Source: Mobula hypostoma (Eukaryota). Taken from it: a stretch of DNA of 64,000 nt. The notes under the pieces were generated by a model. That model was given only the letters and a program-made list of their open reading frames with translations. It was not told the origin of the DNA and searched no databases. A program made the translations under genes and the position numbers. Positions 1 to 64,000 of the stretch are shown here, one piece after another. Position 1 is the first letter of the stretch, and each line of letters starts with the position of its first letter. The stretch covers positions 49,912,001-49,976,000 of the forward strand of contig NC_086097.1 in the NCBI RefSeq assembly GCF_963921235.1, in the 5' to 3' direction.

Positions 1-680
1 AATAATGTCAACCAGCAGCAAAACAATATAAATGTTAGAAAGCACTAGGGATTGCTAGGAATGACCAGGAGAATGAAAGAGTGAAAATCTAGAATTCATC
101 CCTCAACCTTGGCTTTCTGCGACAGACAACTCACTCTTAGTTCGTAAAAAATTTAACTGTGTTTAGAAATCCTTTGTAGTTCATAAATCTTTTGTAATTT
201 ATAAATCTTTTATAAATCAGAAATGCTCTATGGGTTTTAAATATGTGTTTAAAAAGTATTTGTCTAAATTTAAACATGTATAATTTAAAAATAAAATAAG
301 CTGTGTTTAAATTACTTCATTAGCTGGAAGTGTCTCCTCCTTGGTAGGGAGAGGAAACCCACCACTCAAATAGTGGGTATTGGCAGCTAGACAGGGAAGT
401 AAGCTAGTCCCTGAAGACTAGGTCAGTACAGTATAACCTCCATTTAATGAAGGTACCCATAGATACATACAAAGTATATATCAGGTAGGATTTAACATCT
501 CCTTCTAAGTTCAGGGCTTTGCAAACAGTGAACCAATACCATCACAACCTCTGCTCTAAACTTCTGAATAATCTCCATTTGTAAGAATTGTGAATGTCAT
601 TTAAAATCTTGGGTTGTTCTATCTTTTGCCTTTGTTCTTTTACCACCTTTCTCTTTGTTTAAAACTAATTATTTTACAAG

Positions 681-897
681 ACTCAAGATGGAGACAGCAA
701 ACATCAGATTACACTTCTACTTCAGAGGAGGAGTATAACTCAAATCACACTTCTCCTAAACACAACCGCTTGCATGCCTCAACAGCTACCCACAGCAACA
801 GAGCCCAGTCTTCCCATTCAGGAAGAACAAGACAAAATATGAACGATGTTGATGATCCTTATGAAAACTGGACTACCCACAGTGCAGAAATTGCAAG
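681..897 (+). CDS. CEP170B: CEP170B internal coding exon (SRWRQQTSDYTSTSEEEY...WTTHSAEIAR)
   Basis: AG at 679-680, GT at 898-899; peptide matches the CEP170-family SRWR..DY.STSE.E and WT.H..EIAR motifs; ends in phase 2, matching the next exon. Confidence 0.9.
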
Positions 898-1087
898 GTA
901 TTGTGAATTTTGCTTTATGCGATTGATCCTAAAACCTAAATCTGTGGTTATGTACACCATTTAGATATATATTTCTCTCTCTTTTGCCCTACATAGTACC
1001 ATACACCATTTGAAGTAAAAATCATAGGCTTGTTATCTGCCTACAGCTTGTCCATGTTGTTGCTGTTAATCCATCTGTTAAATTTGT

Positions 1088-1647
1088 TTGTCATATATAT
1101 TAATCATCTGGATGATGGAGTGGTAAATTGGATTAGTAAGTATGCAGATGATACTAAGATAGGTGGCATTGTGGATAATGAAGTAGGTTTTCAAAGCTTT
1201 CAGAGAGATTTAGGCCAGTTAGAACAGTGGCTGAAAGATGGCAGATGGAGTTTAATGCTGAAAAAGGTGAGGTGCTACATTTTGGTAGGTCTAATCAAAA
1301 TAGGACATACATGGTAAATGGTAGGGCATTGAAGAATGCAGTAGAACAGAGGGATCTAGGAATAATGGTGCATAGTTCCCTGAAGGTGAATCTCATGTGG
1401 GTAGGGGGGTGAAGAAAGCTTTTGGTATGCTGGCCTTTATTAATCAGAACATTGAGTATAGGAGTTGGGATGTAATGTTGAAATTGTATAAGGCATTGGT
1501 AAGGCCAAATTTGGAGTATTGTGTACAGTTCTGGTCACCAAATTATAGGAAAGATGTCAATAAAATTGATAGAGTACAGAGGAGATTTACTAAAATGTTG
1601 CCTGGGTTTCATCTCCTAAGTTACAGAGGAAGGTTGAACAAGTTAGG
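1088..1647 (+). mobile_element. CR1 LINE RT fragment (frameshifted)
   Basis: ORF pieces KYADDTKIGG, WQMEFN, LYKALVRPNLEYCVQFWSP. Confidence 0.9.
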
Positions 1648-2239
1648 TCAATCACCATGCCTATTATCATAAAGCTTGTCTCTGTATCCATTTTCCTTGA
1701 ATCTCAAACCTACTACAGACATACAAGTAACAGTTTTAATACAGAAACACATGGACATAAGATCTGTTCTAGTGTTTCCAGATTTCAGTTGTGCTGGAAC
1801 ATTACAAGTTTTAGAACAACTGAGTGAAGTCCTAGCTGTTAGAGTGATATTATGTTCATCATGTGGCTGAATTCTGCAAAAGGAACATTGAGAGCCAGCT
1901 CCCACTGCTTACATTACTAAAAGCAAATCCATTATACTCAAGTCGGATTTGCAAGTCACATGAAACTAGGCTCAATTCTTTGACTGGCAAAAGTGCTATT
2001 GAATGTAATGGTATTAATATTGGAACTCAGTTCAAGGGAATATTCTCCCTGGCAACTGGTTGAAAATGGTTGTGATATGAGTACACTCAAGAGTTAACTT
2101 ATTATCATGTAAGAGTTACTTTGACACATTTAAAATCTATATTAGCAGATTATGAAAGTATACTTGTTTCAATGTAATTTGTTTTTATTCCTAATAGTTT
2201 TAATTGAGTCTCACATGTATCTACTTAAACCTTTTGTAA

Positions 2240-2413
<174 letters not shown>

Positions 2414-3077
2414 TAAGAAACTTCCAGTGTGATCTTGTAAAGGTTATTAAAATATTAAAATATATTCAGGGATAATAGTCACTAATTCATTTTAAGTTGA
2501 TGATAGGAAAGTGAAGATCAGAAAGCTGATTCGGTTTAAATATTAGAAATGATCAGTTTTACTTCCCTTTAAAGTTATTTTTTTGACTTAACAGAGTCTT
2601 TAAATTTAATCATAAAGAAGCAAACAAGTACAGATACCACAAATAGACACTGTGGAAGTCCTGTTTTTTTTCTAAATTGAAAGCCAATTAGTAATGCAGA
2701 TAAGTTGAGCCTGCATTCTAGAAAGACATCTGGATTAGAAATACTTTGATCATTATTGTTTATTTGCAGGAATAATACATATTTTTAGTACTTGTGTGGA
2801 ATTTGGAAAGGGGGATGTGATGAGTGTGTTTCATATTATTCCTGATTGTGTGCAACCAGATTGATAACTTTATTTAAAAATGTATCTTTTTCTTTAACTG
2901 TTGAAACTTTTCCATTACAACAATCTTACATCTCCTTTATTGTCAATCTGTTTACTTGGACAAGGCAAGCTTTTGAAACAACTCCATTTCATTCAAATCT
3001 ATTTATTGCAAATATTTGAGAGTAGTTACAATTAAATAATATGTTGTTATATCTCACTTCCTTTTTCATTGACCCAG

Positions 3078-3116
3078 ATTTCAAAGTCATCATCAAAGAC
3101 ATCCCGTAACTCACAG
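3078..3116 (+). CDS. CEP170B: Candidate alternative 39 nt microexon of CEP170B (ISKSSSKTSRNSQ)
   Basis: Pyrimidine tract plus CAG acceptor, CAG|GTGCAT donor, stop-free, phase 0/0, between two phase-0 junctions. Confidence 0.5.
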
Positions 3117-3233
3117 GTGCATCATTTAGTTTCCATCTTTCATTTTAAAAGATGTGATTTCATATTTGCTTAATCACTGAAAAAAACACATTGTTAAACC
3201 ACGATTTTAAATACACTTTACACATTTTTTTAG

Positions 3234-3488
<255 letters not shown>

Positions 3489-3659
3489 TAAATTTATGTA
3501 TATTGTTAATGATGTCAATGTGTCATTGCAAGATGTTTTGTGTGGAATTGCTTTATAAACCATCAACAACACATTTTATTGAGATAGGCAGATAATTATG
3601 AAAGAGAATAGTCACGCTTCAAGCATCTAAAAGACTGATTTAATTAGTACAGAATTGTA

Positions 3660-4640
3660 TCATAGAATCAGAATGATGCAGTGCAGAACATGACCATTCA
3701 ATCCATTAGATCTGCAACCACTCTTTTACAGAGTAATTGGTTCTTCCCATATATCCCGTCGATTTCCTTTCCTCAAAATATTTAATTTATCTTTTTTTTT
3801 AATACTGGTTAATTTTACAATGGAATATTCTTATCATTCTGTAGTCCTTTCCTGATTCTGAATACTGTTGAGGGAAAAAAGATAACGTTTCATGTTCTGT
3901 AGGGTCCTTTTGAGATTATAGTACCTTAAACTGATACCCTCTGCTTATTCATTCTTTAGTCATTGGAAAAAGTTTCATTTGTAATTCTTACATGAGATGT
4001 AGATGATACTGGCTTATGCTCCATTTCCAATTTATGTCAAGATGGTGATGAACCACCTTCCTTAACTTTAGACTTTGGGTTGAAAACACTGTCTGTGTTG
4101 ATGAGAAAAGATTTCCAAATATTATTTTGTTTACATCATTCATCCATTCTTCATAATATTGTATGCCTCCATCAGGTTGTGTCTTCAGCCTTTTCAACTC
4201 CAAGGAAAACAAATTCTGCCTATCTATCTCTCCTCAACTAAAATATCCCATTCCAGGCAGTATCCTGGTTAATCTGCACTATTCCCTCTCTGATGCAATC
4301 ACAATCTTCCTGTAGTGCGGTGATTAGATCTGCACAGAATATTTTCAAGTGTGACTTAGTCAAAGTTTAATAAAGGCCTGCATGCTTTTATATTCTTTGC
4401 CCTAGCTAATGAAGGCCAACATTCCACATGTTGGCTTCAGCACCATATCTATTTGCTGTCCTGTGAATTTTTATGCTCAGGTCCCTCTATTCTTTAATAC
4501 ACCCTAGGGTCCTAACATTCAGTTTTTACTTAGACTTTCCAGAAAATATCACCTCACACTTGCTGGGATTAAATTCTATCTGCTATTGTTCTGCCCATTT
4601 TACCAGCTGATTATTACTGTTCTTTATATAAGACTATCCT
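3660..4640 (-). mobile_element. Highly degenerate CR1 LINE 3' portion
   Basis: Reverse-complement remnants of the CR1 RT C-terminal region (FSLE.R.L, YCVQ.W.P-like) and a CR1-type tail near 3660; edges approximate. Confidence 0.6.
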
Positions 4641-7600
4641 CCTCACTTCCTTCATTGCCATCTAAAAGGCACTCAGTTTAAAGACAATTAAGGATGGATA
4701 TTAATGGTTGCCTTGCCAGGAATGTAAACAAATAAAACAAACATACTTACTTAACTGCTTTGTTATCTGTCTAGCCACCTTCAAAATTTGAGTACAATTA
4801 TGCTTGGGTTTTGTTGTTGCATACTTTTTGATAATGTACCACTTGCTTGGTATTGTCCCTCCTCATTGCAGACAGTAACCAGAGCAAAATATATCACATT
4901 ATGCTTTTCTGCTTTGAAAGTCTTCTAGTGTTCTGCATATTTCATTGTCTTGGGTCTCTTGGTACCTGTTCTGTAATTTCCATGCTATATATTATCCCAA
5001 AAATTTGAAACGGTATAATTTTTCTCTCCAATTCTAAGTTAATAATATATATTAAGAATGGCAGAGATCCCCAGGAGATCACTATAACTCCCTTCAGTCT
5101 GAAAAACAGCCAATTATAACAATATCCAGTACTAACTCTGAATCCATGTTGCTAGTTTTCACTTTTTCTCCCATGAGTTTTAACATGGTGCATTATGAAA
5201 TGCATTTTGATGACTTTATAGACAACATCAATGGTCATGTCCTTGTCATTAGAAATGATGGCATTTGAAAGCCATAGATATAGATGTTATAGCTATGTAA
5301 TAATAAAACGGACATCAATGTAACTGCACTAAAACAGTTACCAAACTATTGGTCCATTAAAACAGCACTAATTTCATACCACAAAATTAAATATGGAATA
5401 TGTAATTTAACACATATTAAGTTTAATTACTGGGCTAAGGACCGAAATATCTCTGTTATGTGCACTAAGCCAGGTGTAGTATGGTTAGCTGCTAGCATTT
5501 TACTTTACAACATTTTCTGTACCAATGGTAGTCACATTTCAATAAATCTCAAATTAGGTACAGCTACCATTTGTGAGCTAATGATTGCCATGATTAAGGG
5601 TATTCAGATTTCTGTCACTTGGAACATCTATGGCAAGCAGACAGAGTGGGCTTCAATACCTAGGTTAGATATTAGCCTTGAACTCCGCTCAGAATCGAAA
5701 GTCTTATAAAACAACTATGAAACTTGCTTGGAGCATGAGCTGACAATCATACAGGGTATACTAGGATCTTGATGAACAACAGAACTCAGTGTCTATCTCC
5801 AGATGCAATGAAATTCAAGGATTGGGAAATTTACAATGCATGAATTCAGTATCATTGGGTACATTAAAAAAACTAGCAAAGGCAAAAGGGGTGAAATTAA
5901 AAAGTAAAAGAAGCTGAAATAATTAGAAATAACTGTAAAACAATTTGCAACCTGAAGAAATGAGTATATTGGAACTTTCTGGATGTGAGTTTGAATGGGA
6001 GTTATATCTTTAAAAGCTACCTGCTCTGATAGTTACCAATCTTAAAATTTTGTTAAAGAATTAATACGGAATTGTGACAAGTTCAGAATGGCAAAAATGG
6101 CCAGCAGCTTGTGATTTAAAACCTATAGGACTTCCTCTCTTCATCACAAGCTGGTCAGTTTTCACTATAATAAGATTATTACTTTTCTGATAAAATAACT
6201 TATTATTTTGATTCTTTGAGGTCTCCATAATAATTGTATAGGCAGTGTCCATCTGCAGTGGCATATCCTTGGGTTGCAAATTGACTTGGATGGCTATTTC
6301 CTTTAAGCCATTTGAGACCTAAAATTCTGAAGTGTATAACATGACATAATTGTAGTCATGACCAGGTTATTGTTGCGTGTGGTTTTATTTTACATGGCAG
6401 AGAATTATGTAAGCAACATCGCCGAAAATGCGATCACTTTCCAATGAGGTAACTTTATTCAAGCTGCACCCAATGTTAATAACACTAATATCTTATGTTA
6501 CATTTCTAATTACTAATGTCAAAGATGTGATTAATGTTGTGGAATGTCATTAATTACATAAGAATTGTTTCCTATCTAATTCTGCATTTTTATATAGAAT
6601 TAGTTATTTGTACATTTGTTTTAATTCCCTCAAATTACAAGGAAGCTTATGTCATAGAATTTGCTTATGTATGCAGTATGCTTCAACTATTCTGATTTAA
6701 ATGTCTAAATTTTAATTTTCTTCAAGTCAGAAGTTGCATTCCCAAATCTTAAAATATTTTTTCAAACCTAAACTGGTTAGTTTTATTACAGCAATTAAAG
6801 AAACAAAATAAGCCTGAAATAATTTATTTTCAAACTGCTTATCCAAAAAATTAAAACGTCTTGTATTTTGAAGACGAACTATTTAATGCCACCTTTATCA
6901 AACTGAGAAGTGTTGTGAATATATAGTTCTGAAAGAACCAATATTGCTTTAACAATTATCTAGTGGAAGAATTAAGAAGGATGTAAAAAGAGAACTTAAA
7001 TTTGTGACTGGTGGATAAATCCACAAAACTATATTTTTTTTAAAAAAAGTTAACTACTTTCGGACAACTTGGAGAACTTGAGTTAGTTCCATGATCTTCC
7101 AAAAAAATTCTTTAGAGTTTCCAGATGTTTTTGTTGGGCAATTTGGCAGAATCAGATGAATTTTAAGTATTCAGTTTTCTTGTGCTGCAGTGTTGCTGTT
7201 TGTTGTGGAGTGATGTGAAGGAGTAAAGAGATGAGGAAGTAATCATTCCACTCTGACCAAGGAAGTGCTCTAGTTGTATGTGCCACTTGAAAATTATTGT
7301 ATAGCTGATGGTCTTCTGAGTTCCAGATGAAACCTTGGCATTATTCATTGACACATACACCCCAAAGGTTTGTTGATGAGAAAAATAAACATTGCATTTA
7401 CCAGTTGTGTTGGTCTTTGCATTGCATAAAGGGTTACTCTTCAGTAATCTGGCTTGGCAAAGCTTTTGGGATATATCATGCTGCACAGAGGTTCTCAAAT
7501 TATTTACATAATTTGGAACTAACTTACTATAATGTACTAGAGTTCCTCCAACTCACATCCCCCAGAGGATATATCAAGTTTGAAAAACATCTAAAGAAAC

Positions 7601-8209
7601 AGTATACATACTAAGCCCAGATTTTGTAGAGATAATGATGGTAAAATCTTATGAGACTGGTAACAGATTTCAAAGTCAGTTAAATTAAAATGGAAATTCA
7701 CTTTTATTAGTAATTCACCTCTACGCCAGCCTTTGTAGCTTTCTTCAACTGTATCAAAATTAATTAATTCAACTGCCATAGATTTAAGGTACATAAAAGT
7801 AATCCCGCTGTAAAATACCCTGGGGATCTTAAAACTTTTGCAACAGTCACAACGGAGTTCTCATAACAGATTACTCAATCTTTGTGGGAGCTTTCATCGT
7901 GGTCAATACTAAGTGTTTTATATATCTCTTATTGGAAAGCTGGGGCCATTCTTTTAAGTTATTTGCATACATTCAGTTACAGCCAAGGCTTTTCATTTAC
8001 AGTTAAATCTGTATTTATACCATTTTGTTAGATATTTTATAAGTTGCACTGCGCTTTCTATTAGCTATTCCAGGAAAACAAAATCCATCTCAAGCCAAAG
8101 CTACTGTAGGATTCATGATAACTGCAATATTTTCTCTTTCAATTATTTGAATATTATTGAATATTTAATTTTTACGGCAAAAATGTTACAAACATGTGTT
8201 CCATTTTAG

Positions 8210-8298
8210 GTCATTCTGGATAATCTGATGTGGAATTCAGTTTCCCAGCTGTCACAGTTTATACGAGAAAATATGGAACAGACTGCAGCAAAAATAAA
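8210..8298 (+). CDS. CEP170B: CEP170B coding exon (VILDNLMWNSVSQLSQFIRENMEQTAAKIK)
   Basis: TTTTAG acceptor, GTGAGC donor; resembles CEP170B [21 protein letters not shown]; phases 0 to 2. Confidence 0.92.
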
Positions 8299-9147
8299 GT
8301 GAGCAAATCTGTAGCATTTTGATGTATAATTTATGAAATCAATATTAACATATTCATTTATTTGCTTCTGGATTATCATAGTCCAAACGACTGCATGTTG
8401 AGATGTCAAAACATAATTCTTTTGTAGGCAATATTGAGATACACCTGGGTGAAATATTCATTACTCTACTGCCTGTATGGTTCACTAGTATGTTATTTTT
8501 TTCCTGCATACATCTAAGATGTTAAGGGAAATTGTGAAAAGGGAGACATCTACAAAGCAGTAACCACTGGTTGTCCATCAGTTATTTTTCATAGTTGATA
8601 ACAAGGCTATGATACGATAGCTCCTAAAACATAGACACTGGATTTCGGTTAATTGGGCCATTGGTTAATCAGGGTAGCTGCTTATTTGGGACAACTCCTA
8701 AAGAACAAAAACTCAGTTGAACTCTGTCTTAGTTGAAGCTATTGTAGTGTTTTATGATACTCAGAACACAGATAAACATGCAAGCTGTCAGATTTTAATC
8801 ATTCCCTCAGGAAATCCTCACTGGCCAAATGAAAGCTGACAAATGTTCTCATTTTCTTTACATAATTTATAATTTTGGGTTGTGAAATCTGACATCTGTT
8901 GCAACGTAATATGGGTAATAGTGTAGAGGTAAACCCATTGTTTGTTTTGTCATTGCAGTCATTGACAGGGAGATCTTGTCTGAAATTCTGATTTTATGCC
9001 ATTTCAGGAAAAAAAATGTTTAAATTTCTTTACATTATGACATAATTTTTAGAACTGACATACCTTGGAGCTATTGTGCAAGTGTGGTTGGTGAAGTTTT
9101 AATAGTGTATTGATATATTTAATGTCAGTCTTAAATCTTTTAAATGA

Positions 9148-9321
<174 letters not shown>

Positions 9322-9721
9322 TGAACTACTTAAAAGGAATGGCTGAAGCAGGGTCTTGCTTCCTGTCAGTGATGCTAGCCTCATTATATCCCAGGTTCCA
9401 ACCTCATTTTGTGGTGAGGTTTTATTCTCTTTTATTTCCTATTTATTTGAGCTAAATAGTGAATGTCAGAATGCCATCATAGTTGAAATAGATCATTTTC
9501 TCAACTAGCATCTCCCACCCACAAGCTCTGTTTCCTTGTCTAATACTCCTACTACGCATCATTCAAACTATTCTGCATTGTGAAATTCATTCTTTTGCTA
9601 TTTTAGTCAATGACCCATCAAGGATATCTTAATATTGCATAGTGAAAAGCTAGTATTAATTGAATGTAGGTATGAATACATTGAAAAAGGCAAAAGTTGC
9701 TAAACAATTAGAAAATTTGCT

Positions 9722-10095
9722 GTCATCAGGAAGATGGGTCAGGACACTCAGGACCCATAACACCAGGTTCAGGAACAGTTATTAGCCCTCAGCCATCATG
9801 CTCTTGAACCAGAGGGGATAACTTCACTTGCCCCATCACTGACCTATTCCCACAACCTATAAACTTGCTTTGAAGGACTCTTCATCTCAAGTTCTCGATA
9901 TTTATTGCTTGCTTATTCATTTATTTATTTTTCTTTGTATTTACACAGTTTGTTGCCTTTTGCACATTGTTTGTCTGACCTGTATTGATTCTATTGTGTT
10001 TCTTGGATTTACTGTGTATGCCCACAATAAAATAAATATCAGGGGTGTATATGGTGACATGTATGTACTTTGGTAATTAATTTACTTTGAACATT
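9722..10095 (+). mobile_element. Rex1/Babar-like LINE 3' end
   Basis: TRFRNSY.PSAI.LLN-like tail (accaggttcaggaacagttatt) followed by a T-rich 3' UTR; similar to the minus-strand copy ending near 24575. Confidence 0.6.
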
Positions 10096-10168
10096 GAAGA
10101 GCAGAGAAACAGTACAAGTTAATAATAGTTATTCATACAATGATATTCTGATATTATATATTGTCTGT

Positions 10169-10473
10169 GTGTTGGCATGTGGCCAAGTGGTTAAGGCGTT
10201 TGTCTAGTGACTTGAAGGTCACTAGTTCGACCTTGGCTGAGGTAGCGTGTGTGTCCTTGAGCAAGGCACTTAACCACACATTGCTCTGTGACGACACCGG
10301 TGCCAAGCTGTATGGGTCCTAATGCCCTTCCCTTGGACAACATCGGTGGCGTGGAGACTTGCAGCATGGGCAACTGCTGGTCTTCCATACAACCTTGCGC
10401 AGGTCTGCGCCCCTGGAAACCTTCAAAGGCTCAAATCCATGGTCTCATGAGACGAACGGATGCCTAAAAAAAA
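10169..10473 (+). mobile_element. tRNA-derived SINE with CORE-like domain, A tail and 9 bp TSD
   Basis: A box TGGCCAAGTGG, B-box-like AGTTCGACC, core GTGTCCTTGAGCAAGGCACTTAACC, A-run tail; ATTGTCTGT at 10160-10168 and 10474-10482. Confidence 0.8.
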
Positions 10474-10514
10474 ATTGTCTGTATATGTCAGTAAATAAAT
10501 ACGTTTATAACAAT

Positions 10515-10670
10515 GACACATACAAAATGCTGGAGGAATTTGTGATGAAGTGTCTTGCACCTGAATTGTCAACTTTTTATTCCTTTCCATGGATGCTGCC
10601 TGACCTGGTGCATTTCTCCAGCATTTCGAGTTTGTTACTTTTGGATTTCCAGCATTTGCAGAATCTTTTG
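10515..10670 (+). repeat. Degenerate Penelope-type palindromic end repeat
   Basis: acacatacaaaatgctggagga ... gatgctgcctgacctg ... ctccagcattt; same family as the copies at 16.6, 22.9, 26.4, 35.8, 57.7 and 61.8 kb. Confidence 0.65.
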
Positions 10671-10800
10671 TACTTATAACAATGAACAATCTTCTAAAAA
10701 TAATGTTATTACCCAAACCTTAATACAATTATATCATTGTGAAATCTTTTTTATTAACAAATTATCTTCTGATTGTTAACTTGACTCTTTTCTATTCTAG

Positions 10801-10852
10801 GAAATCTCTTCTATTTTTAAAGACTTGAGAAGAGTTCAGAAACAATTAGATG
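10801..10852 (+). CDS. CEP170B: CEP170B coding exon (EISSIFKDLRRVQKQLD)
   Basis: TTCTAG acceptor, GTTAGT donor; conserved EISSI...LRRVQKQL; phases 0 to 1. Confidence 0.92.
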
Positions 10853-11059
10853 GTTAGTAAATTAATTGAAGCTCTATGCAATGGACTGTTTGCTATTCTA
10901 ACTGATCTTCTTTATCAATTTTCACATGTGGAAAGATACATGCAGGAAAGTTATTTCAAACATTGTCATAGATATAATTGTATTGATTCACACATGCAAA
11001 TTCCTTTCCCAGTATTTTACAAGAAGGACGGACCTACTAATATATCTCTTATTTCACAG

Positions 11060-11349
11060 TAATCAATACAATCATAGACCCCGATGGATCTCTGGATGCC
11101 TTGACTGCTAATCAAGTGCCACCAAGTTCTGCTTCAGCTATGAAGATGAAAGAAAGGACTGTTAATACAATGATCTCCTCAAAAGATTTGCCTAAATCAC
11201 CAATGCAGATACCGATGGCATACGCCCAGCAGGGCTCCAAACCACCTCAGATGTCATCTGACCCAGACAGCATTGACTCTGACACTGAGTGTAATACTCA
11301 GTATACCATGGTAGAACCAAATATAGAAGATGCCATTACAATGCTTTGA
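11060..11349 (+). CDS. CEP170B: CEP170B terminal coding exon (VINTIIDPDGSLDAL...DAITML*)
   Basis: TTTCACAG acceptor in phase 1; IN.IIDPDG.LDAL motif; TGA at 11347-11349. Confidence 0.9.
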
Positions 11350-13190
11350 AAGAGCATGTTTTGTTTTGGCCATTATTGCGCTGGTGTGTATTGTCATTGT
11401 TGCAATGTGAGGGTGATTGTGGAAAAAAAAACTGTATAGAATAATATTGTGACTGATATATTGCACAGAAAGAGCTTTTTGGAAAAAAATGGAAATTAGC
11501 AAAAAAAAACTTAGCTAGGCTGCATAACACTGTGGCAACGTGAATTCAGCATACATGCAAAATGGAATGTGACTGAAGTCGAAAACAAATATTTGAGTTC
11601 TTGACGAAGGTGTGCCATTTGAATATTACAGTATGTAACTGCCGTGCACTGAAGAACATTCTAGTTCCACAAGTTCCGTTTTGCATGTCAAGTTCAGCAC
11701 AAACTTAATGATTGAACAATGGCTCCATATTTAGCAAGTTATTACATTCTTAGTATTCTTTTGCTTTTTTATAACATGATACGATATGGACAGACTGATA
11801 CTTAACACACAGTGGTGTTTTCAATATTGGTTAATTATTTTGTGAGGGAGAAATCAATCATTGTGCTCTAACCTAATCTTTATTTTCTTGTTAACACGTA
11901 ATAGTTAAATATCTGTATTCAGATCAAGTATGTGGTATAATTTCAGCACATCACTACTATGCATGAATACATAAGGTTTTTCTAATCCTTGATGATGTTG
12001 AGCAGCCTTTAATTTTGTGGGAGGAAACCCATACACATCACCTCAATAATACGACAGTTCTAAAGCTTCCAGACAGTTTTCTAATTTAAATTATAACCAA
12101 TTCAAACTAACACAACCTCCTCAGCCAGTAAATTCTGCAAGAGCAAAATTGGGACTTCCCAACCAGAAAATAATAACGCACAAACATAACTCATACTTTA
12201 AAATGTTAAAGGTTTAACTAGGAAAGTATTGCATTTGGAACTATTTTCAGTTATATGTGCTTAAACTGAGTTTTTTTTTCTCAAACTGTTCTTTTAACAT
12301 GCTTACCTTTGCCTTCCATATTATCCCCTTTCAGCTGGGAATGCACACACCCATCCATGAACTTCCCCATAATTATAGCTAATTCCACCAGCGCATGGCA
12401 TGCCTTCTCTACTGATCTAACACGCCAATGATCACAGAACTTTTTCATAGGGAAGAATTTGCCTATGTGATATTTGTAGTTTGGATAGCTTGCATGAAGG
12501 TTTAGAATAGTAATATTAGAGCTGTCAAAGTGTCAGATAAGGCAAATGACTAAAAATGATGCTGATTTTTGAGAAGTTTCATTAATAGAAAATATTTCTC
12601 CTGTTCTTTATTGACAGAAGCATTAATGATGCCTACATTTGTGCTGATGAGCTTCAGAAACTTAATACACAAGCTCTAGAGCTGATAAACCAAGCAAAAA
12701 TCATTAAAATTGATCATATGATCATAAACGGTACAAATATGAAACATGCCCAGGACAAAGGCATTAAAATATTAATTCAGTACTAATATCTTTATATGCC
12801 ACACTGTACTACCAATATATTGCATAAATAACAGCAACAATGTTCTGTGATAACTGGAATGATAAAATAGCATATCCCTATCTTTGTAATTGTGGTATTT
12901 ATTTCAGAGACTTGGTTCTTATGAAGTTTGACCTCCTTACTGCAGATTAACCCATCTAACACAAAACCAAAACCAAAGATCTTAGCTTCTCACCTGCATT
13001 TTCTTTAAATTCACTCTTTCACATCAGTTGGTTTAATACAACTTCCAAAGGTTTATGGATCAGTTCTCACAATAATTATCCACCTTCATTTTATCATTTC
13101 CTATGATGTTAGTTAATGAACAAATGACGGTGTGAGGCTACCTATAGTACACAACACAATGGATGAATATAATTGTGGCATCTGTATACT

Positions 13191-13610
13191 AACTGCCCGT
13201 TATGCCATTGGCATTTAGGGCAGCAATGAAGGTCCTCCATTTCTGTCTGTCCTTGGCCATCTTTTGGTCTTGCCAGTGTTCAGGACTTTCTTCATCATAC
13301 CAATAGCTTCCTCTCAGTTTTCACTGCAGTCAACCTTGCAAGTCCCAGGTGGAGACTCAGGAACACCGTCGCACACAGATGTAGAAAGATCCTTCATTGC
13401 TGTTTCTGTAACAATTGTGTCTGACCAGTCAGGGTTGTTCGACGGGAGATGAACCCCCAAAACGAGAGCACTGGTGGACCGCACTTTGTCTGGCCTCCAC
13501 CCTTTGACCCTGTTTGGCATGAGTGTCCCTACCAAGAGCTCTGACTCCAGCCAACATAGCTCTCCACAACCCTCCAAACCACAACAAGGTTGTGACCTTC
13601 TTAGAAGGGT
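13191..13610 (-). mobile_element. Non-autonomous RTE-derived bipartite retroelement in the putative CEP170B 3' UTR
   Basis: 11 bp TSD ATCTGTATACT at 13180-13190 and 13611-13621; minus strand begins with an RTE-like 5' UTR (accttgttgtggtttggaggg...gagctatgttggc) and ends with an RTE-like 3' end (MAKDRQKWRTFIAAL; tgctgccctaaatgccaatggcataacgggcag). Confidence 0.7.
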
Positions 13611-14842
13611 ATCTGTATACTTTGTCCGTTACGTGCATGTGCCTGCCTGTTCCTGTTTCTAAGCTGCATATGTTGTTTCAGCATATGTTTAACTACTCAC
13701 CATAAAAACAAAAGCTGGTGGCATGGCAGCAAACAATTAACAATGACTAATGTTTAATGTGCACAGCACCTCCACGTGTGATATCAAATCCCCTGCATTT
13801 CTTCCTGGAGTGCAGCTTTTGGTCTGCATCTGCCTTTTATGTAGTGTGTACTGTAGGTATCTGTGTGAGAATTTGAATACAAGAAGTACTTTTTTTTTGT
13901 TTGTGGAGTTGACTAGTAATTGTCTTCCACTTGCAGATTATAATTTTAAATGGTTACAGAATAGTGAAGCTATATTATCCAAACTTCAGTTCCTTTTCTA
14001 TTTATTTGCTGCAAATAATTCTGTTTTTAGAAAGGAAGTATGCTTCAACCTTTAGCTTTAGTCCTGATTTGACTGATTGCTCTCAGCAAGTACACTGGTT
14101 TTATGGAGGAGAAATATTGTCACCTCTTTTCACTGAGAACTAAATCAATAGCAGAATTGCAGGTTTCTTACAGCAGTATATGAACATGTTATTGTATGTT
14201 GCTTAGGTAGTGGCTCTTGTATGTTCATAAGTTAAATTTTATGGGGACTTTGCTATTTTAATTGTTGACAAATAACAAATTTTGCCAAGCAGTTTGGAAG
14301 ATTCTGAATTAGAAGCTGATATCTTAAATGATTAGTTAATTTAATAATCAGACGTAGTATGCTTACACTAAATTTTTGTAAATGTAGAAATATGTAATTC
14401 CTTCAATATTGTTGTACACTGTTCATAAGTAATGTCCTGTGCTAAAATGTCTTAAGCACTTGTTGCTAGCCTGCTGAAACTGTACTTTTTCTTGAGTGGC
14501 ACATTTATTATTTTACTTGTAACAGATTCTATTTAAATGAGAAATACCAACTGTGCAGCTTTTAATTTCCAACTGGATCATGCCATTTTTGGAATATTGT
14601 ATTTCTGTACACACTCCAGCTTTCCATTTATTGTATATTTCACTTTTGCACAATTGTATAAAGCTGAATATACTCGGCTTTCTTCCATTTTTGGCCAGTT
14701 TCAAAGCAGTAATTTATTTTGTTGCCTTATAATGAATATCATGTGTAAATTTTGTTGAAATGAAAGCATTTGATTGTTAAATTGTTTTGCACAGTAGTAT
14801 AATTTTTAAATTCTATTTAATTTTTCCATAGAATGTAACTAC

Positions 14843-14848
14843 AATAAA
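14843..14848 (+). promoter_or_regulatory. Likely polyadenylation signal of CEP170B
   Basis: AATAAA preceded by TGTA elements and U-rich sequence and followed by GU-rich gtttgtgttt about 25 nt downstream. Confidence 0.55.
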
Positions 14849-16567
14849 CCATTCTACATAGCAGTGAAATGTTTGTGTTTTGAAAATCCATGTGAACAAC
14901 TGTTAAATTGCTAAACTAACTAGGCTGCAAGATGAAGTATTTAGTAACCATAAAAAAATTGACATGTCAGCTCAAGGTATCATACTGCTCAGTACCAAAT
15001 TGAGACTTTGACTGCTTTGCATTTACTGACACTCTTAAATTGTAATGGTATCCTTTTCCACATGTCTGTCTGGATCAGACAGAGGAAAATTAACAAAAGT
15101 ATGCTTAAAATGGCAGAGTATTTTATTCATAAGATTTCCTTCTCCTTAAAGTTTAGCAGCTGGCATCCCAGGGAGTTAAATAATCAGAGAAATTTACAGC
15201 ACAGAATTTGAGTTTTTGGACTGTTGTATGCATGCCAACCAGAAATCTCACTCATAGCTCTGCATGTTGTGTTTTTTTCAAATGCTTTACCAAGTACTGT
15301 ATAAATATAAGAATCCACTATTCCTTCAGGCAGTAGGTTCACTTGTTGAGCAAAATAACTTTAAATCTGATCAAATTAATTTAGATATATCCCCATCAGT
15401 TACTGATCTTTTGGCTAATGGAAATGGATCCTTCTGTTCACCACGTCCATGCCTCTCATAATTTTCATTTTTCATCCATAAAGAAACAATTCTCCAGCCC
15501 TCACAGTGCTAACAAATTCTTCCTGTACTATTGCTGGTTCTCTTTTGCTGGGTACAGTACAATTTCAGCATTACCTTTCTGATCTTGTATTCAGTGCTTT
15601 GACTGATACAGATAAGTATCCATATCCCAGCTTACCGACATACCTTGCTTCCTCAAGATCCCTATTTTCCATTACGTTTGGTATCCAAACATTTATCAGA
15701 TGTTTCCTTGCAATGTTTGCCCTCTCTACAGACATGACTTTGCACTTTTGGGAATGGAATTCCACTTGCCACTTTGGTGTCTCTTGCTGCATGCAGCTCC
15801 AGTGACCTTGACATCACTATTGTCTGTGCAGAGTTCGCTTATTTTTCCCCTGGTGTGTTGGTTTCCTAATACATTCCAAATACGTGCTGGTAGGTTAATT
15901 AGCTGCTGTGCCATACTCCCTTAACATAAGTTGATGGTAAAGATAATCAAAAGGGAGTTGATGACCAATTGTGAGAGAGACTGTTGTAGGGGGTACAAGG
16001 AAGTAATGGGAATAGGACTCAAACTGATGGGCCAAATAGCTTCCTTGTGCATTGTTGTATATCTAAAAAAGGTAATTGGTTCATTGTTATTTTGTGAGAA
16101 AGCTGACAATTTTATGTTTCAAGATGAAAGTATGTTTTCTAAACAAATTAGGAAACAGATTCATATCAAACTTCAATGACTTGTTCAACATTTCATGTGA
16201 TATTTTCAGTAATAATATTTTAAATGCATTTAGACTATTTCAGACTCGTCCAGTATTTTGTGTTACTCAGAAATTCAGATTCAAGTTGGATTTCAACATG
16301 AATGTTATGTTGAGGAGTTTATTTTTATTAATGTCCCTTAAAATAAGAAATGGTTTAATAGTGCAAATGTTCAAAAGTTAGAAGTATTGTTTGGTTATTT
16401 GAACTGAATTGCAATACACTAGATGATTTGCCACAAGTTATGCTGGATACTACATTGATTAGTTAGTAAGCCTGAAAATGCAAGTTATGACATTCGTCAT
16501 CCTGCAATATTGAATTACCGTTTGGTGTTGTGCAGCTAATGAATGAAAACATCAGTCATAATTAGCA

Positions 16568-16663
16568 ACACACATAAAAAAAATGCTGCCTGGCCTGCTG
16601 CGTTCACCAACATTTTTTGTGTGTGTTGCTTGAGTTTCCAGCATCTGCAGATTTCCTCGTGTT
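16568..16663 (+). mobile_element. Short Penelope-type palindromic insert with 16 bp flanking duplication
   Basis: TCAGTCATAATTAGCA at 16552-16567 and 16664-16679; internal atgctgcctggcctgctgcgttcacca shared with other copies; gcaacacac.../...gtgtgttgc inverted repeat. Confidence 0.75.
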
Positions 16664-17367
16664 TCAGTCATAATTAGCAGGCCAGTATAGAGCTGACTTG
16701 CTGTATTACACCAAATGGCGCCTGATCTATTATGCATTGTACCTGGTTTTGGGGCAATCAACATTCAGACCCAAGTCTTATTGTTTAATGGTCTGCCATT
16801 GAAAAAACATTCTGATAATTTTATGGTCTGACTTGAAGTAGCACCAGAAGAGGAAACAAATTCAGACTTCTCAGGAGAAACTGATCAAATAAATTTACTA
16901 CAGTTGATGTAAGTTTTAAAATAACAACACAAATTTTTTTAATGTATATGAATTGTAAAAAGCTTGCTGAGTGCTTTTTTAAGTTTTAAGCATCTGGTGC
17001 TTATGTTTATTCATAACCAATCACATTCTGGTTATGAACAGGAACCATTTAATAAAAATATACCAAAAAGATAATGAAAATGTGTTCTTCCTTTTTATTT
17101 TTCTGTTTTGAAGATCTGAGTGTTATCCATCCCAAATTTCCTTTGAATTGATTGGCCTGCTTTGCCTTATCAGCTTTATCACCTCTTTCTCTTTGTGCAA
17201 ATGAAATGAGGTGGAATTTGGTGATAACATTGCAGCCCAAAACCAAATTACATTAAAAAAGAAGTGCATAACTTAAAGAGGAACTAAAAGAAATTTAGCT
17301 GTTTGAATAAAGGTTTCATCACGTCACAGCAGATGTTTATTATGGACTGAACTGTCAGTATCTGTAG

Positions 17368-17406
17368 ATGAAAACAGCCAGCGAAACGATCGGCTTCTCT
17401 ATGGTG
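17368..17406 (+). CDS. Candidate upstream (first) exon of PLD4, MKTASETIGFSMV
   Basis: ATG-initiated 13 codons ending at a consensus GTG|GTAAGT donor, phase 0, in frame with exon 40899; no homology support. Confidence 0.35.
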
Positions 17407-19074
17407 GTAAGTTCACACGTGCTGCTTTTCTGTTATCCAATACTGCACTGAAGTTATTCCTGACTTAAGCAGTTTTCTTAAAGTAGTAACCATGAATTTT
17501 GTTTTTGTGTGTTTTTGAATTCTTTCTTAATAGTTGATTTTGCACAATTGTAAAGACTAAAACAAAAGGTGGTCCTTGGCATCAAATGCATTAAATGGAT
17601 GTAAGCCCTCTTCCCAATCTTAGTCCTTAATGAAAATTAAATTAATATAATTTCAGTGCCTTAGTTACTGAATGAGTTCAGATGATCTTATAATGAATTC
17701 CTTTGAATATACACAAAATCTAATCATTGAAGTGAGCTGCTCCTTTAATTCTTGTGTACAAGGTCAGATAATGGACAATGCAGTGGTCTTCTACTTCAAC
17801 CTTTGTAATCAGGGCCAATTTATTAACGCAATGGTGAAAAGCATTCAAATGACAATTGCGTACTTACTGATTCAAACATTTTCCTCCAAATGTTTAAACT
17901 GATGTTGCCCTTTTATACTTCCAACAAGGCATTGTCTTACAATTGGAATTTACCATTCATTATCCTCATTCAAACCTTACCTAATGTCTACATACTCACC
18001 AGGTAAACAGTACTGATTAACACCTGGAAGCCTGGCAGATTAGGCATTTTTTTTCTCTCAACCGGCAAATTGTTGAGGTTTGAACACCTGAGTTTAACTA
18101 ATTTGCCACAAATTGAGCGTGTGACCTTGTTCTATAGAGTGCAGCTTGTAAATCAACAAGCTTGTTTAAACATTGGGTAAGTGATTTAAAATGCTACTGA
18201 GCTGCAGAGAATGTTGTGGAACAAGGACAGTAGCTTCCAATAAGTGAATTTGTAAAAAGTGAATAATGTAGTCAAACAAGAACCCAAACATACATTTGAA
18301 ATCTACAGATGCACTAATGTGTATTTTTGGACTGCTGTTGTTATTTTCAGTTCCTTTGTATAACTGTATCTTTGCTATGTGCAGTAGATCATATGAGGCA
18401 GAATTAAAGCTATGCATTTGATCTAACAGCATTTCAATTAATGGCTTCAAATGCAAAGCCAATATGATTTAGATATGTATGTGGTTTCAAAGTGGAGGAT
18501 ATTTATGAGAGGTCATTTTTAATGCAAAGTATTTCTTAACTGGCAAATTGAGGTATTGGTTAATTTTCTGATATTGCATGATAACATTTTTAGTGCAATA
18601 TCTTAAATTGTTTGTGATTCAAGATAAATTACATTTCATTGGGTATAGGTGATGTATGTATGGCTATGTTGCTCATTTTAATACAGCATAACCAATATCA
18701 AGTGTGAAGATGTCATGAATTTTCTGCCAACAAGATCAGTGCTTTTTTATTTGTTCAGACACGTGAAGAGATTAAATCATAAGGGTTCATTACACTAAGA
18801 AAGAATAATTTTGAGTTTGTGGGATAAAATAACTTGGAGTTTTTGGCATTCAAATTCAATATCAAATTCTTTGTGGACTATCATGCTTCTCATGACCCAA
18901 AATGTTAACACAAAATAATTACAAGTGCTAAAATGACTAAAATCTGAAATACTTGAAATTAATATGCTCACTCCCATTAACCACGTTCATTTATAATAGC
19001 TTTGAAGATCAAATGGATTCAGAGAAGAATTCTGTGTGGCATGTTGTAATGCATTGGCATTCTACCATGACATA

Positions 19075-19430
19075 TGGTATACAAATTATGAGAGGTGTAG
19101 ATAGGGTAAATGCAGTGTGTTTTTTCCACTGAGGTTGGGTGAGACTAAAACTAGAGGTCAGGAGTTAAGGGTGAAATATTTAAGGGGAACATGAGGGGAA
19201 GCTTCTTCACTCAGAGTGTGGTGAGATTGTTCAACGAGCTGCCAGAGGAAGTGGTGGATGTGGATTTGAATTCAACGTTTAAGAGAAATTTGGTTAGGTA
19301 CAAGGATGGGAGGGGTATGGAGGGCTATGGTCCAGGGGTGGATTGCTGGGACTAGGCAGAATAATAGTTTAGTACAGACTAGGTGGGCCAAAGGGCCTGT
19401 TTCTGTGCCATAGTGTTCCATAACTATATT
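19075..19430 (+). mobile_element. CR1 LINE 3' end
   Basis: YKIMRGVDRV..., FFTQSVVR.. and typical tail gggccaaagggcctgtttctgtgc. Confidence 0.8.
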
Positions 19431-19682
19431 CTCTGACCATTACTTCTAAAGGGATGCAGTCAGCCCTATATCAGTAAGGGATGGCATAGACAAAGTGCAT
19501 GTGTGTCCAATATCATTTACATATTTATAGCAGCATAAAATTAATATTTTGATTAAAAGGTAATTTGATTTGTTACCTCAGCTGTAGTAATTGAATTTGA
19601 GGTGCCATTCTTGGTAATTAATTCTGCAACCATGTCCTGTTCTTTAAGGTTGATTATTAACTCATGCATACTAGATGTGATA

Positions 19683-20070
19683 CTGGAATTAGGAAGAATG
19701 CGCGGGGATCTCATTGAAACCTACCGAATGTTGAAAGGACTAGATAGGGTAGATGTGGAGAGGATGTTCCCGTGGTGGAAGTATCCAGAATTAAAGGGCA
19801 CAGCCTCAAAACTGAGGGGTGACCTTTTAGAACAGAGGTAAAGTGGAGTTGTTTTTAGCCAGAGAGTGGTGAATTTCTGCAAAGAGGCCGGGTCTGTGGA
19901 TATATTTAAGGTGGAAGTTGATCGTTTCCTGATCGATCAGGGTATCAAAGGATATGGCAAGAAGGCAGGTGTACGGGGCTGAGTAGGATCCTGGATCAGC
20001 CATGATGGAATGGCAGTGCAGACTTGGGCTGAATGGCCTAATACTGCTCCTACGTCTTATGGTTTTATGG
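19683..20070 (+). mobile_element. CR1 LINE 3' end
   Basis: RMRGDLIETYRMLKGLDRVDVERMFP; tail gaatggcctaatactgctcct...tcttatggt. Confidence 0.85.
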
Positions 20071-22819
20071 TGATGATCTGCTATCAGTTATTTAATTACT
20101 GAAGGATTTTTAGAAGAATTATCGTGTATATTTGTACCTATGGAGAAACGTGATCTAACCGTAGCAACTTATTGATTAAGGAAATCCTTTACTTCATCTT
20201 AACCGCAGTCCGGAATCTGACTGCAGCTTGCAGTGCAGAATAACTCGGTAACAGTAATGCTATGGCATCTGATCATGTACTGTGCATTTAAATTTTCCAA
20301 TAATTTGGTATCCACATCTTAATGCATAAGCATCTGATTACAAACTAATTATAATTAGTGACTGAGTTTTCTTACAGTGAACTGTAGCATTTGTAATTTA
20401 TATAAAGGAGAGAATGTCTAAGCAGAATTTTCTCAGACTTTTCTCAGTCTGTCTTTTATTAAACCCCTGCATTTAAAAAAAACTATCCAAACCATAGCTC
20501 ATTGGTAAATGTAAACCAATGAAAAATGTCATTACAAGCAATTTTGAAACCCAATTGATGGATAGCATGAAAAATAGCATTTAAATTCCTGTATATCCCC
20601 TTCCTTCCAAACATAATTCTGTTTTTTTAAACTAAATTATTATAGCAGAATTTATATGGTTCTGTTTATCACAGTAACTTTGCAGAGTGGGAAAGAGGAT
20701 GTAAACAATATGCTAAAATAAAAGTTTGGAAATTTCAGAAAATAGTTAAACTAGATGTTATATATTGAGAGTAGCTTTATTTTTAGCTGAGATTCCTATA
20801 TGTCATTTGGCATCTCTGAACACGATACAATTTAATATCTAATTATATGAAATTATTGGCTTGCCACCATTGTAAGACTTGCTCTCGGTAATTCTTTAGT
20901 GGCTAATATTTTCCCCCCAACTGACTATTGTGTTTTAAAATCATATATTACAAATACTTAATTAAAAAGTATCTGGATCCCAATATCTTGCTGAAAAAAT
21001 GTTTTTGATTTTAATTTTGCAAATGTATTCAGCTGTTCTGCAATTTTCTTAAGATAGTGGAATTCAGTATAGTACCATCTTGAAAGTCTGTTAAAATATT
21101 TAAATGTTTTGACCAGATGTAAAACCATAGTTTTAATCACTTCTCTTTTTTAACCACTGTTGTATGAGATCGAGCCATATTAATTCTATAAAGGGCATTT
21201 TATAAAAGCAATTCAAACTGGTGGCTGTTTATGTACAGGTTCAATCACTTACAAAATCACAGTTCAGGAAGTAAGTGAAACTGCTGTATGCCTTTACTCA
21301 TGGCAGGAATATGAACATTGAAGTCTGATACTAAACAAGAATAAACTGAGGCTAAACTCATCAACCATGCTCCATTAGCTAAATAGGTTACATGTGACAG
21401 TTGGCAAGAACAGCCAAAGTTCAAGAACAGTAACATTCTCATCTTTCCAATAATTACTGAGGGGTGCAGATGGCAGGACTGGACCAAGTTCCCTCCGTCC
21501 CGTCCCTCCCTCCGAGAGTGCTGTAGGTTGTCAATGCCTTGTCTCTAATGTAAAGAGAATATTACCCACTAGCTTAAAGTATGGAAAAGTGACTTTCTAT
21601 CAACAAAACTGGCATCCTAGTGAATATCTCCACATTCTCAAAAGGAGAGTACAAAATTGTACTGTGCTGAGGAAAAAAGCTAGTGAAATTATTCTGATAT
21701 GCTACTGCATGCTATAATGTACTATCAATTTTACATGTGATCAGAAACATCAAAATAATTTGTATTAGATACAATATTGAATAAATAGCAAAATCTCACT
21801 ATTCACAGCTTAGAATTGATAGACACAGTGCTGAACTGTAGTGAGGATTTAATTTTGTTAGTACAATCAGTTGACTATTGTGTAGCAAGTTCGTTTGTCA
21901 ATGAAAGTAGTAACACTACTTCACACAACAGAAACTGGAAATAACAGAGAAGCTGCTCAAATCCCTTTCTCTGCAGCAGACTAACAATAAACAGATGTGA
22001 AACTTCAATCTCAATTCCTCTTTTTCTACTTGGTGATTGTTGGCACAAATCCATTCATGTTAGTATTTGGTCTATTTTGGTTAGTATAAACACTGATTCA
22101 TTGCTTATTTTATTACTTTATCATGTGAGATGTTTTCATTTAAATTGCTCCCACTGTGTGTGGATACACGCTAAAAATGTAAACTTAAAGCTAAAAAATA
22201 TGTTCTGTTTAATTTTCAGAATTTTCTTGGTATATTTGCTTTTCTTCCTAAAAGAGCAAAATGCCATGTATCTTTTGTAGGAATATTTTAGTGGAGTTAC
22301 CGATGAGATGAGGGGATCTCAATATATAAAGCAACATCAATGAGCAATTTACCCCTATTTCTATGCATCCTCTCATTGTTCGTATGTAGGAGTTTGGCTG
22401 CCTACTATTTTCTGTCCTTTGTTGAGCTGGCCAATCTCAGCTGCAGGGGTCCTGTAATAGGCCTCAGTATCCTAAGGTTTTAAAAAAGAGGAAAATCATT
22501 AATGTTTCAATTTCTGATCAATCCCACAACTTCCAGCAGCAATTTTCATTGCGAAACACCATGCTAAGAGCACCATCTGGCACATTGTTGCAAAGGTTAG
22601 TTTTCTTTTGGGGTGATCTGTCAAATTTTGTGCCATAGCTGTCTATACCCATGCTAAATGGTGGGATATTTACTCACTTAAACACATGACTAAAACACAG
22701 TGTGCAAAAGCCAGAGAACCTGTATGAAACTGATGTACACGTTTGTAGGTTCCTGTATGTTTCTCCATGCAATGTGCTTTCTATGTAATGTTTGAAAAAA
22801 GACAAAGGAGCAGAATGTA

Positions 22820-22945
22820 AGAGATTTTGCAGATGCTGGAAATCCAAAGCAACACACACAAAAAGCTGGAGGAATTCAGCAGGTCAGGCAGCATCAATGG
22901 AAAATAAACAGTTGATGCTTTGGGCTGAGACCCTTCATCAGGACA
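22820..22945 (-). repeat. Penelope-type end repeat with degenerate hammerhead core
   Basis: Minus strand gtcCTGATGAagggtctcagcccAAAGCATCaactg...gatgctgcctgacctgctgaattcctccagc. Confidence 0.7.
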
Positions 22946-23031
22946 TCCCTCCATTTGGTCACTCAGTCATCGAGTCTGCTCCATCATTCAATCATAGCTT
23001 GTTCAAAGTAAATATATTATCCAAGTATATA

Positions 23032-24569
23032 CAATGCCTATTCATCCCCCCTGGATGTTTTTATGTTTTATTGCTTTTCAACATTAAATCACAGTGGATC
23101 TAATTTGGCTTTTTTTGACACTGATCAACAGAAGGTGACTCATGTCAAAATGAAAACAGATCTTTACAAAGTGAACTAAATTAATTACAATTAGAAAACA
23201 CAAAATAGTTGATCACACTCCCTTCAATATGACACATTCAAATCATCACTGGTGCAGACAATTCATTTGAGAAGTCACATAATTAGTTAAATGAAGATCG
23301 CCATGTGCAATCAAGGTGTTTCAATTGACTGTAGTAAAAATGCACCTGTATCTGGAAGGTCCAACTGCTGGTGAGTCAGTATCCTGGCAAAAACTACACC
23401 ATGAAGACAAAAGAACACACCAAGTAACTCCGTGAACAGGTCATTGAAAAGCACAAATCAGGAGATGGATACAAGATAATTTCCAAGTCACTGAATATCC
23501 CTTGGAAGTCAGTCTTCAAGAAATGGAAAGAATATGGTGCAGCTGTAAAATCACCTGGAGTGACCATGCAAGAAGGGGACTAGTGAGGGAGACCACCAAG
23601 ACACCTATGACAACTCTGGAGGAGTTACAAGCTTCAATGGCTGAGCTGGGAGAGACTGCGCATACAACAACTATAGCCCGGGTGCTTCACCAGTCACAGC
23701 TTTATGGGAGAGTGGCAAAGAGAAAGCCACCATTGGAAAAAATCTCCAAATCTTGAGTGGAATTTACCAGAAGGCATGTGGAAGACTCTGAGGTCAGCTG
23801 GAAGAAGGTTCTGTGGTCTGATGAAACCAAAATTCAGTTTTTGGCCAACAGACTAAACACTATGTTTAGCATAAACCAACCATCACACATAATCAAAAAC
23901 GCACCATCCCTACTGTGAAGCATGGTGGTAGCTGTATCATGCTGTGGGGATACTTCACTGTAGCAGGCCCTGGAAGGCTTGTTAAGGTAGAGGGTAAAAT
24001 GAATGCAGCAAAATACAGGGAAATCCTGGAGGAAAACCTAATGCATCCTGCAAGAGAACTGCAACTTGGGAGAAGATTTGTTTTCCAGCAAGACAATGAC
24101 CCCAAGCACAAGCCAAAGCTACACAGGAATGGTTAAAAACAACGAAGTAATGTCCTGGAATGGTCAAGTCAGAGACCAGACCTCAATCCAATTGAGAATT
24201 TGTGGCTGGACGTGAAAAGGGCTCCTCACTCATGATCTCCATGCAATCTGACGGAGCTTGAGCAGTTTTGTAAAGAAGAATGGGGAAAAATTATTCAGAT
24301 GTGCAAAGCTGATAGAAACCTATCCACACAGACTTAAGGCTGTAATTGCTGCCAAAGGTGCATCTACTAAACACTGACTTGGAGGGAGTGAATCAATCAA
24401 TTTGTGTTTTATACTTGTAATTAATTTAGATCAATTTGTAGATATCTGTTTTCACTTTGACACAAAAGAGTCAATTTCCGTTGATCAGTGTCAAAAAAGC
24501 CAAATGAAGTCGTAAAATAATAAAACATGAAAGCTTCCAAGAGTGGGTTTATACTTTATATGGTCATTG
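23032..24569 (+). mobile_element. Full-length decayed Tc1-family DNA transposon with ~200 bp TIRs
   Basis: Transposase remnants from ATG 23401 ([43 protein letters not shown]) with stops and frameshifts; TIR match ttttttgacactgatcaac / gttgatcagtgtcaaaaaa; TA at the left end. Confidence 0.92.
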
Positions 24570-24574
24570 TGTAC

Positions 24575-25745
24575 GTCACCATATGCAACCCACAGATTCA
24601 TTTGCTTGTGGGCAAACTCAGTAAACCCAAAAACCATAATAGAATCAATGAAAGACTTCGCCAAAAGGGTGGACAAGCAGTGTGCAAAAGATAAACTGCA
24701 AATACAAAAAAAAGAAAAAAATAAGTAAGTAAGAAATATCAAGAACATGAGATGAGAAGTCTTTCAAAGTGAGTCCATTGGTTGTGGGAATAGTTCAGTG
24801 ATGGGGCGAGTGAAGCTATCCCTTCTGGTTCAGGAGCCTGATGGTTGGGGGGTAATAATTGTTGCTGAATCTAGTGGTGTGAGTCCTGAGACTCTTGTAC
24901 CACATTCCTGAGGGCAGCAGTGAGAAGAGAACATGACCTGGGTGGTGGAGGTCTCTGATGATGGATGCTGGTTTCCTGCGACAGCAGTTTCAGTGTAGAT
25001 GTGCTTGATGGTGGAAAGATGGTGGTGATGGACTGGGCCATATCTACTACTTTTAGTAGGATTTTCTGTTTGAGGGCATTGGTGTTCCCATACCAGGCTG
25101 TGATGCAGCCAGTCAATGTACTCCCCACAACACATCTAGATCAGATTAAATTAGATTAGATTATCTATAGACATCTATAGAAGTTTGTCAAAGTCTTAGA
25201 TGTCATGCCAAATCTTTACAAGCTCCTAAGGAAGTAGAAGCATTGTTGTGTTTTCTTCGTAATTGCACTAACATACTGGACCCAGGACAGGTCCTCTGAA
25301 ATGATAACACTGAGAAATGTAAGGTTGCTGACCCTTTCCGCTTCTGAGGACTGGCTCATGGACTTCTGACTTCCTCTTCCTGAAGTTAATAATCAGCTCC
25401 TTGGTCTTGCTAACGTTGAGTACGAGGTTGTTGTTGTCGTGGCACCACTCAGCCAGATTTTCAATCTCCCTCCCATGTGCTGATTCATCGCTGCCTTTGA
25501 TTCGGCCAGAAACAGTGGTGTCGTCAGCATCTTAAATATGGCATTGGAGCTGTGCTCAGCCACACGGTCATAAGTGTAAAGCAGATAGAGCAGGGGGCTA
25601 AGCTCACAGCTTTGTCGTGCACCTCTGCTGATGGAGATTGTGAACAAAATGTTATTGCCAATCCAAACTGACCGAAGTTTGCAAGTGAAGAAATCGAGGA
25701 TCCAATTTCACATGGAGTTATTGAGGCCAAAGCTTTGAAACTTAT
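24575..25745 (-). mobile_element. Rex1/Babar-like LINE 3' fragment
   Basis: Minus-strand ORFs with LSPLLYLLYTYD and STLTGCITAWYGN. Confidence 0.8.
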
Positions 25746-25759
25746 TGATTAGTATTGAA

Positions 25760-25905
25760 AGGGGTTGAGAGGGGAATTGATTTTCCCTCTCAACACTATT
25801 CTCCTGCTTTTTCCCTGTAACTTTTGAAGCCCTGACTATCAAGAACCTATCAACATCTGATTTAAATATACCGAATGACTTGGCCTCCACAGCCTCCCGT
25901 GGTGA
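25760..25905 (-). mobile_element. Short CR1 3' fragment
   Basis: PREAVEAKSFGIFKSDVDRFLI. Confidence 0.75.
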
Positions 25906-26364
25906 ATATTTTTGTTCTGTTGATTTGTTCACCTATTTTGTTGCTTGGCATACAATATTTAAAAATATAGCAAGAAATGCTTTGCAATATATTTTGCTTT
26001 GCAGACTCCACGAATTTCTCATGTAAATATAGCTCCTTTTATTAGGTAGTTGGATGCTGCTTAATCAGGCAGTTGTGCAATAAACTTAATGTCTTATACA
26101 AAATGAGGAAGTAGTGTAACTTTGGAATAAAATACTCTTCCAGTAAGTTGCCATTATAATATGGAACAAATACCAATGTTTTCTAAAGAGCTTCATCCTT
26201 CTACCACAAACCATAAAAAGTCTGAACAGCTGGAATAAATAATGAAAAGTAAAGACATAATAAGGAAGTACCAGCAGCTGCAAAGAAAAGGTTTGAAAGT
26301 AATGTTGGAAGCATGTGAGGCTGAGATTTATATTGATACAAGACTATATAGTATTTAGGTTTCA

Positions 26365-26470
26365 GGTCCTGCTGAAGGGTTTCAGCCCAAAACATCAGCT
26401 ATACTCTTTTCCTAGACGCTGCCTGGCCACTGAGTTCCTCCAGTGTTTTGTGTGTGTTGCTTGGATTTTC
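26365..26470 (+). repeat. Penelope-type end repeat with degenerate hammerhead core
   Basis: gtcCTGCTGAagggtttcagcccAAAACATCagct...gctgcctggcc.ctgagttcctccag. Confidence 0.7.
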
Positions 26471-27079
26471 CCTTATTTAATACTTAGGTTTTGCAGTTTT
26501 CAAATCGTCTTGAATCAAGGTCGTCCATCTCATTTAATCTTATCCTTAAAACCACAATTAGAAGAAAATTGGCTATTTCTGTAAGTAAGCCCTTAACCTG
26601 GTGTCAATTAATCTTTAGGAGTGACTTCCAGGTGTTAACAATGCACAACAATGTTTCTTCATATCTACTTCAAAGATTTCCTTGCAATCTCAAACTTGTA
26701 TATATTAACAAATAGTTCTAGGTCTACTTTCTGCAGTCAATCTAAAGATGTGACATCAGCAGTTCTACCATCCTTAACAGTGTAGTTTATTTACTTGTTG
26801 TAAGAAATTAGAAATGAAGTACTATAAATTTTATTTTCCGGGCTCAGACATTGCTTTTCTTCTAAATAATTATACTAATTGTTTTATGTAATTTGATGTT
26901 TTAAGCCAATCTGATGTTTTCAATAGCCCAAACAATTACCTATTTGTAAATTCCAACTTCCTCATCTTGTATAAGGTATCGAAAATAGCATGTCTTATTC
27001 ATATTAGTACCTCATATTGGTCAAAATTTAATTCTCATCAGTACTATTACTTAATTATAAAAAAAATAAAAACACTAAA

Positions 27080-27300
27080 AGGGGCTGCACAATGGCATGA
27101 CTAGTAGAGCAATTTCATAACAATTCCAGCGACCCAGGTTTATTCTGGACTCTCACTGCTGTCTGCACTGAATTTGTTCTTCCCTTCTGACTGAGTTTTT
27201 TCTGAATGTTCTGATTTGCTTCCACATGCCAAAGATGTGCTTGCTGCTAGGTTAATTGGCCATTATAAATAAGCCCCAGTGTCCAGATGAGTGGTCAAAT
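27080..27300 (+). mobile_element. Degenerate tRNA-derived V-SINE-like element
   Basis: Decayed A/B boxes (atggcatgactagtagagc, ccaggtttattc) and V-domain-like ccacatgccaaagatgtg...ggttaattggcca. Confidence 0.5.
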
Positions 27301-27499
27301 CTGGGGCAGTCGCTGAGAATAAGACAGGGTCAGTGTAAGTGAGAGCTTGATAGTTGGGGTAAAGTTAGTGAGCTGACGATGCTGTGAATTGATGCTATTT
27401 AATAGTGAAGCATCATCTTTCCTGGGTTGATTGGAAACATTTTCCTTTTTTAACCATAGTGCTCTAATGTTTTTACTGAAGTTACTTTTTTCGGGCAAA

Positions 27500-29010
27500 T
27501 AATAATAAGAATAGGTACTTTGTTGATCTTGAGTGGGAAATTACTTTGTTATGGCAGCAGCATTTAAAAACACACTTAGCAATAATAAATATAATAGTTA
27601 ACTAATAATAAAGTACAGAATAATATACAGAAAAATAATTTACCAAGGTGCAATAATGTACAAAAATAATAAAACAGAGACCATTGTACTATGATGTGTG
27701 TTTTCCTGTTGCACAGAGATGAACTATTGTATATGCTTATTGCATTCGGTACGGAAGATTTTCTGTACTGATCCTTGTGACAGCAGAGCTGAATGAGTCT
27801 CTTTGAAAGGATGCTCACCTCTTATTCAGTAGGTCATGGAGAGGATGGGTCTGATTGTCCATAACGGATAACAGTCTGTTTAGTGCCCTCCTCTCTCCGG
27901 GTTGTAGCTGGGATGGATCCAGCCTTTTTGATGAGTTTATTTAGTCTTTTTCCATCACCAGCACCAATGCTGCTCACCTAACATAAAACCACAAAGAAGA
28001 CTACACTCGCTACAATAGACTGGTAAAAGATCTTCAACATCCTGCTGCACACATGGAAGAATCTCAGCTTCCTTAGAAAATAGAGTTTGCTCATCCCCTT
28101 CCTGTAAACAGCCCTGGTGTTGGTTTTTCAGTCAAGTCTGTTGTAGAGGTGAACACCCAATTATTTGTACTCCTCCACCACAGCAACATCTTCTCCCAGA
28201 ATGTATCCAGGACTTGTCACAGTCCTCTTCCTCCTAAAATCAATCACCATCTCCCTGGTTTTGGCCACATTCATGAGCAAGTGATTCCTCCTGCACCACT
28301 CCACAAACATGCCCTCCAGTCCTCTGTACTCCGACTCCTGCCCATCCCTGATACACCTGACCATCGCAGAGTCATCAGAGAACTTCTGCAAGTGACAAGA
28401 CTCAGATTTGTACTGAAAGACTGAGGTGTTCAGTGTGAACAGAAACGGAGACAGGACAGTCCCTTGTGGAGCTCCAGTGCCACTCACCACCATCTCAGAC
28501 AGAGAACCACCCAGCCGTACAAACTGGGGTCTATCTGTCAGGTAGTCAGTAATCCAGGAGATGGTGGAATTGTCTATACCCATCTTTTGTAGCTTCTCGC
28601 TCAGAAGAAGTGGCTGGATTGTTTTGAAGGCACTAGAGAAAGCAAAAAATATGATTCTCACAATGCTACCAACATCATCCAGCTGGGAGTGAGCCCTCTG
28701 CAAGGTAGATGATGGCATCATCCACTCCCACATGAAGTTAGTAGGCAAACTGTAGAGGGTCCAACGAAGATCCCACCTGCCGTTCAAAGTAAGTCAGGAC
28801 CAGCTTCTCCAGCACCTTCATCCCATGAGATGTGAGGGCAAATGGTCTGTAGTCATTAAGTTCAAATGGAGTCACCTTCTTGCATACAGGAACAAAGCAG
28901 GAAGTCTTCCATAGCACCAGTATCTTTTCCTGACTCAAACTCTGATTGTAAAGGTGTTGCAAAATACCAGACAGCTGGCTCACACAGGTCTTCAGTACCC
29001 TGGGGCTGAT
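27500..29010 (-). mobile_element. Rex1/Babar LINE RT fragment with 3' end
   Basis: ORFs with [51 protein letters not shown]. Confidence 0.9.
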
Positions 29011-30489
29011 ACCTTACACCTGTACTTGGTACAGAAGAACGGTCAAAAGTTGCAATGAATATCTTGAAGTGTCCTCGAGGCCTTTGATGGGGTCAAAGTC
29101 CTGCCTCTACCTCAGGCAAGTTATTAGTGTATCTTAAGAGACATTTAAAACAAGAAAAGTAAATAATTAACAACATCTTAAAACGTGACTCTAATTATAA
29201 ACTAAAATCATTTAAAATGCACTTTATCCTCTTATTTAAGAAATCAATGGGGCTTCTGATCTTGAAGAGCTGAGGGGACTCAATAAGATTCCCCTGGGAA
29301 ACTTGACAAAATTGAACTCTAGTACTGGCATCCAGCAATGGAGTGCATTCAGAGATGAGATTCCATCTGTCATTCAACAAGTCTGGCACTTTTGCATTTG
29401 GCAGAGTTTAGGACTCTGCTGCCATTTAAACAGCTAATTGAAGCTGATTCTGTTTGAGACTGTTAGTATTTGTTAGCAAGGAACTTCCCATTGTATCACA
29501 CGCAGATAATTAAAATAACATTAAGCTGTTTTGGTTCTTGTTCTGAAATGATGATTGCCCTACCTCATCCCCTTAAGGTGCTAGGATCTAGATGTAACTG
29601 TGCCAAAAATAACTTCCAGAATTACCTTGGTACTTTCGTCAGACCAATCAATCATTCTTTCTTCTTGGAGTAATTTTATGTCTTTTATATTTATCTGTTG
29701 AGCACCATGATGTCTTCTCACAGGTGATCAGCCTACGTAAGTTTGTTGAATATTGGTTATAGTGATGAAGTATTAAGTGACTACAAGGAGCACGCGGACA
29801 CAAATCTACAAAAGAATTGGAGAGATAATTGGCAAGAGATAAATCCTAGAAAAAGACTAAAAGCAGAAATGTATGTTTACTTAACCCTTCGGTCTGTAAT
29901 AGAAATGAACTGCACTAAATTTCTATGTTAATTTAGCAAATGGTTTGTGGAAATCTCTTACTAGAGTTGGCATCATTATTATAGCATAAACAGGAATAAC
30001 TTGCCTTCTGACTAACCTTTAACCTTCATATTCCACCCCTGATTCTCCATTATGTTTCCAGTTAATTTCAAGATAAATGTTATTAGATATTATTTCTCAG
30101 GTTTAAATTTAATTCAAAATGGATATAGAGAGAAAAAACAAGTAAACCAATGTTTGATTACAAGTAACCAAGAGATGAATTTCATATTTATTAGAAAACT
30201 TTAATGAAACAAGAGTAAATCTCTTTACAGTTCCACCAGAATTTTTGATTAGAGTCCCTAGTAAGTGTAATGAGTCTCTCTCTTTTTAGAAATAATGGAT
30301 GGAAAGGGACCTGCTGACAGAAGAGAGATTCAGATTTTAATAATTCCAATGGGTGGAGTCATACGCATACAAAGGTGGAGATTAGTTGTTACTAATCAAT
30401 CATTACAGCTTCAAGCCATCCCTGGTTTACCTTCCCAAGGTGCATCAGCTAACAGCTCGGGAAGGCAAATTCTGTTGGAATATAGAAAT

Positions 30490-31040
30490 TGAAAGGAACT
30501 TAGGTGTGTTGATGTAGAAAGGGATCTTAGGGTGCAAGCCCAAAGCTTCCTGAAAATGGAGACATCAGCGGATAAAGTAGTGAAAACACTCAGTATGCTT
30601 GTCTTCATAGGCATCCTAGTAATAATCACCTGCACTCTCCCTCTTGCTACCCAACCTTGCTGTGGTGTGTCAGCCTTAACTGCATGCAATACACTACCCA
30701 TGGGCTAAGCAATCAGAGGGGAAAGTTTTAAAGAAGAACTCAGGTTGGTGAATATTAGGAATGAGCTGCCAGAGGAGGTGATAAAGGCAGATCCAATCTT
30801 TAAAGTAGTGATTTTATGGGGGAGATGCGTTTGAGAGCAGAGTTGATAGTGGAGGAAGGGAAGCCCCTTTCTTTAAAAAAGGAAAAAGGCTCCAATCTTT
30901 AAAGGACACTTGAATAGTATAGGAAAAGAGAAGAGGAACCTTGGCATATTACAGGAAAATAGAATTAGTGTATGTAAGTATAATGTTCAGCACGGATGAA
31001 GGGAGCTGAAAGGGTCTGTTTTGTGCAGTATGTTTCTATA
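30490..31040 (+). mobile_element. Fragmented old CR1 3' region
   Basis: ERDLRVQ.., NELPEEVI.A and CR1-type tail gggagctgaaagggtctgttttgtgcag. Confidence 0.55.
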
Positions 31041-31096
31041 ATTCCTGCAATAAATTTTGTAATCTTGACACAATTTCCGCTAGGTGTGACTGCGTA

Positions 31097-33810
31097 TAGA
31101 CCATAAGACAAAGGAGCAGAAGTAGGCCATTCGGCCCATCGAGTCTGCTCTGCCATTTTATCATGAGCTGATCCATTTTATCCTATTTAGTCCCACTGCC
31201 CCGCCTTCTCACCATAACCTTTGATGCCCTGGCTACTCAGATACCTATCAATCTCTGCCTTAAATACACCCAATGACTTGGCCTCCACTGCTGCCCGTGG
31301 CAACAAATTCCATAGATTCACCACCCTCTGACTAAAAAATTTTTTTCGTATTTCTGTTCTGAAAGGGTGCCCTTCAATCCTGAAGTCATGCCCTCTCGTA
31401 CTAGACTCCCCCATCATGGGAAACAACTTTGCCACATCCACTCTGTCCATGCCTTTTAACATTCGAAATGTTTCTATGAGGTCTCCCCTCATTCTTCTAA
31501 ACTCCAGGAATACAGTCCAAGAGTGGACAAACGTTCCTCATATGTTAACCCTCTCATTCCCAGAATCATTCTAGTGAATCTTCTCTGTATCCTCTCCAAC
31601 GTCAGCACATCCTTTCTTAAATAAGGAGACCAAAACTGCCCACAGTACTCCAAGTGAGGTCTCGCCAGCGCCTTATAGAGCCTCAACATCACATCCCTGC
31701 TCCTATACTCTATTCCTCTAGAAATGAATGCCAACATTGCATTCGCCTTCTTCACTACCGACTCAACCTGGAGGTTAACTTTAAGGGAATCCTGTACGAG
31801 GACTCCCAAGTCCCATTGCATCTCAGAACTTTGAATTCTTTCCCCATTTAAATAATAGTCTGCCCGTTTATTTTTTCTGCCAAAGTGCATAACCATACAC
31901 TTTCCAACATTGTACTTCATTTGCCACTTCTCTGCCCATTCTTCCAATCTATCCAAGTTTCTCTGCAGACTCTCCGTTTCCTCAGCACTACCGGCCCCTC
32001 CAGCTATCTTCGTATCGTCAGCAAACTTAGCCACAAAGCCATCTATTCCATAATCCAAATCGTTGATGTACAATGTAAAAAGAAGCGGCCCCAACACTGA
32101 TCCCTGTGGAACACCACTGGTAACCGGCAGCCAACCAGAATAGGATCCCTTTATTCCCACTCTCTGTTTCCTGCCAATCAGCCAACGCTCTATCCATGTA
32201 TGTAACTTTCCTGTAATTCCATGGGCTCATATCTTGTTAAGCAGCCTCATGTGTGGCACCTTGTCAAACGCCTTCTGAAAATCCAAATATACAACATCCA
32301 CTGCATCTCCCTTGTCTAGCCTACTGGTAATTTCCTCAAAAAATTGTAATAGGTTTGTCAGGCAGGATTTTCCTTTAAGGAATCCATGATGAGTTCTGCC
32401 TATCTTGTCATATGCCTCCAGGTACTCTGTATCCTCATCCTTGACAATCGACTCCAATAACTTCCCAACCACCGATATCAAGGTAACAGGTCTATAATTT
32501 CCTTTTTGCTTCCTTGCCCCCTTCTTAAATAGCGGGGTGACATTTGCAATCTTCCAGTCCTCCGGAACCATGCCAGAATCTATCGACTTTTGAAAGATCA
32601 TCGCTAATGCCTCCGCAATCTCCACAGCTACTTCCTTTAGAACACGAGGGTGCATTCCATCTGGTCCAGGAGATTTATTGACCTTTAGCCTATTCAGCTT
32701 CCTGAGTACTTTCTCTGTCGTAATTGTGACTGCGCACACTTCTCTTCTCTGCCACCCTTGAGTGTCCGGTATACTGCTGTCTTCCTCAATGAAGACTGAT
32801 GCAAAATACTTGTTCAGTTCCTCTGCCATCTCCTCATCTCCCAGAATTTCTCCAGTATCATTTTCTATCGGTCCTATATCTACTCTCACCTGTCTTTTAC
32901 TCTTTATATACTTGAAAAAGCTTTTAGTATCCTCTTGGATGTTATTTGCTAGTTTCCTTTCATAGTTAATCTTTTCTCTCTTAATGACCTTCTTAGTTTC
33001 CTTTTGTAAGGTTTTAAAGACTTCCTCTGTCTTCCCACTAATTTTTGCTTCCTTGTATGCTCTCTCCTTAGCTTTAACTTTGGCTTTGACTTCCCTTGTC
33101 AACCACGGTTGCATCCTTTTTCCACTCGAAAATTTCTTCTTTTTTGGAATATACCTGTCTTGCACATTCCTCATTTCTCGCATAAACTCCAGCCACTGCT
33201 GCTCTGCCGTCTTTCCTGCCAGTGTCTCTTCCCAGTCAACTTTGGCCAGTTCCTCTCTCATGCCACTGTAGTTTCCTTTACTCCACTGAAACACCGACAC
33301 ATCAGATTTCGGCTTCTCTTTTTCTAATTTCACAGTGAACTCAATCATGTTATGATCACTGCTTCCTAAGGGTTCCTTCACCTCAATCTCTCCAATCACC
33401 TCCAGTTCATTACACAATACCCAATCCAGTACAGCCGATCCCCTAGAGGGCTCAACAACAAGCTGTTCTAAAAAGCCATCTCGCGGACATTCTACAAATT
33501 CTCTCTCTTGAGATCCAGTGCCGACCTGATTTTTCCAATCTACTCGCATGTTAAAATCCCCCACAATTATCATAACACTGCCCTTCTGACAAGCCTTTTC
33601 TATTTCCAGTTGTAATTTGTAGTCCACATCCCTGCAGCTGTTTGGAGGCCTATAAATAACTGTCATCAGGGTCCTTTTACCCCTGCTATTCCTTAGCTCA
33701 CCCCATAAAGATTCTGCACCTTCCGATCCTATATCACCTCCTTCTAATGATTTAATATCATTTCTTACCAATAAAGCCACGCCTCCCCCTCTGCCTACCT
33801 TCCTATCCTT
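31097..33810 (-). mobile_element. Relatively young 5'-truncated CR1 LINE (APE endonuclease C-part plus RT)
   Basis: Long ORFs 32227-33780, 31489-32160 and 31187-31492 with IYRPP, GDFN, SDHN, YLDFQKAFDKV, GVPQGSVLGPLLF, KFADDTK; two frameshifts; intact 3' tail. Confidence 0.96.
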
Positions 33811-33966
33811 ATATATCCTTCCTTCCTATATATAAACACATATTGTAATGAAGTTTCCACACCAACTATCACCTTACTATATTTTGTACCTTCAAAACAT
33901 TAAACTAATTCAAAGGAAGTCCAAAATGTGATCAAACCTCAGGTTTACTTAAAGCGAGGCACGTGC

Positions 33967-35603
33967 AGCATCCCTGTTGCACCTGATGACCCTGTGATCT
34001 CTGTCTCAGAGGCCACTGTTAGGCTGTCTTTAAAGAGAGTGTACCCTTGCTAAGCAGAAGGTCCTGATGGAGTACCCGGTAAGGCTCTGAACACCTGCGC
34101 TAACCAACTAGCAGGAGTATTCAAGGACATTTTCAACCTCTCACTACTGTGGGCGGAAGTTCCCACTTGCTTCAAAAAGGTAACAATTATACCAGTGCCT
34201 AAGAAGAATAATGTGGGCTGCCTTAACGACTATCGCCCGGTAGCACTCACATCGACAGTGATGAAATGCCTTGAGAGGTTGGTCATGACTAGACTGAACT
34301 CCTGCCTCAGCAAGGACCTGGACCCATTGCAATTTGCCTATCGTTACAATAGGTCAATGGCAGACCAAATCTCAATGGCTCTTCACACGGCTTTAGACCA
34401 CCTGGACAACACAAACACCTACGTCAGGATGCTGTTCATCAACTATAGCTCAACATTTAATACCATCATTAACACAATCCTGATTGAGAAGTTGCAGAAC
34501 CTGGGCCTCTGTACCTCTCTCTGCAATTGGATTCTCGACTTCCTAACCAGAAGACCACAATCTGTGCGATTGGTGATAACATATCCTCTTCGCTGACTAT
34601 CAACAGTGGTGCGCCTCAGGGGTGTGTGCTTAGCTCACTGCTCTACTCTTTGTATACACACGACTGTATGGCTAGGCATAGCTGAAATGCCGTCTATAAA
34701 TTTGCTGATGATACAACCATTGTTGGTAGAATCTCAGGCGGTGACGAGAGGGCGTACAGGAGTGAGATGTGCCAACAAGTGGAATGGTGTCGCAGCAACA
34801 ACCTGGCACTCAACGTCAGTAAGACAAAAGAGCTGATTGTGGACTTCTGGAAGGGTAAGACGAAGGAACACGTACCAATCCTCATGGAGGGATCAGAAGT
34901 GGAGAGAGTGAGCAGCTTCAAGTTCCTGGGTGTCAAGATCTCTGAGGATCTAACCTCGTCCCAACATATCGATGTAGCTATAAAGAAGGCAAGACAGCGG
35001 CTATACTTTATTAGGAGTTTGAAACGATTTGGCATGTCAACAAATATACTCAAAAACTTTTATAGTTGTACCATGGAGAGCATTCTGACAGGCTGCATCA
35101 CTGTCTGGTATGGAGGGTCTACTGCACAGGACCGAAAGAAGCTGCAGAAGGTTGTAAATCTAGTCAGCTCCATCTTGGGAACTAGCCTGCAAAGTACCCA
35201 GGACATCTTCAGGGAGCGGTGTCTCAGAAAGGCAGTGCCCTTTATTAAGGGCCTCCAGCACCCAGGCATGCCCTTTTCTCGCTGTTACAATCAGGTAGGA
35301 GATACAGAAGGTTCTTCCCCTCTGCCAGCTAATTCCTGAATGGACATTGAATCTTTGGACACGACCTCACTTTTTAAAAAAATATACAGTATCTCTCTTT
35401 TTGCACATTTTTAAAAATCTATTCAATGCATGTAATTGTTTTACTTGTCTATTTATTATTATAATTATTGTTTTTATTTTATTTATCATTATTGTTATTA
35501 TTTTTCTCTGTTATTTTATGTATTACATTGAACTGCTGCTGCTAAGTTTATAAATTTCGCATCATATGCTGCTGATAATAAACTGGCATACGATTCTGAT
35601 TCT
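33967..35603 (+). mobile_element. Rex1/Babar LINE RT fragment nested in the LTR
   Basis: [58 protein letters not shown]; ends in a (GATTCT)n tail. Confidence 0.9.
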
Positions 35604-35726
35604 AATACATATCACATGGTAGCATGAGGACGCATGCAATTCACGTATTTAAACATATAACATGTAATTAATTATTCAAAGCAACAAGAATGTTTAATCA
35701 ACTATATACATACGAGATTACTCAAA

Positions 35727-35899
35727 CCCCCTCCTGTCGTCTCCTATCACTTCGGATCTCCCCCTCCCCCCTCACTTTCAAATCTCTTACTAGCTCTTCT
35801 TTCAGTTAGTCCTGACGAAGGGTCTCGACCCGAAACGTCGACTGTACCTCTTGCTAGAGATGCTGCCTGGCCTGCTGCGTTCACCAGCAACTTTGATGA
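35727..35899 (+). mobile_element. Penelope-type 3' end insert with 12 bp flanking duplication
   Basis: AGATTACTCAAA at 35715-35726 and 35900-35911; pyrimidine-rich segment, hammerhead-like core and family palindrome, collinear with the 3' end of the Penelope element at 61.7-61.9 kb. Confidence 0.8.
35808..35843 (+). ncRNA. Minimal type I hammerhead ribozyme motif (Penelope-associated)
   Basis: AGUC-CUGACGA-A-GGGUC(UC)GACCC-GAAA-C-GUC-GACU: stem I AGUC/GACU, intact core, stem II hairpin, palindromic ACGU in place of stem III. Confidence 0.7.
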
Positions 35900-36279
35900 A
35901 GATTACTCAAATATTACTGAAATACTAAATATACAACACTCCTCCCTGCTTAGCTATAAACTCCAATTCAATAGAGAATGCATTTCTCATAAAACACAGT
36001 ATTTTATATAGTACACCTAATATACAGTATACAGACATCCGCAGTATAGAGAATTTTAAATTGTCCCATTCAGGCCTGAAGCTTTAATCATTCTGAAGCC
36101 TTTCTTATTCTTGTGGGATAACATCTTTCCTGACCAGGGGAGTCACTCTGCCTGGCTGGTGAGAATTTTGGCTGTGAAATAATCTCAGGTTCTGGGGCCT
36201 CCTCCGTGGTGTTTGTAAGACTTGACTTAGAGATCACAGTAAATGATTCTGATAGTGGTAGCCACCTTTCTTCTCCTAA

Positions 36280-36802
36280 TTTGTGCATCTTGATCTTGGA
36301 AAAGTGCTTTTAGTTCACGGAAGTATTCTCTTAATCTCTCTGTTGCTCCTATTATCATCTGATCGCTCCTCCTGGTTTCCTCATCCACAGCGTTATGTGG
36401 CAAATCTTTTTTCATATCTCCGCTGACTCCTTTCTTTCTGGTTGTCCATTCATCCAGCTGGGCTTTGGACGTTGCATTTGCTTTTACAAACAGCTCTTTG
36501 TCTCCCACTTGAAGTTCATGCAATAACCTTAATGCATGTAGAGTAGATTCTGGTTCTCGCAAAAGCTAAATGCTTGCAACTTTCCTGAAGCTCCTTGAAC
36601 TCTCTTACAGCTTAAAACCAAGCCACATTTTGCAAGTAACTGTCTGATTAACATATCAAAAGCTTTCTCAGATGCATTGCTTACAAAAACTGTTGTAGTC
36701 AGACCACTGCTTTCATCACTTTCACACTTCCTCTGAGCAACATGGGTCCTTCCTTGGTCCCATATGCCTCCCGACCAGAGGCACAGAGGTTGTCACCAAC
36801 GC
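36280..36802 (-). pseudogene. RBM25: Processed RBM25 fragment (RRM region) inside the LTR element
   Basis: Translates as LVGRHMGPRKD / DESSGLTTTVFVSNASEKAFDMLIRQLLAKCGLVLSCKRVQGASGKLQAFSFCE / EPESTLHALRLLHELQVGDKELFVK...KAQLDEW...DEETRRSDQMI, matching RBM25 TTTVFVGNISEKASDMLIRQLLAKCGLVLSWKRVQGASGKLQAFGFCEYKEPESTLRALRLL; no introns; frameshifts. Confidence 0.92.
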
Positions 36803-36973
36803 CTGTTTGTCATCCTTTGGGCAACGGTTCATGGTGTTCGGCATGAGACTGTTGTGGCATCATCCAGTAACTTTCTTAATTTGCTTTCAGTTGGCTTTGT
36901 TGCAGAGAATGTGGCATGCAAACTGCGGATGGATCTCCAATCAAGTTGCAGATGTCTCAGCCAATCACGCACC

Positions 36974-37888
36974 CACTGTGAGCTCTCAGATTACCACAGT
37001 TTTCAGACTGCTGGATCACAAGACCAAGTCTGGTCTGAGAGTTGTAGTAGCTATCTCGGGGGGGAAATATTAGCCTTTTGTCAAGGCCGACAGCCATGTT
37101 CCAGTCACGAGCAGGCTGACAACAACCATGTCACTGAGGGTGGCTCTGTCTGTCCTTGCCGGACCAAGGGGATGGTGGTTCTTCCAGTCATATGGGGCTT
37201 AGAGTTGTTATTCAGCCTTTGCTTCTCCACAATGGATGCCAAACATCTGATGACCTGGTTTTGCCTCCATGTGTATCTTCTTTGAGTGAGGCTTATTTTG
37301 CAAGATGAGAGGATGTGCTTGAAGTTTGCTGTTCTTCCACAGAGTGGACAAGCTGGGTCTTCACCGAGCTTCAGTTTATTGGTTCAGATTTTTGGGCATT
37401 GGGAGAACATCATAAACAGCTCTTATAAGGAAGCTAATCTTTCTTCCTTCCTTTTCCCATAAGTCTTTCCAGCTGAATTTTCTTTTCTCAATGTTTTCTC
37501 ACCTTGTCCACTGTCCCCCTTTTGCCCGAGACACTACTCTAGCACTCCTCATCTGCTCCTCCTGTCGCCATACTTCCTCCCCCACCATAGCTTGCCTTTG
37601 CTTCTGTTTTGTCGCCTTTTGCCAAATGGGCCTATTTGAGCTTGTGCCAAGGCCTCATCTTCCACATTGCACTGGCCCACTATGCCTGCAAACCAGAGTT
37701 CTGCCTTTTCCTGATTTACTGACTCTGCTGGAAGTCACTTTCTACCTGGTTAAGGTCCTGGGTGCAGTATCCTGGACAACTCTGTCACAAGATTCCAAGA
37801 GAGTCATCTTAAACCTCACCTTGGCACATTTGAACTCTTCAGTCAGCCCTGTGACAGGCCACTCCAGAGTTCCTTTGCCACACAGGTA
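36974..37888 (-). mobile_element. Internal fragment of a HERO-type (restriction-like endonuclease) non-LTR retrotransposon
   Basis: Translates as LCGKGTLEWPVTGLTEEFKCAKVR, RKFSWKDL, ISFLIRAVYDVLP, EDPACPLC...KHILSSC...YTWRQNQV (zinc knuckle), TTLRPDLVL*S...ELTV (RLE PD..E motif); stops and frameshifts. Confidence 0.82.
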
Positions 37889-38776
37889 GATCCAATCATC
37901 TGTTGTGTAATCAAATGTGACAATTTTTCTGACTTAGCCAGCCATTTCTACTTTTTATGATTATTATCACATGTTACTCACTTTTTATGAACCTGCAAAT
38001 TCTTCTATTTTCTGACTTTTTAAAAACTTGATTGTGTCTTCCCTTCCAAAGAACATGTGCTGCTCTCCTTTTGTAAAACTTGACTGTCTCTGCATGTGCT
38101 GTGCTGCAATTTTTTTCACTCACCGTTCCTCAACACATTTTTTCAGTTCGGACGTTTTTGCTACACTTCAACAGGTCAATAGCCGTCTCGGGTTTGCTTC
38201 ATCCTTTCTATTTCTCCCTCCTCAAAACAACCAGGCTTCGCAATTCTTCTCATCTGCCTCTAAACTTGCCACAATCTCCTCCACCCCTGTGTGGACCTTT
38301 ACAGCCATTTATGGGGGGCCTACTGATTAAAACTTTCAGCCGCCTGCCAGGCTTATTAAATTGCTGAACAATGTTCTTTTAAATTGCAGCATTAAATTCA
38401 AAATTTAATGGCTCCTATTTGAGTGCTGTCCGGACTCAGCTGTGACTCGCCCTTATAATCAACCAGTAATACGCAAGGATATTCTACACTCATTTCCATC
38501 CTAATAAAGCTGAATTTTCTGAGTTCTCCTGAACTTAATCAATATAAGTTTCTGTGTCAATATTCAGAATGAAAATTGACTGTAGGCTTGCCATGCACTC
38601 AGCTTGAACTTTCAAGGAAGTCTAATGCACAAAACCACTCCACTCACTGCCTTCAAAATGGTGTTACTTTTGCTATTTAATGCTCTTGAATTTATTGAAG
38701 TTTGTATTTATTAATCCATGCACTAAACAGGAACAAAATTACATTCAGTTGTCCTCTTTCTCTGGCCCTCTGACTG

Positions 38777-39092
38777 GAAGGTAGAAGGAGTCAATTTTAG
38801 AAAACATAGCACATTAATTTTTCAACATAGTCCCCTCCTACATGTACACACTTAGTCCAGCGGTCATGGAGCATACAGATCCCTTCTTTGTAGAAATCGG
38901 CGTCTTGGACCTCCAGAAGTGGTCCACAGCAGCGGTAATTGATAAGTTTGTGGCCTAGGGTAGAAGGAAATGAGTTCTACAGCTCTCGTCACATGCACGT
39001 GCAGTTCAACTCTTTGAGTGATTATGCAGAAAGTTGGAAGTTAATAACTCATCTCCTTCTACCTTAGGCCACGAACCTATCAATCACCCCCC
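38777..39092. mobile_element. Mariner-type MITE, copy 1
   Basis: Repeated TIR-like unit tgataagttt/cgtggcctaaggtagaagga; similar to the reverse-orientation copy at 54.6-54.8 kb. Confidence 0.7.
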
Positions 39093-39329
39093 ATAGTACT
39101 ACCTCAATTCACTATCGTAGTGAGATGATCTGTATGGACAATATGCAAGGCAAGCTTTGCACTGTACCTCAGTAGATGTGACAATTTTAAACCAGTTTAC
39201 TAATTTCAATGTAATATCTCAGAATCTCCCCTGTAAGGTGGATAGTGTTTTCTCACTCTGTGTTCTTTCTGTAACTGCCCTTTTTTTTAACCCTTAATGA
39301 GACAGCTCTGCAAACTGGGCAATCCTGAT

Positions 39330-39830
39330 CTCCCCCAAATCCTGAGGACTTTCTACAGGGGTGCAATTGAGAGCATACTGACTGGCTGCATCACTGCCTG
39401 GTATGGGAACTGTACCTCCCTTAACCATAGGACTCTGCAGAGAATGGTGCGGACAGCCCAGCGCATCTGTAGTTGTGAACTTCCCATGATTCAGAATATT
39501 TACAAGGACATGTGTGTAAAAAGGGCCCGTAGGATCACTGGGGACTCAAGCCATCCTAAATGCAATCTATTCCAGCTGCTACCATCCAGGAATCGGTACC
39601 GCAGCATAAAAGCCAGGACCAACAGGCTCTGGGACAGCTTCTTCCACCAGGCCATCAGACTGATGAACTCATGCTGATTTGAGTGTACTCTATACTAAAT
39701 TGACTGTTCTATTTATTATAAATTATTATAAATGATTATGATTGCACATTGCACATTTAGATGGAGACGTAACATAAAGATTTTTACTCCTCATGTATGT
39801 GAAAGGTATAAGAAATGAAGTCATTTCAAT
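39330..39830 (+). mobile_element. Rex1/Babar LINE 3' end
   Basis: ILRTFYRGAIESILTGCITAWYGN...TNRLWDSFFHQAIRLMNS. Confidence 0.85.
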
Positions 39831-40698
39831 TTCTTTCCCCTGTCTGCCCCTTCCCACCGTCTCTACAGCTTAAGACCAACTTGTTCTCCCTCTTTCCTAC
39901 TTCTGAGGAGCAGTTTCTACTTGAATCATTACCACTTTTCTCCTCCCATGTTACCTGAGATCCTGCATGTTCTGTGTTTATTTCAGATTTCTAGTAGCTG
40001 CAGATCTGGGATGATCAAGCAGAAATCCATGCCAGCTCTCTGTAATTAACTCAGACCTCTCTAAGTGCCTGTTAATTTGTTCCAGATTATTGTTTCTCAG
40101 TCCTTACTCACCTCCAGTTTTAAGTTGACATCTTATAGTTTTCACATGTTCTTGTATGTTTTCTGAAGCAGGTGTGTTTCATATGACATTTTCCAATCAT
40201 ATGGCACTTTCCCTGTATCTAGGAAGAATTGGAAGATTAAGGCATATCTTCCACCGTCTCCATCCCTACTTTTCTAACAAAATTAGGGTGTCACTCATGC
40301 AGGACATACCTCTATATCCCCTGTTCCCGCTAATATTTTGTCCTCAGGAGGCAAAGGTGCGGGAGATCAGGGAATAATTCCTTCCCTCTAAATATATTTC
40401 ACTGTTTTACACCAAGTTCTGCTCTTTGAGACATTTAAAACAAAAAGATTGAAAAGCTTTACAAAAAGCCTTTTAAACAAATTACCTTTTTCAGTAACTT
40501 TTTTTCCAATCAACAAAATTATGTTTATAACAAATTAACAATATCTTTAATTGTGACTTTGAACTAACAGGCAAAAGGATACATACTAGTTTTACCAGTT
40601 GTGGAAATATCAGCTGACTAATTCATGTATCACATGTTGATCTTCATATAATGGAAATTGCCGGTTGTTTAATGTTTGATTTATTTTATTGTTAGCAT

Positions 40699-40711
40699 CT
40701 GCCACCTAGTG
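40699..40711 (-). promoter_or_regulatory. CTCF-like motif about 190 bp upstream of the PLD4 ATG exon
   Basis: Minus strand CACTAGGTGGCAG resembles the CTCF core; motif match only. Confidence 0.35.
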
Positions 40712-40898
40712 TTACAGAAGTGTAGTGTCCTTCCATATGGCCACCTGACAAAACATCAGTGAATAACTTGAGTTGTGATATATCTAATTCTTTACTTATG
40801 ATGACAGCAGTTTACTCTGACCTCAATCATCTTGGAAAGCTGTAAACATAACACAACAGTGCAGTGTCAAAGTATGTGTCCCTTTTATCTCCCCACAG

Positions 40899-40976
40899 AT
40901 GAAGCCTTTCGGAAACCTATATCAACTGCAGCATATGTTGAAAGACAAATGCCACAGGAAAGACATCAACAAATGG
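40899..40976 (+). CDS. PLD4: PLD4 N-terminal cytosolic exon (MKPFGNLYQLQHMLKDKCHRKDINKW)
   Basis: Strong pyrimidine tract plus CAG|ATG, GTAAAT donor, 78 nt phase 0; MKP...YQ resembles the PLD3/4 N-terminus. Confidence 0.7.
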
Positions 40977-41529
40977 GTAAATAACAATGCAAAGTCAAAG
41001 GTGCTCTTAGTCGTGTAAGAGCCTGGCAAATGAAATAATTCAAGAATTAAATATACTTGGCATGTGTTAGTTTGCAAATTATATGACACATCCTTTAGGT
41101 GAAGCTTGTACCTGAGCATCAGAACTACAGAAATTTATTTCACTTGGCATCATCCCCTAGGGATATTTCTTTCTTATTTGCAACAGCAAAATTTGAAGAT
41201 GGTCATTCTATCTTTTATTAACTACTTTGGCTAAAAAAGGATTCAGTAAAATTTTTAAAAACATGCTTTTTTACAGCATCATTCTTCACAAAGCAATTCT
41301 AGAAGGTGTATTAATGTTTTTTGTATAATTGTATATACTTATGTGATATAATTTCTTCAGTCAGCTTAGAACAATGACTAACTTTTGATAGGTTTTATAG
41401 TCATTGGAAAGGGCTGTGATAAGGATGCTGAATCTACGTTTGGGAGCTTGTTTTTTTCTCCATTTAGAGCAGCAAAGGGGAGGAGATAGTGGTTCTTTTT
41501 AATGAGTGTGATTTTCTAAGTGTGTGGCA

Positions 41530-44130
41530 ACTCAGCCAATAAAAGGAAGGTGGGGTACAGCAGAGCGGCCATTGTGGAAGTGGGCGAGTGTAGGAATGGG
41601 AATCTGAGGCTTTGGCTTGAGAGTCTCCAGCAAGGAGGCAAAGTTGAGAAGCAGGTAAGAACAGGTAAAGTTATTTTTATAGTAGTTAATTCAGGGCTTC
41701 CCAACCTTTTTATGCCATGGAGCCTTACCATTAACTGAGGGGTCCGTGGCCCCCAAGCTCGGAACCCCTGAGTAAAATAAAGGGACACCAAATTGCAACC
41801 AATTGAATGACGTAGAGATGCAGGATTAGGTGATGTGTTGCAGCTGCATGATGTGGGAGCTAGTGAACTTCAAATGTGGTTCCTGGTGACCACGTCTGCA
41901 GCAAGTGTTAGTTGCTTGAGGGATTCAGGCTCAAAGCTAGCGGCTTGGAATCCGAGCTTCAAACCCTGCGATGCATCAGAGAGGGGGAGAGCTATCTAGG
42001 CTCTATGTTTCAAGAGGAAGTCACATCTATTTCAGATTTGGTCTGTGCCCAGGTACAAGAGAGTTTGCCTGTAAGTGGGGCAGGTAGAGGGAATCTAAGA
42101 AGTAGTGCTGGAGGAGCCTCAGCCCTTCAGCTTGTCCAATAGGGATGGGTTTCTTGCTTCCTGTGCAGATGGGAATAGAGACTGTAGGAAGGATGAGCAA
42201 CCAAACTGTAGCAACGTCATTCGGTGGGGGGGGGGCGCACATTCAAGAGGGAGGACAAAAGAGAAACGTAATTAGGCATAACATAGTTAGGGGAATAGTC
42301 ACAAGAATCTAGAAATCCAAAGGCTATGTCTCCTGCCTGGTGCCCAGGTTCAGGACATTTCACCTGACCTGCAGAGGAATTTGGAGTGGGAGATGAAAAA
42401 CCTAGTTGGCATGGTCCATGTGGGTACCAATGATGTAGGAAGGCCAGAGGAAGAAGTTCTGCTGAGAGTATTTGAGCAGATAGGGACTAAAATAAAATGA
42501 AATCAAAAAGGTATTAATCTCTGGATTGTTACTTGAGCCATGTACAAACTAGTACATGTTTAATAAGATCAGAGCACTAAATGCATGTCTCAAGGATTGA
42601 TGTGGATGAAGTGGGTTTGAATTGGTGAGAGATTGGCACCAGTACAGGGGAAGAAGGGAGCTGTTCCAATGGGGCAGGCTCTACCTGAGCCTAGCTAGGA
42701 CCAGGGCCATGGCAAATTGCATAACTAAGGCTATGGATAGGGCTTTAAACTAAGTAGTAAAGGTGGTGGGTTCAACAGATTAGAAAAGTATGAATTAAGT
42801 AAAAGGGAAGGAGAGGGCTGGAGTGGTTATGGAAGTCTCCAGAATTTTAAAAAAAAGACAAAAAGATCTGAAAGGAATAAAAATTTACCTTCAGATAACA
42901 TGAAGGCAAAATTGAAAAGGGTGGTAAATACAGGACTGAAGGTGTTACAATATATTTGAATGCACATCGAATGCAAAATAAGGTAGATGAGCATATAGCA
43001 CAGCTAGACATTGACAGGAATGATATTGAGGGCATCACAGCTGGGAGCTACACATCCTATTGCAAAGACAGACAGGTGGGCAGTGGGCTTGAGTGGCTCG
43101 TCTGATTTTTAAAAAATGGGAATTATATACAGGACTTGGAATACTAGCCTGGATGTGGCATACAAGTTACAATGGAAGGGAAGAAATGTGAAAGTGGTCT
43201 TGGGGGATTTCAATATACAGGTAGATTAGGAAAATCAGGCTTTCAGTTTATATATTAACGATTTGGATGACGTGATTGATGGCTTTGTGGCTAAGTTTTG
43301 CAGATGATACAAAGATAGGTGAGAGGCAGAGAGTGTTGGGGAAGCAGAGAGTCTGCAGAAGGACTTGGACAATTTACAAGAATGGGAAAAGAAGTGTTAG
43401 GGATGGAATGTAGTGTAGGGAAGTGTATGGTTATGCATTGTGGTACAAGGGATAAAAGTGTAGACTATTATCTTGGTGGACCAATTTCGAAAACCAGAGG
43501 TGTAAAGGAACTTGGCAGTCCTAGTGCTGGATTCCTGAAAGGTTTATATGCAGATTGAGTCAGTGATAAGAAAGGCAAACATTAGTCCAAAAGGACAAGA
43601 ATATAAAAGCAAGGATGTAATGCTTTATAAGGCATTGGTCAGACCATAATTGGAGTATTGTGAGCAGTTTTGGGTCTCATACCGAAGAAAAGATGTGCTG
43701 GCATTGGAGATGGTCCAGAGGAAGTTTACAAGAATGATCCCAGGAATGAAGAAGTTAATGTATGAGTAGCTTTTAATGGCTCTGGGCCTGTACTCGGTGG
43801 AAGTTAGAAGAATGAAGGGGGTTCTCATTAAAACCTACCAAATACTCAAAGGCATAAATAGAGTGAACGTGGAGAATATGTTTTCAATAGTGGAAGAGTA
43901 TAAGGCCAGAGGGCACAGCCTCAGAATCTAAGGGCATCCCTCTAGAACGAAGAAAAGGAAGAATTTCCTTGACCAGAGGATAGCAAATCTGTGGAGGCCA
44001 AATCATTGGTTATATAGTTCTTGATTAGTAAGGGCATCAAAGGGGAGAAGGTAGAAGAATTCGATTGAGAGGGACAGAGCATACTCAATGGGCCAACTGG
44101 CCTAATTCTGTTTCTATATCTTATGACCTT
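41530..44130 (+). mobile_element. Degenerate CR1 with 5' UTR, ORF1 (zinc finger plus GDSL esterase) and internally deleted ORF2
   Basis: CxxC..CxxC remnants (~41830-41908), IVRG (~42280), VHVGTND (~42414), GDFN then a jump to YINDLDD..ADDTK, LYKALVRP, CR1 tail. Confidence 0.8.
41692..41770. mobile_element. 79 bp hAT-type MITE nested in the CR1
   Basis: TIRs CAGGGCTTCC / GGAACCCCTG; imperfect 8 bp flanks AGTTAATT / AGTAAAAT. Confidence 0.6.
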
Positions 44131-44800
44131 AACTATTTCATGGCAAAAATGTCACAAATATTTCAACCCTATTTTAAATCAGATTTGATTCTTTCCTTTT
44201 AACTTGTCTCTATTTTTCTCACAGATTTCACTATTTTGCCATACAAAATTGGAAGTATATTTGAAATCAGAAACAGAACTGAAAAGGAGGTGAAAGAAGC
44301 TTGTAAAGATGCAGGGAGCGTGAAGGAGAGGGATAATAGGGTAAAACGAATGTTAGCAGTTGAGAGAACATAGACAAAAGATAAGGGAGGAACAAAGTGC
44401 AGAGGAGGAGACATGAGAACTGTGGCATGTCCTTTACAGCGTATCTTCATACAATAGTATTGATTGGACTAAGTGTATCTCATGACAACAGTAATTAGAA
44501 ATGAACTGGTTTGAGAAGGCCTTGCTTCCTCTTTCAGATTCTCTGTAATTTAACTTCTGATATTTTTCTCAAGCTATCTTTTTGTTTGAGAGTTGTAATA
44601 ATACTGATTGTTTGTGCTAAGTGCAGCCAATGTTTTAATTTTATTTCCCAGTAATTAGCTTTGCAATAGTTGATTACTGTTTGCTATGGGGGGTTTTTGC
44701 ACCTGCCTTTAGTAAAATATTTATGATTTTAGAACATAATAAAAATTGGGCAACTGGTTTCATTATTTTACTCAAGTTTGTATTTAGGACTCCTCGGAAG

Positions 44801-45227
44801 ATTAGCACACAATAAAAATACTGGCTATTGTGAAGTGTTTAATCTGATCTGTTCTAAAAATCTCACATTTAATCGAGTCTTCCAGGTACCAGTAAAGTAG
44901 GTGTGCTTTTAATTGGCAGCAGCACCATATTTTAGAATGATAATTCCAATACAGCTGAGGAACTCAAGTTTGTAAATATATTCCTTGAAATGATATTTAT
45001 GACCTGGTATCTGCCGTCTACCAGGTCATAAATATCATTTGAAAGAATGTATTTACAAACTTGAGTTCCTCAGCTGTATTGGAATTATCATTCTAAAATA
45101 TGGTGCTGCTGTTAATTAAAAGCACGCCTATTTTACTGGTACCTGGAAGACTCAATTAAATGTAAGATTTTTAGAACAGACCAGATTAAACATTTCACAA
45201 TAACCAGTATTTTTATTGTGTGCTAAT
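44801..45227. repeat. Long inverted repeat, ~209 bp arms with 9 nt spacer
   Basis: 44801-45009 is the reverse complement of 45019-45227 with roughly a dozen mismatches, mostly transitions. Confidence 0.97.
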
Positions 45228-45232
45228 AAAAA

Positions 45233-45644
45233 TACGTCTGCCGAAACAAATCTTCTACTCCCAGTTTAAAGGTGGCAAACGTAAAAGAGGCGGGCAACAG
45301 AAGAGATTCAAAGACGTCTTCAAAGCCAACATGAAGAAATGTCACATTGACATCAACAATTGGGAAACCAATGCCAAGGACAGGAAACTCTGGCAAGCCA
45401 TCATCCGAGAAGGAACAGCAACTTTCGAAGCCAACAGATGTGCAGAATTAGAAGAAAAGAGAAGAAAATGGAAAGAGAGGCAGCAACAATCAAAGCCCGA
45501 TCTGCCATCTGGAACTACCTGTCCTGAATGTGGAAGAACTTTCAAAGCCAAGATTGGACTCATAAGCCACTTGAGAGCCCATAAGTAGATCAACAGAACG
45601 AAGACCATCATCCTCGACCTCGAGGGATAGCCACGACAATGAAG
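45233..45644 (+). mobile_element. RTE (BovB-like) LINE 3' fragment
   Basis: RLPKQIFYSQ...GKRKRGGQQKRFKD...W...A.DR..W...CPECGRTF...GLISHLRAH (C2H2 finger); short-repeat tail. Confidence 0.9.
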
Positions 45645-46686
45645 ATTTATGACCTGGTCTTGTAATTTCATTCAAAGCTCAAATACCCTATGGTTCTTGG
45701 AAAAGATCACAGAATCAGATCTAATATTCCTTGAGGAAATGGAATGTCTTATTCTGTGAAGAATTGCTTAGTGTTCAAGTTTGCCATTTTACATTTTGAC
45801 CACATAAAGTAAAATATCATAAGTTTGTATTTGTACAGCATTTTTCACAAGCTTACAATAAAATTATTTGCACACTTTAAAGCTAGTTTAAAAAGTAGCT
45901 ATTATGACAATGGAAGGAAATACACTAGAAAATTTGTGATTAGCAAGCTCCAACAATCCAAAATTGCAAACAGGATTTTTTTAAAAATGCCATTGGTTGA
46001 GAGTAGCACATTGGTCAGTTTCCAATTGTCTGTAATAGAAATACCTTCTAGCACATCTGCCTTCGCTCTATATTTTACACCCCTTCGGAATGATGTTATT
46101 ACAGTAAAAACCTTTTAATAAATGGCTCAGAGAATCATGGCCATTCTTCTTCATGCTGATAATTGTTTTCAGTGATACACTTTTTGGAAAACATGAGCAA
46201 ATAGATAACTTTGATTAATAATATCCGTAAATGTTTTGGAAACTAATTTGATATTAAAGTTGATTTATACTGATTTAGTCATCTGTAATTATGATACCTC
46301 TGGTGAGCTCTCTCAAATATCTGCTTCAAAAAAGGATAAACATTAAAAATTGGGAATACTAATTATATCCCATAATAGTTTAGTGTATGAAAATTATGAG
46401 GACAAATTTAGTAATAACTATGATTTTCAATCAACAAATATATTTGTTTGAATTTTCTTTTTGCATTTATTCTCATTCCATCTCACAAATAAACCAACTT
46501 AATGACATTTATAAATATTTGGCTGCAATTATATTTAAATTAGAGATTGACATTAATATTAAGATCAATATTAGAAGGCAAATAAACAAGGGAAAGCACA
46601 AAAAATATGTATTGTGATTTGCTGTTTTTTTGCATAGATCTACTTGATTTTAAAATATACTTCTTTGTGCTCAATTGTATTTTCAG

Positions 46687-46838
46687 GAGCTTGGGTTTGT
46701 TGCCTTCCTGTTGCTTATGATCCTTTGCTTGCTGAACTTTGCAGTTGTCCAAATGGTGTGCAAATCAGCAGAGCTTCCTTCCAATAAAGACAAATATTGG
46801 AAAAATCAGCATACCACAACCTGTGATGATCCTTGCAG
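46687..46838 (+). CDS. PLD4: PLD4 transmembrane exon (ELGFVAFLLLMILCLLNFAVVQMV...TCDDPCR)
   Basis: TTTCAG / GTGAGA; hydrophobic type II anchor and C.DPC motif of PLD3/4; phases 0 to 2. Confidence 0.88.
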
Positions 46839-47761
46839 GTGAGATGCTTATATAACCAATCCTGTCTGACACTTCAATGATCAGTTGTGAATTTAATTTT
46901 ATTACTTATCACTGAAATTCCAGTGATTTAAAAAAAAATTGGGTCAAGTGTTTTTTTTAGATTAAAATACCTCAACTTGTTCCATCAACTCTAATTTCAT
47001 TACTGCTCCTTCCTTGTTGTTTTCCTTATTTATTCAGATATATCCAATTGTCCTTTAAATATTGTTGAAGTGACCACTTTTTCGAGTCCTTTTCCAATTA
47101 GGACACAGTGCAGAAAGGTGTGGCTAATTTTGGAAGTCAGTGAGTCTGAACAGGAACATGCCTCGTCGCATGTTCTCAGAGTCTGCTGAATGACAACTCA
47201 AGACAGGAGAGCTCATATTCTCCCCACTCCATAACTCTTACTCACTACTGTGCCCCATTCTTGTGACATTGTTGTTATGTGACTGTTTGAATTGTACTCC
47301 ACACTCCCTCCCCTCAAGGATCCTGGGAGGAAAATAAACATATTCTTGCCATATTAGGTCACCAAGCAAATCTTCAGCCCATTGTTTAAGTCAGCTGCAG
47401 AGACAAGTATCAGAGAAATTGATCTCTGTGTTCGCCTTTTTTAAACACCCACAAATATTATTTAGTTAACCATGTGAAAATATATATAGTTTTATCATTC
47501 ATTTCTAAATGAGTTATATCTTTTCTAATTCTTTCGAGATTCTACAGTCAATGAAAACAAGTATATACTGTTTATCTTATCATTTTGAAATCTCCAGTAT
47601 ATCTTACCTTGAATGTTCCTGCTGTACTGAAGAAATACTAATTTTTCAAAACTTTTTTATGACATTCACCTGCAGATTTTTCACCTAATATCATCCCAGA
47701 AGCCTGGAATTGCTTTTACTTTTTATGACTCTTTCTCTTTTGAATTTTCAGACTATTGTTT

Positions 47762-48607
47762 CAATGGGGAAAGAATTCAGAGTTCTGAGATGCAACAGGA
47801 CTTGGGAGTCCTCGTACAGGATACCCTTAAGGTTAACCTCCAGGAGGAATTTAAGGTGGGGGTTTACATGGGAGGCAGGGTTTGAGGGTCAGCACAACAT
47901 TGTGGGCTGAAGGGCCTGTACTGTGCTGTACTATTCTATGTTCTATGTTCTATGTTGAGTGGTGGTGAAGAAGGCGAATGCAATGTTGGCATTCATTTCT
48001 AGAGGAATAGAGTATAAGAGCAGGGATGTGATGTTGAGGCTCTATAAGGCACTGGTGAGACCTCACTTGGAGTACTGTGGGCAGTTTTGGTCTCCTTATT
48101 TAAGAAAGGATGTGCTGACGTTGGAGAGGGTACAGAGAAGATTCACTAGAATGATTCAGAGAATGAGAGGTTTAACATATGAGGAACGTTTGTCCGCTCT
48201 TGGACTGTATTCCTTGGAGTTTAGAAGAATGAGGGGAGACCTTATAGAAGCATTTCGGATGTTGAAAGGCATGGACAGCATGGATGTGGCAAAGTTGTTT
48301 CCCATGATGGGGGAGTCTAGTACGAGAGGGCATGACTTAAGGATTGAAGGGTGCCCATTCAGAACAGAAATGCGAAGAATTTTTTTAGTCAGAGGGTGGT
48401 GAACCTATGGAATTTGTTGCCACGGGCAGCAGTGGAGGCCAAGTCATTGGGTGCATTTAAGGCAGAGATTGATAGGTATCTGAGTAGCCAGGGCATCAAA
48501 GGTTATTGTGAGAGGGCAGGGGAGTGGGACTAAATGGGAGAATGGATCAGCTCATGATAAAATATGGGCTGAATGGCTAACTTCTGTTCCTTTGTCTTAT
48601 GGTCTTA
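47762..48607 (+). mobile_element. CR1 3' fragment, same subfamily as 31097-33810, with a nested CR1 tail at ~47843-47954
   Basis: VKKANAMLAFISRGIEY...RMRGDLIE near-identical to the minus-strand copy; insert ends in (TTCTATG)n. Confidence 0.92.
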
Positions 48608-48919
48608 AAAGTTTTCAAATCTGCACCTGCAAATTTTTTTAATATTTCATTATTTCCTGCCTGAAATCATGCAACTTCCTATTGTTTGTATCTGACACAT
48701 ATTTGTCCATGTCACTTAATTATTGTGTGTTCTATTTTTAATCTGTATGAGTTTGCCACACCCAACAATCAGCAGATTTGGAACATTCGTACGTTGGGCG
48801 TCATACACCTGTAAACTTTAAACAAACATCCCAAGTTAGATGAACTTAGTTTCTGACAACATTGGGCTAATACAGAAAAAACAGATCTCTGAAAATCCCT
48901 TAAAGCTACTCTGATTATT

Positions 48920-49400
48920 TCAGAATCAGACTTATTATTACTAACTTATATGATGTGAAATTTGTTCTTCTGTGGGACCAGTACAGTGTAGAGATAAAAT
49001 CTGTACAAATTACAAAAATAAATAAATATTGCAAAGCAAAAAGAGTTTTAAGGTAGTGTTCATGGGTTTGTAGACTGTTCAGATGTCAGACAGTGGAGAG
49101 TAAGAAGCAGTTGCTGAATCATTAAATGTGGATGTTCAGTCTACCTTCTCTCTGACGGTAGTAATGAGAAGATGGTGTGCCCCACATGGGAAGGAGCGTT
49201 AGTGATGGATGTCACCTTCTCAAGGCACCGTGTCGTGAAGATGTCCTCATTGATGGGGAGGGTTGTGCCCATTATGGAGCTGGATGCACCTACAAACCTT
49301 AGCAGCATCTTTAATCCTGTGCATTGGTGCCTCTATAGCAGGCTGTGATGCAACCAGTCTGAATGCTCTCCATCATGCAAGTATAGAAATCTGTCAATTT
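48920..49400 (-). mobile_element. Rex1/Babar-like LINE 3' end, degenerate
   Basis: Reverse complement gives MESIQTGCITACY..; tail cagaatcagac. Confidence 0.65.
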
Positions 49401-50252
49401 CTAAGAAGTCCAAACCATTTAAGGAACATGTAGGCTAGGACCTTATTTATTGATTCATCGGAAACTGAAGGGTAACCTTAGAGGTTTATAAAGTTATGTG
49501 GGCCGTCGACATGGTGCATGCTTACAGTCTTGAACCACAAATCTATAGGACATAGGTTTCCTTGAAGCATCTTGCTTACTATGTCTTAAACTACGATTCC
49601 TCTGCTGTAGTGTAAGGCTTTCTCAACATTCACATCTCTGGGGGCTTAAATGTTATTCTCACCATAAGCAGCGGATCAAAATTTGTCCAGCATTGAAGGT
49701 GCCTAACTCCACTTGTTCGTGCTGTAGATTCCAAATGCCTGTGACTGGCAGACTCACTGACTCCAGTCTCATTTCTGTGCAACATCATAGTGGGTCACAT
49801 TACTGCTAAGCAGTCCTTTGCTGCTTATCGCTGATAGTTGATGTGTTCTCCACATTATCTGTCCTTGATTGGATGTCTACCCTCGTAGATACAGTTGGGT
49901 GGTGATATCTACAATTGGAGAAAACATCAGAGCTCAGATTGGGTGGTTGCTGGGCACTGAAACCACACAGTAGTGTATGCTATAGGGATTGAGGCTTTGT
50001 ATAATGTAGTCTCTGCATATATTTTGTTCATTCACCTTTACTATCTTGCATAACCAATTTCTATTGGTGTTTGAAGATTTGTTTAAGTGGTCAAAGTGAA
50101 ATATAAAAGTAAAATCCATCTTCAGTTACTTTTTCTTGTGCACCATTCAGTGGTGCCTCACTTCCACCTTCCCACTGCTTGGTAACTCCAGTTCTAGATG
50201 ACGCCATTCAATGGCACAGAGAATTAATCTGCAAATCTCATCATTCTTTTAG

Positions 50253-50436
50253 GTTTGTTCTTATTGAGACAGTCCCTGATGGGTTGGTCTATGCTGAAAA
50301 TGCTACAGGATATCAATCAATATACAACTCCTGGATGAACCTGATAAATATGGCAAACAGTAGCCTTGACATTGCCTCTTTCTATTGGACGCTTACTGGG
50401 AGTGATATAAATGTGACTGATCCTACCTCCAAATAT
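50253..50436 (+). CDS. PLD4: PLD4 exon (FVLIETVPDGL...SSLDIASFYWTLTGSDINVTDPTSKY)
   Basis: TTTTAG / GTAAGT; SSLDIASFYWTL motif; TG.DI.V.D resembles PLD4; phases 2 to 0. Confidence 0.95.
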
Positions 50437-51099
50437 GTAAGTAAAACTGTCCGTGTTTTCCTTGTGCTTGACTGTATTCACTGTATGACATTGTGTTTTT
50501 GTGCTTTGGATTCTGGAGCAGTACAGCACAGGAATACACCCTTTGTCCTGATTTCAATTGAAACTAATCCCATTGTCTTGCATGTGGCCTATATCCCTCC
50601 ATTCCCCTGCCAGTTCATGTGCCTGTCTAAATGTCTCTTAAATGTTACAATCATATCTGCTTCCATCATTTCCCCTGGCAATGCAATCTAGATACCTACA
50701 ATTCTATGTTAAAACATTATATCATAAATTTCCTCTAAACTCCACCTGCTACTTTAAAATATGTCCTCTAGTGTTTGACTGTTAAAATGTAATATTATGT
50801 TAAGCTAGCATCAGATTGGCTTTTACTCAAACTCAACATGTCAGAGAAAAATCAGAGATAATGTGAACTCTGACCATAATCTCACAATGATCCTTGGATG
50901 TGTCAATGGCACTAAAGAAATGGAGGACCCTGCTTAAAATGGATTACGAGGAAAAAATAATAAATTACAATACGGGCAATCTTAACTTCAGTGGTGGGGC
51001 AAATGGAGACTATTTTCAGGGAGAAAAATCAATTCAGTTGGGGAAACATGAGTTCATGAAAATCAGCTTGCATGGAGTTGTTAAATTCTAACTTTACTG

Positions 51100-52400
51100 A
51101 GCACTCTGATAAACTAACAGAGGTTATTGCAAGTAGGATCGTAGGTGATATATGGACAAGGACATAGTTAAATTCTCCATCTGGGAAGTAGGGAGATGGA
51201 GCTAGGGAGTTTGGATCATGGGGCAGAAAGGACCAGTGGTGGTCTAGATCTTGAAGTTTGGGAGGGGAGGTTGCAATAGGATGCTGTGAATTTGCAAAGA
51301 TTGAAAGAATCACACTGATGTGAGAAGCAGTTTGAGTGTCTGATTGGTGAAGAATCAGACTGGATGCTGGTTTAGATCAAGCATCTGATCTGCAGTTGGT
51401 TGGGAGGGAAGCGAAAGGATGTGTTAGCTCACGATTGGCTGGGAGGGGTGAGGATCCTGATGGTGGTTGGGTTTGGAAACAATGAGAAAGCGCTTCTATA
51501 ACGGTTGAGTATTATATCAAGCCTACCTATTACTAGTTCCAGAGCTGAGGATCTGATCAGATAGAACACTTTCCATAATGGTGATGCTGTGAGGTCCTGC
51601 TTCTGCATGAAAGGGCTGCAATATCCAGATGAAGGTTTCCAACTGCTGGATAAATCTAGGCTTCTCTATGCCTTAAGCTGTGAACTTCATGAGACCTGCA
51701 GTAAGTTCACAATATTTTTGTGATTAGAGTTGAATCTGAGCATGCAGTGCACAAAATTATTGCACCGTGCAGTCTAATTTCTAGGCCATGGTGTTAAAGG
51801 TGCAAAGATGACTTGGGTATAATCTTGATAAAGGCAGCAAGTGTTTCTTTTTCCTCTCTAATCGAGAAGTGGGTAAAAGATTCCCCATTACAAAGCTGGC
51901 AGAACAATTTGGCCAGGCTGTGGATCGTGGGAGGCAACGGGGAGGCAGCTATCAAAATTTCAGGAGTGGAATGGGTGTAGGGCATCAAGGGGAGAATTAG
52001 GAACCTGAGGAAAGGACATAAACGGCCGAGAGTTGAGGTAAGTAGTATCAAGTGTGAGGACATTGATTGAGTTGCTGGGATTAGAATTTTGGGGTAATGA
52101 GTGTAAAGATGTTAAGAAGCCTTGAGGCCAGGACATTAATAAAAGGACAATGGGTGTCAAGACCAAGCACATTGGAGGGAAATTAATGAGCTGACTGCAT
52201 CAAGTATATTTTGCATCAGGGAATGAGTAGTGAGATGGGTCCATCATGATCAGACCATGGCCTGAGAAACATAAAGTGTTGTGAAGAGCAGTCAGGTTTT
52301 TGAAGAAGGGTCCCAAATGACATCAGCAGCGAGATGAATGTGCAAAATAGGCTGAAAAATTCTAAAGAGAAAAGTTATTAAAGATAACCCATCTGGCAGA
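51100..52400 (-). mobile_element. Very old LINE (L2-like) remnant
   Basis: Purine-rich plus strand with decayed coding-like texture; no clean motif; edges uncertain. Confidence 0.3.
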
Positions 52401-52439
52401 CAATTGATGTCTTAGATTTCTCATGCCTCATTCAAAGCA

Positions 52440-53490
52440 AGGCTGGCTGTAGATGGTTCATATTCTGCATGGAGGTCAGTGACCGGTGGTGTTCGCAGGG
52501 ATCTGTTCTGGGACCCCTCCTCTTTGTGATTTTTATAAATGACCTGGATGAGGAAGTAGAAGGGTGGGTTAGTAAGTTTTCTGATGACACAAAGGTTGGG
52601 GGTGTTGTGGATAGTCTGGAGGGTTGTCAGAGGTTACAGCGAGACATTGATAGGATGCAGAACTGGGCTGAGAAGTGGCAGATGGACTTCAACTCAGATA
52701 AGTGTGAAGTGGTTTACTTTGGTAGGTGCAGTTTGAAGACAGAATATAATATAAATGTTAAGACTCTTGGCAGTGTGGAGGATCTGAGAGATCTTGTGGT
52801 CCATGTTGTTAGGACACGCAAAACTGCTGCGCAGGTTGACAGTGTTGTTAAGAAGGCGTATGGTGTGTTGGTATTCAACAACCATGGGTTTGAGTTCAGG
52901 AACCCTGAGGTAATGTTACAACTGTATAAGACCTTAGTTAGGCCCCACTTGGAATACTGTGTTCAGTTCTGGTCACCTCACTACAGGAAGGATGTGGATA
53001 CTGTAGAGAGAGTGCAGAGGATATTTGCAAGGATGTTGCCTGGATTGGAGGGCATACTTTATGAGAGTAGGTTGAATGTACTTTGCCCTTTCTCCTTCGA
53101 GTGATGGAGGATGAGAAGTGACCTGATAGAGGTGTATAAGACAATGAGGAGCATTGATCACGTGGATAGTCAGGGACTTTTTTCCCAGGGCTGTAATGGT
53201 TAACATGAGGGGGCATATTTTTAAGGTGCTTGGAAATAGGCACTGAGAGGATGTCAGGGGAAGTTTTACACACAATGATTGGTGGGTGTGTGGAATACAC
53301 TGCCGGTGGTGGAAGCGGGTGCAATAGGGTCTTTTAAGAGCCTCTTAGATAGGTCCATGGAGCTCAGGAAAATAAAGGGCGATGTGCTAGGGAAACTCTA
53401 GGCAGTCTCTAGAGTAGGTTACATGGTCGGCACAACATTGTGAGATGAAGGGCCTGTAAGGTGCCATAAGTTTCTATGTTCTATGTTGGT
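52440..53490 (+). mobile_element. CR1 LINE RT 3' fragment
   Basis: QGSVLGPLLFVIFINDLD, KFSDDTK, LYKTLVRPHLEYCVQFWSP; (TTCTATG)n tail. Confidence 0.93.
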
Positions 53491-54088
53491 CCCATTAAAC
53501 TACCAAGCCTCAGGTGCACAAATGAGTTTTGCACTTGTGATGTGAAAGCTTGTGTCGCATGTTGTTTGTCTTCCCTAGACATGTTGGCAGCCTCTCATTG
53601 TATATGCATCATATATGTGAAGGATGCTGGGTAAATGTTTTAACCTTTGAACTCACTGAAAGCCCTATTGTTCATAGTAAATGGGCTTTAGATGAAATTC
53701 CTTTATGGAGATCACAAAAAATTGCATATCACAGAAGAATTTTTTGTCCAATGTGTTTTCATATTAATATGCTAAAAATTCTACAAATGACAGTAAGATA
53801 ATTCCACCACTAGGTAGCATTAGCTGTGTGTTCTATAACCCTCATTTGCTGTAGATGAAATTGAGGGTTATTATGGAAGAAATGTCAAAGACACTCTGAG
53901 GTGTTCCATTAATGAGATGAATTTCTGTCGCTTGATCCTGACCTAATGCAATTAATTACGTCTCTATGCCATGTTCTTCTCTGCCACATTTCTGATTTGT
54001 ATTCTTGCACGTGTAATCTGTTAAAAGAAAGGAAATGAATGACTAATCCTTATTGTCCTCTTTTGTTTTTAAACATATACTGCCATAG

Positions 54089-54212
54089 GGTGAAATCATA
54101 CTTGATGAGCTGGGGAAATTGCCTTTAAGGAGAGTCAATGTGCGTGTGGCATCGAGCATATTGAAATTCCCACATCAAGAGTCAAGTGACCTTAAAATCT
54201 TGAAAGAGAAAG
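54089..54212 (+). CDS. PLD4: PLD4 exon (GEIILDELGKLPLRRVNVRVASS...DLKILKEK)
   Basis: ATAG / GTGAGG; GE.IL..L..L...VNVR.A motif; phases 0 to 1. Confidence 0.92.
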
Positions 54213-54554
54213 GTGAGGACCATGAACGCTTGTCATCCTGTGTCACCTCAACGGGATCTGTCAATGAAGGCTTATTAGAGATGTGGTAGAGAAGACAGCA
54301 CTCTTAGAATCCGTGCAGAAGAATACTGGAATCCGGCATAGAAACAGACATTGGCCAAAGAGGAAAAAGGAACCATAACTTAGGTCCTTAATTCTTGTAT
54401 CAGTGTGTTGCTGGGTCCGACCCATGTTTTCGGGTGGAAGTCCTGGTTTGCAACACTGGATTTTAGCAGATGATTCTTAGAAAACATACTTCGCAGTATA
54501 ATATGCTAGAAAATTTAGGCAATTTGCTTAGAGTCATATAGAGCAATACAAGAT

Positions 54555-54834
54555 TGAAGTTATTAACTTCAAACTTTCTGCATTTTCACTCAAAGCATTG
54601 AACTGCACATGCATGTAACGAGAGTCGTATAACTCATCTCCTTCTACCTTAGGCCACAAACTTATCAATCACACCTGCTGTGGACCACTTCTACAAAGAA
54701 GGGATCCATATGCTCCACGACCGCTTGACTAGGTGTGTACATGTAGGAGGGGACTATGTTGAAAAATGAATGCGCTAGGTTTTCTAAAATTGACTCCTTC
54801 TACCTTAGGCCATGAACTTATCAATCACCCCTCG
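54555..54834. mobile_element. Mariner-type MITE, copy 2
   Basis: Ends in ...cttatcaatcacccctcg|TA; reverse-orientation match to 38777-39092. Confidence 0.75.
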
Positions 54835-55076
54835 TAAATAAAGAACAACAATAAACTGACAGATGAATGAAATGCAACTTCTGATTCTTTTTCTGCACTA
54901 CTTAACTTGCTGAGTCTTTTCTGTTTGTAACTAAAACAGAAGCTTAACTTAAAGACACATTTTACTGTATCTTTTTTTTTACTATATCTTATGGTCCTGT
55001 TTCTGTTTGGTACTGTTTAAATAAAATCACATTAAATATAATGCTCCACATTTGAGAAAGGTATTTTCAATTACAG

Positions 55077-55204
55077 GAATTCAAATCAGGAATGTGAATT
55101 TTCAAAAAATAATGCATGGTGTTCTTCATTCAAAGCTCTGGATTGTTGATAAGAAACATCTATATATTGGGAGTGCTAATATGGATTGGAGAGCATTAAC
55201 TCAG
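55077..55204 (+). CDS. PLD4: PLD4 exon with first HKD motif ([11 protein letters not shown]...[14 protein letters not shown])
   Basis: TTACAG / GTAAAC; HxKxxxxD and GSANMDWR; phases 1 to 0. Confidence 0.96.
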
Positions 55205-56057
55205 GTAAACATAATTATTCATTGTAAAGCCCTCCCACTGATAATTGTCTCCAACAACATTCTCTGAGAATAATTGGTACTTAAGCTCTTTAACAGATTC
55301 TGTTACTTGTATACCTGAGCATGTGCTGTGTAAAAGTTAATTATCTTGAGGTAGACATGATTACATTTGACTAAAATATTTTAACTAGAGATGTGCAGGA
55401 TTCAGTCCTCATCTCTCATTCCTTCCTAGCTGTTCACATACTGTTTACACTATCTGCATTACATGGTGCAGATCATTCCTTTGATTGTCCAGCAGCTCTC
55501 CATGTTGTGGAGCCTCCTACATCTTGATACTTAATCCATGCGTGGGTGCTATAGACCACTCCTACCCATGTTTTCCCTCAGCTCCATGGCAGCCTTTTAT
55601 GGAGTTGTCTGTGGCTGTTGTGGAGTGAGTTCCTTTACAAAATAACGACTGTGCCTGTGATCAGTACTACAGTGTTTGAGTACTCCTGAGTACAAAGCAC
55701 TGAAGCATCTCTTTTTATCGGCCAATTTCCCAAACTTTTGAAGGGAATCAAACTAGTCTCTAGCACAATGCATAATACATGTTAAGTGTACCAAAAAGAG
55801 GGTGAAATTCAATTTCTTGCCTCTGGAAATGTCCAATATCATTAATTCCATTAATTATTAAAATATTTCTGGTGTCATATACAGAATTATTGTTAAAACA
55901 ATTTAAACCAAGTGGTTCTATTACAATTTAGCAGCAATTTTGATTGTAGTACAATTCGGTCAAGCTCTGATGTTATCTAGTGGAATCCATATTGTGAACA
56001 AAGTTAAGTAGTCCTCCTTGTAGGATCTCTTGTAGAGTTCTTGTAGGATTGAAAATT

Positions 56058-56246
56058 AGTTTCAGTTGAAATTCATTTTGATCCAGTGGACTTTTTCTAT
56101 GAAGTATTTAGCAGGGTATGAGGATATTCAACTGGTCGTTTTCCAACTGTATGCTTAGTTGAAAACGACCAGTCGAACATCCTCATATCCTGCTAAAGAC
56201 TTCATAGGAAAAGTCCACTGGATCAAAATGAATTTCAATTGAAACT
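56058..56246. repeat. Inverted repeat, ~90 bp arms with 8 nt loop
   Basis: 56058-56148 is complementary to 56157-56246 with a few mismatches and a 1 nt indel. Confidence 0.95.
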
Positions 56247-56677
56247 GGCCCAGATTCAATAAATTATTTAAATTGTTCGGTACCTATAAGACATCACTTA
56301 GAATTTTTCAATGATAAGTAGTAATGAAATGTAATCTTCAGTGTTTTGAAAGCATTTTGAAATTGTTTTTAATAGCCTTGGCAATTGATTTATTTGGTTA
56401 TGCCAAACTAGTGAACTTGTTCTCAGTAATATACAGCAGGTACACAATTGTGTTAGTACTGTGTATTAGCAGTTCATTTTACTAGTGGCACAGTATATCA
56501 CATAAGATTTCAAAACTTAAGGAAATCCCTCAATCTGACTGACATTCATTCTGGACTTCTAATGTAAAGCAGATCACAGGCTTAGAACATCATGTACACA
56601 TTACTACGATATTTCCAAAAAATTAAATCTACAATTATATGGGAAATCCATCTTTTGATTTGATGTACTTTTTCCAG

Positions 56678-56878
56678 GTTAAGGAGCTGGGTGCTGTGAT
56701 TTACAATTGCAGTTGCCTTGCCAATGATTTCGCCAAAATATTTGAAGCTTATTGGAGTCTTGGACTGCCAAATGCCACTATCCCCATGCCATGGCCATCT
56801 TCTTATTCCACAAACTTTAACAAGGAAACACCTCTTGATGTAAAACTAAATGGAACTACTGCAAAGGCGTACTTCTCA
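56678..56878 (+). CDS. PLD4: PLD4 exon (VKELGAVIYNCSCLANDFAKIFEAYW...LNGTTAKAYFS)
   Basis: TTCCAG / GTGAGT; VKELGAVIYNCS typical of PLD4; 201 nt. Confidence 0.96.
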
Positions 56879-57084
56879 GTGAGTTGAAATAAATATTACT
56901 TTTCTAAAAGGACATATGAGGTGATGGGCAAAACAGCCTGTAAAGTGGAAGCTCAACACTCATGGTGATCTGGTATTGGTCTTGCCAAAATATTTGAAGG
57001 CAGATTTTTCATCTGGTCAGAGATTTACGAGGCTCAGACCTTAGTGCACATTTATGATGAATGCAGTAAATATTTGCCTCCAAC

Positions 57085-57275
57085 ATCCCCTACCCTTAGG
57101 TTCACTTGTTCCATTCCTAACACCTCTCTCCCCTTTCTTGATCTTCCTCTCTCCATCTCTGCAGGCAAACTGTCTTCTGATATTTTTTATAAACCTACTG
57201 ATTCCCATGGCTATCTTGACTATATCTCTTGCTACCCTGTCCCCTGTAAAATTGTCACTCCCTTTTCTCAGTTGG
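57085..57275 (+). mobile_element. Penelope-like RT fragment
   Basis: LRFTCSI..TSLPFLDL...DIFYKPTDSHGYLDY; similar to 60590-60720. Confidence 0.8.
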
Positions 57276-57636
57276 TGTTTGGATTACGTCAGTTTTAAAA
57301 TACAGGCTCATGGAGTCTCATGACTACTGTGCAGCTAAGACTACCTCAATGCTTTTTCTCCTTTCACTTCTCTGGGCTTCATCTTGTGAGTATTGCTCAG
57401 TTCAGAAATCGTGCTTAATAATAGCTTCAGTGCTATCCTGCCTGCTGCAGCTGAGAAGTTATAAATAGAAGTACTAATGGAAGGAAGGGAGTAAAGTGTT
57501 GCTTCTGAGACTGAAAGGCATCAATGGAAAAATGTAGCAAGCATACTGTTTGTGCAGGGTTTTGTTTCAAAGTATGCATATGAGTGACTGGAGCAGACAG
57601 AAACAAGGAAAACAGATACTTTTCCATATTATCTGT

Positions 57637-57735
57637 CGATTATCTGACGAAGGGTCTCGGCCTGAAACATCGACTGCGCCTCTTCCTATAGATGCTGCTT
57701 GGCCTGCTGCGTTCACCAGCAACTTTGATGTATGT
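57637..57735 (+). mobile_element. ~100 bp Penelope-end insert starting at the hammerhead core, with 20 bp flanking duplication
   Basis: TACTTTTCCATATTATCTGT at 57617-57636 and 57736-57755; CTGACGA-AGGGTCTCGGCCT-GAAAC-ATC-GACT inside. Confidence 0.8.
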
Positions 57736-58549
57736 TACTTTTCCATATTATCTGTGATTAGAGGATTGCATGGATAGGATTTGAAATATCCCTAGTTTGG
57801 CGAGGACCAAAAACTAGGGTGTTACTCCAGCCGAGTACTGAGGGAGTATTGCACCTTAGCCTTTTGGATAATATGTAACACCTGTATCTGCTCTTAGAAG
57901 TAGATTTATCAGTCCCATAGAATTTTTTTTTATATAAAGGACAGAACTTTCTAACTGTTCTGGCCAAAATTAACCCTTCCTTCAATATTGCTTGAAAAAA
58001 AACTTGATTAAGAACATTTTTTTGTGGGAACTTGCCGAAAACACTGACTGCATTTCCCACATTTTCGAAGTACTTTATTGACTACAGAATGCTTTGGGAT
58101 GCTCTGATAGGGACATGGTAGAAATTTTATCTATATAGAATTTTATCTATATAGAATTTTGTTCTTGCAGCTTCTGTTGTAAAGAGCAGGACTTTCCTTC
58201 AAATTGAGAAATAATGCTGACGAATTAGAATTGGTGATTTAGACAAGTAAGAAACGTGGACACACTGTGTCAAGCTTCTCACAAATGCTTAAACCTTCTT
58301 AGACCTGTTAAGTTTACTCACTTTTTTAAATTGTAGGAGAAAACTATTAAGACTTAAACTGAAAATAATTTAGTGAATCTTTCTGTCAGTGAAATCTTTG
58401 GAAAAAGAATTGAGCACAAACTTTAGATTCAAAATCAGAAGAAACAATTAGAAAGCTGGATACTTCCCTTGTTTACATCTTCACAGATATCCCAAGGAGA
58501 TATGTTTCCAAGCAATAGATTTGAGATCCATAAATTCAGTCAGTGACTT

Positions 58550-59207
58550 AGAAAACATAGAAACATAGAAAACCTACAACACAATACAGGCCCTTCGGCC
58601 CATAATGCTGTGCCGAACATATACTTACTTTAGGAATTATCTAGGGTTACCCATAGCCCTCTATTTTTCTAAGCTCCATATACCTATCCAGGTGTCTCTT
58701 AAAAGACCCTATCGTATCCACCTCCAGCACCGTTGCTGGCAGCCCATTCCACACACTTACCACTCTCTACTTAAAAAAAACTTACCCCTGACATCTCCTC
58801 TGTACCTACTTCAAAGAACCTTAAAACTGTGTCCTCTTGTGTTGGCCATTTCAGCCCTGGGAAAAAGGCTCTGACTATCCACATGATCAATGCCTCCCAT
58901 CTTATACACCTCTATCATTTCACCCCTCGTCCTCCATCACTCTAAGGAGAAAAGGCTGAGTTCACTCAACCTGTTCTCATAAGGCATGCTCCCCAATCCA
59001 GGCAACATCCTTGTAAGTCTCCTCTGCAAGCTTTTTATAGTTTCCACATCCTTCCTGTAGTGAGGTGACCAGAACTGAGTGCAGTACTCCAAGTGGGGTC
59101 TAACCAGGGTCCTAAATAGCTGTAACATTACCTCTCAGCTCTTAAACTCCATCCCATGGTTGATGAAGGCCAATGCACCGTATGCCTTCTTAACCACAGA
59201 GTCAACC
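58550..59207 (-). mobile_element. CR1 LINE 3' fragment
   Basis: MLQLFRTLVRPHLEYCTQFWSPHYRKD; (CATAGAAA)n tail on the plus strand. Confidence 0.9.
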
Positions 59208-59780
59208 TTCTTGCCAAATAGGCTGAATCTATACCCAGGAACCTAGGAACAGAGAGAAGAGGCAATTATAGAGAGAGTCAGCCTAAGCAAGCACAGATTT
59301 GGTTGGATTTTATTGTTGTTCTGTGCTGCAAATTCTTTGCAATTCTTTGTGATATTTTGATATGGAGGCCTCAATTTGTTGAGTGGCTAATTTAAATTAG
59401 ATAAAATCAATTAGTTGTAGTAGTTTGAGGTTTTACAACCTGGAGCTATTGCAGAAACAACAGAAAATGTTGGAACTACTCAGCAACTCAGACATCATTT
59501 GTGGAGTTGAGAAATATGGAGGACAATGGTAATATTAGTGTCATCCTGCAGATGAATTAGGTGAAGCAATTTAATGTTTCTCATTTGGATTGGTTCATTC
59601 AAGGAGCTGTACTTAAAACATGTCAAGGATGGTTATTTATATTACTACCACTACTGGAGCTGCATATGTTCATATTGTCAAGAAAGCAGAGATGTTATTT
59701 CTAAGTACAAATTATCAGTCACTGCATAAGAACTGGCATTAAAGAAAACATTTCAAGTACTAACTTATTGATTTATCTAG

Positions 59781-59920
59781 AGTTCTCCTCCAAGGCTGTG
59801 TCCAAAAGGCCGGACTACTGACATTGATGCTATACTCAGTGGCATTAATGCTGCAAGGAAGTTTCTGTATATTTCCGTCATGGAATATTTTCCAACATCA
59901 CGTTTTCTGCGACATGTGTT
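59781..59920 (+). CDS. PLD4: PLD4 exon (SSPPRLCPKGRTTDIDAIL...ISVMEYFPTSRF..)
   Basis: TCTAG / GTAAGT; SPP.LCP.GRT.D and SVMEYFPT (PLD4-type); phases 0 to 2. Confidence 0.95.
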
Positions 59921-60019
59921 GTAAGTGAAATGGATTACTAATACATCAGGAATACGTGATTATGGTATTTACATAATTACAGTCCTATATATGATTGTAA
60001 ATCTCATTTTGTTGCCTAG

Positions 60020-60182
60020 ATACTGGCCACTTATTGATGACTCACTGAGGAAAGCAGCAATTGAACGTCGTGTTCACATCCAGTTGTTGGTTGGTTACTG
60101 GAAACATTCAGATAAATCCATGCTGGCTTACCTTCAGTCTCTGCAGGCTCTAAGGAACGTCAAGAAAGTCCATTTTGATGTG
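60020..60182 (+). CDS. PLD4: PLD4 exon (YWPLIDDSLRKAAIERRVHIQLLVGYWKHS...HFDV)
   Basis: CCTAG / GTGACT; YWP.ID..LR.AA motif; phases 2 to 0. Confidence 0.93.
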
Positions 60183-60469
60183 GTGACTAACTTATTTCTT
60201 TCCTTTAAAAAGTTACTAGTTGCATCAAAGACTATCTGGATTTTATTAATTCTAGGTTAATTTATTAATGTAAGGATAAATACAGAAATGTATGTGGAGT
60301 AATCTCAGTTTGTATAAATTACTCATACTTTGAAACAGTCAGTAAAATATTTAGCATGTTGCTGTGAGGAATATTTAGAATTAATTTCTCATCATTCTTA
60401 GGGTCTTTAAATTCTATGGAGTTCCTAAAGGTATACTGGGCTTTAACTATTCCATGTTCCAAGCCTTCC

Positions 60470-61905
60470 CTGATAATGCTCCCAGGCTCTTTCTGCACTA
60501 CATTGATGACTGCATTGGTGCTTCATTGGCACCCATGCTGAGCTCATCAATTTCATCAACCTTCCCACCAACTTCCACCCTGCCCATAAATTTATTGCTC
60601 CATTTCTGACAACTTTCTCCCTTTTTCGATCTCTCTGACTCTATCTCTGGAAACAAACTGCCTACCAAAATCTTTATATATCTACCAATTCCCATGGCTA
60701 ACTTGACTATACCTCTTTCCACCCTGTCCCTGTCTCCTGTAAAACTGCCATACCCCTTTCTCAGTTCCTTCATCTCCACCACATCTGCTCCCAGGATGAG
60801 GCTTTTCTTTTCAGGACATCTGAGAAGTCCTCCTCCTTCAAAGAACAGGGTTTCCTTTCTGCGCAATTAATTCTGCTGTCTCCTGCATCTCCTCAGTTTC
60901 CTGGACAGCCATGCTCATCCCTTCTTTCTGCCCCTTAACAGTGATAGAGTTCCTCTTGTTCTCACCTACCACCCCATGAGCCTCCACGTCCAACACATCA
61001 TTCTCCTCAACATCTGCCATCTTCAACAGCACCCTACCATCAAATACATCTTTACCTCCACCCAACTCACCGCTTTCTGCAGGGATTGCTCCTCTATGAC
61101 TCCCTTGTCCACTTGTCCCTCCCCACTGTTCTCCCTGCTGGCACTTACCGAACAAGCAGAGCGGCACATTCACTTTCTCCCTCACCTCCATTCAAGGCCC
61201 CAGACAGTCCTTCCAGGTGAGGCAACACTTCACCTGTGAATCTTTTGGGATTGTCTAATGCGTCTGGTGCTCCCGGAGCAGCTCCCTCTACACTGGTGAG
61301 ACCCAACATAGATTGGGGGACCAATTTGATGAGTACCTCTGCTCTATCTGCAAAAAACAGAATTTCCCAGCGGCCAACCATTTAAATTCCTATCTCCATT
61401 CTTGTTCCAACATGTCAGTCCATGGTTTCCTCTTCTGCCATGATGAAGCCGCTCTCCGGGTGGAAGAGAAACGCCTCATATTCCACCTAGGTAGTCTCCA
61501 ACCAGATGGTATGAACATGGATGACTCCAACCTCCAGCAATTTTTCCCTCCCCTTCCATCTTTTTCAATTCTCCACTCTAGTATCTTACCTCTTCTCCTT
61601 GTCTGTCTATCACCCCCCCCCCCGGGTGCCCCTTCTCCTTTCCTCTCCTATCAGATTCCTTCTTCTCCAGCCCTTTGCCTTTTCCACATATCACTTCCCA
61701 GCTTCTTACCTCATTCCCCTCTCCCATCTGGCTTCACCTATCACCTTCTAGCTTGTCCTCCTTCCCTTTGCCCTCACTTTCTTCTTCTGGCATCTTCCCC
61801 CTTCCTTTCCAGTGCTGATGAAGATCTCAGCCCAAAACATCGACTTTATTTATTTCCATAGATGCTGTCTGACCTGCTGAGTTCCTCCAGCTTTTTGTGT
61901 GTATT
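60470..61905 (+). mobile_element. Penelope-like retroelement remnant (RT, GIY-YIG, 3' palindromic end)
   Basis: LFLHYIDDCIG (YIDD at ~60499), GIY-YIG remnant GIV*CVWC....LYTGET (~61248-61303), LIFHLGSLQPDGMN, pyrimidine-rich 3' region, degenerate hammerhead CTGATGA...AAAACATCGACT (61815-61845). Confidence 0.88.
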
Positions 61906-61983
61906 ATACTAGGCTTTGATTTTTCTTATACATAATGTGAATTCTTGTTGATTAGTAGTAATATAAACATTACTATTTTGTAG

Positions 61984-62080
61984 AAAATCTTCATTGTTCC
62001 TTTGGGGAAGTTTAGCAAGATTCCTTATGCAAGAGTGAGCCATGCCAAGTACTTTGTAACAGAAAATATTGCATATATAG
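61984..62080 (+). CDS. PLD4: PLD4 exon with second HKD-type motif (IPYARVSHAKYFVTENIAYIG)
   Basis: TTTTGTAG / GTAAGA; HxKxxxxE as in PLD3/4; phases 0 to 1. Confidence 0.95.
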
Positions 62081-63350
62081 GTAAGAGGTTTATCATTGTT
62101 TCAATGCATTAGTGTTCTAAGTCAACAATTGTAATGTGGAAACAGATTTGAGGATCCAGTCAGTGGAGCAGAAGACACTGATTACAAGTAAGTACACTAA
62201 CATTTATTTACAGACAAGCAGCAAAACATTCCACCAACATCTAAGTCAAAGAAGTACTCAGCTAAACCACCCTAAGTTACAAAAACTATGACACTAAACA
62301 TTCAGTAACACTTCAAATTCAACAGATACTTTAAGTCTCCCCAAGAAACACAACTACAAAAGTAAACATTCAGCCTCTCCTCAAATCACTATAATTAGGA
62401 TAATAAAAGGGCACTCTTAATGGATATCACTATGTATTAGATGGTGGTGTATGTCCAATAAAAATGCACCATATCTGTTTTGGAGTTGATGGTGTTTCTT
62501 TAACATTGATGCTTTGAACCTGGTGATGGAGGCGATAGAAGAGGAAAGTGCAGCTGTGATAGGCTGGGTGACTTGCTGGAATAAATCTTACAGAGGGAAA
62601 CATTGCAGACAAAGTGTGCCAGTGATAGAAAAAGTGCAGACTCTACTAGTGACGGTAAGGGAAATAGAACAGTGCACCTTGAGTGCTGTAGTTGCACCCA
62701 GCCAGGTAAAGTATGGATACTTAATTATGTTCCTGGTTTTGGACTTGTAGACAGAGGTTTTCAGAGATCAAGAAATATGCCACTCATTGCTGAACTGCCT
62801 TGCTTTCAGATGGCTGAGGCAGCTCAATAAATACTTCTTTTCTGTATTATTTTGTATTCCTTTAACACCTTGACTATTCCCATTAATACACTTTCTAATT
62901 ATCAAATAACCAAGAGTGCATATATTGTCATTGATGTTTTAATGACATCTTTTATACTCCTTTTATCTGATATGCTTCTTCCCTAAAATATGTTCATATT
63001 GTCTGCATTTTAATCTGTGCAAGAATATTTTATTTGTTATCAACTGTATCCATTTGATCTAATTACTATATAGCACTACATCCGACATCCAGTTAGTTAA
63101 TTGAGTACTAGTGAAATTGGACCATTTGACTGATTGCAGGTCAGAACTGAGACTTGCTGTTGGGTTCCTTGATATGTTATAGAAATTATTGTCAAACATA
63201 TTAAATAGTATAAAATAAAAGAATATTTTTAGGTTTGCAAATGAAGATTCTACACCAAATCATTTTCAGACATATTGCTCAGATTTTGGAGGGAGGGTAT
63301 TTCTGCTTTGCTGCAAATATATTGTTTTCATCAAAAGTATTGTCTTCCAG

Positions 63351-63541
63351 GTACTTCAAATTGGTCTTATGACTACTTCAATACTACAACTGGAGTTGGT
63401 CTGCTGATAAATCAGACTTCAGGATACGAAGAAGAGGCTGATAATACAATTCATTATCAGTTAAAGAGCCTATTTCAAAGAGACTGGAATTCCAACTATT
63501 CCATCACCTTGGATGATTTGGAAGATGATCTTTTGTATTAA
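63351..63541 (+). CDS. PLD4: PLD4 terminal coding exon (TSNWSYDYF...QLKSLFQRDWNSNYS...LLY*)
   Basis: TTCCAG acceptor in phase 1; GTSNWS.DYF and F.RDW.S.Y motifs; TAA at 63539-63541. Confidence 0.94.
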
Positions 63542-64000
63542 ACTAATGGATTAAAATTATGGTTTGTGGGTACTGTACATTTGGGGTAAAACACAAACAG
63601 GATCTTTTAAACTCAGAAGGCTTTTGTTTTCTATGCTCCCCTTCAATTCAGAGGTTGTGAACTGAAGGAGAGTAAGAGGCAAACGCTCACTCTGTCGAAG
63701 AGTAGTGAAAGAGATAGAGGCTTCCTGAATCATTGGGCTCTTGGTAAATGGTAAATAATTATGTGAGCTGAGTGGGATTCTTTCATTCCATTGCAGGATA
63801 CATCTACTTTTACGTGTGAAGAAATTACATGTTGGACCCTGGGAAAGAAAGATCTGCCAATCTTGGCCAGGATTGGGTGGGTAACTTTCAAGGCTTTCTG
63901 GGCTTGATCTGGAGTTTCCAGCTTAGGGACCAGTCTGTGTGATGAGACTGCTGAGATGAAGGGGTGGGATGGGGTTGCAGTTTGGGGAAAGGTAATTGGA

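Follow-up and report, generated by a model that had tools for sequence, protein, structure and literature searches.

A minimal hammerhead ribozyme motif that lies sense within a long intron of a predicted PLD4 isoform in the ray Mobula hypostoma is very probably an ordinary, inert passenger, left there by the recent insertion of the end of a Penelope-like element (PLE), a reading that draws on modelled folding and on analogy with PLEs studied in other animals.

The motif and its class

On the plus strand of the window, the whole 64-kb stretch of DNA that was analysed, the 36 letters at 35808–35843 are as a sequence-only reading had quoted them. Stem I pairs 35807–35811 with 35840–35844 (5 bp), its 5′ strand being 35808–35811 and a U.G pair extending it to 35807. 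The catalytic core with one extra letter takes up 35812–35819, C3–A9 being 35812–35818 and the extra A, A35819, lying between positions 9 and 10.1. Stem II (35820–35831) had been drawn with 5 bp and a 2-nt loop, a size unfeasible for a hairpin loop; folding programs give instead 4 bp and a CUCG loop, with closure by G10.1–C11.1. Then, at 35832–35839, come G12–A15.1 (35832–35835) and C15.2, G16.2, U16.1 and C17 (35836–35839), and the loopless palindrome ACGU that replaces stem III is at 35835–35838. The predicted cut after C35839, at 35839/35840, is placed by the established hammerhead numbering.

In a search with a relaxed descriptor of minimal hammerheads, the motif, its core intact, is the single match on both strands of the window. 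Any match to this descriptor occurs in 17 of 500 dinucleotide shuffles and a loopless stem III together with stems I and II of at least 4 bp each in none of the 500; with the family context described below, these shuffles rule out a chance motif. The folding z-score is modest (−1.67, with 11 of 200 shuffles as good) and carries no weight in the argument. Rfam gives no match at the gathering score across the whole window and, for 35600–36000 searched to E=10, two matches of which neither is to a hammerhead family, as would be expected because stem III is loopless. The motif pattern has no match in metagenome_contigs and none in viral_contigs.

Judged by five sequence features set out for PLE minimal hammerheads (PMC4209133), the motif is a member of that class, as had been proposed: the core CUGANGA ... 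GAAA ... UH is intact; the topology is type I, with a helix I of 4–5 bp and G10.1–C11.1 closing helix II; A35819 is the extra A; ACGU at 35835–35838 serves as the loopless, palindromic 15.2–16.2; and the motif sits in a PLE terminal repeat. The set of Cervera and De la Pena (2014, PMC4209133) likewise has no helix III or loop 3, has a short helix I and consists mostly of dispersed single copies from truncated PLEs, whereas the present host is a ray, cartilaginous fishes going unnamed in the portion of that text available, and helix II is of 4 bp here against 7–8 bp in the S. mansoni families described there. Among the papers listed by literature searches none deals with a PLE hammerhead in rays or sharks, though supplements might list the family; two supplementary files of PMC4209133 have no matches for shark and skate terms.

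The insert and its target site

The 173-bp insert that had been claimed to contain the motif (35727–35899, +) is confirmed, bounded by two identical 12-mers, the left copy (35715–35726, +) and the right copy (35900–35911, +) of a target-site duplication (TSD) whose rough chance is 1.7e-4 (900 placements). Without an ORF, it is the 5′-truncated end of a PLE, a fragment of its pLTR. Contigs of the public runs X1, X5, X12 and X16, of which X12 has another organism label, were aligned at 80% likeness; family likeness stops at 35898, after which the family contigs differ. A second family-wide block, which is also the 3′ end of the insert (35858–35898, +), has the highest summed depth in X1, X5 and X16 and the third highest in X12, and by analogy with the element described in PMC11167929 it is likely where reverse transcription began. 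A junction contig in X1 (record 1), which may be from the source sample, reaches 30 letters into the insert, below the 31-letter bar, and is not counted as bridging.

The insert landed in an older dispersed repeat (window 35600–35952) that has no second copy within the window. On its minus strand TG at 35939 comes after a purine tract, as at the start of an LTR, and the repeat may be an LTR retrotransposon; Pfam finds nothing on the frame adjoining the repeat. Contigs in which the flanks are joined without the insert (35701 to 35899) number 7, 3 and 6 in X1, X5 and X12 among the joints listed (15 of 330), and those of X12 have 13 other letters in between, a net loss of 184 against the 185 expected. 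At 80% likeness the most fitting reading of such contigs is that they are further copies of the older repeat that received the insert, rather than an empty allele. Directly upstream of the insert are LINE remnants with RVT_1 and ALKBH8_N matches (34054–35339, +), and a further LINE remnant (32227–33825, −) has an open frame of 532 aa. Another frame (37105–37383, −) has a CxxC-type stretch for which Pfam gives only GmrSD_N (E 0.08), and which presumably recalls non-LTR elements with a restriction-like endonuclease.

The element and its relatives in the window

Comparison of the window with itself reveals six further pieces of the family. An older, decayed relative with remnants of reverse transcriptase (RT) and GIY-YIG (60455–61906, +), located by tblastn with P0014, P0040, P0144 and P0153 and by Pfam on those proteins, ends in the same hammerhead-type block, there broken by a change of G12 to A. 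Over 75 nt 35808–35882 is 76% identical to 61811–61884 (E 7e-11), and 19 nt near the start of the insert match 61635–61653. The view of the insert as a Penelope end is upheld in that its 3′ part resembles the end of an RT and GIY-YIG element, one that is an older relative, the young subfamily itself having no full-length member among the sequences examined. With the frame 61259–61552 as query, phmmer returned 360 proteins (best E 1e-21), the long matches carrying RVT_1 and a weak C-terminal GIY-YIG (P0040, P0144, P0153), a domain that is above the Pfam cut-off in one of the seven proteins scanned; by tblastn the RT/GIY-YIG relatives map back along 60433–61537. A lead came from the Atlas, in which 31% of one cluster has GIY-YIG. 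For the GIY-YIG-like remnant of the window itself, a word-index search for homologues gave 0 of 10 candidates, and Pfam does not recognize it. Two predicted proteins, P0015 and P0021, join this GIY-YIG-like stretch to host domains (DUF4518; RecQ5/SRI), these fusions being either exonised PLE pieces or gene-model errors.

The family is probably of Neptune type. The CxxC..YIG motif, with sufficient sequence upstream of it, is present in 70 of 150 protein matches, and a CX2-5CxxC linker, which sets Neptune and Nematis apart from Penelope/Poseidon (PMC8557442), is present in 39 of these 70, so a Neptune type is likely; the linker is present in the best matches P0014, P0015 and P0040 and illegible in the decayed remnant of the window. 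As in the Neptune-clade PLEs of Craig et al. (2021, PMC8557442), RT comes before a C-terminal GIY-YIG in which cysteines separate GIY from YIG, and inverted 5′-truncated pieces and tails are found in that clade as they are among the window copies. In Neptune-clade elements the linker precedes a GIY-YIG with a CCHH motif; here the linker is seen in related proteins and not in the window remnant. Poseidon_Ac (PAc) of Anolis carolinensis (Frangieh et al. 2024, PMC11167929) resembles the present case in having its hammerhead in the pLTR and an AT-rich target. PAc, though, belongs to the Penelope/Poseidon clade and has been assayed, while the window relative looks Neptune-type and is known here from its sequence; the PAc ORF starts at stem II (PMC11167929), and this copy has ACG in its core where an AUG could lie.

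The closest sibling of the insert (57637–57735, +) is 99 bp long with a 20-bp TSD and is 88.5% identical over 96 nt; it has kept the core, lacks the 5′ strand of stem I and has A for G16.2. Two other inserts, 10517–10673 (157 nt) and 16568–16663 (96 nt), have TSDs of their own, of 12 and 16 bp; both start with an inverted piece of the family 3′ end and both carry the tail, and both of their strands seem to have been primed. The four TSD-flanked copies have differing 5′ ends (173, 99, 157 and 96 nt), two of the four with an inverted 5′ piece, and end at two sites about 45–55 nt apart. Inverted 5′ pieces with an optional tail have been described for PLEs (PMC8557442), and in PAc two RT start sites downstream of the hammerhead account for such a tail (PMC11167929), to be compared with the two end sites here.

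These variable and in part inverted 5′ ends argue against the insert being a short non-autonomous element, retrozyme- or SINE-like, that moved as a unit and is not a truncated long PLE; such an origin, under which the copy would still be inert here, is unlikely. In its favor the 173 nt fall within the retrozyme range of 170–400 nt (PMC7229834), and a 2026 preprint describes tandem hammerhead repeats, along with PLEs, in one chondrichthyan genome (bioRxiv 10.64898/2026.07.22.740005). A few contigs also jump backward, some from 35838, a single letter short of the cut site, to 35797 or 35804 (depth 82 and 30) and some from 35898 to 35795; other places in these genomes seem to carry the motif in short tandem copies, which might be genuine cis dimers. 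At the locus there is no tandem unit, a tandem retrozyme being ruled out by the absence of any array in 33000–39000, and the motif is minimal and not of the canonical kind with a loop 1–loop 2 contact. Non-LTR retrozymes (PMC7229834; bioRxiv 10.64898/2026.07.22.740005) share with the insert a type I hammerhead, a short non-coding repeat and a relation to PLEs, but they form tandem arrays with mostly canonical hammerheads and circRNAs, and here there is a single copy with a TSD.

Abundance, conservation and age

The PLE family is very abundant. At 35810–35833 the summed depth in X1 is 4.4e6, against about 7 for the contigs of the locus itself, and over the motif it is of the same order in X5 and 0.8e6 in X12, none of these sums being a copy number. 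Among the loose-end rows listed (24 of 2058), 458 contigs of X1 fit only from 35808 on and 312 only up to 35845, and in all four runs the block 35808–35845 is common to contigs that diverge on both sides. Since the hammerhead block is common and its flanks differ, the comparison suggests that selection has acted on the motif in the lineage of the element, with the motif kept across subfamilies. Covariation scored on seven decayed window copies is no higher than in shuffles, 406 of 500 of which score at least as well, and this counts against the present reading. Family contigs are present in run X16, the RNA nature of which is a guess, and none of the eight pieces listed from it is from the locus itself; sites where many ends gather are absent from the listing, though contigs cannot reveal ends.

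Among the variant rows listed (40 of 255), the insert differs from the X1 family majority at four positions, 35770, 35772, 35828 and 35853, and the sole difference within the motif is A35828, for which the family has G (97.5% of summed depth in X1, 97% in X5, 99% in X16 and 92% in X12). This A, private to this copy, is a one-sided change that replaces a U.G pair of the family by U-A in stem II, the direction that selection on stem II would favor, and, for one site, it would speak against the passenger reading.

The motif of this copy is intact probably because the insert is young, being rich in CpG and having an unmutated TSD, and selection is not needed to account for it. Three of the five CpGs of the motif are on positions that matter (C11.1–G12, C15.2–G16.2 and C17–G1.1), three of the eight in the insert are outside the motif, the insert has a CpG o/e of 0.73 and the window one of 0.23, and the two TSD copies are identical at 12 of 12 positions. 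The motif is intact in none of five other window copies that extend over it; 21 of their 25 motif CpGs are lost, CpG-type transitions account for 21 of the 41 differences that they show, ACGU is kept in none and invariant core letters are changed in four. With assumed rates the rough neutral chance of staying intact is 0.13–0.41 at 2.3% divergence and 0.01–0.14 at 5%. There is no sign of host selection on this copy.

The PLD4 intron

Exon mapping with P0001 agrees with the earlier placement of the motif on the sense strand of a long PLD4 intron: motif and insert lie sense within intron 17407–40898 (23,492 nt) of a predicted PLD4 isoform. The upstream coding exon (17368–17406, +) has 13 codons, for residues 1–13 of P0001, and a GT donor at 17407, and the next exon (40899–40976, +) is preceded by an AG acceptor at 40897–98. 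The exons from 40899 to 63538 match Mobula proteins named PLD4 or PLD3-like at 98–100%. As P0002 starts at 40899, other PLD4 isoforms may begin elsewhere. Upstream, at 11 kb, there is a weak CEP170_C match (E 0.025). Two long, near-perfect inverted repeats are present in PLD4 introns, at 44801–45227 (93%, 427 nt) and 56058–56246 (90%, 192 nt).

Folding and the need for a partner

In the monomer C15.2 and G16.2 are neighbors and so stem III cannot close. The predicted minimum free energy (MFE) fold of the monomer, at −12.6 kcal/mol, pairs GACG of the core with CGUC, stems I and II alone being 4 kcal/mol higher (−8.6), and in a context of 173–500 nt stem I has a probability of 0.03–0.06. Swapped stems I together with stems II come to −16.4 without the ACGU helix, and the MFE of two strands, −35.3, is that of an inactive rod, but these energies leave out Mg2+, tertiary contacts and proteins and cannot fully represent the active dimer. 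In the published model of a reciprocal dimer two ACGU sequences pair and each core acts on the cut site of the other, with stem I formed between strands (PMC4209133; review PMC6765202). Among the 16 enzyme/substrate pairings of the four sense copies, only self-self is complete: the 57.6k copy, with its core kept, has 1 bp of stem I with the copy in the insert, and the 26.4k and 61.8k copies have broken cores, so that none of the other copies in PLD4 could form a cis dimer with it. For the S. mansoni minimal hammerhead, no cleavage of monomers and low cleavage of dimers have been reported (PMC4209133). The anole PLE hammerhead was cut only with the protein of the element, no RNA-seq reads ended at the cut, and insertion in vitro did not need hammerhead cutting (PMC11167929).

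Against this background it is decidedly unlikely that PLD4 pre-mRNA undergoes low-level cutting at the passenger, whether another intact family RNA provides the second half in trans or the PLE protein refolds the motif, even though all catalytic positions are intact, self-self pairing is complete and the family is very abundant. The ACGU helix that two strands would share is weak (−3.1 kcal/mol) and their MFE form is the inactive rod. A cut in mid-intron, moreover, need not stop splicing, and this counts against an effect of trans cutting. The assistance given by protein to the anole hammerhead (PMC11167929) favors such cutting, and the published rates, low even for covalent dimers (PMC4209133; PMC6765202), disfavor it.

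That any effect on PLD4 would come from a cryptic 3′ splice site, and not from cutting, is more doubtful again. Just 5′ of stem I is a pyrimidine tract resembling a splice acceptor (35781–35809, +), with AG at 35804–05 and at 35808–09; for these two the pyrimidine counts are 16/19 and 14/19, two genuine PLD4 acceptors having 16/19 and 13/19, and the 61.8k copy has the same layout with 18/19. In D. virilis the intron of Penelope reaches as far as the 5′ edge of helix I (PMC4209133). An exon of this sort is nevertheless absent from all three Mobula PLD4 proteins, and a protein search with the exonised frame, a weak test, gave 0 of 18 candidates. A tract with AG before stem I is present in the young (35781–35809) and the older (61788–61812) subfamilies, and the loose-end consensus before 35808 is pyrimidine-rich as well; the tract and AG may mark where an intron of the pLTR ends.

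It is hardly credible that the hammerhead has been domesticated for use in PLD4. One could cite in favor the intact, sense, intronic motif and a hint of a shared insertion (X5 record 25, of another organism label, has the left flank and 28 letters of the insert, below the 31-letter bar, with 6 differences in 224). The type I intronic hammerheads of amniotes (RECK, CTCL, DTNB; PMC6155905), however, have retained tertiary contacts and are conserved between distantly related species, unlike this young copy of a high-copy repeat, nested in another repeat, without stem III and without a partner.

For the preferred reading, that of an inert passenger, the course of events can be sketched in part from the locus and in part from other PLEs. 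PLE RNA would have been reverse-transcribed from a start near 35898, with copying stopping after about 172 nt, and the piece would have entered the AT-rich older repeat through a staggered cut, of which the 12-bp duplication is the observed trace. In tandem transcripts of the element itself, to judge from what is published for other PLEs, two motifs may pair through ACGU, swap stem I strands and cut each other, slowly and perhaps with the help of the element's protein. In PLD4 intron RNA, by contrast, the motif would be a lone monomer with a stem III of zero nucleotides, for which computed folds are inactive and competent partners lacking, and no meaningful cutting would be predicted. The copy would be intact while young and would be expected to decay by CpG loss like its neighbors.

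Implications

As read here the lone copy matters little, single minimal hammerhead motifs having already been described by the thousands per genome in fishes, coelacanth and Xenopus (PMC4209133). Rays, nevertheless, carry a very abundant and young PLE family with an intact minimal hammerhead, and so offer material for the in vivo role of PLE hammerheads. A long shot is that so many young, intact minimal hammerheads lie sense in introns of ray genomes that they expose host transcripts, while these are being made, to cutting in trans, through pairing with family RNA or with the aid of the PLE protein, in which case intron 1 of PLD4 would be severed at 35839/35840 and the long isoform dampened when the element is active. 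If lone intronic copies were indeed cut in this way, transposon activity would be tied to host pre-mRNA processing, and for many genes.

Follow-up and report, generated by a model that had tools for sequence, protein, structure and literature searches.

The locus analyzed here raises the question of how an intron-less fragment of RBM25, a splicing-factor gene, came to lie inside a Gypsy-type retroelement, in the place where the polymerase genes of the element belong. The window, meaning the whole 64,000-nucleotide stretch that was analyzed (G000:C1:49912001-49976000), had been predicted from its letters alone to hold such a fragment within a non-autonomous LTR family. The analysis makes it very probable that positions ~38229-33875 (minus strand) are an old, damaged copy of a non-autonomous Ty3/Gypsy family, the pol genes of which were replaced by a spliced RBM25 cDNA via template switching. 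The structure of the element, its parent gene and autonomous relative, the exon junctions, the microhomologies, and the junctions that the copies have in common were shown by the analysis, and this reading builds on them.

The RBM25 insert and its flanks in the window

When the window was compared by blastn with the parental gene region, the consecutive exons A to E were found without introns, about 3.4, 1.7, 2.8, and 4.8 kb of parental intron sequence being gone, and 461 of 527 aligned bases over all five exons matched the parental RBM25 gene. The predicted intron-less RBM25 RRM region on the minus strand was thereby borne out, as was its derivation from several spliced exons of the parent and not from one, since the window copy has four exon-exon junctions and longer copies have as many as eight. 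The cDNA could be subdivided into the last 3 nt of exon 2, exon A (36849-36803), exon B (36802-36631), exon C (36630-36573), exon D (36572-36419), and exon E with a remnant of exon H (36418-36266). The original prediction had placed the insert at 36280-36802; this core was right, and the insert begins approximately 50 to 60 bases further upstream. Because the 48-nt exon A and the end of exon 2 had been missed, the cDNA-derived stretch is now given as ~36859-36266 on the minus strand. Three frameshifts were found in the insert: a 1-nt insertion near 36745 and a 7- to 8-nt deletion at 36572-36557, which together account for the two small frameshifts predicted, and a third, the 1-nt deletion near 36845 in exon A.

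Protein comparisons pointed to the same gene. When the second half of the stretch was searched against proteins, the top match was a shark "RNA-binding protein 25-like isoform X1" (58%, E 4e-27), followed by full-length teleost RBM25 proteins. The insert contains the RRM and the linker that follows it; this linker is RBM25 specific, and the order is colinear with the exons of the resident gene. The Pfam RRM_1 score was 14.6 bits in the RRM half of the window copy, which is below the cut-off, and 29.1 bits in another family copy (L009). A Protein Data Bank search with the RBM25 part returned generic RRMs only. At the ends of the insert, neither poly(A) nor a target-site duplication was present, in the window or in the junction sequences of 30 copies, as had been predicted.

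The sequences flanking the insert were those of a Gypsy element. On the upstream side, window positions 36975-36847 matched residues 372-414, the protease end, of P0012, a 1,312-aa K02A2.6-like Gypsy polyprotein with precomputed RT, RNase H, integrase zinc-binding, and integrase core domains (tblastn, 49%, E 6e-7); a close relative of this protein, P0010, has a zinc-knuckle domain too. On the downstream side, a 73-aa frame (36309-36088) matched the last residues, 1256-1305, of P0012 in a single-comparison BLASTP (35%, E 0.003), which was run separately on the window frame and is not part of the tblastn survey of the copies. Both predicted flanks, the protease end and the integrase tail with the polypurine tract and LTR beyond it, were thus confirmed. 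The parts of the element are listed in Table 1.

Table 1. Parts of the RBM25-carrying element and of its insert, in window coordinates
Feature	Position	Strand	Basis
5' remnant: last bases of 5' LTR, PBS region, leader, gag start	37892..38229	minus	blastn to full copies
Nested repeat, ~915 bp, unrelated to the RBM25 family	36974..37891	minus	first-look search; ends of homology
Gypsy protease C-terminal end and linker to the switch point, peptide WVRDWLRHLQLDWRSI...LLDDA	36860..36976	minus	tblastn of P0012
Putative upstream switch point, 7-nt microhomology TGCCACA	36853..36859	minus	comparison of L051, family copies, and parental exon 2/exon A
RBM25 cDNA	36266..36852	minus	blastn to parental exons, protein matches, Pfam
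Exon A (48 nt, cassette)	36849-36802	minus	blastn, 86%
Exon B	36799-36632	minus	blastn, 88%, E 1e-55
Exon C	36630-36573	minus	blastn, 93%
Exon D	36556-36418	minus	blastn, 86%
Exon E	36389-36267	minus	blastn, 81%
pol 3' end, integrase tail, ...YPTRIRK, then stop codon	36088..36265	minus	BLASTP to P0012
Polypurine tract (PPT) AAGCAGGGAGGAG	35939..35951	minus	adjoins 3' LTR in the window and in c009, c025, and c015
3' LTR, three pieces (35938-35900, 35726-35606, 33959-33875)	33875..35938	minus	blastn of full-copy LTRs
SINE-like insertion in 3' LTR, 173 bp	35899-35727		12-bp target-site duplication (35911-35900 / 35726-35715)
LINE fragment splitting 3' LTR, 1.6 kb	35605-33960

At the 5' end, about 340 bases of leader and gag start are retained (38229-37892). 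In blastn comparisons with full copies, window 38194-37889 matched c025 (3975-4271) at 68% and window 38143-37890 matched c015 at 73%, and a local alignment extending to 38229 scored 78, compared with a shuffle maximum of 54. The remaining 5' LTR was not detectable, and no match to the 3' LTR was found upstream in the window. The nested repeat stands in the place of ~1.07 kb of missing gag-protease sequence, the equivalent of which in the full copy c009 is 4295-5363. With this repeat as the query, there were 132 first-look candidates, and the 40 scored were 79-87% identical and nearly all of full length; in two other copies, the homology to the window ended at 37891 and 36974, with unrelated flanks. 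The uniform length suggests a non-autonomous LINE derivative. The repeat contains a LINE C-terminal-like frame (CPLCG...HIL..C), the protein-atlas neighbors of which include a "Reverse transcriptase" zf-RVT cluster (0.96).

The 3' LTR of the window begins with TGTTGT. One of the two insertions that interrupt it, the SINE-like repeat, had by far the highest depth in all four runs (depth summed over repeat contigs, which is not a copy number), and several copies of it also lie within the RBM25 gene region. The LINE piece that splits the LTR lies on the plus strand and corresponds to part of an RT (frames 34054-34596 and 34686-35339), and just past the LTR end there is a second LINE piece, on the minus strand, with an endonuclease/RT frame of 532 aa (33825-32227).

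The family, its parent gene, and its autonomous relative

A 601-base query against the 3.48-Gb assembly gave 2,813 first-look candidates, a figure that is not a curated census. All 40 candidates that were scored matched; they were spread over many contigs, and the 39 others were 79-83% identical to the window. On these counts, the copies look like hundreds or thousands, and the predicted non-autonomous LTR family that spread an RBM25 fragment is supported. A total of 29 other copies were fetched with 1.5-kb flanks, five of them with 4 kb more upstream. The predicted sharing of both Gypsy junctions could be counted in these copies: the upstream junction was crossed in 28 of the 29 and the downstream junction in 22, and the remaining 7 copies, which break at the downstream junction, have extra RBM25 exons there.

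A full family copy is ~2.9 kb long and consists of LTR, PBS, gag, protease, RBM25, pol tail, PPT, and LTR. Three of the five extended copies were complete, with LTR pairs of ~190-270 bp that have TG...CA ends and are 78.5, 83.1, and 83.9% identical. In all three, TGGTGATGAGG directly follows the 5' LTR and resembles a primer-binding site (candidate PBS). Target-site duplications of full copies are weak, with agreement at four of five bases in one and at three of five in another, the copies being old. Residues 1-414 of P0012, comprising gag, zinc knuckles, and protease, were colinear on the full copies at 44-61% (tblastn), with stops and frameshifts present; the protease motif DTGSA is found in family copies, and the family protease frame scored 20.2 bits against Pfam RVP, just below the cut-off of 20.7. 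No tblastn match to P0012 past residue ~437 was found in family copies. The insert, in sense orientation, thus lies where RT, RNase H, and integrase belong, as had been predicted, with nothing matched in between. Since these three enzymes are missing from every copy examined, the family is non-autonomous; the proteins closest to it have them in the order RT, RNase H, integrase. Judged by its protein matches, the carrier is a Ty3/Gypsy (Metaviridae) LTR element of the K02A2.6-like type. At one locus (L008, G000:C96:22421553-22425128), two RBM25-carrying copies lie head to tail, ~700 bp apart, which could be a tandem or a nested arrangement.

The parental RBM25 gene was located by the PWI-domain end of teleost RBM25, and the surrounding 120 kb was mapped by tblastn and blastn. 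It lies on the minus strand at G000:C1:99791418-99840627, on the same contig as the window and ~50 Mb away from it, and canonical splice sites were found around exons 2, A, E, G, and H. Exon A is included in an annotated shark isoform. It is an in-frame cassette exon of 48 nt (G000:C1:99832586-99832633, in L038; VSMLYTMNRCPTEGKQ) between exon 2 and the exon starting VLVPTSV, and this is also where the teleost isoform P0006 has an insertion. A solitary LTR-like piece (G000:C1:99876648-99876785, in L043), which may be a solo LTR, lies on the opposite strand, approximately 44 kb from exon A on its upstream side.

The extent of the capture was read from the longer copies. RBM25 sequence continued beyond exon E in 7 of the 29 other copies: in L024, exons A to G are followed by the beginning of exon H, and L013 and L016 contain the exon G/H junction followed directly by the Gypsy tail. 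A query with parental exon F gave 359 first-look candidates, and 39 of the 40 scored were non-parental (91-96%). The PWI-domain exons gave three matches, all in the parental gene. The insert stops 19-28 nt inside exon H, and the 3' end of the mRNA is not included. The longer copies show that the insert, when first captured, was ~1.1 kb long with eight exon junctions and reached from the last bases of exon 2 to this point in exon H. The window copy is a shortened form. It belongs to the majority short form, in which everything from the purine-rich end of exon E up to where exon H begins, also purine rich, has been lost. It is of the same family, a membership read from the parts that remain, and it is a secondarily shortened capture without a detectable 5' LTR and most of gag-protease.

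Probing with the protease-end-to-RT part of P0012 gave 29,016 first-look candidates, of which 150 were scored, and the resident Gypsy group is very abundant. The K02A2.6-like elements form at least two DNA-distinct families, only one of which is the partner of the RBM25 family. The autonomous relative was recognized in two pieces, L051 for the start of RT and L060 for the integrase end and tail. In the protease region, L051 and the family are 82-88% identical at the DNA level (106 of 120 bases in the window protease stretch; 82-85% over 299-483 bases in five other copies), and L051 leaves the family sequence exactly at the upstream junction, where it continues into RT (...DDATAVFKDG...). Its RT-start DNA gave 2,329 first-look candidates, one of them 2,495 bp upstream of an integrase-end match, and the 400 bases past that match were taken as L060. 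The identity of L060 to the family tail was 77-85% over 130-170 bases in 8 of the 9 copies compared (131 of 170 in the window); the ninth could be compared over only 30 bases. Two other loci considered as the tail of the autonomous partner were rejected: L054 had no homology, and L055 is a member of another Gypsy family.

Both junctions lie inside exons. At the upstream junction, parental exon 2 ends in ...CCTGCCACAACT, the family copies read ...GATGATGCCACAACT/GTCTCC, and the autonomous L051 reads ...GATGATGCCACAGCAGTGTTC. Most family copies have ACAACT before exon A, as at the end of exon 2, compared with ACAGCA in L051. Because the family copies show the end of exon 2 before exon A, the insert contains a spliced exon 2/exon A junction, and the upstream crossover lies within the shared 7-nt TGCCACA. 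This heptamer has the same codon phase in both parents, and the fusion is therefore in frame: the frame was the same on both sides of the junction in 7 of the 9 copies whose protease match extends that far, although these seven count as a single observation because of their shared ancestry. The predicted fusion product is a Gag-PR-RBM25 protein with the RRM and the Arg/Glu-rich region. At the downstream junction, L060 reads ...GTTAGAGAAGAAATGTGGTCAGAGC and exon H reads ...AAAAGGAGAAGAAAAGGGAT; the family copies switch within a shared 9-nt GAGAAGAAA in exon H, which sits in a purine-rich tract where chance matches are easier. Each of the two microhomologies was derived from a single partner copy and from the gene in their present-day state, and not from the sequences as they were at capture.

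Origin of the chimera

The sequence of events that we consider most consistent with these data would begin with the joint packaging of Gypsy RNA and an RBM25 mRNA of the isoform that has the 48-nt exon A. While the minus strand was being made, the reverse transcriptase would have jumped from the pol 3' region of the Gypsy RNA to the mRNA at the 9-nt match in exon H, copied back through exons G to A, and, having reached the TGCCACA at the end of exon 2, gone back to its Gypsy template. The product would have retained both LTRs, the PBS, the PPT, gag, and protease; with these cis parts kept, it could have been mobilized in trans by the autonomous family and then multiplied. Later derivatives would have lost exons F and G by deletion between purine-rich tracts, giving the short form found in the window. 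The switches would have taken place inside a virus-like particle, and the amplification would have depended on the enzymes of the partner. Capture by template switching, as originally proposed, is supported by the microhomology at both junctions, which fits a double switch and does not fit splicing or LINE retroposition.

Microhomologies of 7 and 9 nt also mark microhomology-mediated repair, and the sequence is silent on where the joining took place. The chimera could accordingly have been built at the DNA or cDNA level, by end joining between an RBM25 cDNA and the Gypsy element, the latter either as cDNA or already integrated, and then amplified as a non-autonomous element. We hold this to be improbable: two precise joins that keep the sense orientation, the cis parts, and the protease frame are the direct outcome of a double switch, a route documented for animal LTR elements (Tan et al. 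2016, PMC5131818), and no filler bases were present at either junction in the copies read. A further route would be read-through transduction, in which a Gypsy element inserted upstream of exon A and a cryptic donor in pol was spliced to exon A. Local alignment lends this some appeal, because 15 of 30 copies have RBM25 homology beginning precisely with the first base of exon A, none has it further upstream, and the autonomous L051 has GT at that point. The ACAACT of most copies is nevertheless the end of exon 2 and not the ACAGCA of L051, and the crossover lies within TGCCACA. The surroundings of the gene likewise speak against such an insertion: within 120 kb, the one short window-matching LTR-like piece is that 44 kb upstream on the opposite strand, and the only match to P0012 is an RT stretch (99892918-99894082), also on the opposite strand. 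Read-through transduction is therefore judged very unlikely, and capture through a splice donor was ruled out, the bases before exon A being the end of exon 2 within the microhomology.

LINE fragments are plentiful around the window copy, and a LINE-made RBM25 processed pseudogene might have landed in one Gypsy copy that was then spread by segmental duplication. This is extremely improbable, as the insert is surrounded by neither poly(A) nor a target-site duplication, the mRNA is cut at both ends inside exons, and the region from RT to integrase has been removed and not just interrupted. The copies, moreover, are bounded by LTRs and dispersed over many contigs, with unrelated flanks past the LTR ends. 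Double template switching stays the preferred account of the chimera.

Known systems, decay, and age

The mechanism itself is known, and it is the scale of amplification that is unusual. Tan et al. (2016, Genome Res 26:1663; PMC5131818) describe LTR-mediated retroposition in fly, mosquito, zebrafish, chicken, and mammals, in which a partial mRNA replaces part of the internal ORF by double template switching, with a median microsimilarity of 6 bp; the products have no poly(A) or target-site duplication and can act as non-autonomous elements. The RBM25 family resembles the chimeras described there in its intron-less partial mRNA in sense orientation, in its retention of both LTRs, and in the microsimilarity at both ends (7 and 9 nt). 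It differs from them in being old (LTR pairs 16-21% diverged), in its amplification to apparent hundreds or thousands of copies, in its sub-forms, and in its in-frame gag-protease fusion. The maize element Bs1, as cited in PMC13317346 and PMC5131818 (Jin & Bennetzen 1994; Elrouby & Bureau 2001, 2010), transduced host-gene fragments and has a hybrid reading frame. Both Bs1 and the RBM25 family are LTR retroelements with host-gene fragments in place of their own coding capacity; Bs1 is a plant element with fragments of three host genes, whereas here one animal gene contributed eight exons to very many copies. The copy number of Bs1 is low. Acutely transforming retroviruses (gag-onc) and the mouse ETn elements mobilized by MusD are also defective LTR elements that carry foreign sequence in the place of pol and use a helper of the same lineage. 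The gag-fused cargo and the helper dependence are alike. The RBM25 family differs from these in that the cargo is a splicing-factor RRM with no hint of an action on the host, and in that its junctions lie at microhomologies within exons and not at splice sites or genomic read-through points.

In literature searches, none of the 10 papers listed out of 29 on RBM25 and retrotransposons dealt with a capture, and nothing relevant was listed on non-autonomous LTR elements of sharks; Repbase or Dfam may already list the family. What stands out in it are the amplification, the sub-forms, and the fully resolved junctions. It provides a vertebrate case of host-gene capture by an LTR retrotransposon that is resolved throughout, in its parent gene, exon content, both switch points, and helper family, and the chimera has multiplied, unlike the few-copy cases in the sources cited above. 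The family is also a record of RBM25 splicing, since the mRNA that was captured already included exon A. Many "RBM25-like" pseudogenes are to be expected in the annotation of the source genome and related genomes. In addition, the copies are naturally occurring material for the study of template-switch junctions and of how sequence between purine tracts is deleted in retroelement replication.

A functional role for the Gag-protease-RBM25 fusion while the family was active is a speculative and rather unlikely extension. The RRM and the Arg/Glu-rich region might have aided the binding or routing of the element's own RNA, so that the chimera outcompeted its helper, and the Gypsy lineage might, in cartilaginous fishes, repeatedly shuffle and amplify host genes. 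A functional fusion would explain why the chimera is comparable in number to the autonomous family (2,813 versus 2,329 first-look candidates). If true, the fusion would be a retrotransposon analogue of gag-onc fusions, and nothing shown here requires it. No protein spanning the protease-RBM25 junction was among the best 150 listed in a scan of 1.84 billion representative proteins; the matches in those 150 were to the RBM25 part only, from query residue 81 onward. A junction-centered word search of proteins likewise gave no match among six candidates.

The copies have decayed. The longest sense frame in the 30 copies was 242 aa and none was intact, and stop codons were found inside the aligned RBM25 codons of 21 of the 30. 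With all 30 copies broken, the family has most likely died out, and the copy in the window most likely has no function. Comparisons among copies gave a dN/dS of 0.77 (dS 0.20; 435 pairs), which indicates nearly neutral decay, and comparisons of copies with the parent gave 0.34 (dS 0.26, dN 0.088), as expected if only the parent was constrained; pairwise dN/dS has little power for selection on a master lineage. The divergence within LTR pairs corresponds to a Jukes-Cantor distance of 0.18-0.25; with an assumed neutral rate close to 10^-9 per site and year, the implied age has an order of magnitude of 10^8 years.

No RNA run was listed among those that contain sequence of the window copy. The run X19, which may be RNA, contained short contigs only, with ~91% likeness over repeat parts, and was uninformative on expression. 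The runs of six further species labels contained 21-44% of the sampled 31-mers of the window copy. A 164-nt contig of another species (organism B) spanned the copy-specific breakpoint at 36976 with three mismatches, and the insertion in the window and its damage are therefore older than the split from that species.

What the first reader, a model, noticed from the sequence alone, without database searches (positions are those of the whole stretch)
36974..37945. Second cargo: HERO-type LINE fragment fused in frame to the gag start of the same LTR element
Seen: from ATG 37945 the frame reads MAG*VRKIVTFDYTTDDWIY|LCGKGTLEWPVTGLTEEFKCAKVR.., so a gag-like N-terminus runs in frame into an RLE-LINE segment. 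That segment includes the CPLC..H....C zinc knuckle and stops mid-endonuclease at RPDLVL..ELTV, where Gypsy sequence resumes. It lacks the LINE 3' end, which target-primed insertion would retain, and it replaces most of gag and protease. Inference: acquired by RNA-level template switching or recombination, giving a three-way chimera (LTR shell, RLE-LINE, host mRNA).
Basis: partly seen in the sequence, partly recalled or inferred. Interest (0 to 1): 0.75.

Follow-up and report, generated by a model that had tools for sequence, protein, structure and literature searches.

The report
LINE scrap inside dead LTR copy
A 918-base piece of one jumping gene (a HERO-like LINE) sits where about 1 kb of another, long-dead jumping gene used to be, at one place in the genome only, and it likely got there by an ordinary later insertion followed by a deletion rather than by being captured as cargo, so it is ordinary genome decay.

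Summary
The anatomy is real. 37945-37892 is the gag start of a Gypsy-type non-autonomous LTR family that also carries RBM25 sequence (the scan noted that family before, e1-7911170). 37891-36974 is an internal piece of a 3.5-kb HERO-like RLE LINE lacking its last ~510 bases, standing where sibling copies have 1.0-1.07 kb of gag-protease. It is not a propagated cargo: each junction occurs once in the genome, and 0 of 50 shell loci carry this LINE. The fusion is dead: stop at codon 4, 11 stops, the knuckle in another frame, 3' junction out of frame. The LINE piece looks younger (K2P branch 0.065) than the shell (0.107) and as old as a LINE nested later in the same copy's LTR (0.060), though sub-regions overlap. 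The copy also lost its 5' LTR; 3 of 19 siblings show similar foreign-DNA-plus-deletion scars. Microhomology is short (0-4 and 3 nt). Best reading: 5'-truncated LINE insertion, then a ~1.5-kb deletion (0.62); one-step break-repair capture 0.22; template switch 0.14. Ordinary; interest 0.12.

The parts
37946..38200 (-). 5' leader remnant of the non-autonomous Gypsy-type element; 5' LTR and primer site absent
   Evidence: multi-copy match ends at ~38200; no LTR match upstream in the window; the same join is in organism B
37892..37945 (-). gag start, 18 codons, stop at codon 4
   Evidence: aligns to residues 1-19 of gag-pol P0132
36974..37891 (-). 918-bp internal fragment of a HERO-like RLE LINE: post-RT linker, CCHC knuckle, first part of the endonuclease; 5' truncated and lacking the last ~510 bases
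37300..37350 (-). CCHC zinc knuckle C-X2-C-X7-H-X4-C, in a different frame from the ATG
   Evidence: spacing as given in PMC5678591
36847..36973 (-). end of the protease region of gag-pol (residues 377-419), out of frame with the LINE piece
   Evidence: siblings
36236..36844 (-). RBM25-derived cargo shared by the whole family (the 'first cargo')
35939..35950 (-). polypurine tract before the 3' LTR
   Evidence: sequence, siblings
33875..35938 (-). 3' LTR (~250 bp, TG start) in three pieces: 35938-35899, 35726-35604, ~33965-33875
35727..35898 (.).
33966..35603 (+). RT-encoding LINE inserted later into the 3' LTR (Rex1-like, name recalled); used as the age control

Best explanation
The segment is a single-copy piece of a HERO-like LINE that likely inserted by normal target-primed reverse transcription, 5'-truncated, just inside gag of an already dead LTR copy, and a later deletion of about 1.5 kb likely removed the LINE's last ~510 bases together with ~1.0-1.07 kb of gag-protease. 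Shown: identities, boundaries, single-copy junctions, dead reading frame, loss of the 5' LTR. Inferred: the order (shell older than LINE piece) from branch lengths, and that insertion and deletion were two events; the 3-base overlap at the 3' junction would be the microhomology at which the deletion was joined. Nothing suggests a function.
For: Junctions unique: only the window spans each junction among 40 scored of 1376 and 1238 candidates; junction patterns with up to 3 mismatches give only the window plus one unrelated GT-rich repeat; 0 of 50 shell loci hold this LINE and 0 of 45 LINE loci hold the shell. Age: terminal branch (K2P, non-CpG, pairwise, 200 bootstraps) LINE piece 0.065 (0.051-0.086, 19 copies), shell 0.107 (0.082-0.128, 15 copies), LINE nested in the 3' LTR 0.060 (0.046-0.076, 14 copies); shell <= LINE in 0 of 200 bootstraps; trees give 0.067, 0.124, 0.072; half the LTR-LTR distance of 11 siblings is 0.135. 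5' truncation near this point is usual: 7 of 19 copies start within 600 bases of it. Decay background among 19 siblings: 9 internal insertions, 5 internal deletions of 100 bp or more, 3 with foreign DNA where native DNA is missing, 5 without a 5' LTR nearby. 4 of 20 LINE copies picked by their 5' part have no 3' end within 2.3-2.9 kb. No filler bases at either junction.
Against: No intermediate state was seen: organism B has both junctions already. Dating is noisy: transversions alone give 0.025 vs 0.037, shell <= LINE in 12.5% of bootstraps; the 350 bp of shell next to the junction gives 0.076 +- 0.016; thirds overlap (LINE 0.091/0.064/0.054, shell 0.086/0.107/0.145) and family ranges touch (0.058-0.086 vs 0.077-0.114). 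Same orientation and the near match of inserted (918) and lost (1.0-1.07 kb) lengths are left to chance. Two events are needed instead of one.
Confidence: 0.62

Rival explanations
1. One-step capture: a double-strand break with loss of ~1 kb in the dead LTR copy was patched with an internal piece of LINE RNA, cDNA or DNA (like the non-classical, endonuclease-independent L1 insertions of Sen et al. 2007).
For: 3'-truncated LINE, no tail, target deletion and short overlaps at both ends match the description in PMC1920257 (18 of 21 loci with target deletions); fits the younger age and single copy equally well.
Against: 15 of 21 such human loci carry filler DNA; none here. Such events are rare in that study, whereas deletions after insertion are common in sibling copies here.
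Confidence: 0.22
2. Template switching in the virus-like particle: reverse transcriptase jumped from the LTR RNA to a co-packaged LINE RNA and back, making a three-way chimera that integrated once and was not copied further.
For: Same sense as the LTR RNA, internal coding sequence replaced, LINE 3' end absent, overlaps of 0-4 and 3 bases (chance of a sum of 4 or more 0.088, of 5 or more 0.037); the family evidently took up RBM25 sequence once; the mechanism is documented in animals (PMC5131818).
Against: It predicts equal age of shell and LINE piece, but the piece looks younger; no close donor of the shell exists among the best 40 of 6679 candidates (best 80%); overlaps are shorter than the 6-bp median in Tan et al.; never re-amplified; both LTRs expected, only one present (though later loss is common).
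Confidence: 0.14
3. Assembly chimera or chance juxtaposition.
For: Region is repeat-dense.
Against: Contigs from independent runs bridge both junctions: X5 37758-38046 with 1 difference, X1 36930-37140 with 0, X6 36868-37031 with 3.
Confidence: 0.02

Closest known systems
Nested LINE insertion with later deletion inside a decayed LTR retrotransposon (general TE decay; recalled knowledge, shown here in siblings L065, L067, L069)
   Same: Foreign repeat DNA standing where native internal DNA is missing, single copy, younger than the host element
   Different: Here the foreign piece happens to be in sense and in frame with the gag start, and close in length to what was lost
Non-classical (endonuclease-independent) L1 insertions, Sen et al. 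2007, PMC1920257 (passages and section 11 read)
   Same: 3'-truncated LINE piece, no tail, loss of target DNA
   Different: RLE-type LINE rather than L1; no filler DNA; the pre-insertion state could not be checked in a relative, which is how that study excluded later deletion
LTR-mediated retroposition chimeras, Tan et al. 2016, PMC5131818 (passages read)
   Same: Internal ORF of an LTR element replaced by another sequence in sense, short overlaps at the fusion points
   Different: Overlaps shorter than the 6-bp median, only one LTR, insert younger than shell, no further copies; the RBM25 cargo of the same family fits that model far better
HERO clade RLE LINEs (HERO-1_BF, HEROTn; alignment in supplement of PMC7650587, part 12 of 19 read)
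   Same: RT motifs of the parent family match these two by eye; single long frame with RT, CCHC knuckle and RLE; dispersed, no fixed target seen
   Different: No tree was computed; the family here is unnamed and all copies seen are broken

Membership tests
RLE-type LINE | Non-LTR reverse transcriptase upstream of the fragment in the parent family | tested here: met
   RVT_1 hits E 5e-6 and 6e-5 in copies L118, L119, just under the Pfam cut-off; long copies align over ~3.5 kb
RLE-type LINE | CX2-3CX7-8HX4C knuckle followed by a PD-type restriction-like endonuclease | tested here: met
   C-X2-C-X7-H-X4-C at 37350-37300 and RPDLVL..ELTV; definition from PMC5678591. No Pfam or PDB sequence hit for this part
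RLE-type LINE | Copies share a 3' end and vary in 5' truncation | tested here: met
HERO clade | RT domain groups with HERO in a phylogeny | tested here: inconclusive
   No reference sequences usable in the tools, so no tree. By eye the motifs LLNVEGKIFFS and PPIRAFMDDLT of L116-L118 equal HEROTn and are close to HERO-1_BF, and are absent from the Utopia, R5/LIN9 and R4 rows seen; R2 and CRE rows were not in the part read
Ty3/Gypsy-type non-autonomous LTR element | TG..CA LTRs, primer site, polypurine tract, gag-pol-derived interior | tested here: met
   Family: LTR pairs in 11 siblings; gag-protease 57-65% identical to gag-pol proteins with RT, RNase H, integrase. This copy: 3' LTR and tract only. 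'Gypsy' rests on the K02A2.6-like name and recall
LTR-mediated (template-switch) chimera | Internal ORF replaced rather than interrupted | tested here: met
   gag-pol residues ~20-376 missing
LTR-mediated (template-switch) chimera | Microsimilarity at both fusion points beyond chance | tested here: inconclusive
   5': first base shared in 8 of 15 siblings, two in 4, four in 1; 3': three bases in 13 of 14; chance 0.04-0.19 for sums of 5 to 3
LTR-mediated (template-switch) chimera | Both LTRs present; insert and shell of the same age | tested here: not met
   5' LTR absent; branch lengths 0.065 vs 0.107, with the noise stated
LTR-mediated (template-switch) chimera | Further copies with the same junctions (optional) | tested here: not met
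Non-classical LINE insertion | Pre-insertion site in a relative shows that the 3' flank never held the LINE 3' end | not testable with these tools
   Organism B has both junctions; organism C shows no cover of the unique flank at 90%

The most novel reading that the evidence does not exclude
An LTR element that had already captured host RBM25 sequence co-packaged a HERO LINE RNA and switched templates twice, fusing gag in frame to the LINE's knuckle-endonuclease region: a fossil of recombination between LTR and non-LTR retroelements inside one particle in a cartilaginous-fish-like genome.
Probability: 0.14. Interest if true: 0.35.

Novelty: new member of a known kind. Interest (0 to 1): 0.12.

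Why it matters
As most likely read it matters little: one more nested-insertion scar in a dead repeat, useful only as a warning that 'replaced ORF plus missing LINE 3' end' does not by itself show RNA-level capture. If the template-switch reading were right, it would be a dated example of the exchange between LTR and non-LTR elements that modular TE evolution needs, but a dead single copy would allow little further work. The noteworthy thing at this locus is the RBM25-carrying family, already noted by the scan.

Tried and rejected
Self-comparison of the window found no LTR pair; sibling LTRs found only the 3' LTR. The first impression that 37891-36974 is a free-standing element with fixed ends was rejected: the other copies run on in both directions. 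Pfam gave nothing for the window's LINE and gag pieces and only a weak DUF7083 hit for sibling gag; PDB sequence search of the LINE C-terminal frame gave only chance hits; homologue names never said HERO. A PWI search for the RBM25 parent gene gave three places, none matching RBM25 P0018, so splicing of that cargo and its junction overlaps were not tested here. Runs of organisms C, D, E (small shares) showed repeat-derived contigs and next to no cover of the unique flank 38223-38727 at 90%: no evidence either way. The 3-mismatch hit L125 is a GT-rich tandem repeat. A 24-base pattern with 3 mismatches would find a given sibling only 26-62% of the time, so a very small family of chimeras is not excluded. 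Paper searches (listings only) showed no report of this family or of LINE capture by it; this covers only the open library.

Full report
What is there. A genome search with 36974-37945 returned 40 scored places (of 287 candidates); apart from the window itself they match from query base 49 or later, most from base 55, that is window 37891. The 19 fetched copies run on beyond both ends of the window's piece, share a 3' end about 510 bases further on and differ in 5' length. The four longest fetched span 3.0-3.5 kb and show RT, knuckle and endonuclease motifs. So 37891-36974 is an internal piece of a dispersed RLE LINE. The knuckle fits the spacing given in PMC5678591 (passages). By eye its RT motifs match HEROTn and HERO-1_BF in the supplementary alignment of PMC7650587 and not the Utopia, R5/LIN9 or R4 rows (part 12 of 19); no tree was run, so I write HERO-like. 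PMC4640811 (passages) says many HERO elements have no fixed target, as here.

The flanks. Both flanks are multi-copy. Twenty 10-kb loci show a family of about 2.85 kb: 250-bp TG..CA LTRs, leader, gag-protease, RBM25 sequence, polypurine tract. Sibling gag is 57-65% identical to gag-pol proteins with RT, RNase H and integrase; the cargo is 86% identical to shark RBM25. The window keeps gag-pol residues 1-19 and 377-419; six siblings with an undisturbed middle have 1.0-1.07 kb there. The window's copy has its 3' LTR split by a 172-bp repeat and a 1.6-kb LINE, and no 5' LTR within the 25.8 kb upstream.

The fusion is not a gene. There is a stop at codon 4 (by eye in none of 15 siblings), 11 stops in 324 codons and 5 indels private to the LINE piece. 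The knuckle is in another frame, and the 3' junction does not keep the frame. An in-frame 5' join has a one-in-three chance.

Copy number. With 240-base queries centred on each junction only the window spans it, 1 of 40 scored from 1376 and 1238 candidates. Junction patterns with up to 3 mismatches find the window and one unrelated repeat; their power per sibling is 26-62%. None of 50 shell loci holds the LINE and none of 45 LINE loci holds the shell (some loci overlap). In run X5 (organism B) the contig across the 5' junction has depth 50, the unique flank 43; the 3' junction is bridged in X1 and X6, with no unique-flank depth for those runs. The chimera is real, older than the A-B split, and single or nearly so.

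Junctions. At the 5' join the first LINE base is shared with 8 of 15 siblings, two bases with 4, four with 1; at the 3' join three bases are shared with 13 of 14; no filler. Random switch points give 3 or more at one join in 6.2%, a sum of 4 or more in 8.8%, 5 or more in 3.7%. Tan et al. report a 6-bp median for template switches (PMC5131818, passages); about half of zebrafish L2 5' junctions have microhomology after normal insertion (PMC2666801, passages). The overlaps do not separate the models.

Age. Terminal branches from pairwise distances: LINE piece 0.065 (95% 0.051-0.086), shell 0.107 (0.082-0.128), the LINE that certainly came later into the 3' LTR 0.060 (0.046-0.076); shell no longer than LINE piece in 0 of 200 bootstraps; half LTR-LTR distance in 11 siblings 0.135; 5' leader 0.101 +- 0.016; trees agree. 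Against: transversions alone are not decisive (12.5% of bootstraps), the 350 bases of shell beside the junction give 0.076, thirds and family ranges overlap, and all copies used are best hits. I take this as moderate evidence that the LINE piece arrived after the LTR copy had integrated. A late re-mobilisation from a decayed donor would leave a close relative; the best shell hit is 80%.

Background. Against one natural copy (L052), 9 of 19 siblings have internal insertions and 5 internal deletions of 100 bp or more, 3 have foreign DNA where native DNA is missing, 5 lack a 5' LTR nearby (sizes from BLAST breaks); those three foreign stretches are 70-99% other repeats. Of 20 LINE copies picked by their 5' part, 14 reach the 3' end, 4 do not within 2.3-2.9 kb, 2 are unresolved; 7 of the first 19 start within 600 bases of the window's 5' join. 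Each ingredient of insertion-then-deletion is thus common here.

Mechanism. Most likely (0.62) normal 5'-truncated insertion into a dead copy, then a deletion of about 1.5 kb joined at a 3-base overlap. A one-step repair capture like the non-classical L1 insertions (PMC1920257, passages and section 11) fits age and shape as well but is rarer and usually leaves filler (0.22). Template switching in the particle (0.14) has the orientation and the replaced ORF in its favour, the ages, single copy and short overlaps against. Artefact is excluded by bridging contigs (0.02). Only orthologous loci in further relatives can decide; organism B already has the finished form and organism C gave no cover.

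Novelty. An ordinary nested-repeat scar; even the template-switch reading is a known mechanism. Searches of the open library (listings) showed no paper on this family. Interest 0.12.

Noticed in passing
window 36236-36844 and loci L037-L070: RBM25 sequence is fixed in a high-copy non-autonomous LTR family of about 2.85 kb (6679 candidates); sibling L052 is 86% identical to a shark RBM25 over 77 aa. Splicing not tested here; noted earlier as e1-7911170.
   Followed up: partly
window 36974-37891 versus L052, L054, L055, L056, L061, L063: Inserted length (918) is within about 15% of the lost length (1.0-1.07 kb); none of the three mechanisms predicts this.
   Followed up: no
L011, G000:C2:95687488-95688416: Another LINE copy is 5'-truncated within one base of the window's junction but has a different flank and keeps its 3' end; possibly chance, possibly a preferred stop point.
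   Followed up: no
L002-L020 3' ends: The LINE family ends without a poly(A) or repeat tail, mostly into A/T-rich flanks.
   Followed up: no
L088 and L096 (C2:219.0 Mb and C2:218.7 Mb): Two LINE copies share the same internal 126-base gap, likely a local duplication.
   Followed up: no
window 44801-45227 and 56058-56246: Long near-perfect inverted repeats with short spacers (209 and 86 bases); the first overlaps a LINE-like 3' end and may be a twin-priming or fold-back structure.
   Followed up: no
   Followed up: no
window 31100-33870: A CR1-like LINE (name recalled) on the - strand begins right after the 3' LTR end.
   Followed up: no
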